A DNA stretch of 64,000 bases from Paramecium tetraurelia (taxonomy: Eukaryota). How positions within the stretch are numbered: position 1 is the first letter of the stretch; the number at the start of each line of letters is the position of its first letter. The stretch spans positions 62,001 to 126,000 of the forward strand of contig CT868119.1 in NCBI GenBank assembly GCA_000165425.1, written 5' to 3'. A model generated the notes under the pieces. It saw only the letters and a list, made by a program, of their open reading frames with translations. It was not told where the DNA came from and searched no databases. Positions 1 through 64,000 of this stretch are shown in pieces. Made by a program: the position numbers and the translations under genes.

Positions 1-882
1 TTTATCTTAACTTTCATCTTCTTCTTTTGGTTTTGCTTATGATTTTGCCTTAGATTTAGGTTATTCTTTATTTTATTAATTGTCTTTTTCTTTTTTCTTC
101 TCTTTTTCCTTAGCCGATTATTAAGGTTTTTCTTAAGATTTACTTTTCGACGTCCCTTTATTTTTGTCTTAACTTTTATTTTATGCCTTATTCTAAGTGT
201 TATTTTAGGATTTATTCTTTTTTTACGATTCTTAGTCATCTTATTATTGTGATTCATTTGCCTGATCTTCTCCTTCTCCTTCTTCAGTATTTTTATTTTT
301 ATTGGTTTTTTATTGTTTTTATTAACTATTTTTTTGAGCTTTTTAATCATCTTCTTCTCCTTCCTTCTAAGATTTCTCTTCGTCTTCACTAAGATTTACT
401 TCCTTTTATTTTGCATTGACAAAATTATATTCAATTGTAATTCTGTCTGCAATAATAGGGATAGTAGAATCATCTAATTAATAGTTTTGTTTTTTTCCTC
501 TTAAATTTTATTTCTAACCTTAATAACTCTATCCATTTAAATTTTACTTTATATTATCGTAATCCCTCTCTTCTCTGGATATGTGATGAGAATGATGATG
601 AAAATGTTGTATTTAAGGTGCTCTATGATGATGACTTAAATGTCTTCTAACATGATAATCATAGTCACTATCATAGTCGCTATCATAATCGCTGTACAAT
701 TATGAATACACATCATAGTCATAATAGTCATCAGGCTCTTGATATTACTTTTTATGACTTTAATAAAACTTATTTTCATTTTTTATATTTCCAAGTTTTT
801 AATTTTACTCTTTAGCCTCTTCATGTGAATTAGAGCCTTATTGGTTATCTTATTATTGTTATTATTGTTATTATTGTTATTA

Positions 883-947
<65 letters not shown>

Positions 948-2902
948 ACTCCTATTATTGTTACTATTATTATTATTATAACTTTTGTTATTGTTACCAT
1001 TATTATTATTATAACTCTTATTATTGTAATTGTTATTCTTGTACATTAAAACTAATTTAATCCTCTTAAATATTTTTAGTCTGTGAATTATCTTAATCAT
1101 CCAAAATAATCTCTTCGACTTTTGCTTATTATTCTATTATCATACCATCTTATTAATTTTATAAATTGAATTCAGATGTATCCTATAATTATAGAATTTA
1201 ATTTTGTTTTTCTTGATTATTATTAGTATGGCTTTATAAAATTGATGGTGTTTGATTGTTATTTTATATTTCATTATTTTAGCTGTTTTAGATTGATGAT
1301 TTACTACCTGTAGTTTACTAATCCTCATTAAATTAAAAAACTTCTACATCTTGATTATCTTAATTTATCCAACTCATTGGATCTTCATAAACAATAAAAT
1401 CAATGTTCTACTAATTATCATTGTCTGTTTACAATAAACTTTATTATTGATCTTTCTTTTAATCACTCTATTAAGTCAGTGCTTCTTCATGTTTATCGTA
1501 TTTTGTTTCCTTCTAAATTTACTCGACATCATCCCTTAAAAATATTTCAGGATCTTGAGGAATATAAACTCCATTTAATGTCTTATATATAGATTTTTCA
1601 TCTAAATTATGAGATAATTATAAAGTTGAAATTTAATTAGAATCATCATCAATTTTATCTTTAATGTTAAAATTTTAAATAGGTTCAATAATCAAATTTC
1701 TATCTTAGTGCACTTCATTAAAGTTTAAAGAACCTTAATATTTAGATTCTGAATCAATTGAATATTATTGTAAAAAGATGCCATTGATTTATAATAGCTA
1801 TTTAATTCTCTCCAAGGATTTACAATTTGATTTTTAAATCAAAACAGCGAAATGATTGATTAGCATATCAGGTTAATATTTTTTCTTAGATTCAATAGAG
1901 AAAATATAATGTTCACATTTTTTAATGTTTTAACCTAACCTAGATTTAATTAGAAATTGTACATTTTTTGGTTTGAATAATATATATGTAACTTTGTGAG
2001 TTATTACATAACTCCTCATGCCATAAATAAATAGTGTTGTTTATTAGAATTTAATCTTGCATACTTATATCGCAGGAATTTGTTTGTATTTTTTAAATAA
2101 TTTCATACTCGCTTTAAACAACAGTATAAAACATATTATTATGTAACTTAAAATCTTAAAGGAATTAATTTTTTGAAAACTAGGCTAAGATTATTTAAAA
2201 TTTTACCTTTTAAGATATTTGCTGGGTATATTTGAAGAATATCTATTTATTCAATAAAGTGCTGTAACTATAAATCAGTTTTGCATTCATGCATTTTACA
2301 AATTCTATTCAATTAATTGAAATTTGTAATAATGTTATTTATTTGGTCTTCTACATTTTATGGAGTTATAAATATTATTTATAGAAAAATTGATTCAGGG
2401 TCATCAGATATTTATCTTAGACTAATTTTACCAAAATCCTTTAGGGCGAATTCTTTAAATGATGGTTGAGAAAATGTAATGATATTGAAATAAATTTGGT
2501 TTTCATCATCTATAATAAATTTAACTTGTTTATGTAAAAGCCCACCAACATAATTGCTATTTATTTAATAATCAGGAAAATTAAAGTACACATTAATCTA
2601 AAGAATAATTTTCATTTTACATCAAACTCTTTGTTAGCTTAAATTATTAGCACATCTTTGTAATTTTATATTTAATTTGTTGAATTGAATGCTATCTAAT
2701 ATGTGGAGTCTGAAGCTTTGATCCCAAACATGTCATTCTCCAATTCCAAAATTTATATGTATTCATCTATTCCATTCTGAATTTCACAAATTAATTTGGA
2801 TTTTATAATTTAGTTTTCTTGATTTAGTTCTTTTGAACCATAAACTGACATCATTAGTATGCAAGCTAGCAGAAAAGTTGTCCGTTTTAAGAAAAATTTC
2901 AT
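1..2902 (-). CDS. Large putative secreted/surface protein with signal peptide and Q/D/E/K/H-rich low-complexity C-terminal half (3' end outside window; exon structure approximate)
   Basis: Code-6 translation starts MKFFLKRTTFLLACILMMSVYGSKE (signal-peptide-like); tiny GT..AG introns; later polyQ, DYDSDYDSDYD and His-rich segments. Confidence 0.7.
850..1035 (-). repeat. (TAA)n/CAA microsatellite encoding polyglutamine
   Basis: Plus strand (TTA)n with TTG/CTA interruptions = TAA/CAA/TAG synonymous Gln codons on the minus strand. Confidence 0.9.
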
Positions 2903-3159
2903 TCAAAGAAATAAAAAAATTAATTATTAATTTAAAAGCAAATAAATTATATGTTCATATTTTAAATTAAAGGAATTAATCCAATTTATGAAAAAGAAAA
3001 TGAACTTCAATAACAATTTATTTTAAAAAGGACATCATCAATCTTTATGAGAAAAATACTTTGGTAAAGTTATAAATAAATCCTTTAAATATCATCAAAT
3101 ACACAAAATTAATGATTAACAAATATATTAAAATTATAAAACCATGGCAATTAATTAAC

Positions 3160-5117
3160 TCATAAATTTTATATCATCTCTTAAACTAATCTATCTCCAT
3201 TTATAATATGTGTTGTACATATTTATATATCCTTTTCTAAGAAATAAGAAATTTAATTACTGTATCGTAGTCCTAACCAACGAATAGCTGCAATTTCACC
3301 ATATGTGACGCCTCCAATAAAGTAAATCACATAAATTTAGTTTGCATCCTCTTTAACTTCTTCAGTTTTATTTTAATTTAGATTTTATTGTATAACAACT
3401 TCCCCTGGCATTTCTTTTAGTGCTTGTAATACTATTGGTCCCCAAGTATTTTTTAGGATTAATTCTTCAAAAATTCGAACTCTCATTAATAAGTAAATAA
3501 TACATTATAGGTGCATATGCCAGAAAAACATAAGAAAAATCCTCTGGGGCATCGTGATCAATATCTTCATTAATCAGACGTAAAGGTTTTTCAATTTTTT
3601 CCCAAATATGAGTATCATTCAGTTTTTTTCCTATTAAACCCATTTTTTCACAATTTTCAAGGGTCATAATGTGCTCAATGCCAAACATATGTAAAATCTC
3701 TCTGCGATAAAAGTCATAGAGTTTGGTCTTCATACCATTCTATACTTAATTGTAAAGACTAAACAATCGAATCACTTTAGTGATGGGGGCCCCAAAAGAA
3801 ATAAGATTTTCGATCATTTATTCAACTTATGATGACTTAGTTTAAAGTATAGCATGCACTTCTTAATTAACGCACATATTAAATAAAATGGTTTCCAACT
3901 ATTTACTTAAGTGTTAACTAACAATAATATCTGTAATAGTGTAAATTATTACGGTCAAGAATAATGTTTTGTTCTTTTGGTAGCACTCGTAATTTGGAAA
4001 GATATTAATTCATATCGCTCATATTCATTTTATTATCTGGTTATTTCATGTCTATAATCGTCTATTTGTTATTCTGTCTCTTTTCTTCAAGAACCCTTTG
4101 ACATTGCTTTATGTTCATAATTTTGATTCCATTGTAATAGGAATCATTAAGTTTCATCGTTTTTGGTCTATCTTTTAAAGCTTAGTCGTTTTTAATAATC
4201 TCTAGATTGATTGAGTTGTGCTTGATAGAAAACACCTCATCAATCAAAGCCTCATAAGTGAATGGAGTCAACATAGGAGTGATGAAGTCTACTTTTCTCT
4301 CTATGATCAAAAGTGTGTGCATTTTAGATTCCTTAAAGCTCATCTCATCTTCAATCAATTCTCCCTATTGTTTTTTTTATTTGAGTATATCAATGACAAA
4401 TTTAGAGAAATTTCCTTTGGCATAGATATTCTTAAACTTGCCATGAACTAACTCCATTCTTTAAATAGACTCAGCAACTGTTTACAAAATAGACATATCT
4501 TGTCCAATATATAATGGTCTAAGACAATTATTCATCTCTAACGAAAGCAAATCGTTTGATAAAGGTATTAGGTCAAAATTGAAATTAGTTATAATCAAAT
4601 CTCCCAAAACAGCCTCTTTTTCTAAATATTCCTTGCATACAATATTCATTCTAGGACATAAGATTAATAAGTATTTTTTATTCAAGTTCTTGAGTTAATT
4701 GTTTCTGATGATTCTTACTATTCGTTTCATGTGTTGTCTATCGTGATTCACAAAGAATATAATCTAATTTACTTCCACATCTAATTAATCAGAATCAAAT
4801 AAATAGATTTATTCAATGCCATTTTCCTTCAAAATCTACATAGATTCAACCACCAAATTAAGCATGTCTGCAATAAATTGATCAATGACAAGCACCTTTT
4901 TGCCAACTAACTAGTTTTTTCATAATATTTGAACTCTTACTTAATTCAATTTATTGATTAACTTTTGTCTCAAATACTTTTGATAAATGGCGGTTTAAAA
5001 GGATGACTAGTACTTCTCAAATTGGCTTAGGTTGACTTTAACTGAATTGGAGGGAACTCCACTTTATTTGACTTTAGATGCCACTTATTCAAATGAGTCT
5101 TTGATAAATTGGAACAT
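3160..5117 (-). CDS. VPS33: Sec1/Munc18-family protein Vps33 (HOPS/CORVET)
   Basis: DLIPLSNDLLSLEM, RKVDFITPMLTPFTYEALIDE, DFSYVFLAYAPI, YFIGGVTYGEIAAIRWL, TTHIINGDRLV; short introns. Confidence 0.9.
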
Positions 5118-5158
5118 TTATTACTTATGAATATTAATAATTTAACGATATTGAAATT

Positions 5159-7214
5159 ATGCTGCAAAAGAAGGACTCAGACAAGGAAAATGCTTCTTAT
5201 AAAGACAAAGATTCATAAAAACAAAGAGTGATAGGAGATTACTTATTAGGTTTGTAGTTATTTCTATTTGAGTGAAAACACTTGGAGTGGGTACTTTCGG
5301 TCTAGTTAAATTGGGTGTGCATTAAATAACAGGAGAGAAAGTCGCCATTAAAATATTGGAGAAGGAGCGAATTGTGGAAGTAGCTGATGTAGAAAGAGTC
5401 TCACGGGAGATACATATTTTAAAATTGATTAGACATAGACATGTTATCCAACTATATGAGGTAAATTTAAGTCTAGACTATGATAGATTATAGAGACTAA
5501 GAAGCATATATTTTTAGTAATGGAATTTTGTGATAACGGAGAACTTTTTGATTACATTGTGAAAAATGAAAAGTAATACCCTTTAATTAATTGATTAGAC
5601 TGGAAGAAGTAGAAGCCTGTCGCATATTCTAAGAACTGATCTCTGGCATTGAGTATATTCACAAACTAAACATCGTCCACAGAGATTTAAAACCTGAAAA
5701 TCTTCTATTAGATCATCATAACCAAATTAAAATAGTAGATTTCGGACTTTCCAATACATATAAAGAAGGCGAATTGCTTAAAACAGCTTGCGGAAGTCCA
5801 TGCTATGCTGCGCCAGAAATGATCGCCGGCCATAAATATCAAAGTATTTTAGTTGATATCTGGTCATGTGGAGTTATATTGTTTGCCACCATTTGTGGTC
5901 AATTACCATTTGAAGATAAACATACAAGTGAATTATACAAAAAGATACTTAATGGGTAGTATACAATGCCATCTCATGTCTCATCAGATGGTTAATCCTT
6001 TATCAGAGGATTATTGAATACAGATCCCAAAAAGAGATTCGATCTTGACTAGATTAAATCTCATCCATGGTTTAAGTTATATAAGAGAGTTCATTCAATT
6101 CCTTAAGGAATTATTATTGGATATAGCCGAATTCCTATTGATGATGACATCGTTGATTAACTTGCTCAAAAAGGATATAATGCTGATTATATAAAGAAAT
6201 GCTTAGATGCTAATAAACACAATAATCTAACTACAGCATATTTTCTCCTTCTAAAAAAGCATTTAATCAAAGGAGGTCAATCAACTGCAGACATTAATTC
6301 ATAAAATTTTAATGAAAAACTGTTGGAACCTGCTACAAGACCTACTAAACGTAATTCATATTTTAATTAATTAGCTCCTATAAGTAATTTATTAGACAGT
6401 TAATTGATGAAAACACTCAAGCATAACAGATCTGGTTCCTGCTAAACTAATTAAAAGTCACATACATAAGGGAGAGGAATGTCTGTACCTTAGGTCGAAG
6501 ATATTAGATCTATATACAATGGATCCAAAAATTATCAGAATTCTTCCTTGTCAATTGAAGTAATCATTCAATCAATGCCTAATAGGATCAGTCCTTTTTA
6601 TTTGAAAGAAACAAATCTTAGTCATTCCAACAGAATAACAATAAGAAAATGCCTACTGATATTTAAATCAATGATGCTTTGAATAAGACTACATACATCA
6701 ACACCAGCAAAAGATCTTCAAATGCATCAACAGTTTCCCCTGGACATCAAAATAAGTTGCTTCAATACTTAAGTACAAAATAATAATAAAATAGAATCAT
6801 CAACTAAGACTACTACTCCAACAGCAGTAAGAGGGAACTCTTAATCAAAAATGCCTTATACTAGTAAGACTACAAAGAATCAAAAGACTTCCTCCTCAAA
6901 TTTTGATAATCACAACAACTCTCTTATTGAAAAAAAGAAAGAAAATAAACCAATTAATTTAGCAGATGCCACCAACATTGAAAACAAGAAAAGATCTTTG
7001 CATATAGAAGGAGTAAGAATAAGATTCTATTATCTAGGATCTCTCAATGCCTGCCAGTACTAAACCGTAGTCAATGCCATATCAATTATGGCTAAAGATG
7101 AATAGTAGAAAAGGATCGAGAGATTATAGTGGGGGAGGATCTAAGACAAAAAAGTCAACTGGAAGTGCCAAAGCTAATACAAATCAGAGCTTTAACTTTG
7201 AAAAGAGGGCATGA
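5159..7214 (+). CDS. SNF1/AMPK/MARK-like (CAMKL) Ser/Thr kinase with UBA-like region and low-complexity tail
   Basis: GVGTFGLVK, VAIK, HRDLKPENLL, DFGLSN, LKTACGSPCYAAPE, DIWSCGVIL; NKHNNLTTAYFLLL. Confidence 0.92.
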
Positions 7215-7378
7215 TTTCCTCTTACATAATTAATTTATTCTTTCCAATTTGTATATTAATTTATATCCATTCGTAAAGAGGAGACCTTTGGAATCACTTA
7301 GACGATTAATTGATGGATTGAAAAAACGCAAAAAATGATCTGTTGATTAAATATACTGACAAATAGCTAATGGTTTGC

Positions 7379-7833
7379 TCATTTTTCTACTTTTCCAAGC
7401 CACAAAGCCAAAAGTGACTTTCCTTTAACTGCAATAATCTTAAATCTGACCCCTGGAATATCACCGACTGCATGTCCCTTTCTTCCGAATCCGGCGACAG
7501 TGACTTCATCGTTTTCATTTAAAAAGTTTAAGCAACCATCCTTTGGGACGAAGGCTGAAATTTTTTTGCCATTCTTTTTTCAATAATACTCTAACACACT
7601 TTCTGACGGCAGAGTTTGGTTATTTGGATTCGCTATTTAGAGTTTATAAGGTAAATTTACACTCCAATCTTTTCAACAACCAAACCTTTAGCATGTGATG
7701 CACCCATAAATGGATTCTTATATCTTGATCCAATCATAGCCTTATTGTATTCCTTATCAGCCCATCTGTTAACTCTTCTGTGATCTTTGAGCTTTCTTCC
7801 GGCTCTCATACCTCTGGGTTTACCAACTCCCAT
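7379..7833 (-). CDS. RPS23: 40S ribosomal protein S23 (uS12)
   Basis: [15 protein letters not shown]...[15 protein letters not shown]...GDIPGVRFK; one 28-nt intron; Gln of KQPNSA encoded by TAA. Confidence 0.97.
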
Positions 7834-7874
7834 GATTAAAAGATTTTAAATAAATTATTTAAATTTTCAGAATA

Positions 7875-7898
7875 TGATTAACACAATATAAAATTGCA
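7875..7898 (-). promoter_or_regulatory. Candidate ribosomal-protein promoter element upstream of RPS23
   Basis: Plus strand TGATTAACACAAT..ATTGCA about 42 nt from the ATG; similar element upstream of RPS30. Confidence 0.4.
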
Positions 7899-7923
7899 TT
7901 AGATAAATGTTAAATATACATAA

Positions 7924-9234
7924 TCATAATTATTTTCTATCATTATAACCTGAATTTCTAACAACTGAATTTCTCCCACTGTTGTTAGTTCCATATGTGC
8001 TATATCCCCCAGGAGCAATAGTGGCTCCTTTAATGGTACTAGTTTCAAATTAGGTAGTGACTCCAGTACCTGATGGTCCAGTTCTTTTAATTTCACTTTC
8101 TTTAGTTACAGTAACTTTGCTTTTTTTCATAGCCTCTAATTATGTTTCTGCCATGGTAAGTTTTTCAGAAATGTCAGAGTTGATTTCATTTTGCTATTTG
8201 AATTTCTTCTTCCATAATTCTACTTCTCCTTGAAGAGAAATAATTTATTATTCTGATTGAGAGAAACTCTCCAATTACATTTCCATTTCCCTTATTCTTT
8301 AATCCAGTGATTCAAGTTCATTGTCTTTGTCATTCATGAGTAATTTTAGTTTCCGAATTTCTTAATCTTTGAATTCATTTTGTTCTTGCGAACTTTTGAG
8401 ATCATCCGTTAGATTGCCTAAAAATGATAATAGATAATAGATATTACTAATTTTCTTTTTCAGTAGTCTGATTTCATCATCTGCTCCTTAATTTTTAGAG
8501 TTGGATTCCTAGAGTTATTTGTATCTTAATTTCCATTGGTCTAATTCATCTTGTAATTATTTATTAGATTGTCTGAGCCCTTATTCTTAAATTTTTAATT
8601 CTTTGTTAGCATTAATAAGTTCATTGATCTGGAATAGTAAGCATAAATACTTTGGAATCATCTTAGACATAGGATATCTAGGGGGCATTTCCTCTGAGTC
8701 TGAGATTTTCTTGTTGAAGATCGAAGAGATAGACCTCCAATTACACTTAAAATCACAAAATTAGATTACTGCATTTGGTTTTCCATCTTGAATCCATATC
8801 ATCTAATGTGACAACTTACAAGGGTCTTTCTTGATGATGCACCTCAGCATTATTTGGTTAAGTAGATGCAATCCTAACTGATGGGGTGATTAGGAGTGGC
8901 TGTGATTGCGTAATGCTTTAGGAAACAACAGGTGTGGTAGCTATTTATCTAGCAGAAAAAGGACTTCCATTTAATATAAATGTAATACGCAATTCCAATT
9001 TTCTGAGATGAATACGATTAGGTTAAGGCTTATTGCTGCTGCTAAGGACTATAAAATAGAGTGTGATCGTACTTGTATTGGAACAGTTCAGATTAACCGA
9101 TGGATCCTTAAGTGCCGTATTGACCTACTCTAGGGGGTCTGATTAGATTGGATGATTAATGGAGTAGTGATTGTATTTGAGAATGATTGTATCCTGCTTG
9201 GCTATGAAATAATTAAGTTGGATAATTACTCCAT
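7924..9234 (-). CDS. Coiled-coil protein, probably cortical/cytoskeletal, with Q/P-rich head and G/S/T-rich tail
   Basis: Open frame after removing five 22-30 nt introns; heptad-rich centre (ELDQWKLRY, EVELWKKKF). Confidence 0.75.
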
Positions 9235-9264
9235 GATGAAATAAGCTGTTATTAAATAATATTT

Positions 9265-10943
9265 ATGTTTAAAGTATATCCCTTAGGGTCTGGTTAAGAA
9301 GTCGGGCGTAGTTGTGTGATGTTTGACCATTTACGATAAAACGATCATGTTGGATTGTGGTTTGCATATGACACATCAAGACAATCGCAGATTTCCAGAT
9401 TTTTCAGTATGAAGGATCTCTATCTAATTAGTTAATCGAGGAGAAATTGGGACGTAAGTACGTTGATTTGGTGTTAATCACACACTTTCACCTTGACCAT
9501 TGTGGTGCATTGCCATATTTCACAGAATTATATGGTTGATTAATATAATAATATTTAGGGAATGGCTATAATGGACCTGTAGTGATGTCTATGCCAACCA
9601 AAGCCTTGTTGCCTTACATGTTAGAAGACTATAGAAGAGTAATGTATTATTCCTATCTCGATAGATTTGGACAATGCCCAAGGAAGATTAACAATTCTAG
9701 CAGCAGTCATCCTAATAGGATTATAGTATCAATCCACAAATTAAAACTGATCCATTATTAATATACGACCATGAAAATATCAAATCATGTGTCAATAAAG
9801 TGTAAGTAATTGGGCTATATGAAACCCAAAACTTTGATGGAGTTGAAGTGACTGCTTATTATGCTGGTCATCTCTTAGGAGCTTGTATGTTTCATGTCAA
9901 ATATAAAAACGTATCAGTTGTCTACACAGGAGATTTACAATTCTATTGCTGATAGACATCTGGGTGGAGCCTATATTGATCAATTGCAACCAGATCTTGT
10001 GATTTCAGAAAGCACTTACGCTACCATCATCAGAGATAGCAAAAGAACGAGAGAGAGAAACTTCTTGATGCATGTCTAAGAAGTTCTTGATAGAGGAGGA
10101 AAAGTCTTAATCCCTGTGTTTGCTTTAGGGAGGGCCCAAGAATTGTCTGTGTTATTGGAATCTTATTGGTAAAGAACGAAATGCAAAGCAGGACTTTATT
10201 ATGCTGCTGGTCTCATTGAAAAGGCCAATTAATATTATAAGATATTTACTGGGTGGGAATCTGAAAAAATATAGTAGTCCTTCTTAGACGATAATATCTT
10301 CAACTTTAAATACATACAACCGTTTGATAGAAATCTAATTAAAAGTCCATTATCAATGGTATTATTGGCTACTCCTGGGATGTTACATGGAGGTCTAAGT
10401 ATGTAGGTCTTTAAAGAGTGGTGTGGGTGTGCAAATAATAGTTTGGTTATTCCTGGCTATTGTGTACCTGGAACCTTAGGAAATAAGCTACTTGCTGGAG
10501 TCAAACATGTTAGAATAGATAATAAAGATTATGATATCAAAATGCAAATCAATAATATGTCATTTAGTGCTCATGCTGATAGCAGAGGAATCATTCAGTT
10601 AGTGAATCATCTTTAACCTAAAAGTATAGCTTTTGTTCATGGAGAATATCACAGAATGAAAACTCTAGGAGCCGAAATTATTGATAAAATCTAAATTAGA
10701 GTTGATTGTCCTGCTAATTTTGAATTGCTTGAGTATGAAAAGATCTTGTCTATCGATCGACCTTTAACCATTAAAGGAGAATTCAATAAGAACATGAAAG
10801 GATATTTGTTGGAATACAAAGGGTAAATGGTTTTGTTATCTGATGAAAACGATATAATGAAAGAAGTAAATTAATTACTAGGAATAATGCAATCAGAATA
10901 GGGATATATGAGGTAATATAAAATCACTGGTCATCTATTGTGA
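9265..10943 (+). CDS. INTS11: Integrator subunit 11 / CPSF73-like metallo-beta-lactamase beta-CASP nuclease, carrying two +1 frameshifts in this sequence
   Basis: [91 protein letters not shown]; extra T at 9322-9324 and 9934-9936. Confidence 0.9.
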
Positions 10944-10965
10944 GTGTAATTAATTTATATATAAA

Positions 10966-12093
10966 TCAATCTCTATAAGTAACAATTGAGAAGCTTTTTT
11001 ATTATCTGCTTTTCGTCTTAGTCCTAACATTTATTGAATGTGATCTCAATTTGGGTAGTTTCAACACATCTCTTTTAATAGTCTATTAGTTCATTAGACT
11101 CTAATGTCTTGGAGTAACTGATTATGTCTGATTCCTGTTTTAAATAAGTGTGTCCATATTGCTATCCAAATCAAATTATTATAAATAAGTAAGCAAACTA
11201 ATGTCATTTAATTTTACTAGGTTTCTGAATCCTTTTTAATATTTAGTTTAATTTATCATCTCATTTGTCTATTTTTATTGCAGCGAGGGTTGTTTTTAAA
11301 GAGTATCCTTCCTTTGCACAGTCTAAAATCTTAAACTGACTCCTGGCTACAATTTGATATCCTAAGTCTATGACTCTATAAATTCAACAATTGTTGTGTC
11401 TTCATTATCCGCTTGTTTTTTTTTGTATCGTATCTACTCTACCAATTTTGGTTTTGATATCACAGTATTATTATCAGACTTAGGTACTTCAAATGGTAAT
11501 GTAGTAATTACATCTTTTTATATTTAATTTTTAGACCTTGCAATAGGATCACAGTTGTAATCGTAAGTATATTCCTTCGATCCTATTTGCATTATCAATC
11601 TATTATATTACTCATTCAATAATCGTTTCTCCTTAGATCGTTCTCTCAAAAGCTATTCCTTATTTGATTTGTCTATACATTTTTATTCCATTATTCTCCT
11701 TTCATTTGGATATTCCTCCACGTACTCTATTGTTTTCTATCTAACCAGTTGGGGTTCATAGTCTTCCCACAATTACATCGGAACCGTAAATTAATGCTTG
11801 GGATACATATCTATTTTGGGTGTTATCCTAACTGAAATTGGTGCTATGTCCTTGATATCATAGGCCCTAAATCTTTCCTTCTGTGTACTCTTGGATTCAA
11901 AATCCTCTATCTCAATATCATTCTGAAAATAAGGATCGAAGCATTTTTAATGCATCACATTAAAGGCCAGATTGACTGTATAAGAAGCACTTGATTAAGA
12001 TTCTAAACTAGCGAATATGTTATCCTCTATTTGAGTCATGATCTTGTTAATCAAGAAAGGGATGATAGTTTCGACTATCTCTAAATATTCCAT
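10966..12093 (-). CDS. Hypothetical protein
   Basis: Continuous code-6 ORF MEYLEIVETIIPFL...YTYDYNCDPI...LQPGVSL...TYRD*. Confidence 0.7.
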
Positions 12094-12204
12094 TAATATA
12101 ATTGAATATCAAATATTATTGCGAATTATCATTATTCAAGGTGCTTTTGCAGGACTAAAATCTTTTAAGCAGAACTTAAAATATAATAATTTGAGTTTAT
12201 TATA

Positions 12205-13413
12205 ATGAATTAAAATGAGGACGACTTATTTTTTATTTTTGTGTAACGAGTTTACGAATTGCTATAATCCAAATAAGTAATCCAAGCCTTAGTGGACAAT
12301 GGGTTTGATTAATGGGAACAGACCAAAGAACTTACAGTTGACATCCTATTATAATTGGGAGTACCCAAGGACAAGGCTGCTTACATAATTTAAATCATAA
12401 ATGAAATTGACAAGCAACCCCTGTCTGCTAAATCCAATTCCAAACCTTTGACTCTAGAATTGATGACCAAGGGTTTAAATAAAAAAAAAGATTATTCAAA
12501 AAGACCACCTCTTAAGAAACAAGATTAATTGTCTGATTGCTGTGTGCTTTCACTTAATGGGCTAGGATTAACCTCATTGAATGATTGCATTTCCATGGCC
12601 AAAGGACTGTAGGTTCTCCACATTTACGATAACAATTTGTAATAGTTAGTATTGTAGGATTTGTAATTCTTGAGAATACTAAATGCATAAAATAACTAAT
12701 TAAAATCAGTTGAGTTTGAATAATTACCCAGTTTAGAGAAAGCATACCTTGATAAGAATTGTCTGACTACTGTTCCAATATTACCAGGTAGATTGAATAC
12801 TCTCTCACTTTCAAGTTAAAATACTAAAGAATTCCAATTCCCAGATGAATCATTTGAATTGGCAGCCTTCTCTTTAATCAATTTGACTTGTGAGAATTCT
12901 AATGTCGAATTTATATTGACTCTAGGTTCCTTGCAGAACTTAGAGTATTTAAATTTGAAAAATAATAAAATTAAAGAATTCGATGTATTTTATCAATTTG
13001 AAATATTTAGGACATAGAAGATTCAATATCCAATCTCCCGAATATAAAAGAAATAGATCTGAGAGGCAATCCAATCACCCAAGTATATAAGTATAGAGAT
13101 AGAATTGTGTTGCTGTGCAAAACTATATGTAAATTTGGAGTTTTATGTTATAGAAACTATTGATAGTAAGACAGTGTTGGCAAATGAACGGCAATACCTT
13201 ATCAATTTAGGAAAGTAAAAGATTTTAAGAAGAAATCAAAGTTTGGAAGGGAAGAAGCAAACAATTCAGAAACCATCTATAAGTGGAGTCAAACAGAAAA
13301 TCCTATCCAATGAAGAATAACGATTTCATTAGTAACAGGGCATATCAAAAACTATTAATTCAGCTAACTATTTCAATGATAACACACCTACAATGCTTAC
13401 TAAACATAAATGA
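12205..13413 (+). CDS. SDS22-type LRR protein (PPP1R42/LRRC67-like) with N-terminal SAM-like helical domain
   Basis: LQVLHIYDNNL, LRILNAQNNQL, LEYLNLKNNKI, IDLRGNPITQVYKYRDRIV (LRR cap); N-terminus ALVDNGFDQWE...LLQLGVP. Confidence 0.8.
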
Positions 13414-13493
13414 AAATAAATATATGTATTTTAAATTATTTCTTTTAATTCACCCATTTTTTAAATTAATTATTTATTAAGAATACTAAAGTT

Positions 13494-13760
13494 ATGCAGA
13501 TTCATAATAAAATAGATATATTGCAACCTATTCCCTAAAAGAGGAAAATTATTGGAGTTCCATCAATTAAATATAATAATGCCGATCCCTTTAATTAAAT
13601 TTTGAAAGCTGCTTCGGCACCAGCTACTTTAGAATAAATGGAAACCATCAAGTAAGTCAATAAAAATAAAGATTATTCCAAAAATCCTGTTTTCTTGATA
13701 GATTATTCAATTACAGAAAATTAGAAAACTCTGTAAGAATAACTTGATGAAATTGATTGA
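13494..13760 (+). CDS. Small hypothetical protein (88 aa)
   Basis: ATG-to-TGA code-6 ORF MQIHNKIDILQPIPQKRK...QEQLDEID*. Confidence 0.5.
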
Positions 13761-13935
13761 TATTTGAATTTGTATTTGCATATTTAGCCCCTTATAAGAT
13801 GATTCAATTATAATCATAAATTTTGATTTTTATTCATAATCAATTAACTTATATATATATTCCATCTTTAAGTAATTTAAATATTCAAAAATCATTTTTG
13901 TAACCAATAATTAAATCAATCTTTAAAGAGTGAAT

Positions 13936-15448
13936 TCAGAAAGAAGTTGTAAAATAATGAGGGTTTGCCTTTAATTCTTTTAGACCAATTCTGATATCCT
14001 CATATTTAGTCAATTTTATTAAGTATTGCATCAATTCAACAAGTGCTCTATCTTTTTCATCTCCCACCCAAGCCTTTATTTTAATACCATTATGTGGCTA
14101 TAAAACAAAATTATATGGATTATTGTCAACTATGATCGTTTTTGAAAGGGGTCTCCCCAAAGTGCTTAAGTCTTTCAACATAACATTCCCTTATGAAAAC
14201 GTGTGATGTCGATACAACCTGTGCTTTACTACATTCATAACATCAATTTTGTCGATAATCCTTAAAATCAAATAATAAAGTACTTATCTGCATATGACTA
14301 GATTCCAGCTGTAAATATTACAATTTCAAAATGCTTCCCCATTTATTCTAGAAATATCTCTGTATATGGTCGAATTAAGACTTCTTGAGTTTCTTCTATA
14401 AAATGAACCAATGTTTCATCTAAGTCCAATACTAATGTATAAACAGTTGAACTTTTAGGTAGCAAAAATAAAAATCTTTCGAGATTGACTATGATCACTC
14501 TCAGCTTTTATTAGTAAAATTAAAATGCTGCATCAATTTATGAATCTCGATAAGCTTAAAGATGCTATTGAACTTATTTATCTTATGTATTCCTTCATAT
14601 TTTTGAACATGTACTTTAGCAATTTGTCTATATTTTATTCAATTAATAAATTCATCTTTTCAATTTGATTAGGAATGAGAGGATTCATACTTTGAAATTA
14701 CTGAAACTGATGCTAATATTGTTAAACACCTTTAATCTGCAATTTCAGAGTGGAGATTGTTTAAATAGTATTAGCTTAATGACTATAGATGAGTAGCTTT
14801 TCCCATTTATTCAGATCAATCCCTTAGAGTATTCCTCTCTTGATCATCAAATAGAAAACTAAACCTATGCATTCATTTATCATAAATCTCTTAAATTATC
14901 TGCAATGACCCTAATTAATTTGATTTTTATACTCCAATAATTTCAATTGTGGCAGATGAAATCTCTGAGATGTAATTATTTAAGGAACACGCATCAATTT
15001 GCTAAATAAGATTGATCAAATTGACCAATCTTGCTTGCATCTTTTAAAAATTAAAGTAGAGTTTCAATCTCAATCTTTCATTTTATCGATCAGGATGCAA
15101 TCTTGCGTCATCATCTGAAAATTACTATGTGTGTAGTGTTTCAACTCTTTTTCGATAAGATCCACAATTCCCTATCTCAGTAACTAATTTATCTCTATTC
15201 TAAGGCTTTTTTTATGAGTGAACAAAAAAACTATTAAATGAGGCAGGTTGTTAGTCATCAAAATGAAATGTGTTTGATATTGATAGAGATTCCTTTTTCT
15301 TTAATCTTCTTTTATTTCCAACATCTTGAACTTATCCCAATTCTTAATCCCTTTTATTCTTAATTTAGTTATTAAAGAAATTTAAACGATAAGGTGATTG
15401 ATTATTAGTCTTTTTATCATCAACTGATTTTAATTATTTTCGAAACAT
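13936..15448 (-). CDS. FCP1/SCP-type (NIF domain) CTD phosphatase family protein
   Basis: YTLVLDLDETLVH, IRPY, FEIVIFTA, HRLYRHH, KDLSTLGRPLSKTIIVDN; start approximate. Confidence 0.88.
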
Positions 15449-16020
15449 AAATAATTATTAATATATTCTTATCAACTGCCATTAACTATTCCTCTCCTAT
15501 TTTTTTATTCTTAATTTGCTTATATTACTGGTATTTTGATAAAATAAATGTATATTCTTAGACATATAAGTTACATATTTTCTAATATAGTAAATCATAA
15601 TAATCATTTAAGTCCCTCCTATATATCTCTCATGATAAGAGAATATTCTTATTGATTTGAGTTGGTGATGAGGCTTTGATTGCTATATCAGAAATTTCAC
15701 CTTAAATCCAATAAAGACTTTATTCAAATACTCAAACTCATAAGAAGAGCTTTATTATGAGACATTATTTGCTAGTCTTAGCACTTAATTCATTAAATAT
15801 AGTTTGACAAATTTTGAAACTTAATCTAATTGCAATCATGTTATTATAATATGAATCAATGCTACTAATTACTTTAAAAATCAGTCTGCATAATAGTAGA
15901 TTGATCACGTATAATGAATCTTTCTTCTTTTTGATTCTGACAGGTAGTTAACAGATTTATAGTTATTCTAACCCTTTTTTACTTTGTTTTAAGTTATTTA
16001 TTTTATTTGATATAATTAAT

Positions 16021-18729
16021 ATGTTTTAATCAAGTCATGAATTATTAAACCAATATATTAAACAATCACTTCAAGGACAGGATATTAAAAACATTGAATC
16101 AATCTTTTACGTTTTAGAAAAATTAGATAATCTAGTAATATAAGAATCAATTAAAAAAATTGAAAACTAAGAAGAATTTGTTAGTCTAAAGGTGCTTTTT
16201 CATCATAAAATAATTTTAATTACTTTTTTGTTTATCAAGAACAATAATACTGAAGAAATATTTGAACTTATTCCTTATCTTAATACTTTGAATCTTTAAT
16301 AGAGCTAGGTAATTATTTCAATTTTAGGCGGTTCATTAGGAATAATAATTGAAGAAGGTAGTTTTATTTCATTAAATTAAATGATTAGCAACAATCAAAT
16401 GAATTATGAAAAAATTAAATAATTAGCTTATGATTTAGTAGAATAATTAGCAATTTTACATTAATAAAATATATGCTTATTCAATTTTTCTTTAAACGAT
16501 GTTTATATGAATTTAGAATCAAACAAGTTTTTAATTAAATTTAGTCTTGATCTATTAAGAGTTTAATCTGATTAATTCATATTTAATTATTCACAAAATG
16601 TTTACATGGATTCAAATTTCCCTATACCTGAACTAATTCAATTAGATCTTTAAGCAAAATAATTTAAAATCCTGAACCCCTTTTTGATAGATTCTTGGAA
16701 CCTAGGAGTTTTAATCCTAAACACTTTTATGAAAATAAACCAAGAGACATCTACTGACTTAAAGCATTTATTGGAAAAATACTTTTTAAATGTCTGTGGC
16801 ATTGATTATATTCTAATGAGTGGAAATTATTATAAAAATTAAAATGATTTATAGTTTCTACTATAGGAAAATAATAGATGCTCAATTTTATAATTCATAA
16901 AATTAATCAATTGCACCAAATTGCTAAAATTATGTGAAACTAATATTGATGGTTCTGATGAATTTATAAATTTGGCTAACTGTTGTGAAACTATCAAGAA
17001 ATAATATTTGAAAGGTAAACTCTTAAAAATAAAATCTATAAATCAGCATATGATTAACTTAGAATTCATAGAAGATTTAAATTAAAATTAGTTACCTATT
17101 CATAATTAAATCTAACTAACTCTTGGATAATTAATAATCAATTCTTAAATTGTAAGAGTCATTCCTCACATTCAGATATTTCACAACACAAATAAATTAA
17201 TCATGGATTCACACTTAACCGATGAAAAATTAATATAGATAATCATGATATTTCAAGATTTATAAATATATTCTATTGATACAGAATCTCTCCTTTTATT
17301 TCTTTAATTTCAAAATATTAACTTTAAAAAAATTCTTAAGTTATAAAAGCAATTCTAATTTGAAATACATAATTTGATATTTTATGATAATCCGAACAGC
17401 CAAAACTCATTGGATGAATTACTTCATTTTTTCAATAATTTCAACCTAAATCGCCTTGAAATTAGATAAGAGTAAATTCCATTTAATTAGAATGAATAAT
17501 TCGCCTAAAATATTTTTAATAAAATGAATCTGGATTAAATTAGAGTTCTAATTTTGAGTAACACATATCTAACTGATCAAACCCTATAAATTATCTCAAC
17601 TTTTTCTTCATTATCAAACCTTAACCTATCGAAGTGTTAGTGCTTATCTACTCAAGGACTTTGCGCATTTTTTAAATAGTCTTAATTTTGTAATCTAGTC
17701 ACTTTAGATATAAGTAAAACAAAATCTGATGAAACAGTTTTTGATGCTGTATGGAAAAATAAATCTTATATTGCATTAACTAGTGTCAATATTAGTGATT
17801 GTTCTTTCATCAATTTGACTTTGATAACACAAACAATTGCCTAAATCAATGCTAAATAGGAAAAAGTGTAAGAATTATATATGTCAGGTTGCGATTTAAA
17901 CAACTCTGTATTAACAGCTTTACAGCAAATAACCTTTTTAAATTGTTTGGATCTATCAAATAATCCCAAACTAAATTAATTTCATAGCCTAAAAAGAGAT
18001 AACAAATATAATTATTTAAATTTAGAATAATGCGAAATGAAATCACAAGACATTATATACATTCTGAATTTAGAGTGTTTAATAAAATCAAAATTATTAA
18101 TGTCTTCTCGTTAGAATACCTCCATTTATAATATATAAATCAATTAACGGTCCATCTCCCTAACAAACTTTTAGGTCAAAAACATTCAAATAGATTAAGA
18201 TGTTTCTGAAATCAAATTTATTAATGTAGTCCTGGGTTAGAAAAGAGTATTTCTCTCATTAGAATTCAATAAATTAAGCATATTACAATTACAAAACTGT
18301 TAAATTGATGATAAAGATGTCAGTATTTTAAGTTAAAATCTATCTTTAAACTAGTTATAGGAATTAAATCTGAATTAGAACAATCTAAGTGATAGCTCAT
18401 TGATTACAGTTTTATCTACATTTAAATAGCTGATTAATCTAGGCTTTGATAATTCTAAAATTACCAAGAATTCAATTTAATATATAATTGCTTCTAATTT
18501 GAAAATTCTAAGCATTAGATTTTGTCTTATGCTGTAAGCAGAAGATATATTGAGTTTGCTAACTAATTTAGATAATCAAATAGAACATCTAAATCTAAGT
18601 TATAATAAAATCAATAGTGCTTTAAAACAATATCTATAAAATGAAAAATTAAATTTTACAATAATATTTGATTAAAGTGATAGTGAGAATGTTTAAACAG
18701 AATAGCATATTCAATCATTCAATAGTTGA
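16021..18729 (+). CDS. Degenerate protein-kinase domain fused to RNI-like/cysteine-containing LRRs (902 aa, apparently intronless)
   Basis: Uninterrupted 2709-nt code-6 ORF; LAILHQQNICLFNFSLNDVY, PIPE, IDSWNLGVLIL; LRRs such as LSNLNLSKCQCLSTQGL, LQELNLNQNNLSDSSL. Confidence 0.8.
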
Positions 18730-19318
18730 GAATAAACTAACTCTTAAATTTGAAATTTATCAAATCTAAAATATTAGAAATTATTATTTAATTCTTGAAA
18801 TTACTTATTTTTAATATAATACTTTTATTTTTAGAAAAAAAAGTATTAATCTAAGAATAAAATTTAAACATATTTGAAATATTAATTTAAGGATCTTGTA
18901 TATCATTCTTTGCTTTAATTATAAGGATTATATAATAGAAAATATTTCAAGTTAATTTTTCTTATATATTTATTTACAAAAATTATAAACCAGATAATAT
19001 CAAATCCGTCTTTCAAGATTTTTATATTTTTAATTTAGAAATTAAGATTATTATATATATATAAAGTTTTTTTTTATTTAAATCAAAAGTTATCTCATTA
19101 AATAAAGTCATTCTATTGAACAATTATAGAAATTCAAGCTACATATTATTGATAATTTTTGTAATAATTTATCAAAATTAAAAATGTGATGAATTATTAT
19201 CTTAAGCAATATAGATAAGCAACAAAATACTAAAAATCATAGATAGATATTTTTTTTTGATAAAATAAAGTCCAAAAGAAATTTATCAAGTTTAATAAAT
19301 ACAATTAAATATAAATAT

Positions 19319-20078
19319 ATGTCTTATTAATTTGGAGGAAGCTAACTTTAGACTTAGAGCGTACCAAATGCAAAATATAAAACTATGTTGTGCAGACATT
19401 ATTTAGGTATAGATTTGACTATGAAAAGCTACTAAATAATGTGCTATTGGAGCTAAATGTCAATTTGCTCATGGTACGTCAGAGCAAAGATAAATGAATG
19501 GTATTAATTATAGCAATTATAATCAGATCCTTTACCTGCATCTGCTTTATCAGCCATGACAAGTGGAATTGAACAACCTATCAGCAAACCTTAATCATCT
19601 GTATTTTAAAATATAATTTGAAGAATTTAAATTCAGTTCCTTGTAAATATCATGCTTAAAATTATTGCAAAAATGGATCCAATTGTCAATATATGCATGG
19701 TATTCATCTTAAAATAAACTAGATCCTGATACTGCTTTACAAGCAAATACAATCAATTTATAATAAATTTCAGTGATCGCATCCCCGCCTCCCTAACCCA
19801 AGCAGGAGGACCCAATATAAATAGTTTTTTAGCATATTTTAATTGAAATGCAATAGATATTTCTACAAGATGTGAGTTATATATATAAAGTATAGGAAAT
19901 AATATAAAAATTAAAGATAGCCTTTGATTAAACTAAAATAGGAAATCTTATTAATGCTTCTGAGTGTATAAAAAGTATTATTCATGCTCCAGAACGCACA
20001 CATGAGGAAATACTTAAATATACAAATCTCTATAATTAGGCAATAATGTATTTTAATCAAATCTCATAAGTGAATTGA
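19319..20078 (+). CDS. CCCH zinc-finger RNA-binding protein (two fingers)
   Basis: KYKTMLCRHYLATKQCAIGAKCQFAHG and VPCKYHAQNYCKNGSNCQYMH; five short introns. Confidence 0.9.
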
Positions 20079-20124
20079 ATAAGATAATAAAGAAATAATA
20101 TAATTGTAAGTAAATTACAAGATA

Positions 20125-22005
20125 TCACATTCTCATGGTCTTTTGCAATTTCTAGGCCAAATTTTCATTTTCTTTTTTGAAGGTTTTTGGCAGATAGGAG
20201 ACTGAAAACTATTGGCTCTTCTCTTACATCACATTATGATCTAAGTCTCTGACTAACATATCAACTTTTTCTTTGTTCATTTCTATTTGTTTTTGGCAAT
20301 TTCTTAAAGTATTTCTTAGAACTTCAATTTCTCTTCTTTTCTCAATCATTTCATTCATGTTTAATTTATTCTCATTAATTTATATTTTAAGATCTTATTC
20401 TTTTATTTCCAACTTGCTTTTTATATCTATTTCATCACAGTATTGATCATTTACCTTCTATTAGATCTCTTAAATTTGTTCAATAGTTTTTGAGGTGGTT
20501 TCATTGCCAATCAGGATGACTAACCTAAAGATATAAATCAATAATTATTACTTATTCATGATTTCTTTCAAAAATAGACTATCATAATGTTACTTTTTAA
20601 ATTTACTTTCATATATTTTCTATTAATGTTATTCCTCCTAATATTATTTTTGATATAACTAATTCTATTCAATTTAAAAGGATAATTTGTCTTTTAAATC
20701 TTTAATTTCATTTTGCTATGCTTGATTAACTTCTTCCAAATTCTTTATCATTTTGTCATAACAATTCATTTGCTAATCATTTAGGGTTCTATTTATAAGT
20801 ACATTAACTAATTCTTCTTTTTCTTGTTTATTTTGATCATCATTGCTAATTTAGATTTAATAATTACAATTTCAAATAGTTTTACTATTGGTTACTAATA
20901 ATTTCATATTAACTAATGGTTTATTCTAATTAAACAGTCATCTATTCTAAAGATTCTATTTGCAATGTCATATTTTTCATCTTTATATTATCAGAATGAA
21001 TCTATTTCACATCAAAGGTGAGTTGTTCAAATAATGAGATTATCAAACTACTCAATCGATCAATACTCTGCCAAATTGATAAACTATATAAATAATAAAT
21101 AATTACTCTCTTTAGGTAATAAATCCTTTGATGATGTCTTTTAATTCATTAGAAAACTTGTATTGATATTCTGATTTTTGTAATTCGTAATCATATTCTC
21201 TTACAAATTGGGATATTGTCTATAGAACTTATTCAATGATTTCAACTACTTGGGAGTCACTCTAAGTTTCTAATCTTTTGTCCAGATCATTTTATAACTA
21301 TTCGATTAAAACCTTCATGTTTTCATTTTCTTACTGTTATTTGATGTGTCTTCTTTGAAGTTCGTCATATTCTTGTTATATTTAAGTGTATTGTTTAGAT
21401 TGACATTATTACTCTTATTTAGAAATTTGAGATTTAGTTGCTTGCAATTTCAATTGATCCTTAGCATCCTTTAATTGTAAGTTTAAACTAGAGATTTGTT
21501 AATGTTGTTAATCCAATTTCAATTCATATTCTTTTAACTATTCCTGTTGTTCAATAACTCTATCACTATTAAGTTATTAAACAGCTTCGTTATTAAGTAC
21601 TCTTTATTGGAGAAGAACATTTTCCTTTTTAAGACCATCAATTATCTTTTAATAATGTTCATATTGTTCAAATTAAGTCATCTATTATCCTTTCCTTAGA
21701 TCTGCTAATTCTTTATTGAGTTAACGAATTTGTTTATTCTTGTCCTCTAACATAAAATCGTTAGATTGCTAAGAAGTGTAATGCATTCGTTGAGAATCGT
21801 ATTGATCATCCTTATTACTAAGGAATTAACTGTGAAATCCTGAAACCGCATTAACATTATAAGATCCAAGATGAACTTCTTCTTCATCCTTTCCATACAT
21901 CATTTTTAGATTGCTCTAGATGTTCTGCATACACTCCTCTAAGTTCGAATTGCTATTCTCTCTGCTTTGACTGGTTTTGCTCATCTGATCACCAATACGG
22001 TACAT
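20125..22005 (-). CDS. Long coiled-coil protein
   Basis: Q/E/K/L heptad-rich code-6 ORF with short introns, ends KLQKTMRM*. Confidence 0.75.
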
Positions 22006-22315
22006 TTTGAATTTAATATTAAAAATTTTAATTTCTAATTCATTATGTTATTAAAGATAGAGTAGTAATATATCATAAGAGAACAATAAATTTACGTTAC
22101 AAATACAAATCTAAATTACAGCTTTCCTATCAATTAAGGATGTCAATTTTTGTTAAATTTCAGTTCTTAAAATTTTACGTTGATATGAATTATATCTAAA
22201 TTACTTATGATTCTAAAATCAGAATCTCGAAAGATGATTTATTTAATGTTTTTAAATAACAATCTTTAATAAAACTTATCTATAATGAATGTTTAATTAT
22301 TTGATTTAATTTAAA

Positions 22316-23173
22316 ATGAGTATTTTGAGAAGAATTTCTGAAAATAGAAGAATATCAGATGTGTATAATTATTGTAGTAATATGTGATAGTTCGAGAGCT
22401 TCAACGGTGATAAACTTTTATTAACCATTTACGGATAGAAAATTATAACGTATTTTGATATTGGAGTATCTGGGAACAACGTTATTCGGTATTGGATTGC
22501 AGTCAGCCAAAGATGATTTCTAAATATAATTAGTGATATTCTTTTGTAAGCATTAATGATGATTAGAAAACAGCGATGCTATTTTCTGCGAGACATAGTG
22601 GAGCTCATTATCATATAGCTGTGACATTGATATTAATGTTTAGACCTCATTATCCCATCAATAGATTCAGAGGAGTGTTACAAATTATTGTCGGAATACT
22701 GGGGTTTATGACCGGGGCATATTTCGGGTATCATATGTTGAATAGTTTGTTACTTATTAACAGGTCACATCTCCAGTCCGAGACTCCAAAGTCATGAGCA
22801 GAGTTGGATCTATTCCGATTTGTGCGGAGAGATATTAGCAACCACATCCTTCTAGTTCATGAATGTATTGTTATTTGAAAGAAAAACAGCTGTTTTTAAG
22901 ACTCCAGTATATAATACTATATTGTTAACATTGGCAATATATTATTCACGAAAATTGTCACCCCATTCTGGTGGGTGTATGAACCCTACCATTGCAATCG
23001 GGATGAATCTTGCAGTTGCTTATGTGGAGAATAGAAGCGACATTTTGAGGAATGATTTGTGGGTATTTGTGGCTGGGCCTCTCTTTGGATCACTCATAGT
23101 CTTTATCTTGTATTATTGCATAATTCAACCGAATAATAAGTTATGCAATAAGTTTAAAAGCATGGGCATTTGA
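22316..23173 (+). CDS. Atypical aquaporin (MIP family); loop motifs HIA / NPT
   Basis: LEYLGT, SGAHYHIAVTL, DLCGE, SGGCMNPTIAIG, LWVFVAGPLFGS; introns of 28, 28 and 19 nt. Confidence 0.88.
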
Positions 23174-23238
23174 TACATTTAAATATATATATGTGAATGT
23201 CCAAATTAATTTAATAAATATATTAACTAACCATAAAA

Positions 23239-24715
23239 ATGTATAAGAATTTAACATCATTGATCTAAAGACCACTGTCATTTCTTTTTAATAGAACAAT
23301 CAGATCATTAGTATACTCAGGTATGTTATGGAAATACTTTTAAATTAGATTAAAAAACAAAAAGAAAAAGTAAGAAGCAATCTGGTCTTTCTGCTCTTGA
23401 TGAATTATTATTTAGGTACACTAAACCTGATTAATAATTTCTTGATGCAAAATATGGCTTCAATGCTTAATTTGTAGTTTATGAAACCAATTCTAATTAT
23501 TGTGATCTCTCCAAATCATATTCTGGCGAGAATGATGAAAGATATCAAAGTAATTACAAGAGCATAGTTTTGCCGTTGATTATGATATATGGATGCCATC
23601 TTTATATGAATGATGAAACCAAGTGCTTCTTTGGATCTTCATCTTTAAAAAAGAATCAATTAGAATAAAGAGTTGTACTGCTCCAGTATGCAGCAAACAA
23701 CCCAATTGAGGATAGATACAAAGTAAGTCAGCTGAAGAATATCAATGGTTATGTAGTAAGTGTTTTTGATGGCCATGGAGGTTGGTAATTAGCAGAACTC
23801 GCCATGAATATATTGCACGAGAAAATCGATCAATATGTTCTGAGAAATCAAGAGAAAATATTGAATCAGGACGATCTCATCTAGTAAAGTATATCACAAG
23901 CCTATTCCGATGTGGAAGAAGAATTTTATAAGGTGGCATTACAAGCCTATAATATGGGATTCCCATCAGTCGCCAGAGTGGGAAGTTGTGCACTCACTGC
24001 AATTGTTGTCGGAAACAAGGTCTACAGTGCAAATCTGGGAGATAGCAAAGGAATTATTGTAAATGTCAATAATAAAAGTAAATTAATTATTCACCATTTA
24101 TAGCCAACGAAAAATCCTATAAGAAAATTAATCATACGTTAAATGCCAACTCAAAGAAAGAATAAAGAAGATTGAAATCAGTCTTTTCCGACGATGACAT
24201 AGTTGTTTGCAAAAGCGGAAATAAGAGTTGCTATGTCAAAGGCAGACTCTAACCTACTAGATCCTTGGGAGACTTTAGGTTAAAATTCCAAGAGTTCAAC
24301 AACCCCAAAAATGTAGCAGAAGATAAAGGATATTTGAAATCCATCACCAACTTCAAAGGACCATACATTAGTGTATCTAATTTAATCTATTTTTAGTCCA
24401 CACCAGATCAGCAGGTATTTGAAATTTAAAAAGGAGATAGATATCTAGTCTTAGGCTCTGATGGATTATGGGATGAATTAACCAAGTCAGAAATATCAAA
24501 GGTAGCTAATTTAAAATTATTAAAATTAGATTGTCCAAAAAAATTAACATAACAAAGACGAAATCATTAAACAAATTTTTGAAGAATCCCTGTCTCATGC
24601 AGCCAAGTCCAATAAAATGTCTGATGAAGATATCAGGAAGATTCCCTTAGGCAAAAGAAGAAAGTTGCATGATGATATCACTGTTATTGTAGTCGATCTT
24701 TAGGGTTAAGTTTGA
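23239..24715 (+). CDS. PP2C-family phosphatase, pyruvate dehydrogenase phosphatase-like (probably mitochondrial)
   Basis: AANNPIEDR, VFDGHGG, GSCAL, ANLGDS, VKGRLQPTRSLGD, LGSDGLWD, RRKLHDDITVIVV; basic N-terminal presequence-like region. Confidence 0.9.
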
Positions 24716-24754
24716 GAAATTTCATAATTTAATGATATATTTTGTTTATCTAAA

Positions 24755-25435
24755 TCAATATTTCTATTATTAATATTGCTGTTGATTTTGGTATTAGGGT
24801 TGTTATTGCTACTATTGTATCTGTTGAAATTGCATATCTAAGTATTATATGAGTCTATACTTGAGGGTTGTAGATCTTGCAGTTTTAAGGCTTCTTCTTT
24901 CTTTAGCTATTGCATCATCTAATCAACTGCCATGTTGGTTTAAAAATCATTAGAGTTCTTATTCATCATTGAATCCATCACCTTCCCTTAGACCATAATG
25001 TCATCTAAGGCCCTGTCAAATTGATTTATATTTTAATATAATTATTCAATTGACATGTTATTTGTATACTATTACATAATTGGTGTAACAACATTCAATT
25101 ATTGCATCATCTATAATACTTTTAAACTTCATAAATACATCAGCATTGGCTTGAGCACTTTTTACTTGTGATTCCACAAATTAAATCTTCGTTGCCATTT
25201 TTTGTAAATTTTCACTCTCTTATTTCTTCGCCATAGCTGTTTATAAAAATAGCTTAGCTCCTTCTTCATTATTTTTTTTTAAAGCCTCCTTAGCCTTTGC
25301 AACATTCTTATCCTATTCTTTTAAACTTCTCTTTGATTCAGATTCAAGACGTTTCCATGTCATTCTTAGGTCTAACTAAATATCCATTGGATCTCTTGGT
25401 TAAACAGGTGCAGCCTTCGAGTTTGGTTATCCCAT
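24755..25435 (-). CDS. ESCRT-III Snf7-family protein, CHMP1/Did2-like
   Basis: LDLRMTWKRLESESKRSLKEQ...ALKKNNEEGAKLFLQTAMAKKQESENLQKMATKI resembles CHMP1 helices 1-2; VDQMMQQL. Confidence 0.75.
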
Positions 25436-25870
25436 TATTTTTTATAATTAATATTAACAATTATCATGTTTTTCATCTTAAAAATGAGGTAAATAATAAC
25501 AGAAATTTAATTATTCTACATTTCTTTATGGAACATATCATCAAAAAATTATTTAATTATCTAATGAAAAGTTTAGATCTAAACATATTAGTATGCAAAT
25601 TTTATGAGATTATTAAATCCTATATTATACAATTATCCATAACTCTACCTAGATCTTAAATAATTTCTTCGTTATATATAAATCTCATTCCTTTAAATAA
25701 AGGCTACTCTTAATAAAATGATACCTTCCGTTCATTTAAACTTAAAATAAATATATTACACTTTTAAAGTCTAAAATCCATTTAAATTTTTAATAAACAG
25801 AGGCAAAGTTCATCAAATATTAGAAGAGAGACAGAAATTATTTTATTATAGATATATAATATAATTATTT

Positions 25871-26350
25871 TCACTTATTTAATTATCTTTTGTATTCATC
25901 ATTTTCTTTTTGTAATCTTTGAATTATTTCCTTTAACATTTAATTTTCTTCCATTAATTAAGGATCCAATTAGGTTTGTTATAGCTACTCTCTCTAAAGT
26001 TTGACAATTGTATGCAAATCTTAATTTTCTTTCTTCAACTATTTTATTTCCTCTTGATAATCATATCCATTCTTAAGTAGTATTTTAAACGGACTTTCAT
26101 ACCTAGAGTGATTTTTAGTAATAATCTATTGATTAAAGTAATTTGAGGTAATCTTAGGTCTAGAAGTATCAAATGGCTGCGGAGAATAATGAAAACTTGC
26201 AGATTTTAAATTAATGATGTTTCTTTAATGAGATTTATTTGGAGTGCCAACAGTTGAATGTTATGAAGAATGCTTAATATTAGATGGAGTTTAAAAATTG
26301 GCAGTTTTGTAGCCACTGCTTGGAGATAGCAAAGGACTTGATGTTCTCAT
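25871..26350 (-). CDS. Small S/P-rich plus coiled-coil hypothetical protein
   Basis: Code-6 ORF MRTSSPLLSP...EIKQLKKENQDL...QLNK*. Confidence 0.65.
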
Positions 26351-26404
26351 TTAAATCCAATATTGAATAAAATTTATTTCATTATTGTTTATGAGAAATG
26401 ATTT

Positions 26405-27268
26405 TCATAAATTCATTTCTAACATTTCCCGTTTGATCTTCTCAACCACCTTCTCTACCAATTGTACAAGAGTCTCTTCTGTCTTTTCTCTTTCTGTTCT
26501 GGTCTTTTTCAAAGCCTCAGTTATTCTACCTGATATTTCTCTTAAACTTTCAACAATTTCCTCCTCCTTAATTTCTCTTTCCTTCTTCTCTCTATAATAA
26601 TAATATAATCTTATGTTTACCTATCAAAAGCCTCTTTTAGATCTTATAATTGTTGTAAAAATTGTATTTAGATCTTCCCCTCTACTTCTTTCCTCTCTCC
26701 AATTTCGTTTTATAATTCATCAGCCAATTTTGGAAGATCTTCATTTATATATGCATCCACAAATTAATACGACTCAGATTAAGCCTAAATATTGTTATAT
26801 TTTGTTACAAGTCCTTCCTTGACTACTTCGCCTTATAAATTATCTACCTGCTATCCAATCTAATAAACAATTTTTCGCTCTTATTCCACTCTATCTTTTG
26901 AGTTCTATTCAATTAACTTACGAGCATGTCTTTCCAAATCAGTTAGTAGCTTTTAGGTTTCCGCTTCCTATCTTAGACGACTATAATTGATAATTATAAT
27001 ATAATACTCTTCCTGTTCTTACTCTAAAAATTCACCTAGTTATCTCATCCTTGAGGCAAGATAATTGAATTTTTCCTCTTTTTATTCAGAATTGTGTTGT
27101 AATTATGCTTCAAAAGCCATAATGAGTTACGAGATGTTATGAAACCTACTGTTCTTCCTAAAATAAAAGAAATGATTAAAATCATTACTCATCTTGGACA
27201 CTAGTCGAGATGTTATCTAATTTTTCGAATATTGCTTAGACTCTCCCTTTAACATTGGATTCAGACAT
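26405..27268 (-). CDS. SF-assemblin / beta-giardin family striated-fibre (kinetodesmal) protein
   Basis: Segmented coiled coil ending EREKTEETLVQLVEKVVEKIKREML, typical of the SF-assemblin C-terminus. Confidence 0.75.
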
Positions 27269-27500
27269 TTTTGATATAATTTTATTATCAATAAAAATTT
27301 ATTTCTTTTTATCCTTTATTTTGATTCAAAAGCAGAGTTTTAAAGAATAATAATTGCAGTTTAAGTAATTGTTCAAATTAATTATTCTAACCCTTCAATG
27401 ATTCAGAGATAAATAGGATAGATACTGATTTTGTATTTATATCTTCGATAATATGTTAATATACAATTATAAAAATAAAAAGTAACATTTAATAATTTGA

Positions 27501-28228
27501 TCAATCTTTATAGACATTAAATCTAGAGATTTTGAAGGTTAATTGCTTCAAATCTTATTCAAGTACTTACTATTAACTTTTTATTTGATCAAACTTGTTT
27601 TATTTATTTGAGTTGTGAAAATTGTTGATTGTTTCTTCAATTACATTTTCAACATCTTTAGCATTTTAATGATAATCTTCTTCAGATCCTATCAATTATG
27701 CCAACCCATCCAACTTGGCTTGAAGTTGACTGTAGTAATTTCCTTACTCACTTGGCAATACTTTTTAATATTTCGAGGAATATAATTTAACTGCACTCTA
27801 CGTTTAATTAGCATCTCTTGGAGTGGGGATTTGAAACTTCGATTACTTAGGTGATTGCTTGAATTGAGACATGGATCTCATTGGACTTATAAACTTTGAT
27901 GAATTAAATTCATTTCTCATTTAAGCATTTGGTGATTAATTTTGTCTTATCATATTTTTCAAAGGACTCCCTTAAAAATCTAAATTACATCGATTTTAAT
28001 ATACTTGTAACGGAAGTTCTCTACTTAGTTCTTTGTCTACCTAAGTCTTATTTCAAGGTAGCCAAATTGACATTATCCTTCTTATTTGATTGCGAAGCCT
28101 AGATTAAAATATCAATATAAGATGCATACTAATTTAAAGATAGTTTAAGCCAGTATTTGTTTCTATTTGAACTTACTGTTAATCTCCTGCCTGTATTTTT
28201 GCAATTGTTACGACAGATCAATATTCAT
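27501..28228 (-). CDS. Hypothetical protein (SP-rich, coiled-coil end)
   Basis: Open frame after removing 31- and 25-nt introns. Confidence 0.65.
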
Positions 28229-28805
28229 TTAACAGATAAAATATAGTAATAACTTTTATTATTAAATAAATCACAAATATTGAAATAATGCCATTCTGCA
28301 TATAAATTAGTATTATTCAAATATCTCAATTTCAAATTGAGCTTAAGAATACTAATTTTTCCAATCTCATTTATGCTAATATAATATAATTTCTAACATA
28401 TTTTGAATATGTGTTTATTTATTAGTCATATGAAATGAATTATTTAATGATATTATTGTAATATTGTTAATTGAATAATAAGAGTATAAGTTGGTTAATT
28501 TTAAACAAAATACATTTTTATCAATAATGAATGGAAGTTAGAGATTGCTTGCTTATTTTAATTGAAAAGAAATTTATATTAAATAGATTTTTATTTAAGA
28601 TAACAAAAACAAGAAATGCTGCTATTTATGGTTTTTTGTATCTTAGAAGACTTTTGATGAAATTTATACTTTGAATAAACCATTTTTAGTATGTCCTTGT
28701 AAAATATTATAAACTGAATATAATATTAATATATTTATTTTGTTTTACGTATCATATTGATTATGTTTTATAAGAAAAAAAATTAAATATTAATTTAAAT
28801 TATTA

Positions 28806-29537
28806 ATGAAATAAAAAAATTAAAAATAATTCAAATTATATTATTTCCAAGAATCATTCCATCAAGAAAATAGCACATTTGCAATAGTAATTGGATTAGG
28901 AGTGGAACAAATGGATATAAATAAATAGATTGGAATTAATTTGTCTTAATCCTTTAAAAATGGAGACACAATGTTAATGAGATCTATCGATATTAATGAT
29001 GAAGAATTAAGAAAAATATTATAAGAGTATTTGACTGAGGAAGAATAAAAATAATATGTTTTTGAGAGACCAGAAGAATATTTTGATTAATTCAATATAT
29101 TTAAACATTTAGTCAAGGAATAGGTTTATCTAGCTATTCTTCCAAGAGGATAATTTGTTTTATATTAGAAAAATGATAAAATTGATAAAATTAATTTGGA
29201 TGATTCAATAGCTAGTATAAGAGAACACTTGTAATAGTTCAAAGAATTGGATTAAACCCAAAAGGAGTTCCATTTGCATAGAATTCTATATAATATGAAG
29301 GAATAAATAGATGGGGAATTACCTTAATTGGGATTAGAGAAAAAGTAAAAGGAATGTAATACTATGATTTTAATTAAATTAGTTAAGAATGCGGAAGAAA
29401 AATTAGAATATGAAGTTGAGATGAGACAATATACGGGGAAAGCTTTATTTAGCATTCCGACATTTGATAAGACATTAGTTCATTACAATTGGGATAATAT
29501 GTAATAAATTCCCTAAAAATTGTTATTTTAATAGTGA
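28806..29537 (+). CDS. Hypothetical 243-aa protein, weak resemblance to the TANGO2/NRDE fold
   Basis: Intronless ORF; QIGINL...NGD, KILQEYLT, CNTMILIK recall TANGO2 WLGI...G, LVTHFLT, TNTIILVD. Confidence 0.6.
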
Positions 29538-29602
29538 ATTGTTAATTTATATACAAATATTAAGAATTTAGAAATTCATTAAAAAAAACAAAATCTAAAT
29601 AA

Positions 29603-31717
29603 ATGGGGTATTTGAATGATAAAGGAGTAACTTATGATTACTTTGAATCTTTGGCATTCTAAAAGACGTTGAAAGAAAAAGGAATAGTGTAATTTTTGAG
29701 TTTGTTGAAAATCTTTGGGAAATTCCAATTACATGAACATTAATTTGAACATCTCTCTGATCCTAATGTGAAATAGGTAGAGACCAAGATGTAGTTGTTT
29801 TGGGGTGATGAATTTGAAGGACACGTGATAAAGTTGTATGATGACAAGAAGTTGGCTCTCTTGAACCCCAATACAGGTAAAAATAATATAAATAAACATA
29901 GGTGGTTTATTTTAAAGTTTGGGTGAAGAACAATAGAAGAAGTTGCCATTTGTAATATTGCCAGAATTTGGAGCTTGGATGATTGAATTGACACCAAACA
30001 AGCCATATCAATGCATGTGCTTCAATTTTGATCAAGTCTTAATAAATATGAGAAAGAGAATCCAAACACTCTAGAGTTACCTACCATAAGGAAATCAATA
30101 TGTACTTATCCCAGTCTATCCGATGTTGGGAGTTGGTAGATTTACAACAACAGTCGAGAGTGATTTGACTGCTTCAATGATTGAGAAGATCAGAAGTCAG
30201 ACTAGTTACATTGAGGGAACTCCAACTTTGTAATAAGATGAAAAGTAGTTCCAAAATGAAAAATTGATCTAGCCAGCAACACCATATAAAGAATTACCAG
30301 TGGAACCTATTTGTAATTACTTCTCTTAGAGTATATACTTTGATGACAGAATCATTAATCCTCATCCAAGATACTCAACTTTAGCTTAGAATATTAGATT
30401 AAGAAGAGGATCAAAGGTAGAAATAAAAATACCGTTGTTCATTGATTAAAATACAAAAATAGAATAGAGTGAATACGAACCAAATCCAGGGTATTTCTAT
30501 TATTTTATTATTGTTAGATATATAACAATGGATCATATGGGATTTGGAATGGGAAATTGTGCACTCCAAACTACTTATTTGAGTATTGATATAGATCATG
30601 CCAGATTATTGTATGATCAATTAGCTGTTTTGGCTCCTTTGTTCGCAGCTTTGACAGCAGGTAGTCCAATTTATAAAGGAAAATTATCGAATTGGGACAC
30701 TAAATGGGATTGTTTGGAAATGTCAGTTGATTGTAGAAGTGAAAATGAAAGAAATCCTTAACATCCCAATCATATTCCTAAATCAAGATATTCATCAATT
30801 TCATATTTCATTTCTAATGATAAAATGAACTTAGAAGAATACAACGATTTAAACTTTCCAGCGAATGAGGAAATCATGAAATTTGCTAAATAAAAAGCAT
30901 CAGAAATGAACATACCACTTGATGACAAATTACTTAGACACTTGGGAATACTATTCTTGAGAGACAACATGGTTATGTTTAAGGATAAAATACATATTGA
31001 TGATAACACAGCTCACTTTGAAGCCATCTAATCAAGTAATTGGAATTCTGTCAGATTTAAACCACCTCCTTCTTATAATTCAAAAATTGGATGGAGGGTA
31101 GAATTCAGAACTATGGAAATTTAATTGACTGCAGAAGAAAATGCTGCATGGTCTATCATGATACTAATGATTGTTCGATTGTTCTTTACAGTAATTTATT
31201 TATTCTATCTTTTTAGAACTATATTCCAGTCAACTTTTATATGCCCTTGTCCCTTGTTGATGAAAATATGAGAAGATCAAAGGAGAAAGGAGCTATTTTA
31301 AATTAAAAATTCTACTTTAGAACCAACTTCTAAGATTATGGTCCAGCCACTATTGAGGAGTTATCTTTACAAGAAATATTTTTTGGTAAATAAGATGGAT
31401 CTTTCATTGGAATTATAGGATTAATTCATCAAAATAGAAATGTGGTTAATAAATAGCAGTGTGCATAGAAGGAAGAGCACATTTACTTAAAAAATAAAAC
31501 ACTTCAAGATGAAGTCATTGAGTTTGTAAGAAACAAGGTTAATGGGAATACTAAAACACTTGCTTCATGGATGAGAGATTTTGTTACTTCACATCAGAAT
31601 TATAATTAGGATTCCATTGTATCTCATGAAATCAATTATGATCTCATCAAAACTCTCACTGCTATTAAAGATAGACAAAAAGAGGATCCACACTTTCCCT
31701 TAATATTTAGTATGTGA
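29603..31717 (+). CDS. GCLC: Glutamate-cysteine ligase catalytic subunit
   Basis: [75 protein letters not shown]. Confidence 0.95.
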
Positions 31718-31759
31718 TTTTAAATTTTAAACTCCATATTTGATTCTTTATAATCATTT

Positions 31760-32203
31760 TCATATTAACAAAATTGGAATTCCAATAATTTAAGATTGCG
31801 ATTGAATATTGGCAAAATCATTTTGCATCAATGATTTCTCGTTTATTCTTCCATAAAATGTTCCTTATGGAAGTGTCATTTCAAAAAGAGAATTTCTATC
31901 CTCATGAATTAATTTATCTTGTTCTACTAACTCTACTCTCGTTATAATATGCTCTTAAGATAATGGATGTCTAAATTGCCAATATATTTACATCATCACA
32001 ATCAGCTCATCTTTTAGCTTTTTTGGCTCTATTTTGTGTACTTTTTTGGAAATTGCCAAAACAGGTTTATTGATTTCTTATTTGATATCATAAACTTTAT
32101 TTATATATCTAACATCAAGTAGATAATCATAAGCAGCTACTATTGAAATAAGACTTCCAATAATGTATGCTTTGGATTATAATTTCAACGCAAAAGTATT
32201 CAT
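31760..32203 (-). CDS. Small hypothetical protein with hydrophobic N-terminal segment
   Basis: Intronless code-6 ORF MNTFALKLQSKAYIIGSLISIVAAYDYL... Confidence 0.6.
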
Positions 32204-32469
32204 CTCTTATATTATAAATATTGGAATTAAAAATAATTGAGGATAATACTAATAATTATGGAAATTGTTTACAATATTATTTAAATGCAAATTTCTGAAT
32301 TTTGAATACTATTTCAAAACTTTAATATTATAGTACTAAATTTAACATTTATCGAGTTGATACTCAAAACAATTAATTAATTGTTTGTATACATAAATTG
32401 ATTAAAATAGTTTTATATAATACTAATGATACCATAAAAATAAACGTATAATAGGTTTAGTAATTCAAA

Positions 32470-33681
32470 TCATTTTTACACATTTGAATATCTTGAGTTT
32501 CTTGAGGAGTTTTATGGTTTTTTATTAGAAATTCTCCAAACAAATACTTAACATTCATCTAATTTTACTAATTCAACCGGAGGTTTGATACAATTACTTT
32601 TTTTTACTTCGTATGATATATGACGAATTGAATTTTCGCTATTGTCTAAGTACCTTTGATTAGAATATTGCTTCAAAATTGGATCTTCCAATGTTTTAAG
32701 AACCTTCTTATATCGTTCGCTTTCGCAACTTTTGTTTATTATTTGAGGAAGAATAAATCGATTCATCCTTTTTAATTCAAAATTAGTGGTTCTTATCTAT
32801 TTCTACAATTTCAGGATTAAATTATCTACACCTGTTTCATAATGCTTAAACATATTAATTGTAATATTATATTATAATTTTGTCGTAAAAAGAGATATTC
32901 ATAATGCTCAGAAAGGTGTTTGAACACTATCTTGGCTTTAAATAGTCCAGCCACTTACTTTCCTAATTAGTTAAATCTACTTGTCAATCTTTTCATTCCT
33001 AATTTTATTAGTACTTTTTGTTTGTTCGCATTGATAACTCGTTTTATTTAAGCTTCTTAGGGTGGGACTTGCATATTCTGTTTGCATATTTTGATGATGA
33101 GAAAGATAATTCTATATGCTCTTACTTTAAGTATGCTATATAGATTCTAATACTCTAGGTTTCTGAATGAAAAATTGTCTTTCAGTCAAATTAGTGTTGC
33201 TGTTTTGTTTCTGATGATCCACAACGAGCAATTAGGTTGACAATTAAAACTCCATAGAGGGGATGTTTTTTCGAATCCTCAAAGGCGAATTTCGCTCAGA
33301 TTAGATTTCTGTTTTTTTCTTATTATGTTCAACAATTCTATCTATAAAATTATATTAATTAGGCGTAACTTAAGTTTTATTTCGAGTGATTTTATTTAAT
33401 CTTAAAAGTTTAGAAACAATAGATCCACTATGATAATTGGGTTCTTAGTTTGAAGTGAGAAGTACCTGTGGTGAATGATTTTTTTCTTCCTTTTTTTCTT
33501 ATCCAGTTGTTTTTATATATTTTATCTAACTATTGCTTCTCTCCTTTGAACGTATTACTTCCAAGATCTGACGTATCGTAGTGATCGAGGGTTGATTTAA
33601 TTTATTTGATTGAATATCAGGTTATTTTTGTCTTTAGACGAGATAATGATTAGCTTTCCTGTAATTCTCCTGATAATACAT
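32470..33681 (-). CDS. Hypothetical low-complexity protein
   Basis: Code-6 ORF with short introns; includes ORF-track fragment MNRFILPQII. Confidence 0.6.
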
Positions 33682-33737
33682 TTAATTAATCAATAATAAT
33701 AATTAAATAATAAGGTTTGAATTATGTTTTACAAATA

Positions 33738-34130
33738 TCATTCATGAATACTGAGAGTATATGCTGACGCTTTATAATGTTAGTAGGAATACAATTCCTT
33801 GATTTCAGGTTAAGATAGATTATTTTCATTTTTTTTCAATCCTTATTTTTAGATTATTTACGGCAACCTATTAATTTATCTTGGCTTAAAGAATGCATCT
33901 TTAGCTCCAGTTAACTTAAACTTTCTCTCATTATTATTATTTATGATCGACGGATTAAAGTGTTTATTTCCTAACTTGATCTTAGGTAAAACCAATTTAG
34001 GTTGATCATCTTCAATTTAAGTTAGCACTCTTCTTCTAGTATTGTTAAATTAAGGAGTTTCCATATCATCTAGAGATATCGTTTTGCTCTCCTCATATAG
34101 ACTGGAGACTTTCGCTCTTTTCGGAATCAT
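33738..34130 (-). CDS. Small basic hypothetical protein
   Basis: Intronless ORF MIPKRAKVSSLYEE...LSIHE*. Confidence 0.6.
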
Positions 34131-34794
34131 CTTACTTATTTTATATTTTATATTATTATTTATATCTAAAATTTTTGATGGCTAATGCATTCTCATTATT
34201 TTTGTCTTAAAATTTTTAGTTTCCAATCTAAAAAGTATAAGTTCCATTCTCTCATTACAGGATTTAAATTAAATTCACTCCTTATTAAGTATGTAAGAGA
34301 TTATTAATTAATTTGCAGCCATTTAAAAACATAATTAATTATTTTAATGATGACAATAATAATATCATCTTCATCATTTTTATTAATACTTAATTAGATC
34401 TCCTATATAGAGGATATTCTAATTAGTTTTCATTAGCTAAATTAATTGAACTTTGTTCTACTCGCTCATTTAAGAATTATGACTATTAAATTTAATCATT
34501 TTTTTGATAAATTAAATTTGAGTTTTCAATTTTCAATTAATTTTTTTCTAGTTCCAACAACATTGTGATTATTATCAATCTCATAAATCTAATCAATAGG
34601 AAATTAAATTAAACTGTAAAAAATGTTTCAGTATATAATTTAAAAATTAACCAAAATATAATATAATTTAATTCATTGAACTCGTCTAAAGATAGAGAAT
34701 CTTATTGTTACTTCTTCCATAGTTAAAGAATACAGGTTCATTTATAATATAACAAAAATAATTAAAATACACATTGCATTATATATATTATTTA

Positions 34795-36661
34795 TCAATC
34801 TAATTTTTCTGATTTCCTCAACGCTAAAAGTGCATAGTTTCCAACAACTACTAAGGGTACACTTAGGACTCCTAAAACTGATACGGTTTCAATCAAATTT
34901 AATTTAATCCAAAATAAGGTTAGAACAACAAATAGCCCTATGATTAAAGCAATAAACAAATAAACAATGTTTGAATTGTTCTTAGGCAATTTCTCAAAAC
35001 TTAGATTTAAATTTGAGATGATTCTGAGGAAAAATATGAAAGCAATAACAATAATTGCGACAAAGAAGGAAACAAACTAGAATATATAATAGGTAACTTA
35101 CAAAGAATGGAATTTCAGGTTCCTCTTGGCTGAATTGATGGACGATTTCCTAAGGCAATTTATAATGGCCGTCACTTTAGAAGGTAGTTTAAGCTTAAAA
35201 CTTAGTATCTATTTTGAGGAAACTCCATCTTTTAGGCAATACATTTGAATCAGCCAGAAGCAATTCAACTTAATAGATTGCATTGAGTGGTGTAACATGA
35301 TCAGGGTCTCCGAAATCAATAATACCATAAAATATCTTTCTTTTGGTATCATACTCAGCAAAGACTTAGGTGGTAGCAGAGGGATATTTGGGATGAACAA
35401 GTCTGATGGCAACTTATGATTTAACATGATTTTTAGTCTACTTAAATTTGATGATTACTTTGATGATGACATGTAGGAAACTCTTTTCATTAGCATTTAG
35501 AGTGGCAGGATACACTTCTCCACTTTCAACACTGTGATGGAAATTGGGTTTTGAAGTCTTAGAATCAACAACATCAAACATGACTTCCTCAATCTCAATC
35601 TCTTGTAATACCTTAATAGTGTGTTTAAACTTAATGTTTAATAAGTAATCTTACAACGTAATTGGGGAAATGCAATTCAAAGGGAAGTGAGCCAACTGTT
35701 GAAACCTCAAAATAGCCACTAAATTCTTTTGATTTTATTGGAGTATATGTGTAATTCTCCTTTTGACTTTCAATGAAAGCTGAGACTTCTGTAGGTTAGA
35801 CCTTTTCTCCTTTGAAGTTAACGAACTTAACATTGATTTGGGCTTTTCCCTTATTCACCAGGTAATAGTCTTAGAAAATGGGATGGACGATGGAGTTGAC
35901 TTGGCTCAATGAGAATAACTTTGTAATCCAATACTATTCATCAATAGATCCTAAGACTTGGGTTCTTTAGAAGAGGAAGTTGATAATAGTTTATTGGTAG
36001 ATCTGACTTTAGAGGAGGTCTTAGAGTTTGGGATGGAGATTGGTGATGTTGAAAGTAAAAAATGAGTATAATATTGAGGCAGTGACTGCTGCTGAATTAT
36101 CTCTATCCAATATTCCGATGACTCCGTCGTACATTTCTTAGAAGTTAAAGATGGCTTCTTGGATTGCCTAATGGACCTTGGGGGTGTCATTGTGAATAGT
36201 GTTGCAAATAGTGGCAAGATGATATACTTGAGCTGCTGTTCTATATGAGTCATCTTATTTTTTAAGCTATGGCTTGGCTGCACCTCCAGCTGTGATAAAA
36301 TACTCTAATTATGGACATTACCCGTTCAGAAGGGAATTATAGTAAATTGATTCGAAATCATCTTAATCAATCTATGGTAAGTCGATGTTGTAGTCCACCT
36401 GACATTCTTCCAAAAATGATGAGGCAAGCTTTGTATAATATGCATCTTAGGCTGTTGTTAAAGTATACTCTTTCAACCAAGTACAAACCTTATTAGATTA
36501 AATTTCCATACTTGATCTTGATCCACGTCAGCCTGTAAATCAGAAGCTATTGACAATTAGTATGCTAATTTTTTGAGGGATTCAGGTTTGGTCACAAATA
36601 GGTTTTGCTTGTATTTGGGAAATGCAAAAACTGTGGTCAATAAGAGTATTGCAATGATCAT
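34795..36661 (-). CDS. RPN2: Oligosaccharyltransferase subunit ribophorin II (Swp1)
   Basis: Signal peptide MIIAILLLTTVFA; EIVHQFSQEEP followed by three TM helices with LFWIKLNLIET and GNYAL; lysine-containing tail KSEKLD. Confidence 0.82.
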
Positions 36662-36908
36662 TAATTAAATTTATATGGAATCTATTAATCTAAAGAAATG
36701 AAGATCCTTTACATGTTTATCGGATACAATTTAATATTAATCTCCCCTGTTGTTTTCCAAAAGAAGGGACTTGATAAAACCATTTTGGATTGAGAATCCA
36801 ATATCAGAATTAGTTCTATCAATTTAGACTCTTAATTTACTTGCAAAGGAGAACAACTGCAATGTAGTAACCAATAGAGCTTGCAAATTAATAGAATATA
36901 AATATATA

Positions 36909-38363
36909 TCATTCTTGTTGTTATTGTAATTCTGCTTCCCTTCTTTCTTGTTCCCTCCTTCTTTCATCATCACTGTCTGGTTCCAATTCATCAGGTTATT
37001 CTCTGGGATTGGGTTCAGGTATTTCATCGATATCTTCAGGTTCTTCTTGAACATCATTTGGAGCAAGAGGATTAAATGAGTTTTATTAATTCTTATTTCC
37101 ATATCCAAAATAAATGCTAATGAAATCACTTGACTATGATAGTATTTCATGCTAATAAATACATTACTAACAGTAATTGCACCAGGCCATAAATAATTTC
37201 TTAATAATACTATTTAATAACTCAAAGGTAATTCTTCCTAATTAGTATATTGTTGTGTTTCTCCAAAAATCTTAATGTTCCAATTTCCTTCATTTTATTC
37301 AAAAGCTACAACTTAATCATATGATTACGTTTGTCATCCTTAATGGACTTTAATCTTTCAAGTTCTGGATCAGCCTCCTTCATCTAATTAAGCTCTTCTT
37401 CCTTTAGAGAAGGATCTTCATAAAATGTGATCCTTCCTTGCTTTAAAATATTTGGAGGCAAGTGAACCCAGCCATCCATAGTGGATAGCTCTGCTGATTC
37501 TGGCATTTTGAATTCGTCTTCAAAAGTGATTTATTTAGTATCTTCGTCATATCTGTATAACCCTTTGGGTGCTAATAGATTGGCATGAGTTATTCTCAAA
37601 ATTTAGGCTTTGAGCAAATGCTTTTCCTTTCCATCGAATCGAGGATACTGACTAATTTCTTTATTTAAATTTCCACTAAACACATAAGTGATATATCGAC
37701 TAGCTTCCATTTATTTACGGGTAACCTAAGGCAGTAGTGCCCAATCCTCCAGTACTATTTGACTTTATTATAATTGTTACAGTCCTGAGTAACATAATGA
37801 ACATATTCATTAAGTTTTTCATCGCAATCAGGAGGTTGAGGCTCCTTATATGATTTAGACAATAAAACTTCAATGACATAGTAGTCTCTCTCTTATGCAA
37901 AGAGTTTTCCCCAAAACCTAATATTAACAATGTTAGCATCTCTGATGGCAATGGATTTAAGAGACTGTTGGATAAGATAAGCATCATCGTCTGTGAATCC
38001 ATAACCAACATTATTCAATAGAGCATTAAGTTTTAGGAAGTTCTGGACTGTGGCATTGATTACTTTGGCTTTTATTTGCATAAGTTACATTTATTTTTTA
38101 CAATACTCTTACCATGGGAATATTTGATCTTGTAGATTATTAACCTGTTCAGCAGTTTTAAGTGGTATATGATAAAATCGGTTCTCTTTGATGAAATTGC
38201 TCAGATCTTCGAAATCAGACAAACCTAAGATAATGGTGGATGGGGTACTTTATGCCTTGTAGTATTTATTCTCTTGCATTTAGTAATAGATTTCACAGAA
38301 ATGATTGTAGAGTGTTTTGCCTTTGTAATTAGAATCTAATATTTTTTATAATTGAACATCCAT
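36909..38363 (-). CDS. RSPH4: Radial spoke head protein RSPH4/6 family
   Basis: IRFWGKLF..ERDYYVIE, YPRFDGKEKHLLKAQILRITHA, GWVHLPPNILKQGR, WPGA, YFGYG, EIPEPNP. Confidence 0.9.
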
Positions 38364-38404
38364 TATCCCAATCTGAATGATAATTAAATTTAAATAAAAT
38401 AAAA

Positions 38405-39337
38405 ATGCAATACTTAGACAATTATCTGCAATCCAAAGGTGGATATGACTATACAAATGTCAAGAGGTACAGAATTGATTAATTGCAATCTAAGAAATGA
38501 ATTGATGAAGGCCTAAGGATTCAAAGAGATGCCATTCACAAAAACAGGTACAACAATAGTAGGTGTCATTTTTGATGGCGGTGTGGTGATGGCAGCAGAT
38601 ACAAGAGCAACTGCTGGATCAATAGTAGCAGACAAAAATTGTGAGAAATTGCATCCCTTGGCTCCCAACATCTGGGCTGCAGGAGCAGGTACAGCTGCAG
38701 ATTTACATCATTAATGTGCTCACTTTAATGCTAAACTCAAACTTCAGAGACTCAATTTGAATAGGTAGAGTAGAGTCAATGAGGTGATTACTAAGTTGAC
38801 TGCAAAACTCTTTCCTTATAGAGGTCATATTGGTGTTGCTCTTATCATTGGTGGAATCGACTCAAATGGACCATAATTGGCTTCAGTCTCCCCTCATGGA
38901 AAGTAAAGGATTGCACCTAATCTATTAGTTATGTCTATCATCCATTTTAATCTATGGGTAGTGGGTCTCTTGCAGCTCTGGGAATTCTAGAAGCCAAGTT
39001 CTAAGACGGCCTTACCAAGCAATAAGCCATTGATCTTGCCATCGAGGCAATTGAGGCTGGAATTTTCCATGATATGGGGTATTTTTGGGATTGTATTAGT
39101 TTAGATCAGGCAGCAATGTTGATGTAGTTGCAATTACTAAGGAGGGAGTCGATTATAGAAGAAATATCAGATAATACAATGCCAAATCCCATCAGAAACA
39201 AATACCTTATCATTTCCCAGCCAATAATACACGTATAGTGATCTATTTGAATTTTAGCTGCTTTAAAGAAATATGAATTTAATTTTGAAAAACAAGAACT
39301 CAGTGAAGTCGGATAGGAGATGGAAATAGTTGAGTGA
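38405..39337 (+). CDS. PSMB7: 20S proteasome subunit beta-2 (trypsin-like)
   Basis: [60 protein letters not shown]. Confidence 0.95.
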
Positions 39338-39410
39338 TATATCACAATATAATATAACATATTCATTTGTATTTCGTAAAAATACTTATTTGATTGAAAT
39401 TATTTAATTA

Positions 39411-40227
39411 ATGGATAAACAAGATTATTATCAAGTCTTGGGAGTAGAGAAAAATGCCACCACTGAGGAGATTAAGAGTGCTTACAGAAAGTTGGCTTTG
39501 GTAGGAATTATCATAGTTATATAGATAGAAGTGGCATCCAGATAAGAACCCTGATAATCAGGAGACCGCAAAGAAGCAATTTTAATTGATTTTACAAGCC
39601 TATACAGGTTTAATTTAAATTTTGATCAATAGTTCTCTGTGATAGTCAGAAAAGAGCAAACTATGATAAATTTGGGACTGCTGATGGTGAAGAACAAATG
39701 AATTTTGATTTTGATCATTTTTATGCTCAAGATTTTGAGTCTATGATGAACTTCATGATGGGAGATGCTTTTATGAAAATGTTTACCAATATTGGCAAAC
39801 CAGGAAGAGGGAAACACAAATTCAAAATACCCTCTTCCTTTATTTTCAAATAAGCATAACCATAAAAGAAGCCACAAAAAAAAGAAGAAGAAGATGATTG
39901 GGAAACTGAAGAAGAAGTTGATGAAGATGATGATTGGAAGGATGTAGACGAAGATGATGATGATAAAAATGATAACGATAACGATGAATTCTAATCAGAC
40001 AGTGATGATGATCTCACTTAAACTGAAAATTTGTTTATGATGCCCATGTTTATAGAGGAAAATATTAAGGACACTGATAGTAATATATCTGAATTCTATT
40101 TTTAGGTAACAAGTTCAAGTGTAAATTTGATGGTTAGATATTGAAAGAATAAACCTTAGTGTAACATTTCGAGAAGAACCATAAAAAAGAATTTGCTGCT
40201 TGGAGCAAAAAAAAGCATTTTAAATGA
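39411..40227 (+). CDS. DnaJ/Hsp40 J-domain protein with acidic region and degenerate C-terminal C2H2-like motif
   Basis: [38 protein letters not shown]...LVQHFEKNH. Confidence 0.9.
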
Positions 40228-40255
40228 TTAATTAATAAATACATTATTTTTAGAA

Positions 40256-41564
40256 ATGAAAAATCGATTCCTACAACTTAAACAAAAACTTAATAATTGG
40301 AAGTGGATTGAATGCCAAGTAACTCTTCATTCTCAAACTACCTAATAAGAATCCTATCGTCTTCTTGAAACCAACTACAAAATTATGTAAGACTGTACAG
40401 TAGTTGAGGAATCACTACAATTCAATATCCAAATGCAGAAATCTTTTAATTTCTCCAAACGAATTGGATGGAATTGGCACAAAAGTTGGAAACTCCCAGA
40501 GATCATCGTTAAACCCATCCTAAATAGCTACAAATTATATACGAAAGGTCTCAGATGTAGATTAATTTGTGGCTATGTCGAGGATGTATCTACAATTAAA
40601 CAAGTTGACTTGGAAGGCAACACAGAAAAACTCTATAACGATGAAATCCAAGGTTTTTAATTCGAAAACATCAAGTTCAGTTCAACTTCATACAAGCTGG
40701 AGGTTTTTACTTATCAATAATTCTAGGGTGTCCATTTTCATGTCATTATTGAGATCTACAGAAGGGATGATATCTTCGAAAGCGAGTTAACCATTAAATC
40801 AGTGATCTCTCCTCCAATATTTGTTGACTCCAGAAAGGCTGCCAGAAATACCAAGAGGTTCGATTACTAGAAAATAATGTCGCTTATCCAACCTTTTCAT
40901 CCTTTCTCTCTCAAGAAATAACTTATCGTTCGATCCGATAAGTCAAAAATACTAAAAATTGAAGACACTCTTGAAGGACTTAACAATTATTTGATGGCCC
41001 AGAATATCAGGAATAAGTGCAGGCATCCCTACTTTCTAACTTTAAAATTTAGATCAGTCTTCGATCTCTATTATAATTCCAATCTATACTCTACACAATT
41101 GAGTTTGGAACAATTGCTTGTTAAGATTTAACAATGTTTAGTCGATAGTTTAAATTCAAATTAGAATCAGTAAGTCTTGTTGTTAAGGATGAAATATACA
41201 AATTATAGTGAACTTGATATGGGATTCTTTAGTAATAATTTGAGTCAATTATAAAATAATGTAATTCAAGTTGTTGCTGGTTCTTAAATTGACAAACATT
41301 GGGTGAAAATTAATTCAAATGAGTTGAATACTATCTATACAGAAAAGTACTCCATTTTTCCAAGAGTCTCCAATTCAGATTAAGTGTAAATGAAACAATA
41401 TTTTGATATCTCCTCTGATGAAAGTGACTCCGAAGTTTGTTGTTAAAATGATGTAATCTTTATAAATATAATGATAGGAATAAATTGAATTGGGAAAGTA
41501 ATAAAATTTACAGGAATTTTATGAAACAAAAATTGAAATTCAAAAAAAGAAAGTTTGTCTATGA
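40256..41564 (+). CDS. Uncharacterised protein with putative Ig-fold (NDT80/CudA/p53-like) DNA-binding domain
   Basis: FENIKFSSTSYKLEGVHFHVIIEIY and ISPPIFVDSRKAAR; two short introns. The gene is secure, the domain call is inferred. Confidence 0.7.
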
Positions 41565-42094
41565 ATTAAGATAAATTACATTTTTTTAATCATAAATTAA
41601 GTTCTTCAATCCCTTCTTATAAATAGAACTTCATTTGTATAAAAATAACTGATATAAATTACTTACCTACAAAGATCATATTCCATCAAAATAATTAATT
41701 TATTAGATAAGATTCAAAAACGGATTCAAATTAATCCATTTTTATATTAGATTTCCACATCAACTAGTATTAATCTCTAAAATTTAATTGAATATAGATT
41801 ATTAAATTTTATATCTTGTTTTTTTTTAATTTGTTCATGTAATTTTACTCCATTCAAATAATAAAATTTGGATTAGGCTTAATTTAGAATTAACTTATAA
41901 CTCCCTAGTCTAGTTTCAGATCTCAACGAAATGATTAATGTTTATTTACTATCCAAACCTTTAAAATGATGAATTCGATTTATTTTTATTATATATATTA
42001 TGTTTTATTTGTATATATATATTCTATTTATATCTTAATTTCAAGTAATATCATCATAATTGCATTATATATAAAATTAAATAATTATTATTCA

Positions 42095-44450
42095 ATGGGT
42101 GGGTGCGTAGGTAAGCCATAAAAAAGAAGCAAAAAACCTTACGTTTTACCTAAAACATTAGAATAGCAATGTATAACATGTATCTGAGTTAGTTAATACT
42201 ATTGAAATTGATTTACTTTATCTGATATATTAGGACTTAGCCTCAAGAAACGTAGAAAATTTAGTCAACAAGACTGCTTTTACAGATTTCTTCACAATGA
42301 TTGGGTTGTGGGGTGAACTTGTTTTTGATTATTTTAACTAAGAGAACCATAGCCTATTAAATTTTGAGCAATTTCTTAAAGGAGTTGTCCATTATATCAA
42401 ATGTGATGAAGACTAAAAAATTTAGCATCTCTTTAAATTATATGATTTAGATAAATAAGGATTGATTCGAAAATCTGAGTTTCTTCAGATGGTAAAAATA
42501 ACAATAATAAATTAGATATAAAATTATCCAAGAGATGACTTAATAAAATTACTTGATGACCCTATGTTCTTGGAGGATCTGAAAATTCTCAAGTATTATG
42601 AGACTAAGGAGATGATTAATCAGAAAAAAAATTAACCCAAAAGAGCAGATGAATAAGAGTTTACAGAATCAGGTAATCAAAATTAACATGATATTAGTCC
42701 ACGCAATATAGCGAAAAAACTCCATGAGTGGAGAGATGCAATCTATATAAGGGGCTTAATCAGGGGAATCTGCCATTGGATCGTAAAGTAATTTACCAGC
42801 ATTCAATGAACAAAGTGTTGTTATGATGTTCCCAAATGAAAGCATGATTGGACCTACTGGAGTTCCCATGGGACAATTTGGTTAGAACATTACCTTCAAT
42901 ATTAATGGAAAATTGGTTGAATTAAAAAGAGTCAATATTAATTACTTAGTTCATAAATATGTGAATATGATCTACAAACATAAAGCTAAAAATGATTAAG
43001 GGTATATTTATATAATTTATAATTTAGTTTATCACTTGAGGATTTCAAATCTTTTGTTAAATTACATCCAAAGATTTTTGAAGGCCTTTATAAAGCTTTC
43101 AATTTTGATGTATGGGGTTTTGATACTATTGCCTCTGTTCCACGTATGATGATGACACCAAAAGATCTTGAAGGGGAGGTTAAAAAAATAACCAAAAAGA
43201 ATCCAAAAGTTAGCAATCCAAGATATTTTAAATTAATGTAGAGGTTCTGCTTATCTTTTAAGACTAAAGATTCGACTTTGCCTTCAAGTAAACAATAGTA
43301 TTGAGATTTTAGGGATCTTTTGCCTTGATGGCTTAACAATACAAGAAAAAGTAAACAACTAAGAATAACAATATGGATTTGAAGTGTCTCATAAAGATAA
43401 ACTATATTAAACCAGAACATATATGTGTTAGGATTTCGAAGATTATAAAAGGTGGACTAACAGTTTATAAATGTTTTAAAAGTATTAAATTTTTCAATCT
43501 TTTTGAGCCTCTGTGAATGACTATTATTCAATTCTTTAGAAGATTGGAGAAGGCAAATTTTCAATTGTTTATCTTTGTGAATGCAAAAAGGATAGATAAA
43601 CATTGGCTATAAAAATTATTGAAAAGTTTAAATTGTCTAAATCTGAAAAATTAATGCTTGCGTAATTTTAGTTTTTAGTTATAGTCATGAGGTAGAAATC
43701 ATGAAATTGCTTAATCATTCTTGTATTGTTCGTTTCCATGAAATTATAGAAACAAAAACACATTTAAATATCATTACTGAGGTTGTAAGGGATGGAGATC
43801 TATTTGATTACATTATTAAAAATGAAAATATTAATGAGCAAGAGGCATCCTTAATTATGAGTTAACTTTTTGATACTCTAAATTATATTCATAGTGTTGG
43901 CATTGTTCATAGAGATTTAAAACCAGAAAATATTATGATTGTTTTGGATGCTACAAAAAAAAATGTTAAGTAGGTCAAAATTATTGATTTTGGCTTTGCT
44001 AATTTTTTAACAAACATTTAAACTAAAGAAGGAGAAGCCCTTTGTGGGACTACTAATTATCTTGCACCTGAAAGTTTGGAATAAAAAAAAATAGACTTTA
44101 AAGTTGATAATTTTGCTTTGGGTGTTATCCTATATTTTCTACTTTCAGGTACTTAAAATATTAACGTAAAATAGGTTACTTACCATTTGATTCAGAATTT
44201 CCAGAGGATATTATTAAAAATATTATTGAATGCAAATATGATCTGCAAGAAGAGTTTTGGTAATAGATTTCAGATGATGCAAGAGATTTAATAAAGAAAC
44301 TATTGATGAAAGAGCCAGATGAAAGAATCTCTATGTAATCGGCTTTGGAGCATCCATGGATTAAAGTATTAATTTAAAATTATATAGAATCGAAATCAAT
44401 TACCAACTAAAAAGGCTTAGAGAGTTAAAAATAGATTAGGGTTGTTTTGA
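42095..44450 (+). CDS. CDPK7-like kinase: N-acylation motif, EF-hands, PH domain, C-terminal CAMK kinase
   Basis: MGGCVGK; FKLYDLDKQGLIRKSEF; PH-like YGFEVSH...YKRWTNSL; GEGKFS, HRDLKPEN, DFG, CGTTNYLAPE. Confidence 0.88.
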
Positions 44451-44849
44451 TTGATGATTTGAAACAAAATGTTTATATGATATAATTATATATTTCATTG
44501 AGTATTAAACTTATGGAAATATTCTCTTACTTAAATTCTAATTGTTCTTTATAATTATAACATATAGGATTTAAAATGTGAGTTAATACATTTTAATATA
44601 CTTATCAATCATTTTTAATATCATCTTTAAATACTTTTAATTAATTTAAATAGAAACATGAATACTATTTAAGAAATTTTACCTTCTTATGACATGTATC
44701 ACCTCCCAATCTAATTTTTATTAAGATCTGGGGGTGGTATTATGAATATTTATAGGATTACTAAAGGTTGATAATAATTTCATAATAAAAGAATATTTAA
44801 ATGTAATATATTTTCATAAGAGACTATGAGAGCTTTTATTAGTCCACCC

Positions 44850-45299
44850 CTTAGGCTCAAATTCTAGATCTTTTGATAAGGTTTTTGATTATTGTTGTAA
44901 TTTTAATTAAGTGATGGTTTTCTTTTGACATGAATTTTTATATCTCTCTGAATACCTTTTGGATTAGAAATCTTTTGAAAGGTCTTTCAGAAATGCCGTT
45001 TTCTCTTCATATTTTAACTTATATGGTAGAAGACTTCTTATGGCTATATTTTTTTTTTTATTCCAGATATAATAGTTCTCTGGAATCTCACAACTGTATA
45101 TTATAGGCAACTTACACACAAAATTTTAATTTCTCCTTTCTAAACTCAAGCTGATTTATTATATTTTTTCAACATTATTTATTTCACATAGTGAGGAAAA
45201 TGGCTGGTTTTCATTTTACTATTTTTCTGGTTAAGTCTTCACTTTGTTTGATGGGTAGCCCGATATTTTTATTTTAGATTGAGGAAATTTGTACGCCAT
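44850..45299 (-). other. Short hypothetical gene or decayed gene fragment
   Basis: ATG at 45299, MAYKFPQSKIK..., a clear 22-nt intron, then ambiguous frame and an early TGA. Confidence 0.35.
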
Positions 45300-45699
45300 T
45301 ATATTCCCATCATAATGATAATTTCTAATATTTATTTACATTAGAATTTGAATAATAATGATAATTAAGTATACTCATAGAAACGATTATTTAATTATCA
45401 ATTTCGAAGAAAGATATGAACCTCTAGTAGAATATATGTAGATCACACTTTAAGTAAAAATTTTGTAGAATACTATAAAATAAATAATTGAAATGATTAT
45501 TCTATTATTAAAAAAGATATAAATATTTAATTTCTTTTAAGGATAATATTATAAAATCATTATAGAACATCTTAAATTGCATTTATCAAGAAATGGTGAA
45601 GTATACTTATGTATTAGAATAAACAGGTAAAGATTTATAAATTACCAATATAAATATTTGAGAAAAGTAAAGAATTTAGTATTTATTTAGAATAAAATC

Positions 45700-46229
45700 A
45701 GGTTAAAATATTAAATCTTACTGATTTTCTTTTGATTCTATTAAATTGTTTTATGATATTTCTAGTCTCGAGAAATTAGGCTTCAATATCTTGTGCTTCC
45801 TAATAAATTAATCATTCATACTGTTTTCTTAAGCTAAACTCTAAAGTCAGTGCTTTTGACTCTTTTATTCACTTCATTTTAAACTTTAATTGGTGTTGAA
45901 TGAATTTTCTTATTTATTGAGATTTCTTAAGGGCTTGGGGTAATATTGTTTTATTTTGAACGAATCTAAGATTTATTATAGTTAGTTGGGAATATGATAG
46001 GTTTCCAGGATTATAATGAATCCCTTTGGATTTCCTTAAATTTCTTTCTAATCTCAAGATCATTAACAACTTTAGGAATAGATTATGTATGCGATCTTTT
46101 AAGCCAATCATAATTATGATTTTGTTTTAAATTGAATATTGTAGATTGCTATTCTTCCAAGAATTTGATTTTTTCAACGATGAGCGAGAGATCAAATAAG
46201 GAATTAAGATTTTATTTTGATTTATTCAT
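45700..46229 (-). CDS. Hypothetical protein (3' end uncertain)
   Basis: MNKSKQNLNSLFDLSLIVEKIKFLEE... with a 22-nt GTA..TAG intron. Confidence 0.55.
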
Positions 46230-46335
46230 AATATAAATTTCTATTAATAATTTTTTATAATTTGGATGCAAATTTTTGGAACTTTTTGTATTCAAATTTC
46301 TAATTCATTGTACATTTAATATTATAAAACAATAG

Positions 46336-47328
46336 ATGAAATCAACTGGAGAAAAGTATTAGAAATAACTAAATTAAAGATCTCCAGAAAAGATATTGTC
46401 AAAGAGAAATAATAATGGTTAATTGTAATACTTAATAAAATGGAAGAATCATGAGGAGCCAACTTGGGAATTTGAAGAATATATTCGAAATTAAATTTAA
46501 AATTTACTAACTAGTGAATTAGAATAAAAAACTCATTAAAATGAAAAATAAGTTGAGCCATTAAAAAATTTATAAAGAACTGTTCAACAGTCTTTTAAAC
46601 ATCCCAATTGTTCAGAGGAGCTACTTTTTAATAAACAGAGGGAGATGACCTAAAAATATTGTAATGCATATCCATAATCTGGAGATGAAATAGATAGTGT
46701 TCAATTGATTTTGACATAAGAGGACTGCATATTTGAAATAAAATGGAAATCTAGGTCTGATGGATTATAACCTATATCTGATTTTTATCAATATGATTAA
46801 TTCAAAGTAGTTGCTCCAATGCTATTCATGGATTTTTTAGAGATTTGTATTTTAGGATTTGAGAAGAATTCAGATATATAGTTTATAGCACCTGGCAAAG
46901 ACAATATAGAACGATCTTAGTTGATAAAAAGAATCTTATTGTAGAATTCAAAATATGTGGATACTAATAAAAATTAATTAGAAGAAGTTAAAGTAGACGA
47001 ATAAACTACTTAAGTTAAGAAAAAGAATGTTACATCAAAGAAAAACACTAAAATAACATTTATGCAGTCAGACTAAAAATAGAAATAGCTAATTTAACCA
47101 TAAAGCAGTACAGAACTATAATAGTAGAATCAAGAATAATAACAGAATGAAAATTAATCTTAATAAAACAATAATTAGAGGGATGAAAAATTATTGGAAG
47201 ATAAATAACCTGAATAATAATAGGTAGAATAAAAAGAGTAGAATGTGGTGGATTAGAATTAAAATTAAAACTATGAAGAGTAGATCGAGTAGGAATCAAT
47301 ATCTTTAGAATAATAATAAGAAGAATGA
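46336..47328 (+). CDS. HP1-like protein: chromodomain, chromoshadow-like domain, Q/E-rich tail (330 aa, intronless)
   Basis: PEKILSKRNNNGQLQYLIKWKNHEEPTWE; FEIKWKSRSDGLQP...FKVVAPMLFMDFLE. Confidence 0.82.
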
Positions 47329-47366
47329 TTATTTAAGTATGGACTTTATTTAAGATATTATATAAG

Positions 47367-48388
47367 TCATAATATTATTCTTTATTTGACTTCTGTTTCC
47401 ATGATTTCTAGCAACTTAATTTCAAGAGTTTGATTTCTCTTTAATAACTATTCGATTTGAGTTTTTAATCTTTTGATTTCTTCAACCTTAGATTAGAGAT
47501 CTTTATCTTTTCTCTGATAAGCAATAACTAAATATAAAATAGGGAAGTACTTGATTATTCAAATTTCCATTTGAGATCTGAGTAATCTTGTTGTTTGACA
47601 ACATTATCTGAGTAGTTGATTTGCTTAAAGGATTAGATCAATTCTTCTAACTCTTAAATTTTTTATCGTTATTGATTATACAACAATTCATAAGGTTAGA
47701 ATGAGTTTCTTTATTATTAAACTTCTTATTGCAATGATACAAAATGTTGTTCTTTGCTTAACAATTTGAGTTGTAATTTTTCATTCTCTGATTTAAGAAT
47801 GTCTCTTTAACTAGTGATGGATTTATTTTAGGATTCAAGATTGGCAATCATTTATTCTAGATTTTAGATGGTAGTTTTTTCGCATTTTTTGTGTAAGAGT
47901 TCATTTTGTAATTTTTCGTTGCTTGATTAAAGTGAAATAATCTGTTATCTCAACTCATGGTTAGGATTGCAGTTTTCTTTATCGAAAGTTGATGTCTTGA
48001 GCATGGTTATTATTACATCAATTGAGGATTCAAGGGTTTTATCGTATTTTAGTTTAATTTAACTTAATTAGTAAATGGCTTTGGAAATGTTGTCGATGGG
48101 CATTTAAGATGGTTATTTGATATGGACAGACTCTCTTTGGATCTAACAAGATTCTCGTGCTACTGAAGGCTGTGTTTTTGTTGTAATCAATTAGGGAATG
48201 CCTCTAGCACTGTTTCTAGTGATGTTTTGGCTGGCTCGATTGGTTTTGGGCATAACAATGTCTCGGATGGGAGAAATCTAATCATTTAGGGTCCTGTTAT
48301 AATATTAAATGCAATGATACATTCTAGAGGTTAATTGTTGAGGGCTGGTGGGAGGTTTATAGAGATATTAAATTTGATGAGTATTCAT
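47367..48388 (-). CDS. Coiled-coil hypothetical protein
   Basis: Code-6 ORF with short introns; heptad-rich C-terminal half. Confidence 0.7.
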
Positions 48389-48452
48389 TTTACTGTTAAA
48401 ATTAATAATTTAAGATTAACATAAAAAAGAGGTGTTATTTGTATAATTATTG

Positions 48453-48951
48453 TCATCCTTAAGTCTCTCTTAAGACTACTTTAGCAAGTTTTTTGAGTTC
48501 AAGGAAATAACTAATATAAAATTAAAGCGTTTACCTACTATTGGTAGGATGATTATGATTTTTAATTGCTCTCTGCAATTCTGTGATCTTATTCAGTGGC
48601 AATATATCTTGCAATTGTTTTTTTGGATATAATATACTTCATAGTAGTTATTTGTTACTTTTAAGTCGGTTTACTAAGGTCTAGACTGGATCTCTGAAAT
48701 GATAATCTACCAGGGGATTTGTGTGCTTGGGGAGATGAATTCTGAGATTTGTGAAGTGGGTTGTTTTTTGGTGATTTGGGAGATATGCTTGATCTCAGGA
48801 TTTATTAGAGTTATTCTAGATTGGATGTTTTGGGTTAGTACAGTATATGTTTGGGTTAATCAAATTTGCTGTTAATTTTGCCACGCACTTCCTTACGAAA
48901 GTCATCCAACTCATAAGTTGGAGTGTTTGCTATAAATGATCCAGAATGCAT
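48453..48951 (-). CDS. Small SP-rich hypothetical protein
   Basis: MHSGSFIANTPTYELDDFRKEVRGK...YFLELKKLAKVVLRETQG* after 22- and 24-nt introns. Confidence 0.65.
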
Positions 48952-48961
48952 AAAATTATTA

Positions 48962-50309
48962 ATGAAAAAATTACCTAGTAGTTATTTGGAGCCCAAAATA
49001 TTTGATAACAAATACATAATCAAGTAAAATTTGAGTTCTGGGTCTTTTGGAGTTGTTTATTTGGCTATTCATAAAGTCACACGTGAAGAAGTGGCTGTTA
49101 AATTGGAAAAAGGAGAATAAGAAACATTAGATAGAGAAGTTTACTTGCTAACTAAATTGTAAGGCATTTAAGGAATCACCAAACTTTACTGGTTTGGAAG
49201 TGAGCAAAACTATAATGTTATGGTCATCGAAATCCTAGGTAAGGATTTAGGTTATTATCTTAAACAATACAAGCAATTATCATTGAAAACTGGTTTACAA
49301 TTATTAGAATAGCTCATTACCATTTTTAGTTTTGTGCACAACAAAGGAATTGTTCATAGAGATCTAAAGCCTGAAAATATAATGATGGGCAAAACCAATA
49401 CAACACAGGCATATTTAGTTGACTTTGGAGTTTCTAAATAGATTTTTGATTAAGGAAAACATATGTACATAACTATTCATTCAAAATAGCCCTTTTCGAG
49501 ACAACAAGTCATTCATTGGAACGACTCGATATGCATCAATTGCAGCTCACAAAGGATATGAAATAGGAAGAAAAGACGACTTAGAATCCCTTATGTATGT
49601 TATCATATATCTAATTTTGGGGTATATATAGCTATTTAATTTCGCTAGCAAATTACCTTGGCAAAATCTGTAGAATATTGGAGATAAAGACAGAACAATT
49701 GTTGTTGGAGAAGTGAAGATGCAAACATCAATCTAGTCACTCTGTAAAGATTTGCCTTCGCCTTTCTCTGAATATCTGAAGTAAAGTGATCCTCTTAATT
49801 AGTTATTTAAAAGGGCTAGATTATTAAGACTAGCCTGATTATGAATTACTAAAGAAAATTATGAGGCAATGTTCTGATGCAAATACTTATGATAATTAAT
49901 TCGAATGGACAGATAAAGTACCAGAGAAACTTGGTGAAGTTAAATAGTAAAGCTCATTCTTAGCTGTCCCAAATGGATTAAATGATTAGAATAGATAAAA
50001 CACAAAAAAATAATCTTATATGGGTACTGATTCCATATGATTCTAGGTTCTCAATCTTCTAATATTGTTAAATATATACCTTCCAACCAAGACGCTCTTT
50101 AAATAAAAAATCAACCCTAAAAAATTATAACCAGTCAACCTCATATTGAAGTGTTGAAACAACTAGACACTGTTGATTTTGATGATATCGAAGAAAACAT
50201 GTAAAATTATCCTACTCTAGAACAAAAGTTGCTGAGATTGCAAAGATTTGACGCAAAATTTAAGGAAGATTGCGTATCTAAATCTGCAATTCATGTTTTT
50301 GATCATTGA
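48962..50309 (+). CDS. Casein kinase 1 family kinase
   Basis: SGSFGVVY, VAVKLE, HRDLKPENI, DFG, FIGTTRYASIAAH, RKDDLES, LPWQ, PDY. Confidence 0.93.
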
Positions 50310-51001
50310 AATCAAATTAATTTATTTTACTTAATTAATTAATTTGGATAATCAATTAAATTATTATTAATTCTTCCTAACTCAATTTTTTATTTTATAA
50401 TTTTATATATTTCCTCTTAAATACTATTATACGTATTCTGCTCTATTTAGTTATCTTCATACTCATCAAATTTTCAGTAGGTTTTAATTTGGATACGACT
50501 ATGAATAGAGTTGGGTGAATTATGATAATGTAATACTTTAAAAATTATACAATTAGTCTAAACCTAACTTTAATTGGCTGGATGTAACTATTTCAAATTT
50601 GAAGCAAATATTTTCTTACAATAAAATAGGATAATTTTGAGGATTATTCTAGACGTCATAGATTTAAATATTTTTGAATGATATAATTATGTTAAAAATA
50701 CTTTTGAAGTCAATCTGATCTCAAATTTACATAAGTTCTCAACCTCACCTATGTCCTTCTCCAGAATTGAGTTTTAAATCAAATGCAAGTATTATTAATT
50801 TTTTTAAAAATTATCTTCTTAATTCAATCTTTTCACCCAAATTCATTCTATTTAATTAGATTAGATTAAAAATAGAATAACTTATTCAAATTTTAACCTT
50901 ATGAGCTAAAATTATATACAAAATAATTTAATAAATCATATATAAAGTTTCTGAAAAAAAACTCAATCAATATTCAAACTTAATAATTATTTTTAACTGA
51001 A

Positions 51002-52401
51002 ATGTTTCAATAATCAGAAGCAACTCTGGGATATAATAGAAATTAAACAGAAAATTAGCCAGATTCTCAAAGAGATTCCTCTGTTCAATAAAATGTAGAC
51101 ATCTAATTATATTTAGCCACTTTAATAGGTTTTAACAGATGAATAAAAATCAATTGGAATCCTCAACCCTTATGTTTTCACATCATATAATATGCCAAAA
51201 GTATAGCAAACTTTCATATTAATTTTAGATCAATTGCTATAATCATTTTGGTCAAACCATCACTAATTTTTGCAAAACTCAAGAATGCAGATTACCATTA
51301 TGCCCAGAATGTGTAAAAGAGCATGTGAATGAACATTCTGAGTTTAAGACATATCCTAAATTGGAATGCTTGGAAAACATATTGACTTAAGTTCACTCAG
51401 ATATTTGCTAATAAGGTAATACTTTCTCTAATTGTCTTAAGCCAATTAAATTACTCATGCATAATATGGTATTGAAAAATCTGTTGCTCAAGCATATGCT
51501 TAAACTACTTTCACTGTTGAGAAACTTAAAGAAGCTAAGAAAAGAATTCTAAATGTTATTGAGTAATACTTTGACACTCTAGAGAATGAATTGGAAAATA
51601 AATAAAAGAAAAACTATGAAAATTTCAAAAGAGATGCAGATGCACTTCTGAAAGCCTTAAAAGCCAGAAATGGAGCATATCTTAATTTTTTAGATAAACT
51701 CTAACAACCAGAATGCATGTATTCTCTACTACCATATCTTGCATCTCCAAGTTAAGAGGATAACTAATAATACCTTTAAATCGCTAATAAATTTACTAGC
51801 AGATTCAAAGAAGTTCAATCTGAAATTACTTTTGACTCCTTCAAATCGTATTAATTTATACTAATTTTTTAGAGCTTAATTAAGTTCGCGCTTATCAGAA
51901 ATCGTTGGTGTCATCCATTAAGATCTTACGGAATATTTAGACATCCATAAGCTAGCCCCGCCAGAAATTGTGAAGAGCAAAGCTTTAACACTGAAATCCC
52001 AAAATAATCAAATATAAAAAAAGGCATCATCTCCACAGCAACGTTAGAGAAATTTGAGCAAAACATATTAATTATAAGAAAATAAGGATAAAGAGATTAT
52101 CAAAGTTAATCCTAATTAAAACTAGATTGAATAGACTGTTCGATATTAATAGATTAACCCTTAGTCTATTCAAATTCAATAGTATTAATCTCCTTCAAAT
52201 TTCAACTCCTTGAATCAGAACTATCCTTAATAGTTTACTTAGTAATAGCCTCAATATTACTCCAATCAGCCTCAATATTCAGCTTAACTTCCTTACAATC
52301 AATAAAGATATTAGTAACAGGTCCCATATCAATAATACTTATAGTATGATCAGAATGCCTAATATTAAAATACAATTAATCCTATTTAGAAATATTATTG
52401 A
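51002..52401 (+). CDS. B-box zinc-finger plus coiled-coil protein with Q/Y/P-rich tail
   Basis: CYNHFGQTITNFCKTQECRLPLCPECVKEH; several short introns. Confidence 0.8.
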
Positions 52402-52790
52402 ATGTATTAATGTATTTGATCCTAACTAGTATATAATAAGTATTTAATAAAATTTCCTAAATCCTATTATTATATCAATTCGAAATTTCTGAATTTTGAT
52501 ATGATCTATTATTTATTAGACAGAACCATTAGTAAAATGATTCTTAACATCTCTTTCTTTAGGTAATTCTTATCATAAACATTATTGGCTCACCTATTTA
52601 GGTTTATGTATATTTAAAACACAAAAAATTATAATGATATAAATACTTTCTACATTATAAATCCAATAATTTGAATGTTTAAGAAGAGAATAGGAATAAA
52701 AGCTATTTTTTAAATAAAAAATAATCATGATAATTTTATTAAACCATTACATAGCAAAAAAATAAAAATTTGTTAAATTAACAATTAAAA

Positions 52791-54912
52791 ATGTCTTAAG
52801 ACTTAAAGAAATATTAAGTCTATGAAGAAGATTAGATATAAATGAGTATTAATGAATAATCCAATCAAATCGAACAGACTAAGAAAAAATTATTTACAAA
52901 ATTTGAAAATGATAATTAGAATGATTTAAACTGTACAGTTTAAAAATTTTAAGCAACTTAATAATAAAAAAGCCTAAATATACCTTAAAAATAAAGGAAT
53001 TCATCTTATCAGGGAATAAATGACGATTTCTATGACAAACTTCTAAATAATAAGTAAACAGTGTAATTTGATAATCATGTTGAAAAATTATAAAAAAGTC
53101 AATAGTTCAGAAGAAGTAATTAATATAAATCGCTTAGCAATAGATATACAAGCTCAGAAGGTGGTTATAAATATGATTAGATGAGATAAGCAAATCTTTT
53201 GGAAGATAATCAAATTGATTCAATTAATAAATATGAATATTACGATTCAAAATATGAAGAATTTGGAAATGCATAAACTAATGTCTTATAATATTATCAA
53301 AGGCAAAAATTGAATGAAGTGTACAGAAAGCGGTAGGATTAATTGTCCTGTTCATTTTATTCTAAAAACTCTAAAAAACTCCTCATTAAAACAAATTAAA
53401 CTATCTACTAAGGATAAATCAAAGAGGAATAGGATCACAATGATTCAAGTGACACGAATCAATCAAGAATCTCTAAGAATATTTCTGAATCAGATTAAAA
53501 AGACCAACAATTTAAATATGAGGACATATAGAGTATAAGGATATCAAAAATGTCTGACCTTAGTGATTAAATAAAGAACGACTTATATTTAGAAGATGGT
53601 TAAGGGACTGAAAATAGTTTGGGATCTGATTTTCACTATTTTGATAGCAATAAAAGTTCCCTTAATCAAACTCCATAAAGGAAATCCCTTAGAGATATAA
53701 AATTCAATAAAAGTTAAGTTCCTAGTCTCAAGATTTAATAATAAGAAAATGAAACATATTTTTCATAGGCATCAAGTCCCTAGCAAAAAAATCAAGATAA
53801 TAATTAATTGAAAAAATAACTATTAACAATTTCGATTGAAGGTTCAGGTTCAGGTTTCTAATCTAATTTAATATCACCTATAGTAGGCTATCATGATAAT
53901 GGATTACATAAAAATACGATGTCCTTTGGAAGATAATAGGGGTGCAACAGTTATTAAAAATCCTTAAAAAAGAATATCCCTTATTGCATCAGTCCTTTTG
54001 ACTGTAATACTCCAATTAATGAAGAATCTAAAATTTTTAATGATCTTATAAAATGGGATTTTGCAAAAAACAAATAAATTGAAAAAGAGTAGGCTAGGAT
54101 AAGAGACTTAAAAACCTAATCTGTGAAGAAGTAGTAGAACTATGAGTATGAAAAAAAAATTAAGGAGCTTGAACAAGAGCTAAAATTGAAAGAAGAACAA
54201 ATGTAATTAAAGGATGATATATTAAGTGAATAACTAGAAAAAATTTAATACTATAACCAAAGAATAAGTCTAATTCCAAATGAAGATGATTGGAATTCTG
54301 ATTTTCATAATATAAGGGAATTTATTGATGATTATAAAAGCAATTTATATTAATTGATATCTAATAAGAATTCAAATATATCTTTTATTAATTTGATGAA
54401 GTAAAAGTTTTAGGAATAATATAAGGATAACTTCAATTAATTCAGTAGCAATAATTCAACTTAGACAAATTAATAAACATCTGAAGAATAACCCAATTCG
54501 CAAAATTATAAGTATTTAGAAACATTAAATTTTATCACCTATTTTCGAAAATATAATACTCTTACAATAAAAATCTTTAGCATTTGGATTTGAATTTGGT
54601 CATGCTGTCCCAGAACTCTTTTAAAAACTATTTTCCCTTAGTAAAAGAGAGAAATTTAGAAATAGATTACTTGATATGAATGAATGTGTAAAATATGAAA
54701 TACAAGAGTTAAATAATTTTTTAAAGAATCAGAATAAAAACTAAAGTATAAATGAATTGAAAGAGACACTTGAATCAGAAATTATCATATAAAAATACAT
54801 TTAATAAACAATTTACAATATATCTAATCTATTCAAAGAAAGAATATTGTAAATACAGGAAGGACACAAACAAATGTAAGAGTAATTAAAAAAAAATACT
54901 CTATGTAATTGA
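52791..54912 (+). CDS. Large low-complexity / coiled-coil hypothetical protein
   Basis: Long code-6 ORF; frame restored by a 25-nt intron near 54401-54425. Confidence 0.65.
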
Positions 54913-55241
54913 TTATTTAAAACTAATTTATAGAATGTATTACTAATTGCTAAATATATTCATAGTCATAGTAACTATTATTATATTGTTAAGTTTCTAC
55001 TAAGATTAAGTTATTATAAAATAATTCAATCTATTATAAAATGCCAATTTATAATATTGTTTAGGACATATTTCAATACTCATTCGTAACTTGATGATTA
55101 ATTTCATGCAAATTATTATGGTTTGACTTACAATAAGTAAACTTATACAATTACTTTGTATAGAAGTTGCGTAATTAAGTATATTAATAAATTTATTTTT
55201 CTTATAAGTTATTTTAATAAGATTGATATTTAAAATATGCA

Positions 55242-55646
55242 TCATGATTTGAACACAAGACAAGCCAAATTGCCATTATAAAACATAAATAGTCTTGTAT
55301 TGTTTTATACTGTTACATCGTAAGCATATCCTTCACCTTAAATTGATTACAATTATGAATTACCTATAATAACTTGCCAAGTTGGACCATACTTCTTTTC
55401 AAGTGCTTCTTTAATTGTTTTGCAAGCATTCTTTAATATAAATGAATAATTAGAATACTTCAATTGATAAAACTGGAGATGAGTTGTTTTCAATTCCTGA
55501 AACTATCGAGTCTTAAACCTCTGAAAGCATATCTGGGCTCATATCTGTATCCTTTATTTAACAGCGATTATTACTTTGATAATAGCTGTTCCAAGCATTT
55601 CCTTTTTCAATTAAGCAAGGTCTTAAGTTTCTTTCTTTTCTTCCAT
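55242..55646 (-). CDS. DNAL4: Axonemal dynein light chain, LC8 family (DNAL4/LC10-like)
   Basis: DTDMSPDM...ACKTIKEALEKKYGPTWQVIIGEGYAYDVT...FMFYNGNLACLVFKS*; three introns. Confidence 0.88.
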
Positions 55647-56661
55647 TTTAATTATATTAATAAAATATATGTAAATATAATATCACAATTAAACATTGAA
55701 TATTAAATGGGTTTCATAATTTTTACAAAATCCTATATAGTTATATTCAAGTCGAAGTCCTTTTTATTTTTCTTTATAGTAATAGTGTATTTATTTTAAA
55801 TCAAATGCTGTATTAATTCACAGGATTAAACTTTATTTTTAACTTAAACCCCACAATATTTCAATTTCAATTCTTTTAACTGTTTCAAATAGATTTTTTT
55901 CTTCCTTAGTTCCATTAAAAATAAAAACTCAATAAGGTCATGTGTCTTTAATCCTTACTAAGCAACTTTAGTTTGAAATAGTTCATTATAAATTATTAGA
56001 ATCCTTAGAAAAAGGAAAAAATTTTATTAATAAAATTTCTCAACTCAACCATTTTATGAGAAATATTATTTGCAAGGGTGATTAATCAGTAATGGCTGCT
56101 ATATAAAACTCTTTCTGATATCTAATTAATCTGAAATATTTTATGAACTGGTTAGTTTAATTTAATAAATAATTAATTTAGTAATCTAAAAATGTTAATA
56201 TAAATGATTATTTCTGTAATTAGAAGGTGAAGTAAAATACATCATTAAAAATTTCAACACTAATTTGCTGTATGATCTAAGCAATATAATTAAATAAATA
56301 ATAATATCAAATCCTATTCTTTTATATTAATTGCAAAGCTAAAGAAGTCATTCTTCTCCAATTTAACTAAAATACTTTGTTGTTGAATTAAATTATAATG
56401 TTATGAGTTTTTATCAATAAATTTTTTATATCTTCTTATTTTAATTTTTTATTTTATGGAATCCTTAAATTGCATCATTTTATCTTCTTAATTTCCTATC
56501 AAATTAAAGGTATAAAAATTATTTAGCTTGATTTTTAAACTTTAACATCCTTTACGATAAATAAGTATTATAATTTACTGAAAATAAAGTGCTCAACATT
56601 AATTTTCAATGAATTAAAAGATAATTATTAATATTAATATATTTTTCAAGATATATTGAAA

Positions 56662-57077
56662 ATGATCTGTTGCAGTAGCAAAAAGAGTAAATAGCAAACT
56701 TCAGAAATAACTAAAAAGAGAAGCAAAATATTATCTGTATTCGATTCTTTATTTTATTTTTCTAGGATTTTATAGAAGAAATAAACAACGAAGCTATGAC
56801 TCTCTATTAATCACCAAACTGTCAAAATCTTTCTATTATGTTTTAATATTCTGGAGAACCTTAAACAATGAAGTATAGTGTTTCTATTATATATTTAAGA
56901 TCAAGCTCTAATACAAAAATTTGTAGATCAGTTGAACGCTTAGCTAGTCCAATTCCCAACATTACACCAAGAAAAACTTCCTTTAATATTTTCAAATGTG
57001 CAAAAACAAACCAAAATACAAAGTTTATATCGACGAAAAGTGGTTTCACATTATTAGTAACAAAGGCACGCTTATGA
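56662..57077 (+). CDS. Small basic protein with N-terminal di-cysteine (MICCSSKK)
   Basis: ORF with 30-nt intron; possible palmitoylation motif. Confidence 0.6.
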
Positions 57078-58282
57078 TGATTTCTCTATATTATTATTGC
57101 TCAAAATTCTCAAATTAATTTCATAAGCTTTTGCCTTTATAATTGTTTAAAGGTCAATTGAACTTTTTTATCTAAAAAATACTCAATTATTTTAAAATTT
57201 CTTACTTGAATAGTAAAATTAGATAAATAAATTGTATAAATTAATATATTAAAAAGAATATCCTATGCACACACGAACTTTCAACTTATAACAGTGTAGA
57301 TGCATCTAATTATAGTCTAATATAATATAATTATAGATGTTTCAATCTGAGATCTAAAAATTGGGCTAATTTTCTTCTATTATAATTTATTGTAGATTAT
57401 TAATTTAATAATTTATTTAATTAAAATAATTACACTTTATACTAAAAGAAATGAAATTTCGGTTTCTTAAGTTTATTCTTTGAAAAAAAATGCCATCATC
57501 TGAATTTTAGAATTTCTTACCTATCAACATTGCATCCTTTGAATGCTTTCTTTTTCATATAAACTGTTTTGTTATCATACTTATTTTATTTAACCTTATT
57601 AAATTCTGGAATTAATTTAGTAAAATTCATAAACTCAATTGTTAGTAAATTTCATCATATTTATTATTACTTTAATACTACTGATGTATAAGAAAGATAT
57701 TCAGAAGCTTTGATAATATTAGAGATTTAACTTCCGATTTGTTATATTTTTAAATCGTTGATAAGATTGCTGATCAAAACGATTAGCCAAAATCCAATTA
57801 TTTAATTAGATTAAATTGAAATAGGGAGGAGCCTTATTAAATTGTGGAATATTTCATAGATTATAGCTAAGCACTTCTAATCTTTATTCTTTTTCTCTAG
57901 AATTATCAAATTTTCAATCGATTCAAGATTCAATGTTAAGATTTTATTTACATGTTTAAATTGTTGAATTAAAAATTTTGCATTAAATAGAGTCATTTTA
58001 TTTGTTTCAATAAAAGAATGATCAAATTTTCATTATTAATATTATTAATAAATTAATTTTTCTGTAGATCATTTTATATTTAGAAATTTAATTAAAAATA
58101 CTAAGAGGACAATGAAATATAAACATTAATTATACATGATAGGAATATATCTTAAATATTAATGAAGATTAAAAAATCTTTTATTTAAAAGTTAATCATT
58201 TTTTTTTCAATTTAGTCTATTCTTTTAAGAATGAAAATTAATAATTTATTAAGACTCATTATTTATAAATTTATTTCTTAAA

Positions 58283-58834
58283 ATGAATGACTAATTAAAA
58301 AGGATGGAAAAAGGGAAAAATAACAGATGCAGATTGCTACATAAAGTCTACACTTAAAAAAAGAAGGCACCATTAAATAATATGAGTTTCCAAATAAGAG
58401 TTTAAAATATGATAAAGCAGATTCGGGTTGATTAATTTGAGAGAAGTCGCTGCTTAAGTGAATACGAAAATAGGTTTCCATACATCTAAAGATTGAATCC
58501 AATTACCAGACCTTAAAACATAGAACCTTTAAATTTAAAGCTAAGCACAATCCGTACTACTTCTCGATAAAGCAACTTAATTATTGATGGGACTATTAAG
58601 AAAGAGTAATAAAAAAATAATTCTCAAGCAAGTTTAGATTTAAATCTTAGACTTACCTCAAGTCCTTAAAGATTTTATAATAAGAATAAAATCTCAATAT
58701 AGGCATTAATGTTGAAAGATATAATTACTTTAAAAGAATAGAAAATAAAAATAGACTAGCGAACATAAGCAGAATCAAATTTTTTCTAAAATATATCTAG
58801 TTGGTCTAGAAAATCTTCTGATAGTATTATTTGA
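58283..58834 (+). CDS. Small basic hypothetical protein
   Basis: Intronless code-6 ORF MNDQLKRMEKGKNNRC...SSDSII*. Confidence 0.55.
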
Positions 58835-59233
58835 TTTGTATATATACCCTTGATCTTTTAAGGTTTTAATGATTTAATAATGATTTCTCTTCCAATTTAT
58901 ACTAATTCTATTGAAGTTTCAATTGAACATCATATATATTTTTAATAGTCTACTGAAATCTAAATGATTATTAAACCTAAATAGAATTAGATATCATATA
59001 TTTGAAATTTTGTTCAGCTTTTAAATTTGACATTCTTTGAGAAGCTTTAATAAAGGTAATTTGATGAGAAAACTAGAACCATATCATTTTATATATAATG
59101 CAAAATTTAATTATACCGAATTTTCTTAGCCAAAGAAATGAATTTGTAAAGAAAATAAAATATATTCTTAGAATAGGAGAGACTCAAATTGCTATTTATT
59201 TATTTGTTTGAATAATTTACTATATTGTATTAA

Positions 59234-59539
59234 TCATTTGGGTACGTCCTTCTTTCTTTATCTTCTTTATTCAACTTATTTCTTTCTTTCCTCTTCAATT
59301 AAATCCTTTCTTCCTGCATGCCAATTTGGTCCTTTTCTCTTTTATTAAGGTCCAGCTCCAGCAGCAGCAGCTGATCCAAATCTAATATATTATTTCATAT
59401 ATCAAAACCTTCTGTTGAAGCAAATTCTTTTGTATGCTCTTCCTTTTGGGATTTTGTGTCTTCTAACTTGCTTCTCAATTTTTGGTGTTTGTTTTCTGAC
59501 TTTACCTGCTTTGGCCAATGTTCCGTGAAGTTTTCCCAT
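59234..59539 (-). CDS. RPS30: 40S ribosomal protein S30 (eS30), no ubiquitin-like fusion
   Basis: [23 protein letters not shown]...[14 protein letters not shown]...KGPN; one 27-nt intron. Confidence 0.95.
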
Positions 59540-59575
59540 AATAATTATTTTTAATAAAAAAGATTTAAATTTTTT

Positions 59576-59596
59576 TGATTAATCAATGAGATTGCA
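59576..59596 (-). promoter_or_regulatory. Candidate ribosomal-protein promoter element upstream of RPS30
   Basis: Palindrome TGATTAATCA followed by ATGAGATTGCA about 37 nt from the ATG; similar element upstream of RPS23. Confidence 0.4.
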
Positions 59597-59619
59597 GTCT
59601 AAAGGGGTGTTCTGTACTA

Positions 59620-60910
59620 AATGAATTTGCAGAGATAAATAATAACTAAAATGTCGATAAGGTTTATGATTAGATCCATTGATATTCTTAATAAAAACAA
59701 AGAACATGAATTACAACGATATATATTATAATAAAAGTGAGAAAAATGTTAGATTGGTTGTAAAATTGTATAAAATAAAAGAAAATCTCCAATTTGATAA
59801 AATATACATTGAAATTAAATCTCCTCAGAATGAAAAAATGAATTTAATCATAATTGTATTTAGTTTTCATAAAATTGCAAGAGGTGGAAATACATAACAA
59901 TTTCAAAATTCAATATAAGTGAATTTTTAACCTGAATAAGTTTAAGAGAGCTGTTCTACTTGAATAAATATATTATATAAACTAAATTAAAAGCTGAATT
60001 ATTAATTTAAATAATAATACTATATTCTAATAACACTCTCCCTTCCCGCATCTATTTAATACAGTGTAGCCTTTCAGAAAAGAACAAGTAAGCATATATT
60101 CTAATTATTTGAATTGATATTTACAATAGTTTACTATTTAAATATATAAGAAAAGGTTAATGAGCTTAATATTTCAGAAAAAAGAGATATATTCAGATTT
60201 TTAATTAATGAAATGAAAGCTAAATTTATCAATAAAAAATATAAATAAATTTGTAAACTAAAGATCGTAATAAAGATAAAAGTCTAATGATTTGACTCAA
60301 GGATATAAAAGGTCTCAAAGTTTATAGAACTCACTTGCAAGATGGACAAATATTATGATACTAATTAAAATTAAAAATTGAACTAAAATGGAATCAAAAG
60401 TTAAGATAATAATCTTTCAATAATTTTTATGTCACTGAGATAAAGAGACATTTAAAAAAATAAAATCATAGTCGAGAGGTCAAAGGTGAGTTTAATATGA
60501 TAACTTCCATTTGAATTAATTCGAATTTCAGTAATGTATCAAAATGGATTCATAAGATAAAGGAGAGTTTTGTTAACATAAACAAGTTTTTAGTCTGAAT
60601 AGTTATTTAGGACACATGTTTGTGATAGAACATAAAAAGAGGTTTTGCCCAATTTTTTAAGAAAATGTGCGACAATTAGAGATAAATTCAGAATGTGTAA
60701 CTTTGTATTAAGATATAAACAATTAAATAAAACATAAGGGAAGGAGGATCTTATATGTTAGATTATCTCAGAAGGCAAAATAAGGGATTTTAATGATGTA
60801 ATCAAATGTAAATTTACCTAATTTTAAAGAAAGGGTAAAGAAACAGAAAAGATGATAATGTATGTTATATAGTTTAAGGAAAAAATGAAGGACAGGCAAT
60901 AATGATTGAT
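59620..60910 (+). pseudogene. Probable decayed gene relic
   Basis: About 1.3 kb with purine-rich coding-like patches on the plus strand but multiple TGA stops and frame changes not explained by introns. Confidence 0.4.
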
Positions 60911-60968
60911 TGATAATATAAATCCTTAATATTTATATAAATAAATTTATTAGAAAATAAAGACTAAA

Positions 60969-61765
60969 ATGGAAGAAAAACAATTGACATTTTCTTAAAG
61001 ACATGCTTAGAAATTTAATGGGGCATTAATAGAGATGATATCGATGGCTTTATTTGCATATGGGTAAGAAAAATGTGAGAATTTAGAATTGTGTGCTCAG
61101 AAGGAAAGGATGGTAAGATAGCGTTAGCATTTTTTGGATCTTTAGCATTATGTGCACCAATTAGTGGTGGACATATAAATCCAGCTGTAATTTAGATGTA
61201 ATAAATAGGTGACATTAGCAATGTGGCTGACTAGATAAATATCAACTGGTACATGTTTACTATATTGGATTGCTTAACTGATTGGTGCATTTGGTGGCGG
61301 ATTCTTTTGTTATATGGTTTTGGGATAAATCAATAGTCCTATGGTGACTGATTTGAACTTTCATTGGATAATTGCAGACTTATGTGGTGAAGCTCTTGGA
61401 TCCTTCTCTTTCATTCTAATGATATTAATTTAATGTAAATTCTCTAAATAATTGAAAGGCAATCCCAAAACAACTTTCTCTGATAAACCAATTGCTAGTA
61501 TTATTCTTATAACTCTGTCATTGCATTTATCAAGATGCTACACTTCCCATTCTGGAGGTATTAAGAAGTTTAATATATAGGTTGTTTGAATCCTGGGATG
61601 GCAGTGGCCTTGGAATTATTTTAGGTTCTAAAGACTAATGAAGTCGAAAGATTGGATTCTATGTGGGTATTCATAGCTGGACCTTTTGCTGGAGCCATAG
61701 TTGCTGTTATATTCTTTAAATTAATTTATCAACCAGCATTTAATAGATATTATAAGAATGCATGA
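60969..61765 (+). CDS. Aquaporin (MIP family); loop motifs NPA / NPG
   Basis: ISGGHINPAVTLA, YWIAQLIGA, DLCGE, SGGCLNPGMA, WVFIAGPFAGA; four introns. Confidence 0.92.
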
Positions 61766-61800
61766 TATATATAAACAATTTTAATAATTTTAATTTAATA

Positions 61801-64000
61801 TCAACACCACTATTAGACATATTGCCAAACACAAATTACAGCTGATATATGAACATTTAAAGATCTAATAACTCCATACTGAGGAATCTCAACACAATTA
61901 TCCATTAGTTCTATGTATTCAATAGGTAATCCAGTCTTTTCTCTGCCCAACACTAAAACAGTCTTCTTGTCAAATTTGAAATTCACAATTGATTTGCTCT
62001 AACTTGTTTATTCTAATGCTACCAATTAATAACCTTATAATCTCTTTAGTTACAAGTAATTCATTAAATGATCTTCCTTGATTTCTAAAATTGGTAAATG
62101 CTATTCAGCACTCACACTAACAGCCTAATATTATTCATCCTATAAGATCTTTTTGTTGGGTAACACTAATTCTCTGCATCCAAATATTTCACAAGTTCTA
62201 GTCAGATGACCAAAATTAGGTATTTTTTCTAACAAAGTTGCTACAACAATGATGTCTCCTACAATTTATCTTGGTTGATATGCCTTAAATAAATCAAATT
62301 AATCCATTATCAAATTGATTTTCCTTTAGAAATTTAGTTATTACGAATATTGTGTACTCAACTATTATCTTTCGACATATTAAAACCAAGGAGGAGGGGG
62401 ATTTTCACTCATATTGTCTTCACTTTTGAGTTCAGCAATAGTTTGAGTGCATGTGTTCTTGAGTATTTCAATTATGGATGGATGAATAATCTCACCGAAT
62501 GTATCAAATTATATTGTTAATATTCCATCCAAATCGAAAGTTACCATCAATTTTTCATATCTTTCAATCAAAGCACCAATATTCTTAATGATCTTCTAGC
62601 ATTCCCTATTACTTTCAAAATATTCAATGAAGTCCTTGTATTCCAATTTCTGCTTCTTTATGTATTATAAACAAGTAGTTTGACAAAGAGATCTGATGTA
62701 GGCTACATTTGAACTAACTAAAGGAAATAGTTTATCAAAGAATTTCTATGAGAACTTATTTTATTAATTATGCAATAGGAAAATACACGATATGAAAGTA
62801 GTAGGGATTTGGATATTTACTTTTAATTTTGGATCACTCAAAGTTTAAATAATTCTTGGAGCCCAGATATCAGGGTAATTATCTATCAAAAAACTCATCA
62901 TCAACTCAATATATTATCTATACTGAGGATTGTTCAAAGTATCGAAAGCCTTCCAAATTAACTATTCCAATTCTACTAAATATTTCTTATCATCGCCAAA
63001 CACTTTCTGATAATTTTCTGGCTTCAATAAAAATTTTAAGCAACAAATATTCTACCATACATGCAATTTCATCCTGAATTATTTAGTGTATTGCATATAA
63101 GCATTCTTGTATCTATCCTTAATTGATACTTCTATCAAGAATTTAATGTAATACAACAATTCCTTTTCATACCCTCCTTGCTTTCCCAATTCAAATAAGA
63201 AATTGAATATCAAAAACCTTGGATATGCCCCAAAAAATTCCCCTTTGCATGAAATCAAATGCTTAACATTGTTTGCCAATGGGACGTATTATTCTGATGA
63301 TGCCAAAATTTCAGAAGAATCATACCCTCTCAATTCACTCCCTTTTATTAACTTAAATAGTATATAGTAAAATGTTGGTAATCTATTAGGATGTTTATGT
63401 AAACATATAATTAAATTATTTGCTATCTTCCTTTGTATAACCCATTGTTTTTAGTGCTGTTTCATTATCACTCTAATAACCTATTCAACTGCCTCATATA
63501 ATTCTCCTTCAAAAAAGCATGGATCAATAATAAAATCTACATATGCTAATATTTCATCTAAATTAGTATGAGTTCCAAACACATGCATCATCTATTGAAA
63601 AGAGTTTATTGCAACTTACTTAAATTGTTCACTTGATTCTTTATTGAATGCTATCTCTGGTCCATACACCGATCTTAATAATTAATACAAAGTTATTGAA
63701 TCATAAGCATTGAATTAATCAGTGATATCAATTATATTACTGATTAAATTTTATACTTAAGTATGGTATTCTTAAGGTTTATGATTTACTTCTCTGAATA
63801 ATGTTAAGATGTGACTTAAATAGTGTAAAGTCAAGTTTTTTAATTATCTATCTTACTCAATGCATTGCAATTTGCTTAATAATTACAAACCATATTTTAA
63901 AAATAGTTCTTCAACAAATAATCCTGTTTTATTTCTTTTGGCTTATTGTAATGCTATATTTGTAGCCTTTAAAGTCTTAATTAACAATTCTAAATGAATT
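61801..64000 (-). CDS. TRM3: tRNA Gm18 2'-O-methyltransferase Trm3/TARBP1 (SpoU domain), 5' part outside window
   Basis: IVVATLLEKIPNFGHLTRTCEIFG, LVALEQT, VLVLGREKTGLP, VEIPQYGVIRSLNVH. Confidence 0.92.

What the first reader, a model, noticed from the sequence alone, without database searches (positions are those of the whole stretch)
9301..9960. Two identical TT->TTT (+1) frameshifts in an otherwise pristine INTS11/CPSF73L nuclease gene
Seen: GTG ATG TTT GAC CAT (TTT at 9322-9324) needs one T removed to give [17 protein letters not shown], and GGA GAT TTA CAA (TTT at 9934-9936) needs one T removed to give the conserved YTGDYN..DRHLG. The recognisable catalytic motifs and the introns are otherwise intact, and I found no such lesion in the other conserved genes I translated. 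A cryptic 19-nt GT..AG intron (9911-9929) would restore the second frame but delete the metal-binding YTGD, so gene predictors could hide the defect. Inference: assembly error is the most likely cause, then a very young post-duplication pseudogene, and least likely but most interesting, +1 ribosomal frameshifting or U deletion at UUU. Frequent +1 frameshifting is established in Euplotes, but to my knowledge not in Paramecium.
Basis: partly seen in the sequence, partly recalled or inferred. Interest (0 to 1): 0.7.

Follow-up and report, generated by a model that had tools for sequence, protein, structure and literature searches.

The report
Two reference-assembly errors in INTS11 gene
The two extra T's that break this Paramecium RNA-processing nuclease gene are absent from independent DNA and RNA data, so they are sequencing errors of the old reference assembly and the gene is intact and ordinary.

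Summary
An Integrator subunit 11 (INTS11)-type nuclease gene at 9265-10943 (+, ciliate code) is cut into three open pieces by one surplus T at 9322-9324 and one at 9934-9936.

The surplus T's are not biological.
- When four public runs were laid on 9100-11000, the only differences in 1,901 bases were one letter missing at 9322 and one at 9934. This held in two assemblies of other runs (depth 182 and 45.6; one guessed DNA, one of unknown kind), in an RNA contig (second site only) and in raw stranded RNA reads (11 of 13 and 2 of 4).
- The window is the Paramecium tetraurelia macronuclear reference. Its public gene model (484 aa) is reproduced exactly from the window.
- Four sibling species encode colinear proteins of 532-533 aa.
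- The makers of this assembly later removed 10,339 spurious 1-2-nt insertions from its 72 Mb (PMC3464196).

Verdict: a known class of draft-assembly error. It is not frameshifting, RNA editing or a pseudogene. Interest is low; the only practical value is that the public protein record is mis-modelled.

The parts
9265..10943 (+). INTS11-type metallo-beta-lactamase / beta-CASP nuclease gene (ATG 9265, TGA 10941-10943). It encodes 533 aa once the two surplus T's are disregarded.
   Evidence: pieces colinear with sibling proteins. (Pfam Lactamase_B / Lactamase_B_6, Beta-Casp, RMMBL). (nearest named relatives are called integrator complex subunit 11).
9322..9324 (+). Site 1: TTT in the window. One letter is left out here in other data, so the true sequence is TT.
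   Evidence: table 4: left out in 11 of 13 raw RNA reads (X24) and in the contigs of X5 (depth 182.4) and X12 (depth 45.6). X20 does not cover this site.
9934..9936 (+). Site 2: TTT in the window. One letter is left out here in other data, so the true sequence is TT.
   Evidence: table 4: left out in 2 of 4 raw RNA reads (X24), in the RNA contig of X20 (depth 7.24) and in the contigs of X5 and X12.
9407..9431 (+). Intron 1, 25 nt, GTA..TAG.
   Evidence: Its removal gives colinearity with the sibling proteins. It is not shown by spliced reads (one search lists no joints).
9535..9558 (+). Intron 2, 24 nt, GT..AG.
   Evidence: Inferred from colinearity with the sibling proteins, not from reads.
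9639..9664 (+). Intron 3, 26 nt, GTA..TAG.
   Evidence: Inferred from colinearity with the sibling proteins, not from reads.
9911..9929 (+). Cryptic 19-nt GT..AG stretch. The public gene model uses it as an intron to step over site 2. It is really coding sequence (..VSVVYTG..).
   Evidence: P0124 is reproduced exactly only with this intron. table 8: RNA contig X20 record 6 runs 9889-10432 with one gap only (the T), so this stretch is not spliced out in that contig.
10866..10881 (+). 16-nt GT..AG stretch that the public model uses as a last intron, giving a different C-terminus. It is probably coding.
   Evidence: exact reproduction of P0124; four sibling models read through it. table 8: X20 record 8 spans 10693-10927 with 0 gaps.

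Best explanation
The window is the Sanger-era reference macronuclear assembly of Paramecium tetraurelia. Its consensus carries two spurious single-T insertions (TT called as TTT) inside an otherwise intact, transcribed, single-copy INTS11 gene.

The organism's DNA and mRNA have TT at both places, and the gene encodes a normal 533-aa nuclease. Nothing has to 'work' at these sites.

The automatic gene model of the reference compensated in two ways, producing a truncated public protein of 484 aa:
- It starts at a downstream ATG (9347).
- It invents a 19-nt intron (9911-9929), which removes a conserved ..YTGD segment.

Shown here: the T's are absent from other data; the window reproduces the public model exactly; the pieces are colinear with sibling proteins.

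Inferred: the T's arose as base-calling or consensus errors rather than as real variants of the sequenced DNA sample.
For: 1. Reads. Over 1,901 bases the only differences between the window and four runs are one letter left out at 9322 and one at 9934. There are no other letters and no joints.
- The T-less form stands in contigs of X5 (depth 182.4) and X12 (depth 45.6).
- It stands in the RNA contig of X20 at site 2.
- It stands in raw RNA reads of X24: 11 of 13 at site 1 and 2 of 4 at site 2.
- X24 behaves as real stranded RNA. First mates lie on the minus strand across the gene, on the plus strand over the upstream minus-strand gene, and depth is about 0 across 9228-9291 around the gene's start (ATG 9265).

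2. Word shares. None of the 24 listed runs (12 studies) holds all sampled words. 16 runs from 7 studies hold 0.96. Losing only the 31-letter words that span the two sites would give 1 - 62/1671 = 0.963. This is my inference; only 4 runs were laid.

3. Identity of the window. P0124 (GSPATT00008614001, P. tetraurelia macronuclear, 484 aa) is reproduced letter for letter from the window with ATG 9347 and the cryptic introns. The reference itself therefore carries both T's.

4. Relatives. P. octaurelia, primaurelia, pentaurelia and sonneborni models of 532-533 aa are colinear across both sites. P0125 matches at 529 of 533 residues.

5. Known error class (PMC3464196, Methods passage 'Strain 51 reference genome'; 72 Mb). 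Polishing this very assembly with Illumina reads removed 10,339 insertions of 1-2 nt, filled 929 deletions and corrected 13,758 substitutions.
- That is about 9 spurious insertions per 64 kb and 0.24 per gene of this length.
- The Poisson chance of two or more in one such gene is about 0.025. With tens of thousands of genes, many genes with two are expected (my arithmetic).

6. Control. 14 of 14 frame changes in 10 other conserved genes have proper introns, so the breaks are not a general reading habit of the organism.
Against: - X5, X12 and X20 are assembled contigs, which drop rare variants. They prove the T-less form is present, not that a TTT form is absent.
- In the raw RNA reads, 2 of 13 (site 1) and 2 of 4 (site 2) did not show the omission. 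I could not see whether these reads merely end near the site or carry TTT.
- I could not tell which strain each run comes from. I could not lay reads of the DNA sample from which the reference was built.
- The paper gives genome-wide totals, not a list of corrected sites, and I did not open its supplements. That these two T's are among the 10,339 is therefore inferred.
- Two errors 612 bases apart with none elsewhere in 1.9 kb is somewhat clustered for a uniform error rate.
Confidence: 0.93

Rival explanations
1. The insertions are real but private. They would be true variants (germline or somatic macronuclear) of the particular strain d4-2 culture that was sequenced, making this copy a null allele there, while other strains and cultures have the intact gene.
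For: - The reference carries both T's.
- The reference strain is said to differ from strain 51 at a few loci (PMC3464196, passages).
- The macronucleus is about 800n and heterogeneous according to the same paper.
- Contigs cannot exclude a minority form.
Against: - There are zero substitutions in 1,901 bases against runs filed under at least two different organism labels (X5 under A, X12 under C). This argues against a diverged locus.
- Two independent frameshifts would have hit one gene for which I saw no second aurelia-type copy. In one search nothing lies between the 97% cluster and 59% identity, and that cluster holds one P. tetraurelia protein. Only proteins of 184-587 aa were searched.
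- Spurious 1-2-nt insertions are the dominant documented error of this assembly, outnumbering deletions eleven to one.
Confidence: 0.05
2. The gene is a young pseudogene left after whole-genome duplication, decaying while an intact paralogue does the work.
For: Paramecium has many duplicate genes (PMC3464196, passages). The two frame breaks superficially look like early decay.
Against: - The breaks are absent from other DNA and RNA of the same organism label.
- The gene is transcribed from the correct strand (table 2).
- It is 529 of 533 residues identical to the P. octaurelia protein.
- No second aurelia-type copy appeared, within the 184-587 aa length band.
Confidence: 0.01
3. The breaks are bypassed by programmed +1 ribosomal frameshifting, or by deletion of a U from the mRNA at UUU.
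For: Both sites need the same +1 step at a TTT. Frequent +1 frameshifting exists in another ciliate, Euplotes (PMC10952039, abstract and passages).
Against: - The independent assemblies X5 and X12 already lack the T, so nothing has to be edited or bypassed.
- RNA reads lack it too.
- Neither site has a stop codon in the incoming frame, whereas the commonest Euplotes site is AAA-UAA-A. At site 1 the incoming frame runs on for about 87 codons before a TGA.
Confidence: 0.005

Closest known systems
Spurious 1-2-nt insertions in the 13x Sanger draft macronuclear assembly of P. tetraurelia strain d4-2, later removed by Illumina polishing to give the strain 51 reference (PMC3464196, Methods passages)
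   Same: Same assembly (the window reproduces its public gene model exactly). Same kind of lesion: a one-base insertion that short-read data do not confirm.
   Different: The paper gives totals only. I did not see a site list, so membership of these two positions in the corrected set is inferred.
Integrator complex subunit 11 (INTS11), a metallo-beta-lactamase / beta-CASP RNA endonuclease and paralogue of CPSF73
   Same: - Domain order Lactamase_B / Lactamase_B_6, Beta-Casp, RMMBL.
- The best named relatives outside Paramecium, at 46-59% identity over the C-terminal 335 aa, are called integrator complex subunit 11.
- Conserved stretches such as HFHLDH, YTGD and FSAHAD are visible in the translation. 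Their roles as metal-binding or beta-CASP motifs are recalled, not tested.
   Different: The reference sequence as deposited cannot encode it in one frame. The public model lacks the first 29 residues and the ..VSVVYTGD segment, and has another C-terminus. Separation from CPSF73 rests on the names of the best hits only; I built no tree.
Euplotes stop-codon-linked +1 ribosomal frameshifting (PMC10952039, abstract and passages)
   Same: A ciliate, with a +1 shift needed at a run of three identical bases.
   Different: There is no stop codon in the incoming frame, the run is UUU rather than AAA, and above all the extra base is not in the organism's DNA or RNA.

Membership tests
INTS11 / CPSF73-type beta-CASP nucleases | N-terminal metallo-beta-lactamase domain | tested here: met
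   window pieces 9432-9533 (Lactamase_B, 6.9e-08) and 9665-9934 (Lactamase_B_6, 1.7e-06). The colinear sibling P0125 gives Lactamase_B_6 at 5.5e-17 over residues 20-213.
INTS11 / CPSF73-type beta-CASP nucleases | Beta-CASP insertion domain followed by the RMMBL RNA-specificity domain | tested here: met
   window 9936-10940 gives Beta-Casp at 4.5e-22 (profile 1-120 of 120) and RMMBL at 4.4e-16 (profile 2-63 of 63).
INTS11 / CPSF73-type beta-CASP nucleases | Metal-binding and beta-CASP signature residues present | tested here: inconclusive
   Stretches HFHLDH, AGH, YTGD, SESTY, FSAHAD and VHGE are present in the translation. Their assignment to the family's numbered motifs is recalled. No structure or alignment to a solved member was made.
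INTS11 rather than CPSF73 | Closest relatives are INTS11 orthologues | tested here: met
   outside the Paramecium cluster, the hits whose source names their function are called integrator complex subunit 11 (46-59% identity). This rests on source names only. No phylogeny was made, and only the C-terminal 335 aa was the query.
Programmed +1 ribosomal frameshift site (Euplotes type) | The extra base is present in genomic DNA and in mRNA | tested here: not met
   one letter is left out at both sites in the independent assemblies X5 and X12 (guessed DNA and unknown kind) and in RNA reads and contigs.
Programmed +1 ribosomal frameshift site (Euplotes type) | Slippery codon followed by a stop codon in the incoming frame | tested here: not met
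   the incoming-frame codons after the sites are TTT GAC and TTA CAA. The motif AAA-UAA-A is from PMC10952039.
Draft-assembly insertion error | The base is not confirmed by independent sequencing of the same organism, while the flanks are identical | tested here: met
   0 other letters over 1,901 bases and exactly 2 one-base gaps in the contigs of X5 and X12.
Draft-assembly insertion error | The base is absent from the reads of the very DNA sample that was assembled | not testable with these tools

The most novel reading that the evidence does not exclude
The TTT forms were truly present in a sizeable share of the roughly 800 macronuclear copies of the culture sequenced for the reference. That would be somatic single-base insertion variants carried in an essential gene and buffered by polyploidy, which the consensus happened to pick up twice in one gene.
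Probability: 0.03. Interest if true: 0.25.

Novelty: not a real feature. Interest (0 to 1): 0.05.

Why it matters
The finding has no biological importance, because the gene is an ordinary intact INTS11.

It has practical value in three ways:
- The public protein record for this gene (P0124; 484 aa against 533 aa) lacks its N-terminus and a conserved active-site segment, and it carries a wrong C-terminus. It would mislead alignments and catalytic-residue surveys.
- The case shows how a gene predictor can hide a frameshift behind an invented 19-nt intron in a genome with tiny introns.
- Apparent frameshifts in this reference should be checked against the polished strain 51 assembly or short reads before being interpreted.

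Tried and rejected
- Whole-genome search for a paralogue: no genome is held for this window.
- Self-trained codon-usage scoring to trace reading frames across the 64 kb and find further hidden one-base breaks. The first training drifted to Q/E/K-rich low-complexity ORFs. The second, trained on 3,569 Pfam-supported codons, did not even follow the INTS11 frames. I dropped it, so I have no window-wide count of other insertion errors.
I re-sent 104 of them in three batches. The other 40, which include the two INTS11 ORFs (scanned separately), several ORFs at 1-1784 and overlapping or opposite-strand frames of genes already covered, were chosen by eye and not scanned.
- Earlier notes of this scan: none for this genome. 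The word search returned only unrelated genomes.
- Intron confirmation from RNA: one search lists no joints (reads of 58 letters, depth 3-12), so the three true introns rest on colinearity with sibling proteins.
- IES-excision error as a cause of the extra T: considered and not pursued. Site 1 has no TA, and a one-base insertion is not the documented product of such errors (TA-indels in PMC3464196).

Full report
**What is in the sequence**

The window is AT-rich (22-34% G+C). Around the finding it reads as a ciliate gene with TAA/TAG as glutamine and tiny introns. A gene for a metallo-beta-lactamase / beta-CASP nuclease lies on the plus strand from ATG 9265 to TGA 10941-10943.

Its coding sequence falls into three pieces that are each open in their own frame:
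- Piece 1: 9265-9321, 19 aa.
- Piece 2: 9323-9934 after removal of three GT..AG introns (9407-9431, 25 nt; 9535-9558, 24 nt; 9639-9664, 26 nt), 179 aa.
- Piece 3: 9936-10940, 335 aa.

Passing from one piece to the next requires skipping one T of TTT 9322-9324 and one T of TTT 9934-9936.

**What the gene is**

Pfam finds Lactamase_B / Lactamase_B_6 in the first two thirds, and Beta-Casp plus RMMBL in the last piece. A search with the last piece found one cluster at 97% identity and then proteins at 46-59% identity. Of the latter, those whose source names their function are called integrator complex subunit 11.

The 97% cluster holds proteins of five Paramecium aurelia species. The P. octaurelia, primaurelia, pentaurelia and sonneborni proteins are 532-533 aa. 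The P. tetraurelia entry (P0124, GSPATT00008614001) is only 484 aa.

The three window pieces align end to end with residues 1-19, 20-198 and 199-533 of the P. octaurelia protein, with 529 of 533 residues identical. Each break is therefore exactly one surplus base in an otherwise perfectly conserved gene.

**Where the window comes from**

The 484-aa public model is reproduced letter for letter from the window under these conditions:
- Translation starts at ATG 9347.
- The three true introns are removed.
- 9911-9929 (19 nt) and 10866-10881 (16 nt) are spliced out as well.

The window is thus the P. tetraurelia macronuclear reference, and that reference carries both T's. The gene predictor hid the first break by taking a later start, which loses 29 residues.

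**The decisive test**

Twenty of 24 listed public runs (10 studies) hold the stretch. I laid four of them on 9100-11000:
- X24: raw stranded RNA reads.
- X20: contigs of an RNA library.
- X5: contigs of a run guessed to be DNA, filed under organism label A.
- X12: contigs of a run of unknown kind, filed under organism label C.

Across 1,901 bases the tool lists no other letters and no joints. It lists exactly two indels: one letter left out at 9322 and one at 9934. X5 (depth 182.4) and X12 (depth 45.6) each cover both sites in one record, with 0 other letters and 2 gaps. X20 covers only the second site and lacks the T there. X24 lacks it in 11 of 13 reads at site 1 and in 2 of 4 at site 2.

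X24 looks like real RNA rather than carried-over DNA:
- First mates lie on the minus strand over the gene.
- They lie on the plus strand over the neighbouring minus-strand gene.
- Depth is about 0 across 9228-9291, which spans the short intergenic gap and the gene's start (ATG 9265).

In addition, no run reaches a word share of 1.00. Sixteen runs from seven studies sit at 0.96. That is what is expected if only the 31-letter words spanning the two sites are missing (1 - 62/1671 = 0.963). This is my inference, since only four runs were laid.

**Limits of the read evidence**

- Contigs show that the T-less form is present. They cannot show that a TTT form is absent.
- I could not see why 2 of 13 and 2 of 4 RNA reads did not show the omission. 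They may simply end near the site.
- Strain and sample identities are coded.
- No spliced reads were reported, so the three true introns are inferred from colinearity with sibling proteins.
- RNA contig X20 record 6 spans 9889-10432 with only the one-base gap, and record 8 spans 10693-10927 with none. The two invented introns of the public model are therefore not spliced out in those contigs.

**How common such errors are**

I read passages of the Methods section 'Strain 51 reference genome' of PMC3464196. The macronuclear genome was assembled from 13x Sanger reads of strain d4-2. It was then polished with Illumina reads, first from the same d4-2 DNA sample and then from strain 51. The polishing removed 10,339 insertions of 1-2 nt, filled 929 deletions and corrected 13,758 substitutions. 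The assembly is 72 Mb.

By my arithmetic that is about 9 spurious insertions per 64 kb and 0.24 per gene of 1.68 kb. The Poisson chance of two or more in one such gene is about 0.025. That is low for one gene, but many cases are expected over a genome of tens of thousands of genes (gene number recalled). I saw no site list and did not open the supplements, so membership of these two positions in the corrected set is inferred.

**Control within the window**

I scanned 104 of the 144 stop-to-stop ORFs of at least 150 aa against Pfam.

Ten other genes had family hits split over two frames or a clearly recognisable fold: Sec1, two Ser/Thr kinases, a CK1-like kinase, ribosomal protein S23, PP2C, glutamate-cysteine ligase, ribophorin II, a radial-spoke-head protein and a proteasome beta subunit. 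The S23 and CK1 assignments are by eye and recalled.

At all 14 frame changes inspected there is a canonical GTA..AG intron of 22-28 nt with the right length modulo 3. The two INTS11 breaks are the only ones without such an intron. The control is partial. An attempt at a window-wide frame tracer based on codon usage failed.

**Alternatives**

- RNA editing and ribosomal frameshifting are contradicted, because the independent assemblies X5 and X12 already lack the T and the RNA lacks it as well. Neither site resembles the Euplotes stop-linked site AAA-UAA-A (PMC10952039, abstract and passages), and the incoming frames continue with sense codons.
- A young pseudogene is contradicted by the intact, transcribed sequence in other runs and by 99% identity to the sibling protein. 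No second aurelia-type copy appeared (length band 184-587 aa only), and no genome could be searched.
- The only rival with some weight (about 5%) is that the T's were real variants of the particular culture sequenced for the reference. The documented excess of spurious insertions, and zero substitutions in 1.9 kb, make a consensus error much more likely.

**Verdict**

This is not a biological feature. Its only use is as a correction to the public gene model, and as a caution about frameshifts and very short predicted introns in this reference.

Noticed in passing
window 10866-10881 (+): The public 484-aa model splices out a 16-nt GT..AG stretch and ends ..KEEQCNQNRDI. Four sibling-species models read straight through to a longer, conserved C-terminus (..[24 protein letters not shown]..), and an RNA contig (X20 record 8) spans the stretch without a gap. 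This is probably a second mis-modelled feature of the same public record, unrelated to the two T's.
   Followed up: partly
window 9202-9229 (-): Three RNA reads of X24 stop at 9201 and continue with ten letters that match 9230-9239 (table 7). The skipped 28 bases read GTA..TAG on the minus strand. The neighbouring minus-strand gene therefore has an intron here, and its first exon ends only about 30 bases from the INTS11 start codon: a very short divergent intergenic region.
   Followed up: partly
window 9612-9739 (+): RNA depth of X24 falls to 0.09-0.34 over two bins, although sibling proteins show this stretch is coding (a Q-rich insertion ..KEDQQFQQQSSQQ..). It may be chance at a depth of 3-12, or the effect of a read filter. 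It is not explained.
   Followed up: no
window 1-2250 (-): A long ORF running off the window's start has an uninterrupted run of about 35 glutamines and further Q-, D- and K-rich low-complexity tracts (translation printed). It was not scanned against Pfam.
   Followed up: no
window 3470-50000, ten genes: All 14 inspected frame changes in Sec1, PP2C, glutamate-cysteine ligase, radial-spoke-head, proteasome beta, three kinases, ribosomal protein S23 and ribophorin II genes are canonical GTA..AG introns of 22-28 nt. No further one-base breaks were seen in these conserved parts, although about 9 spurious insertions per 64 kb would be expected from the published totals.
   Followed up: partly
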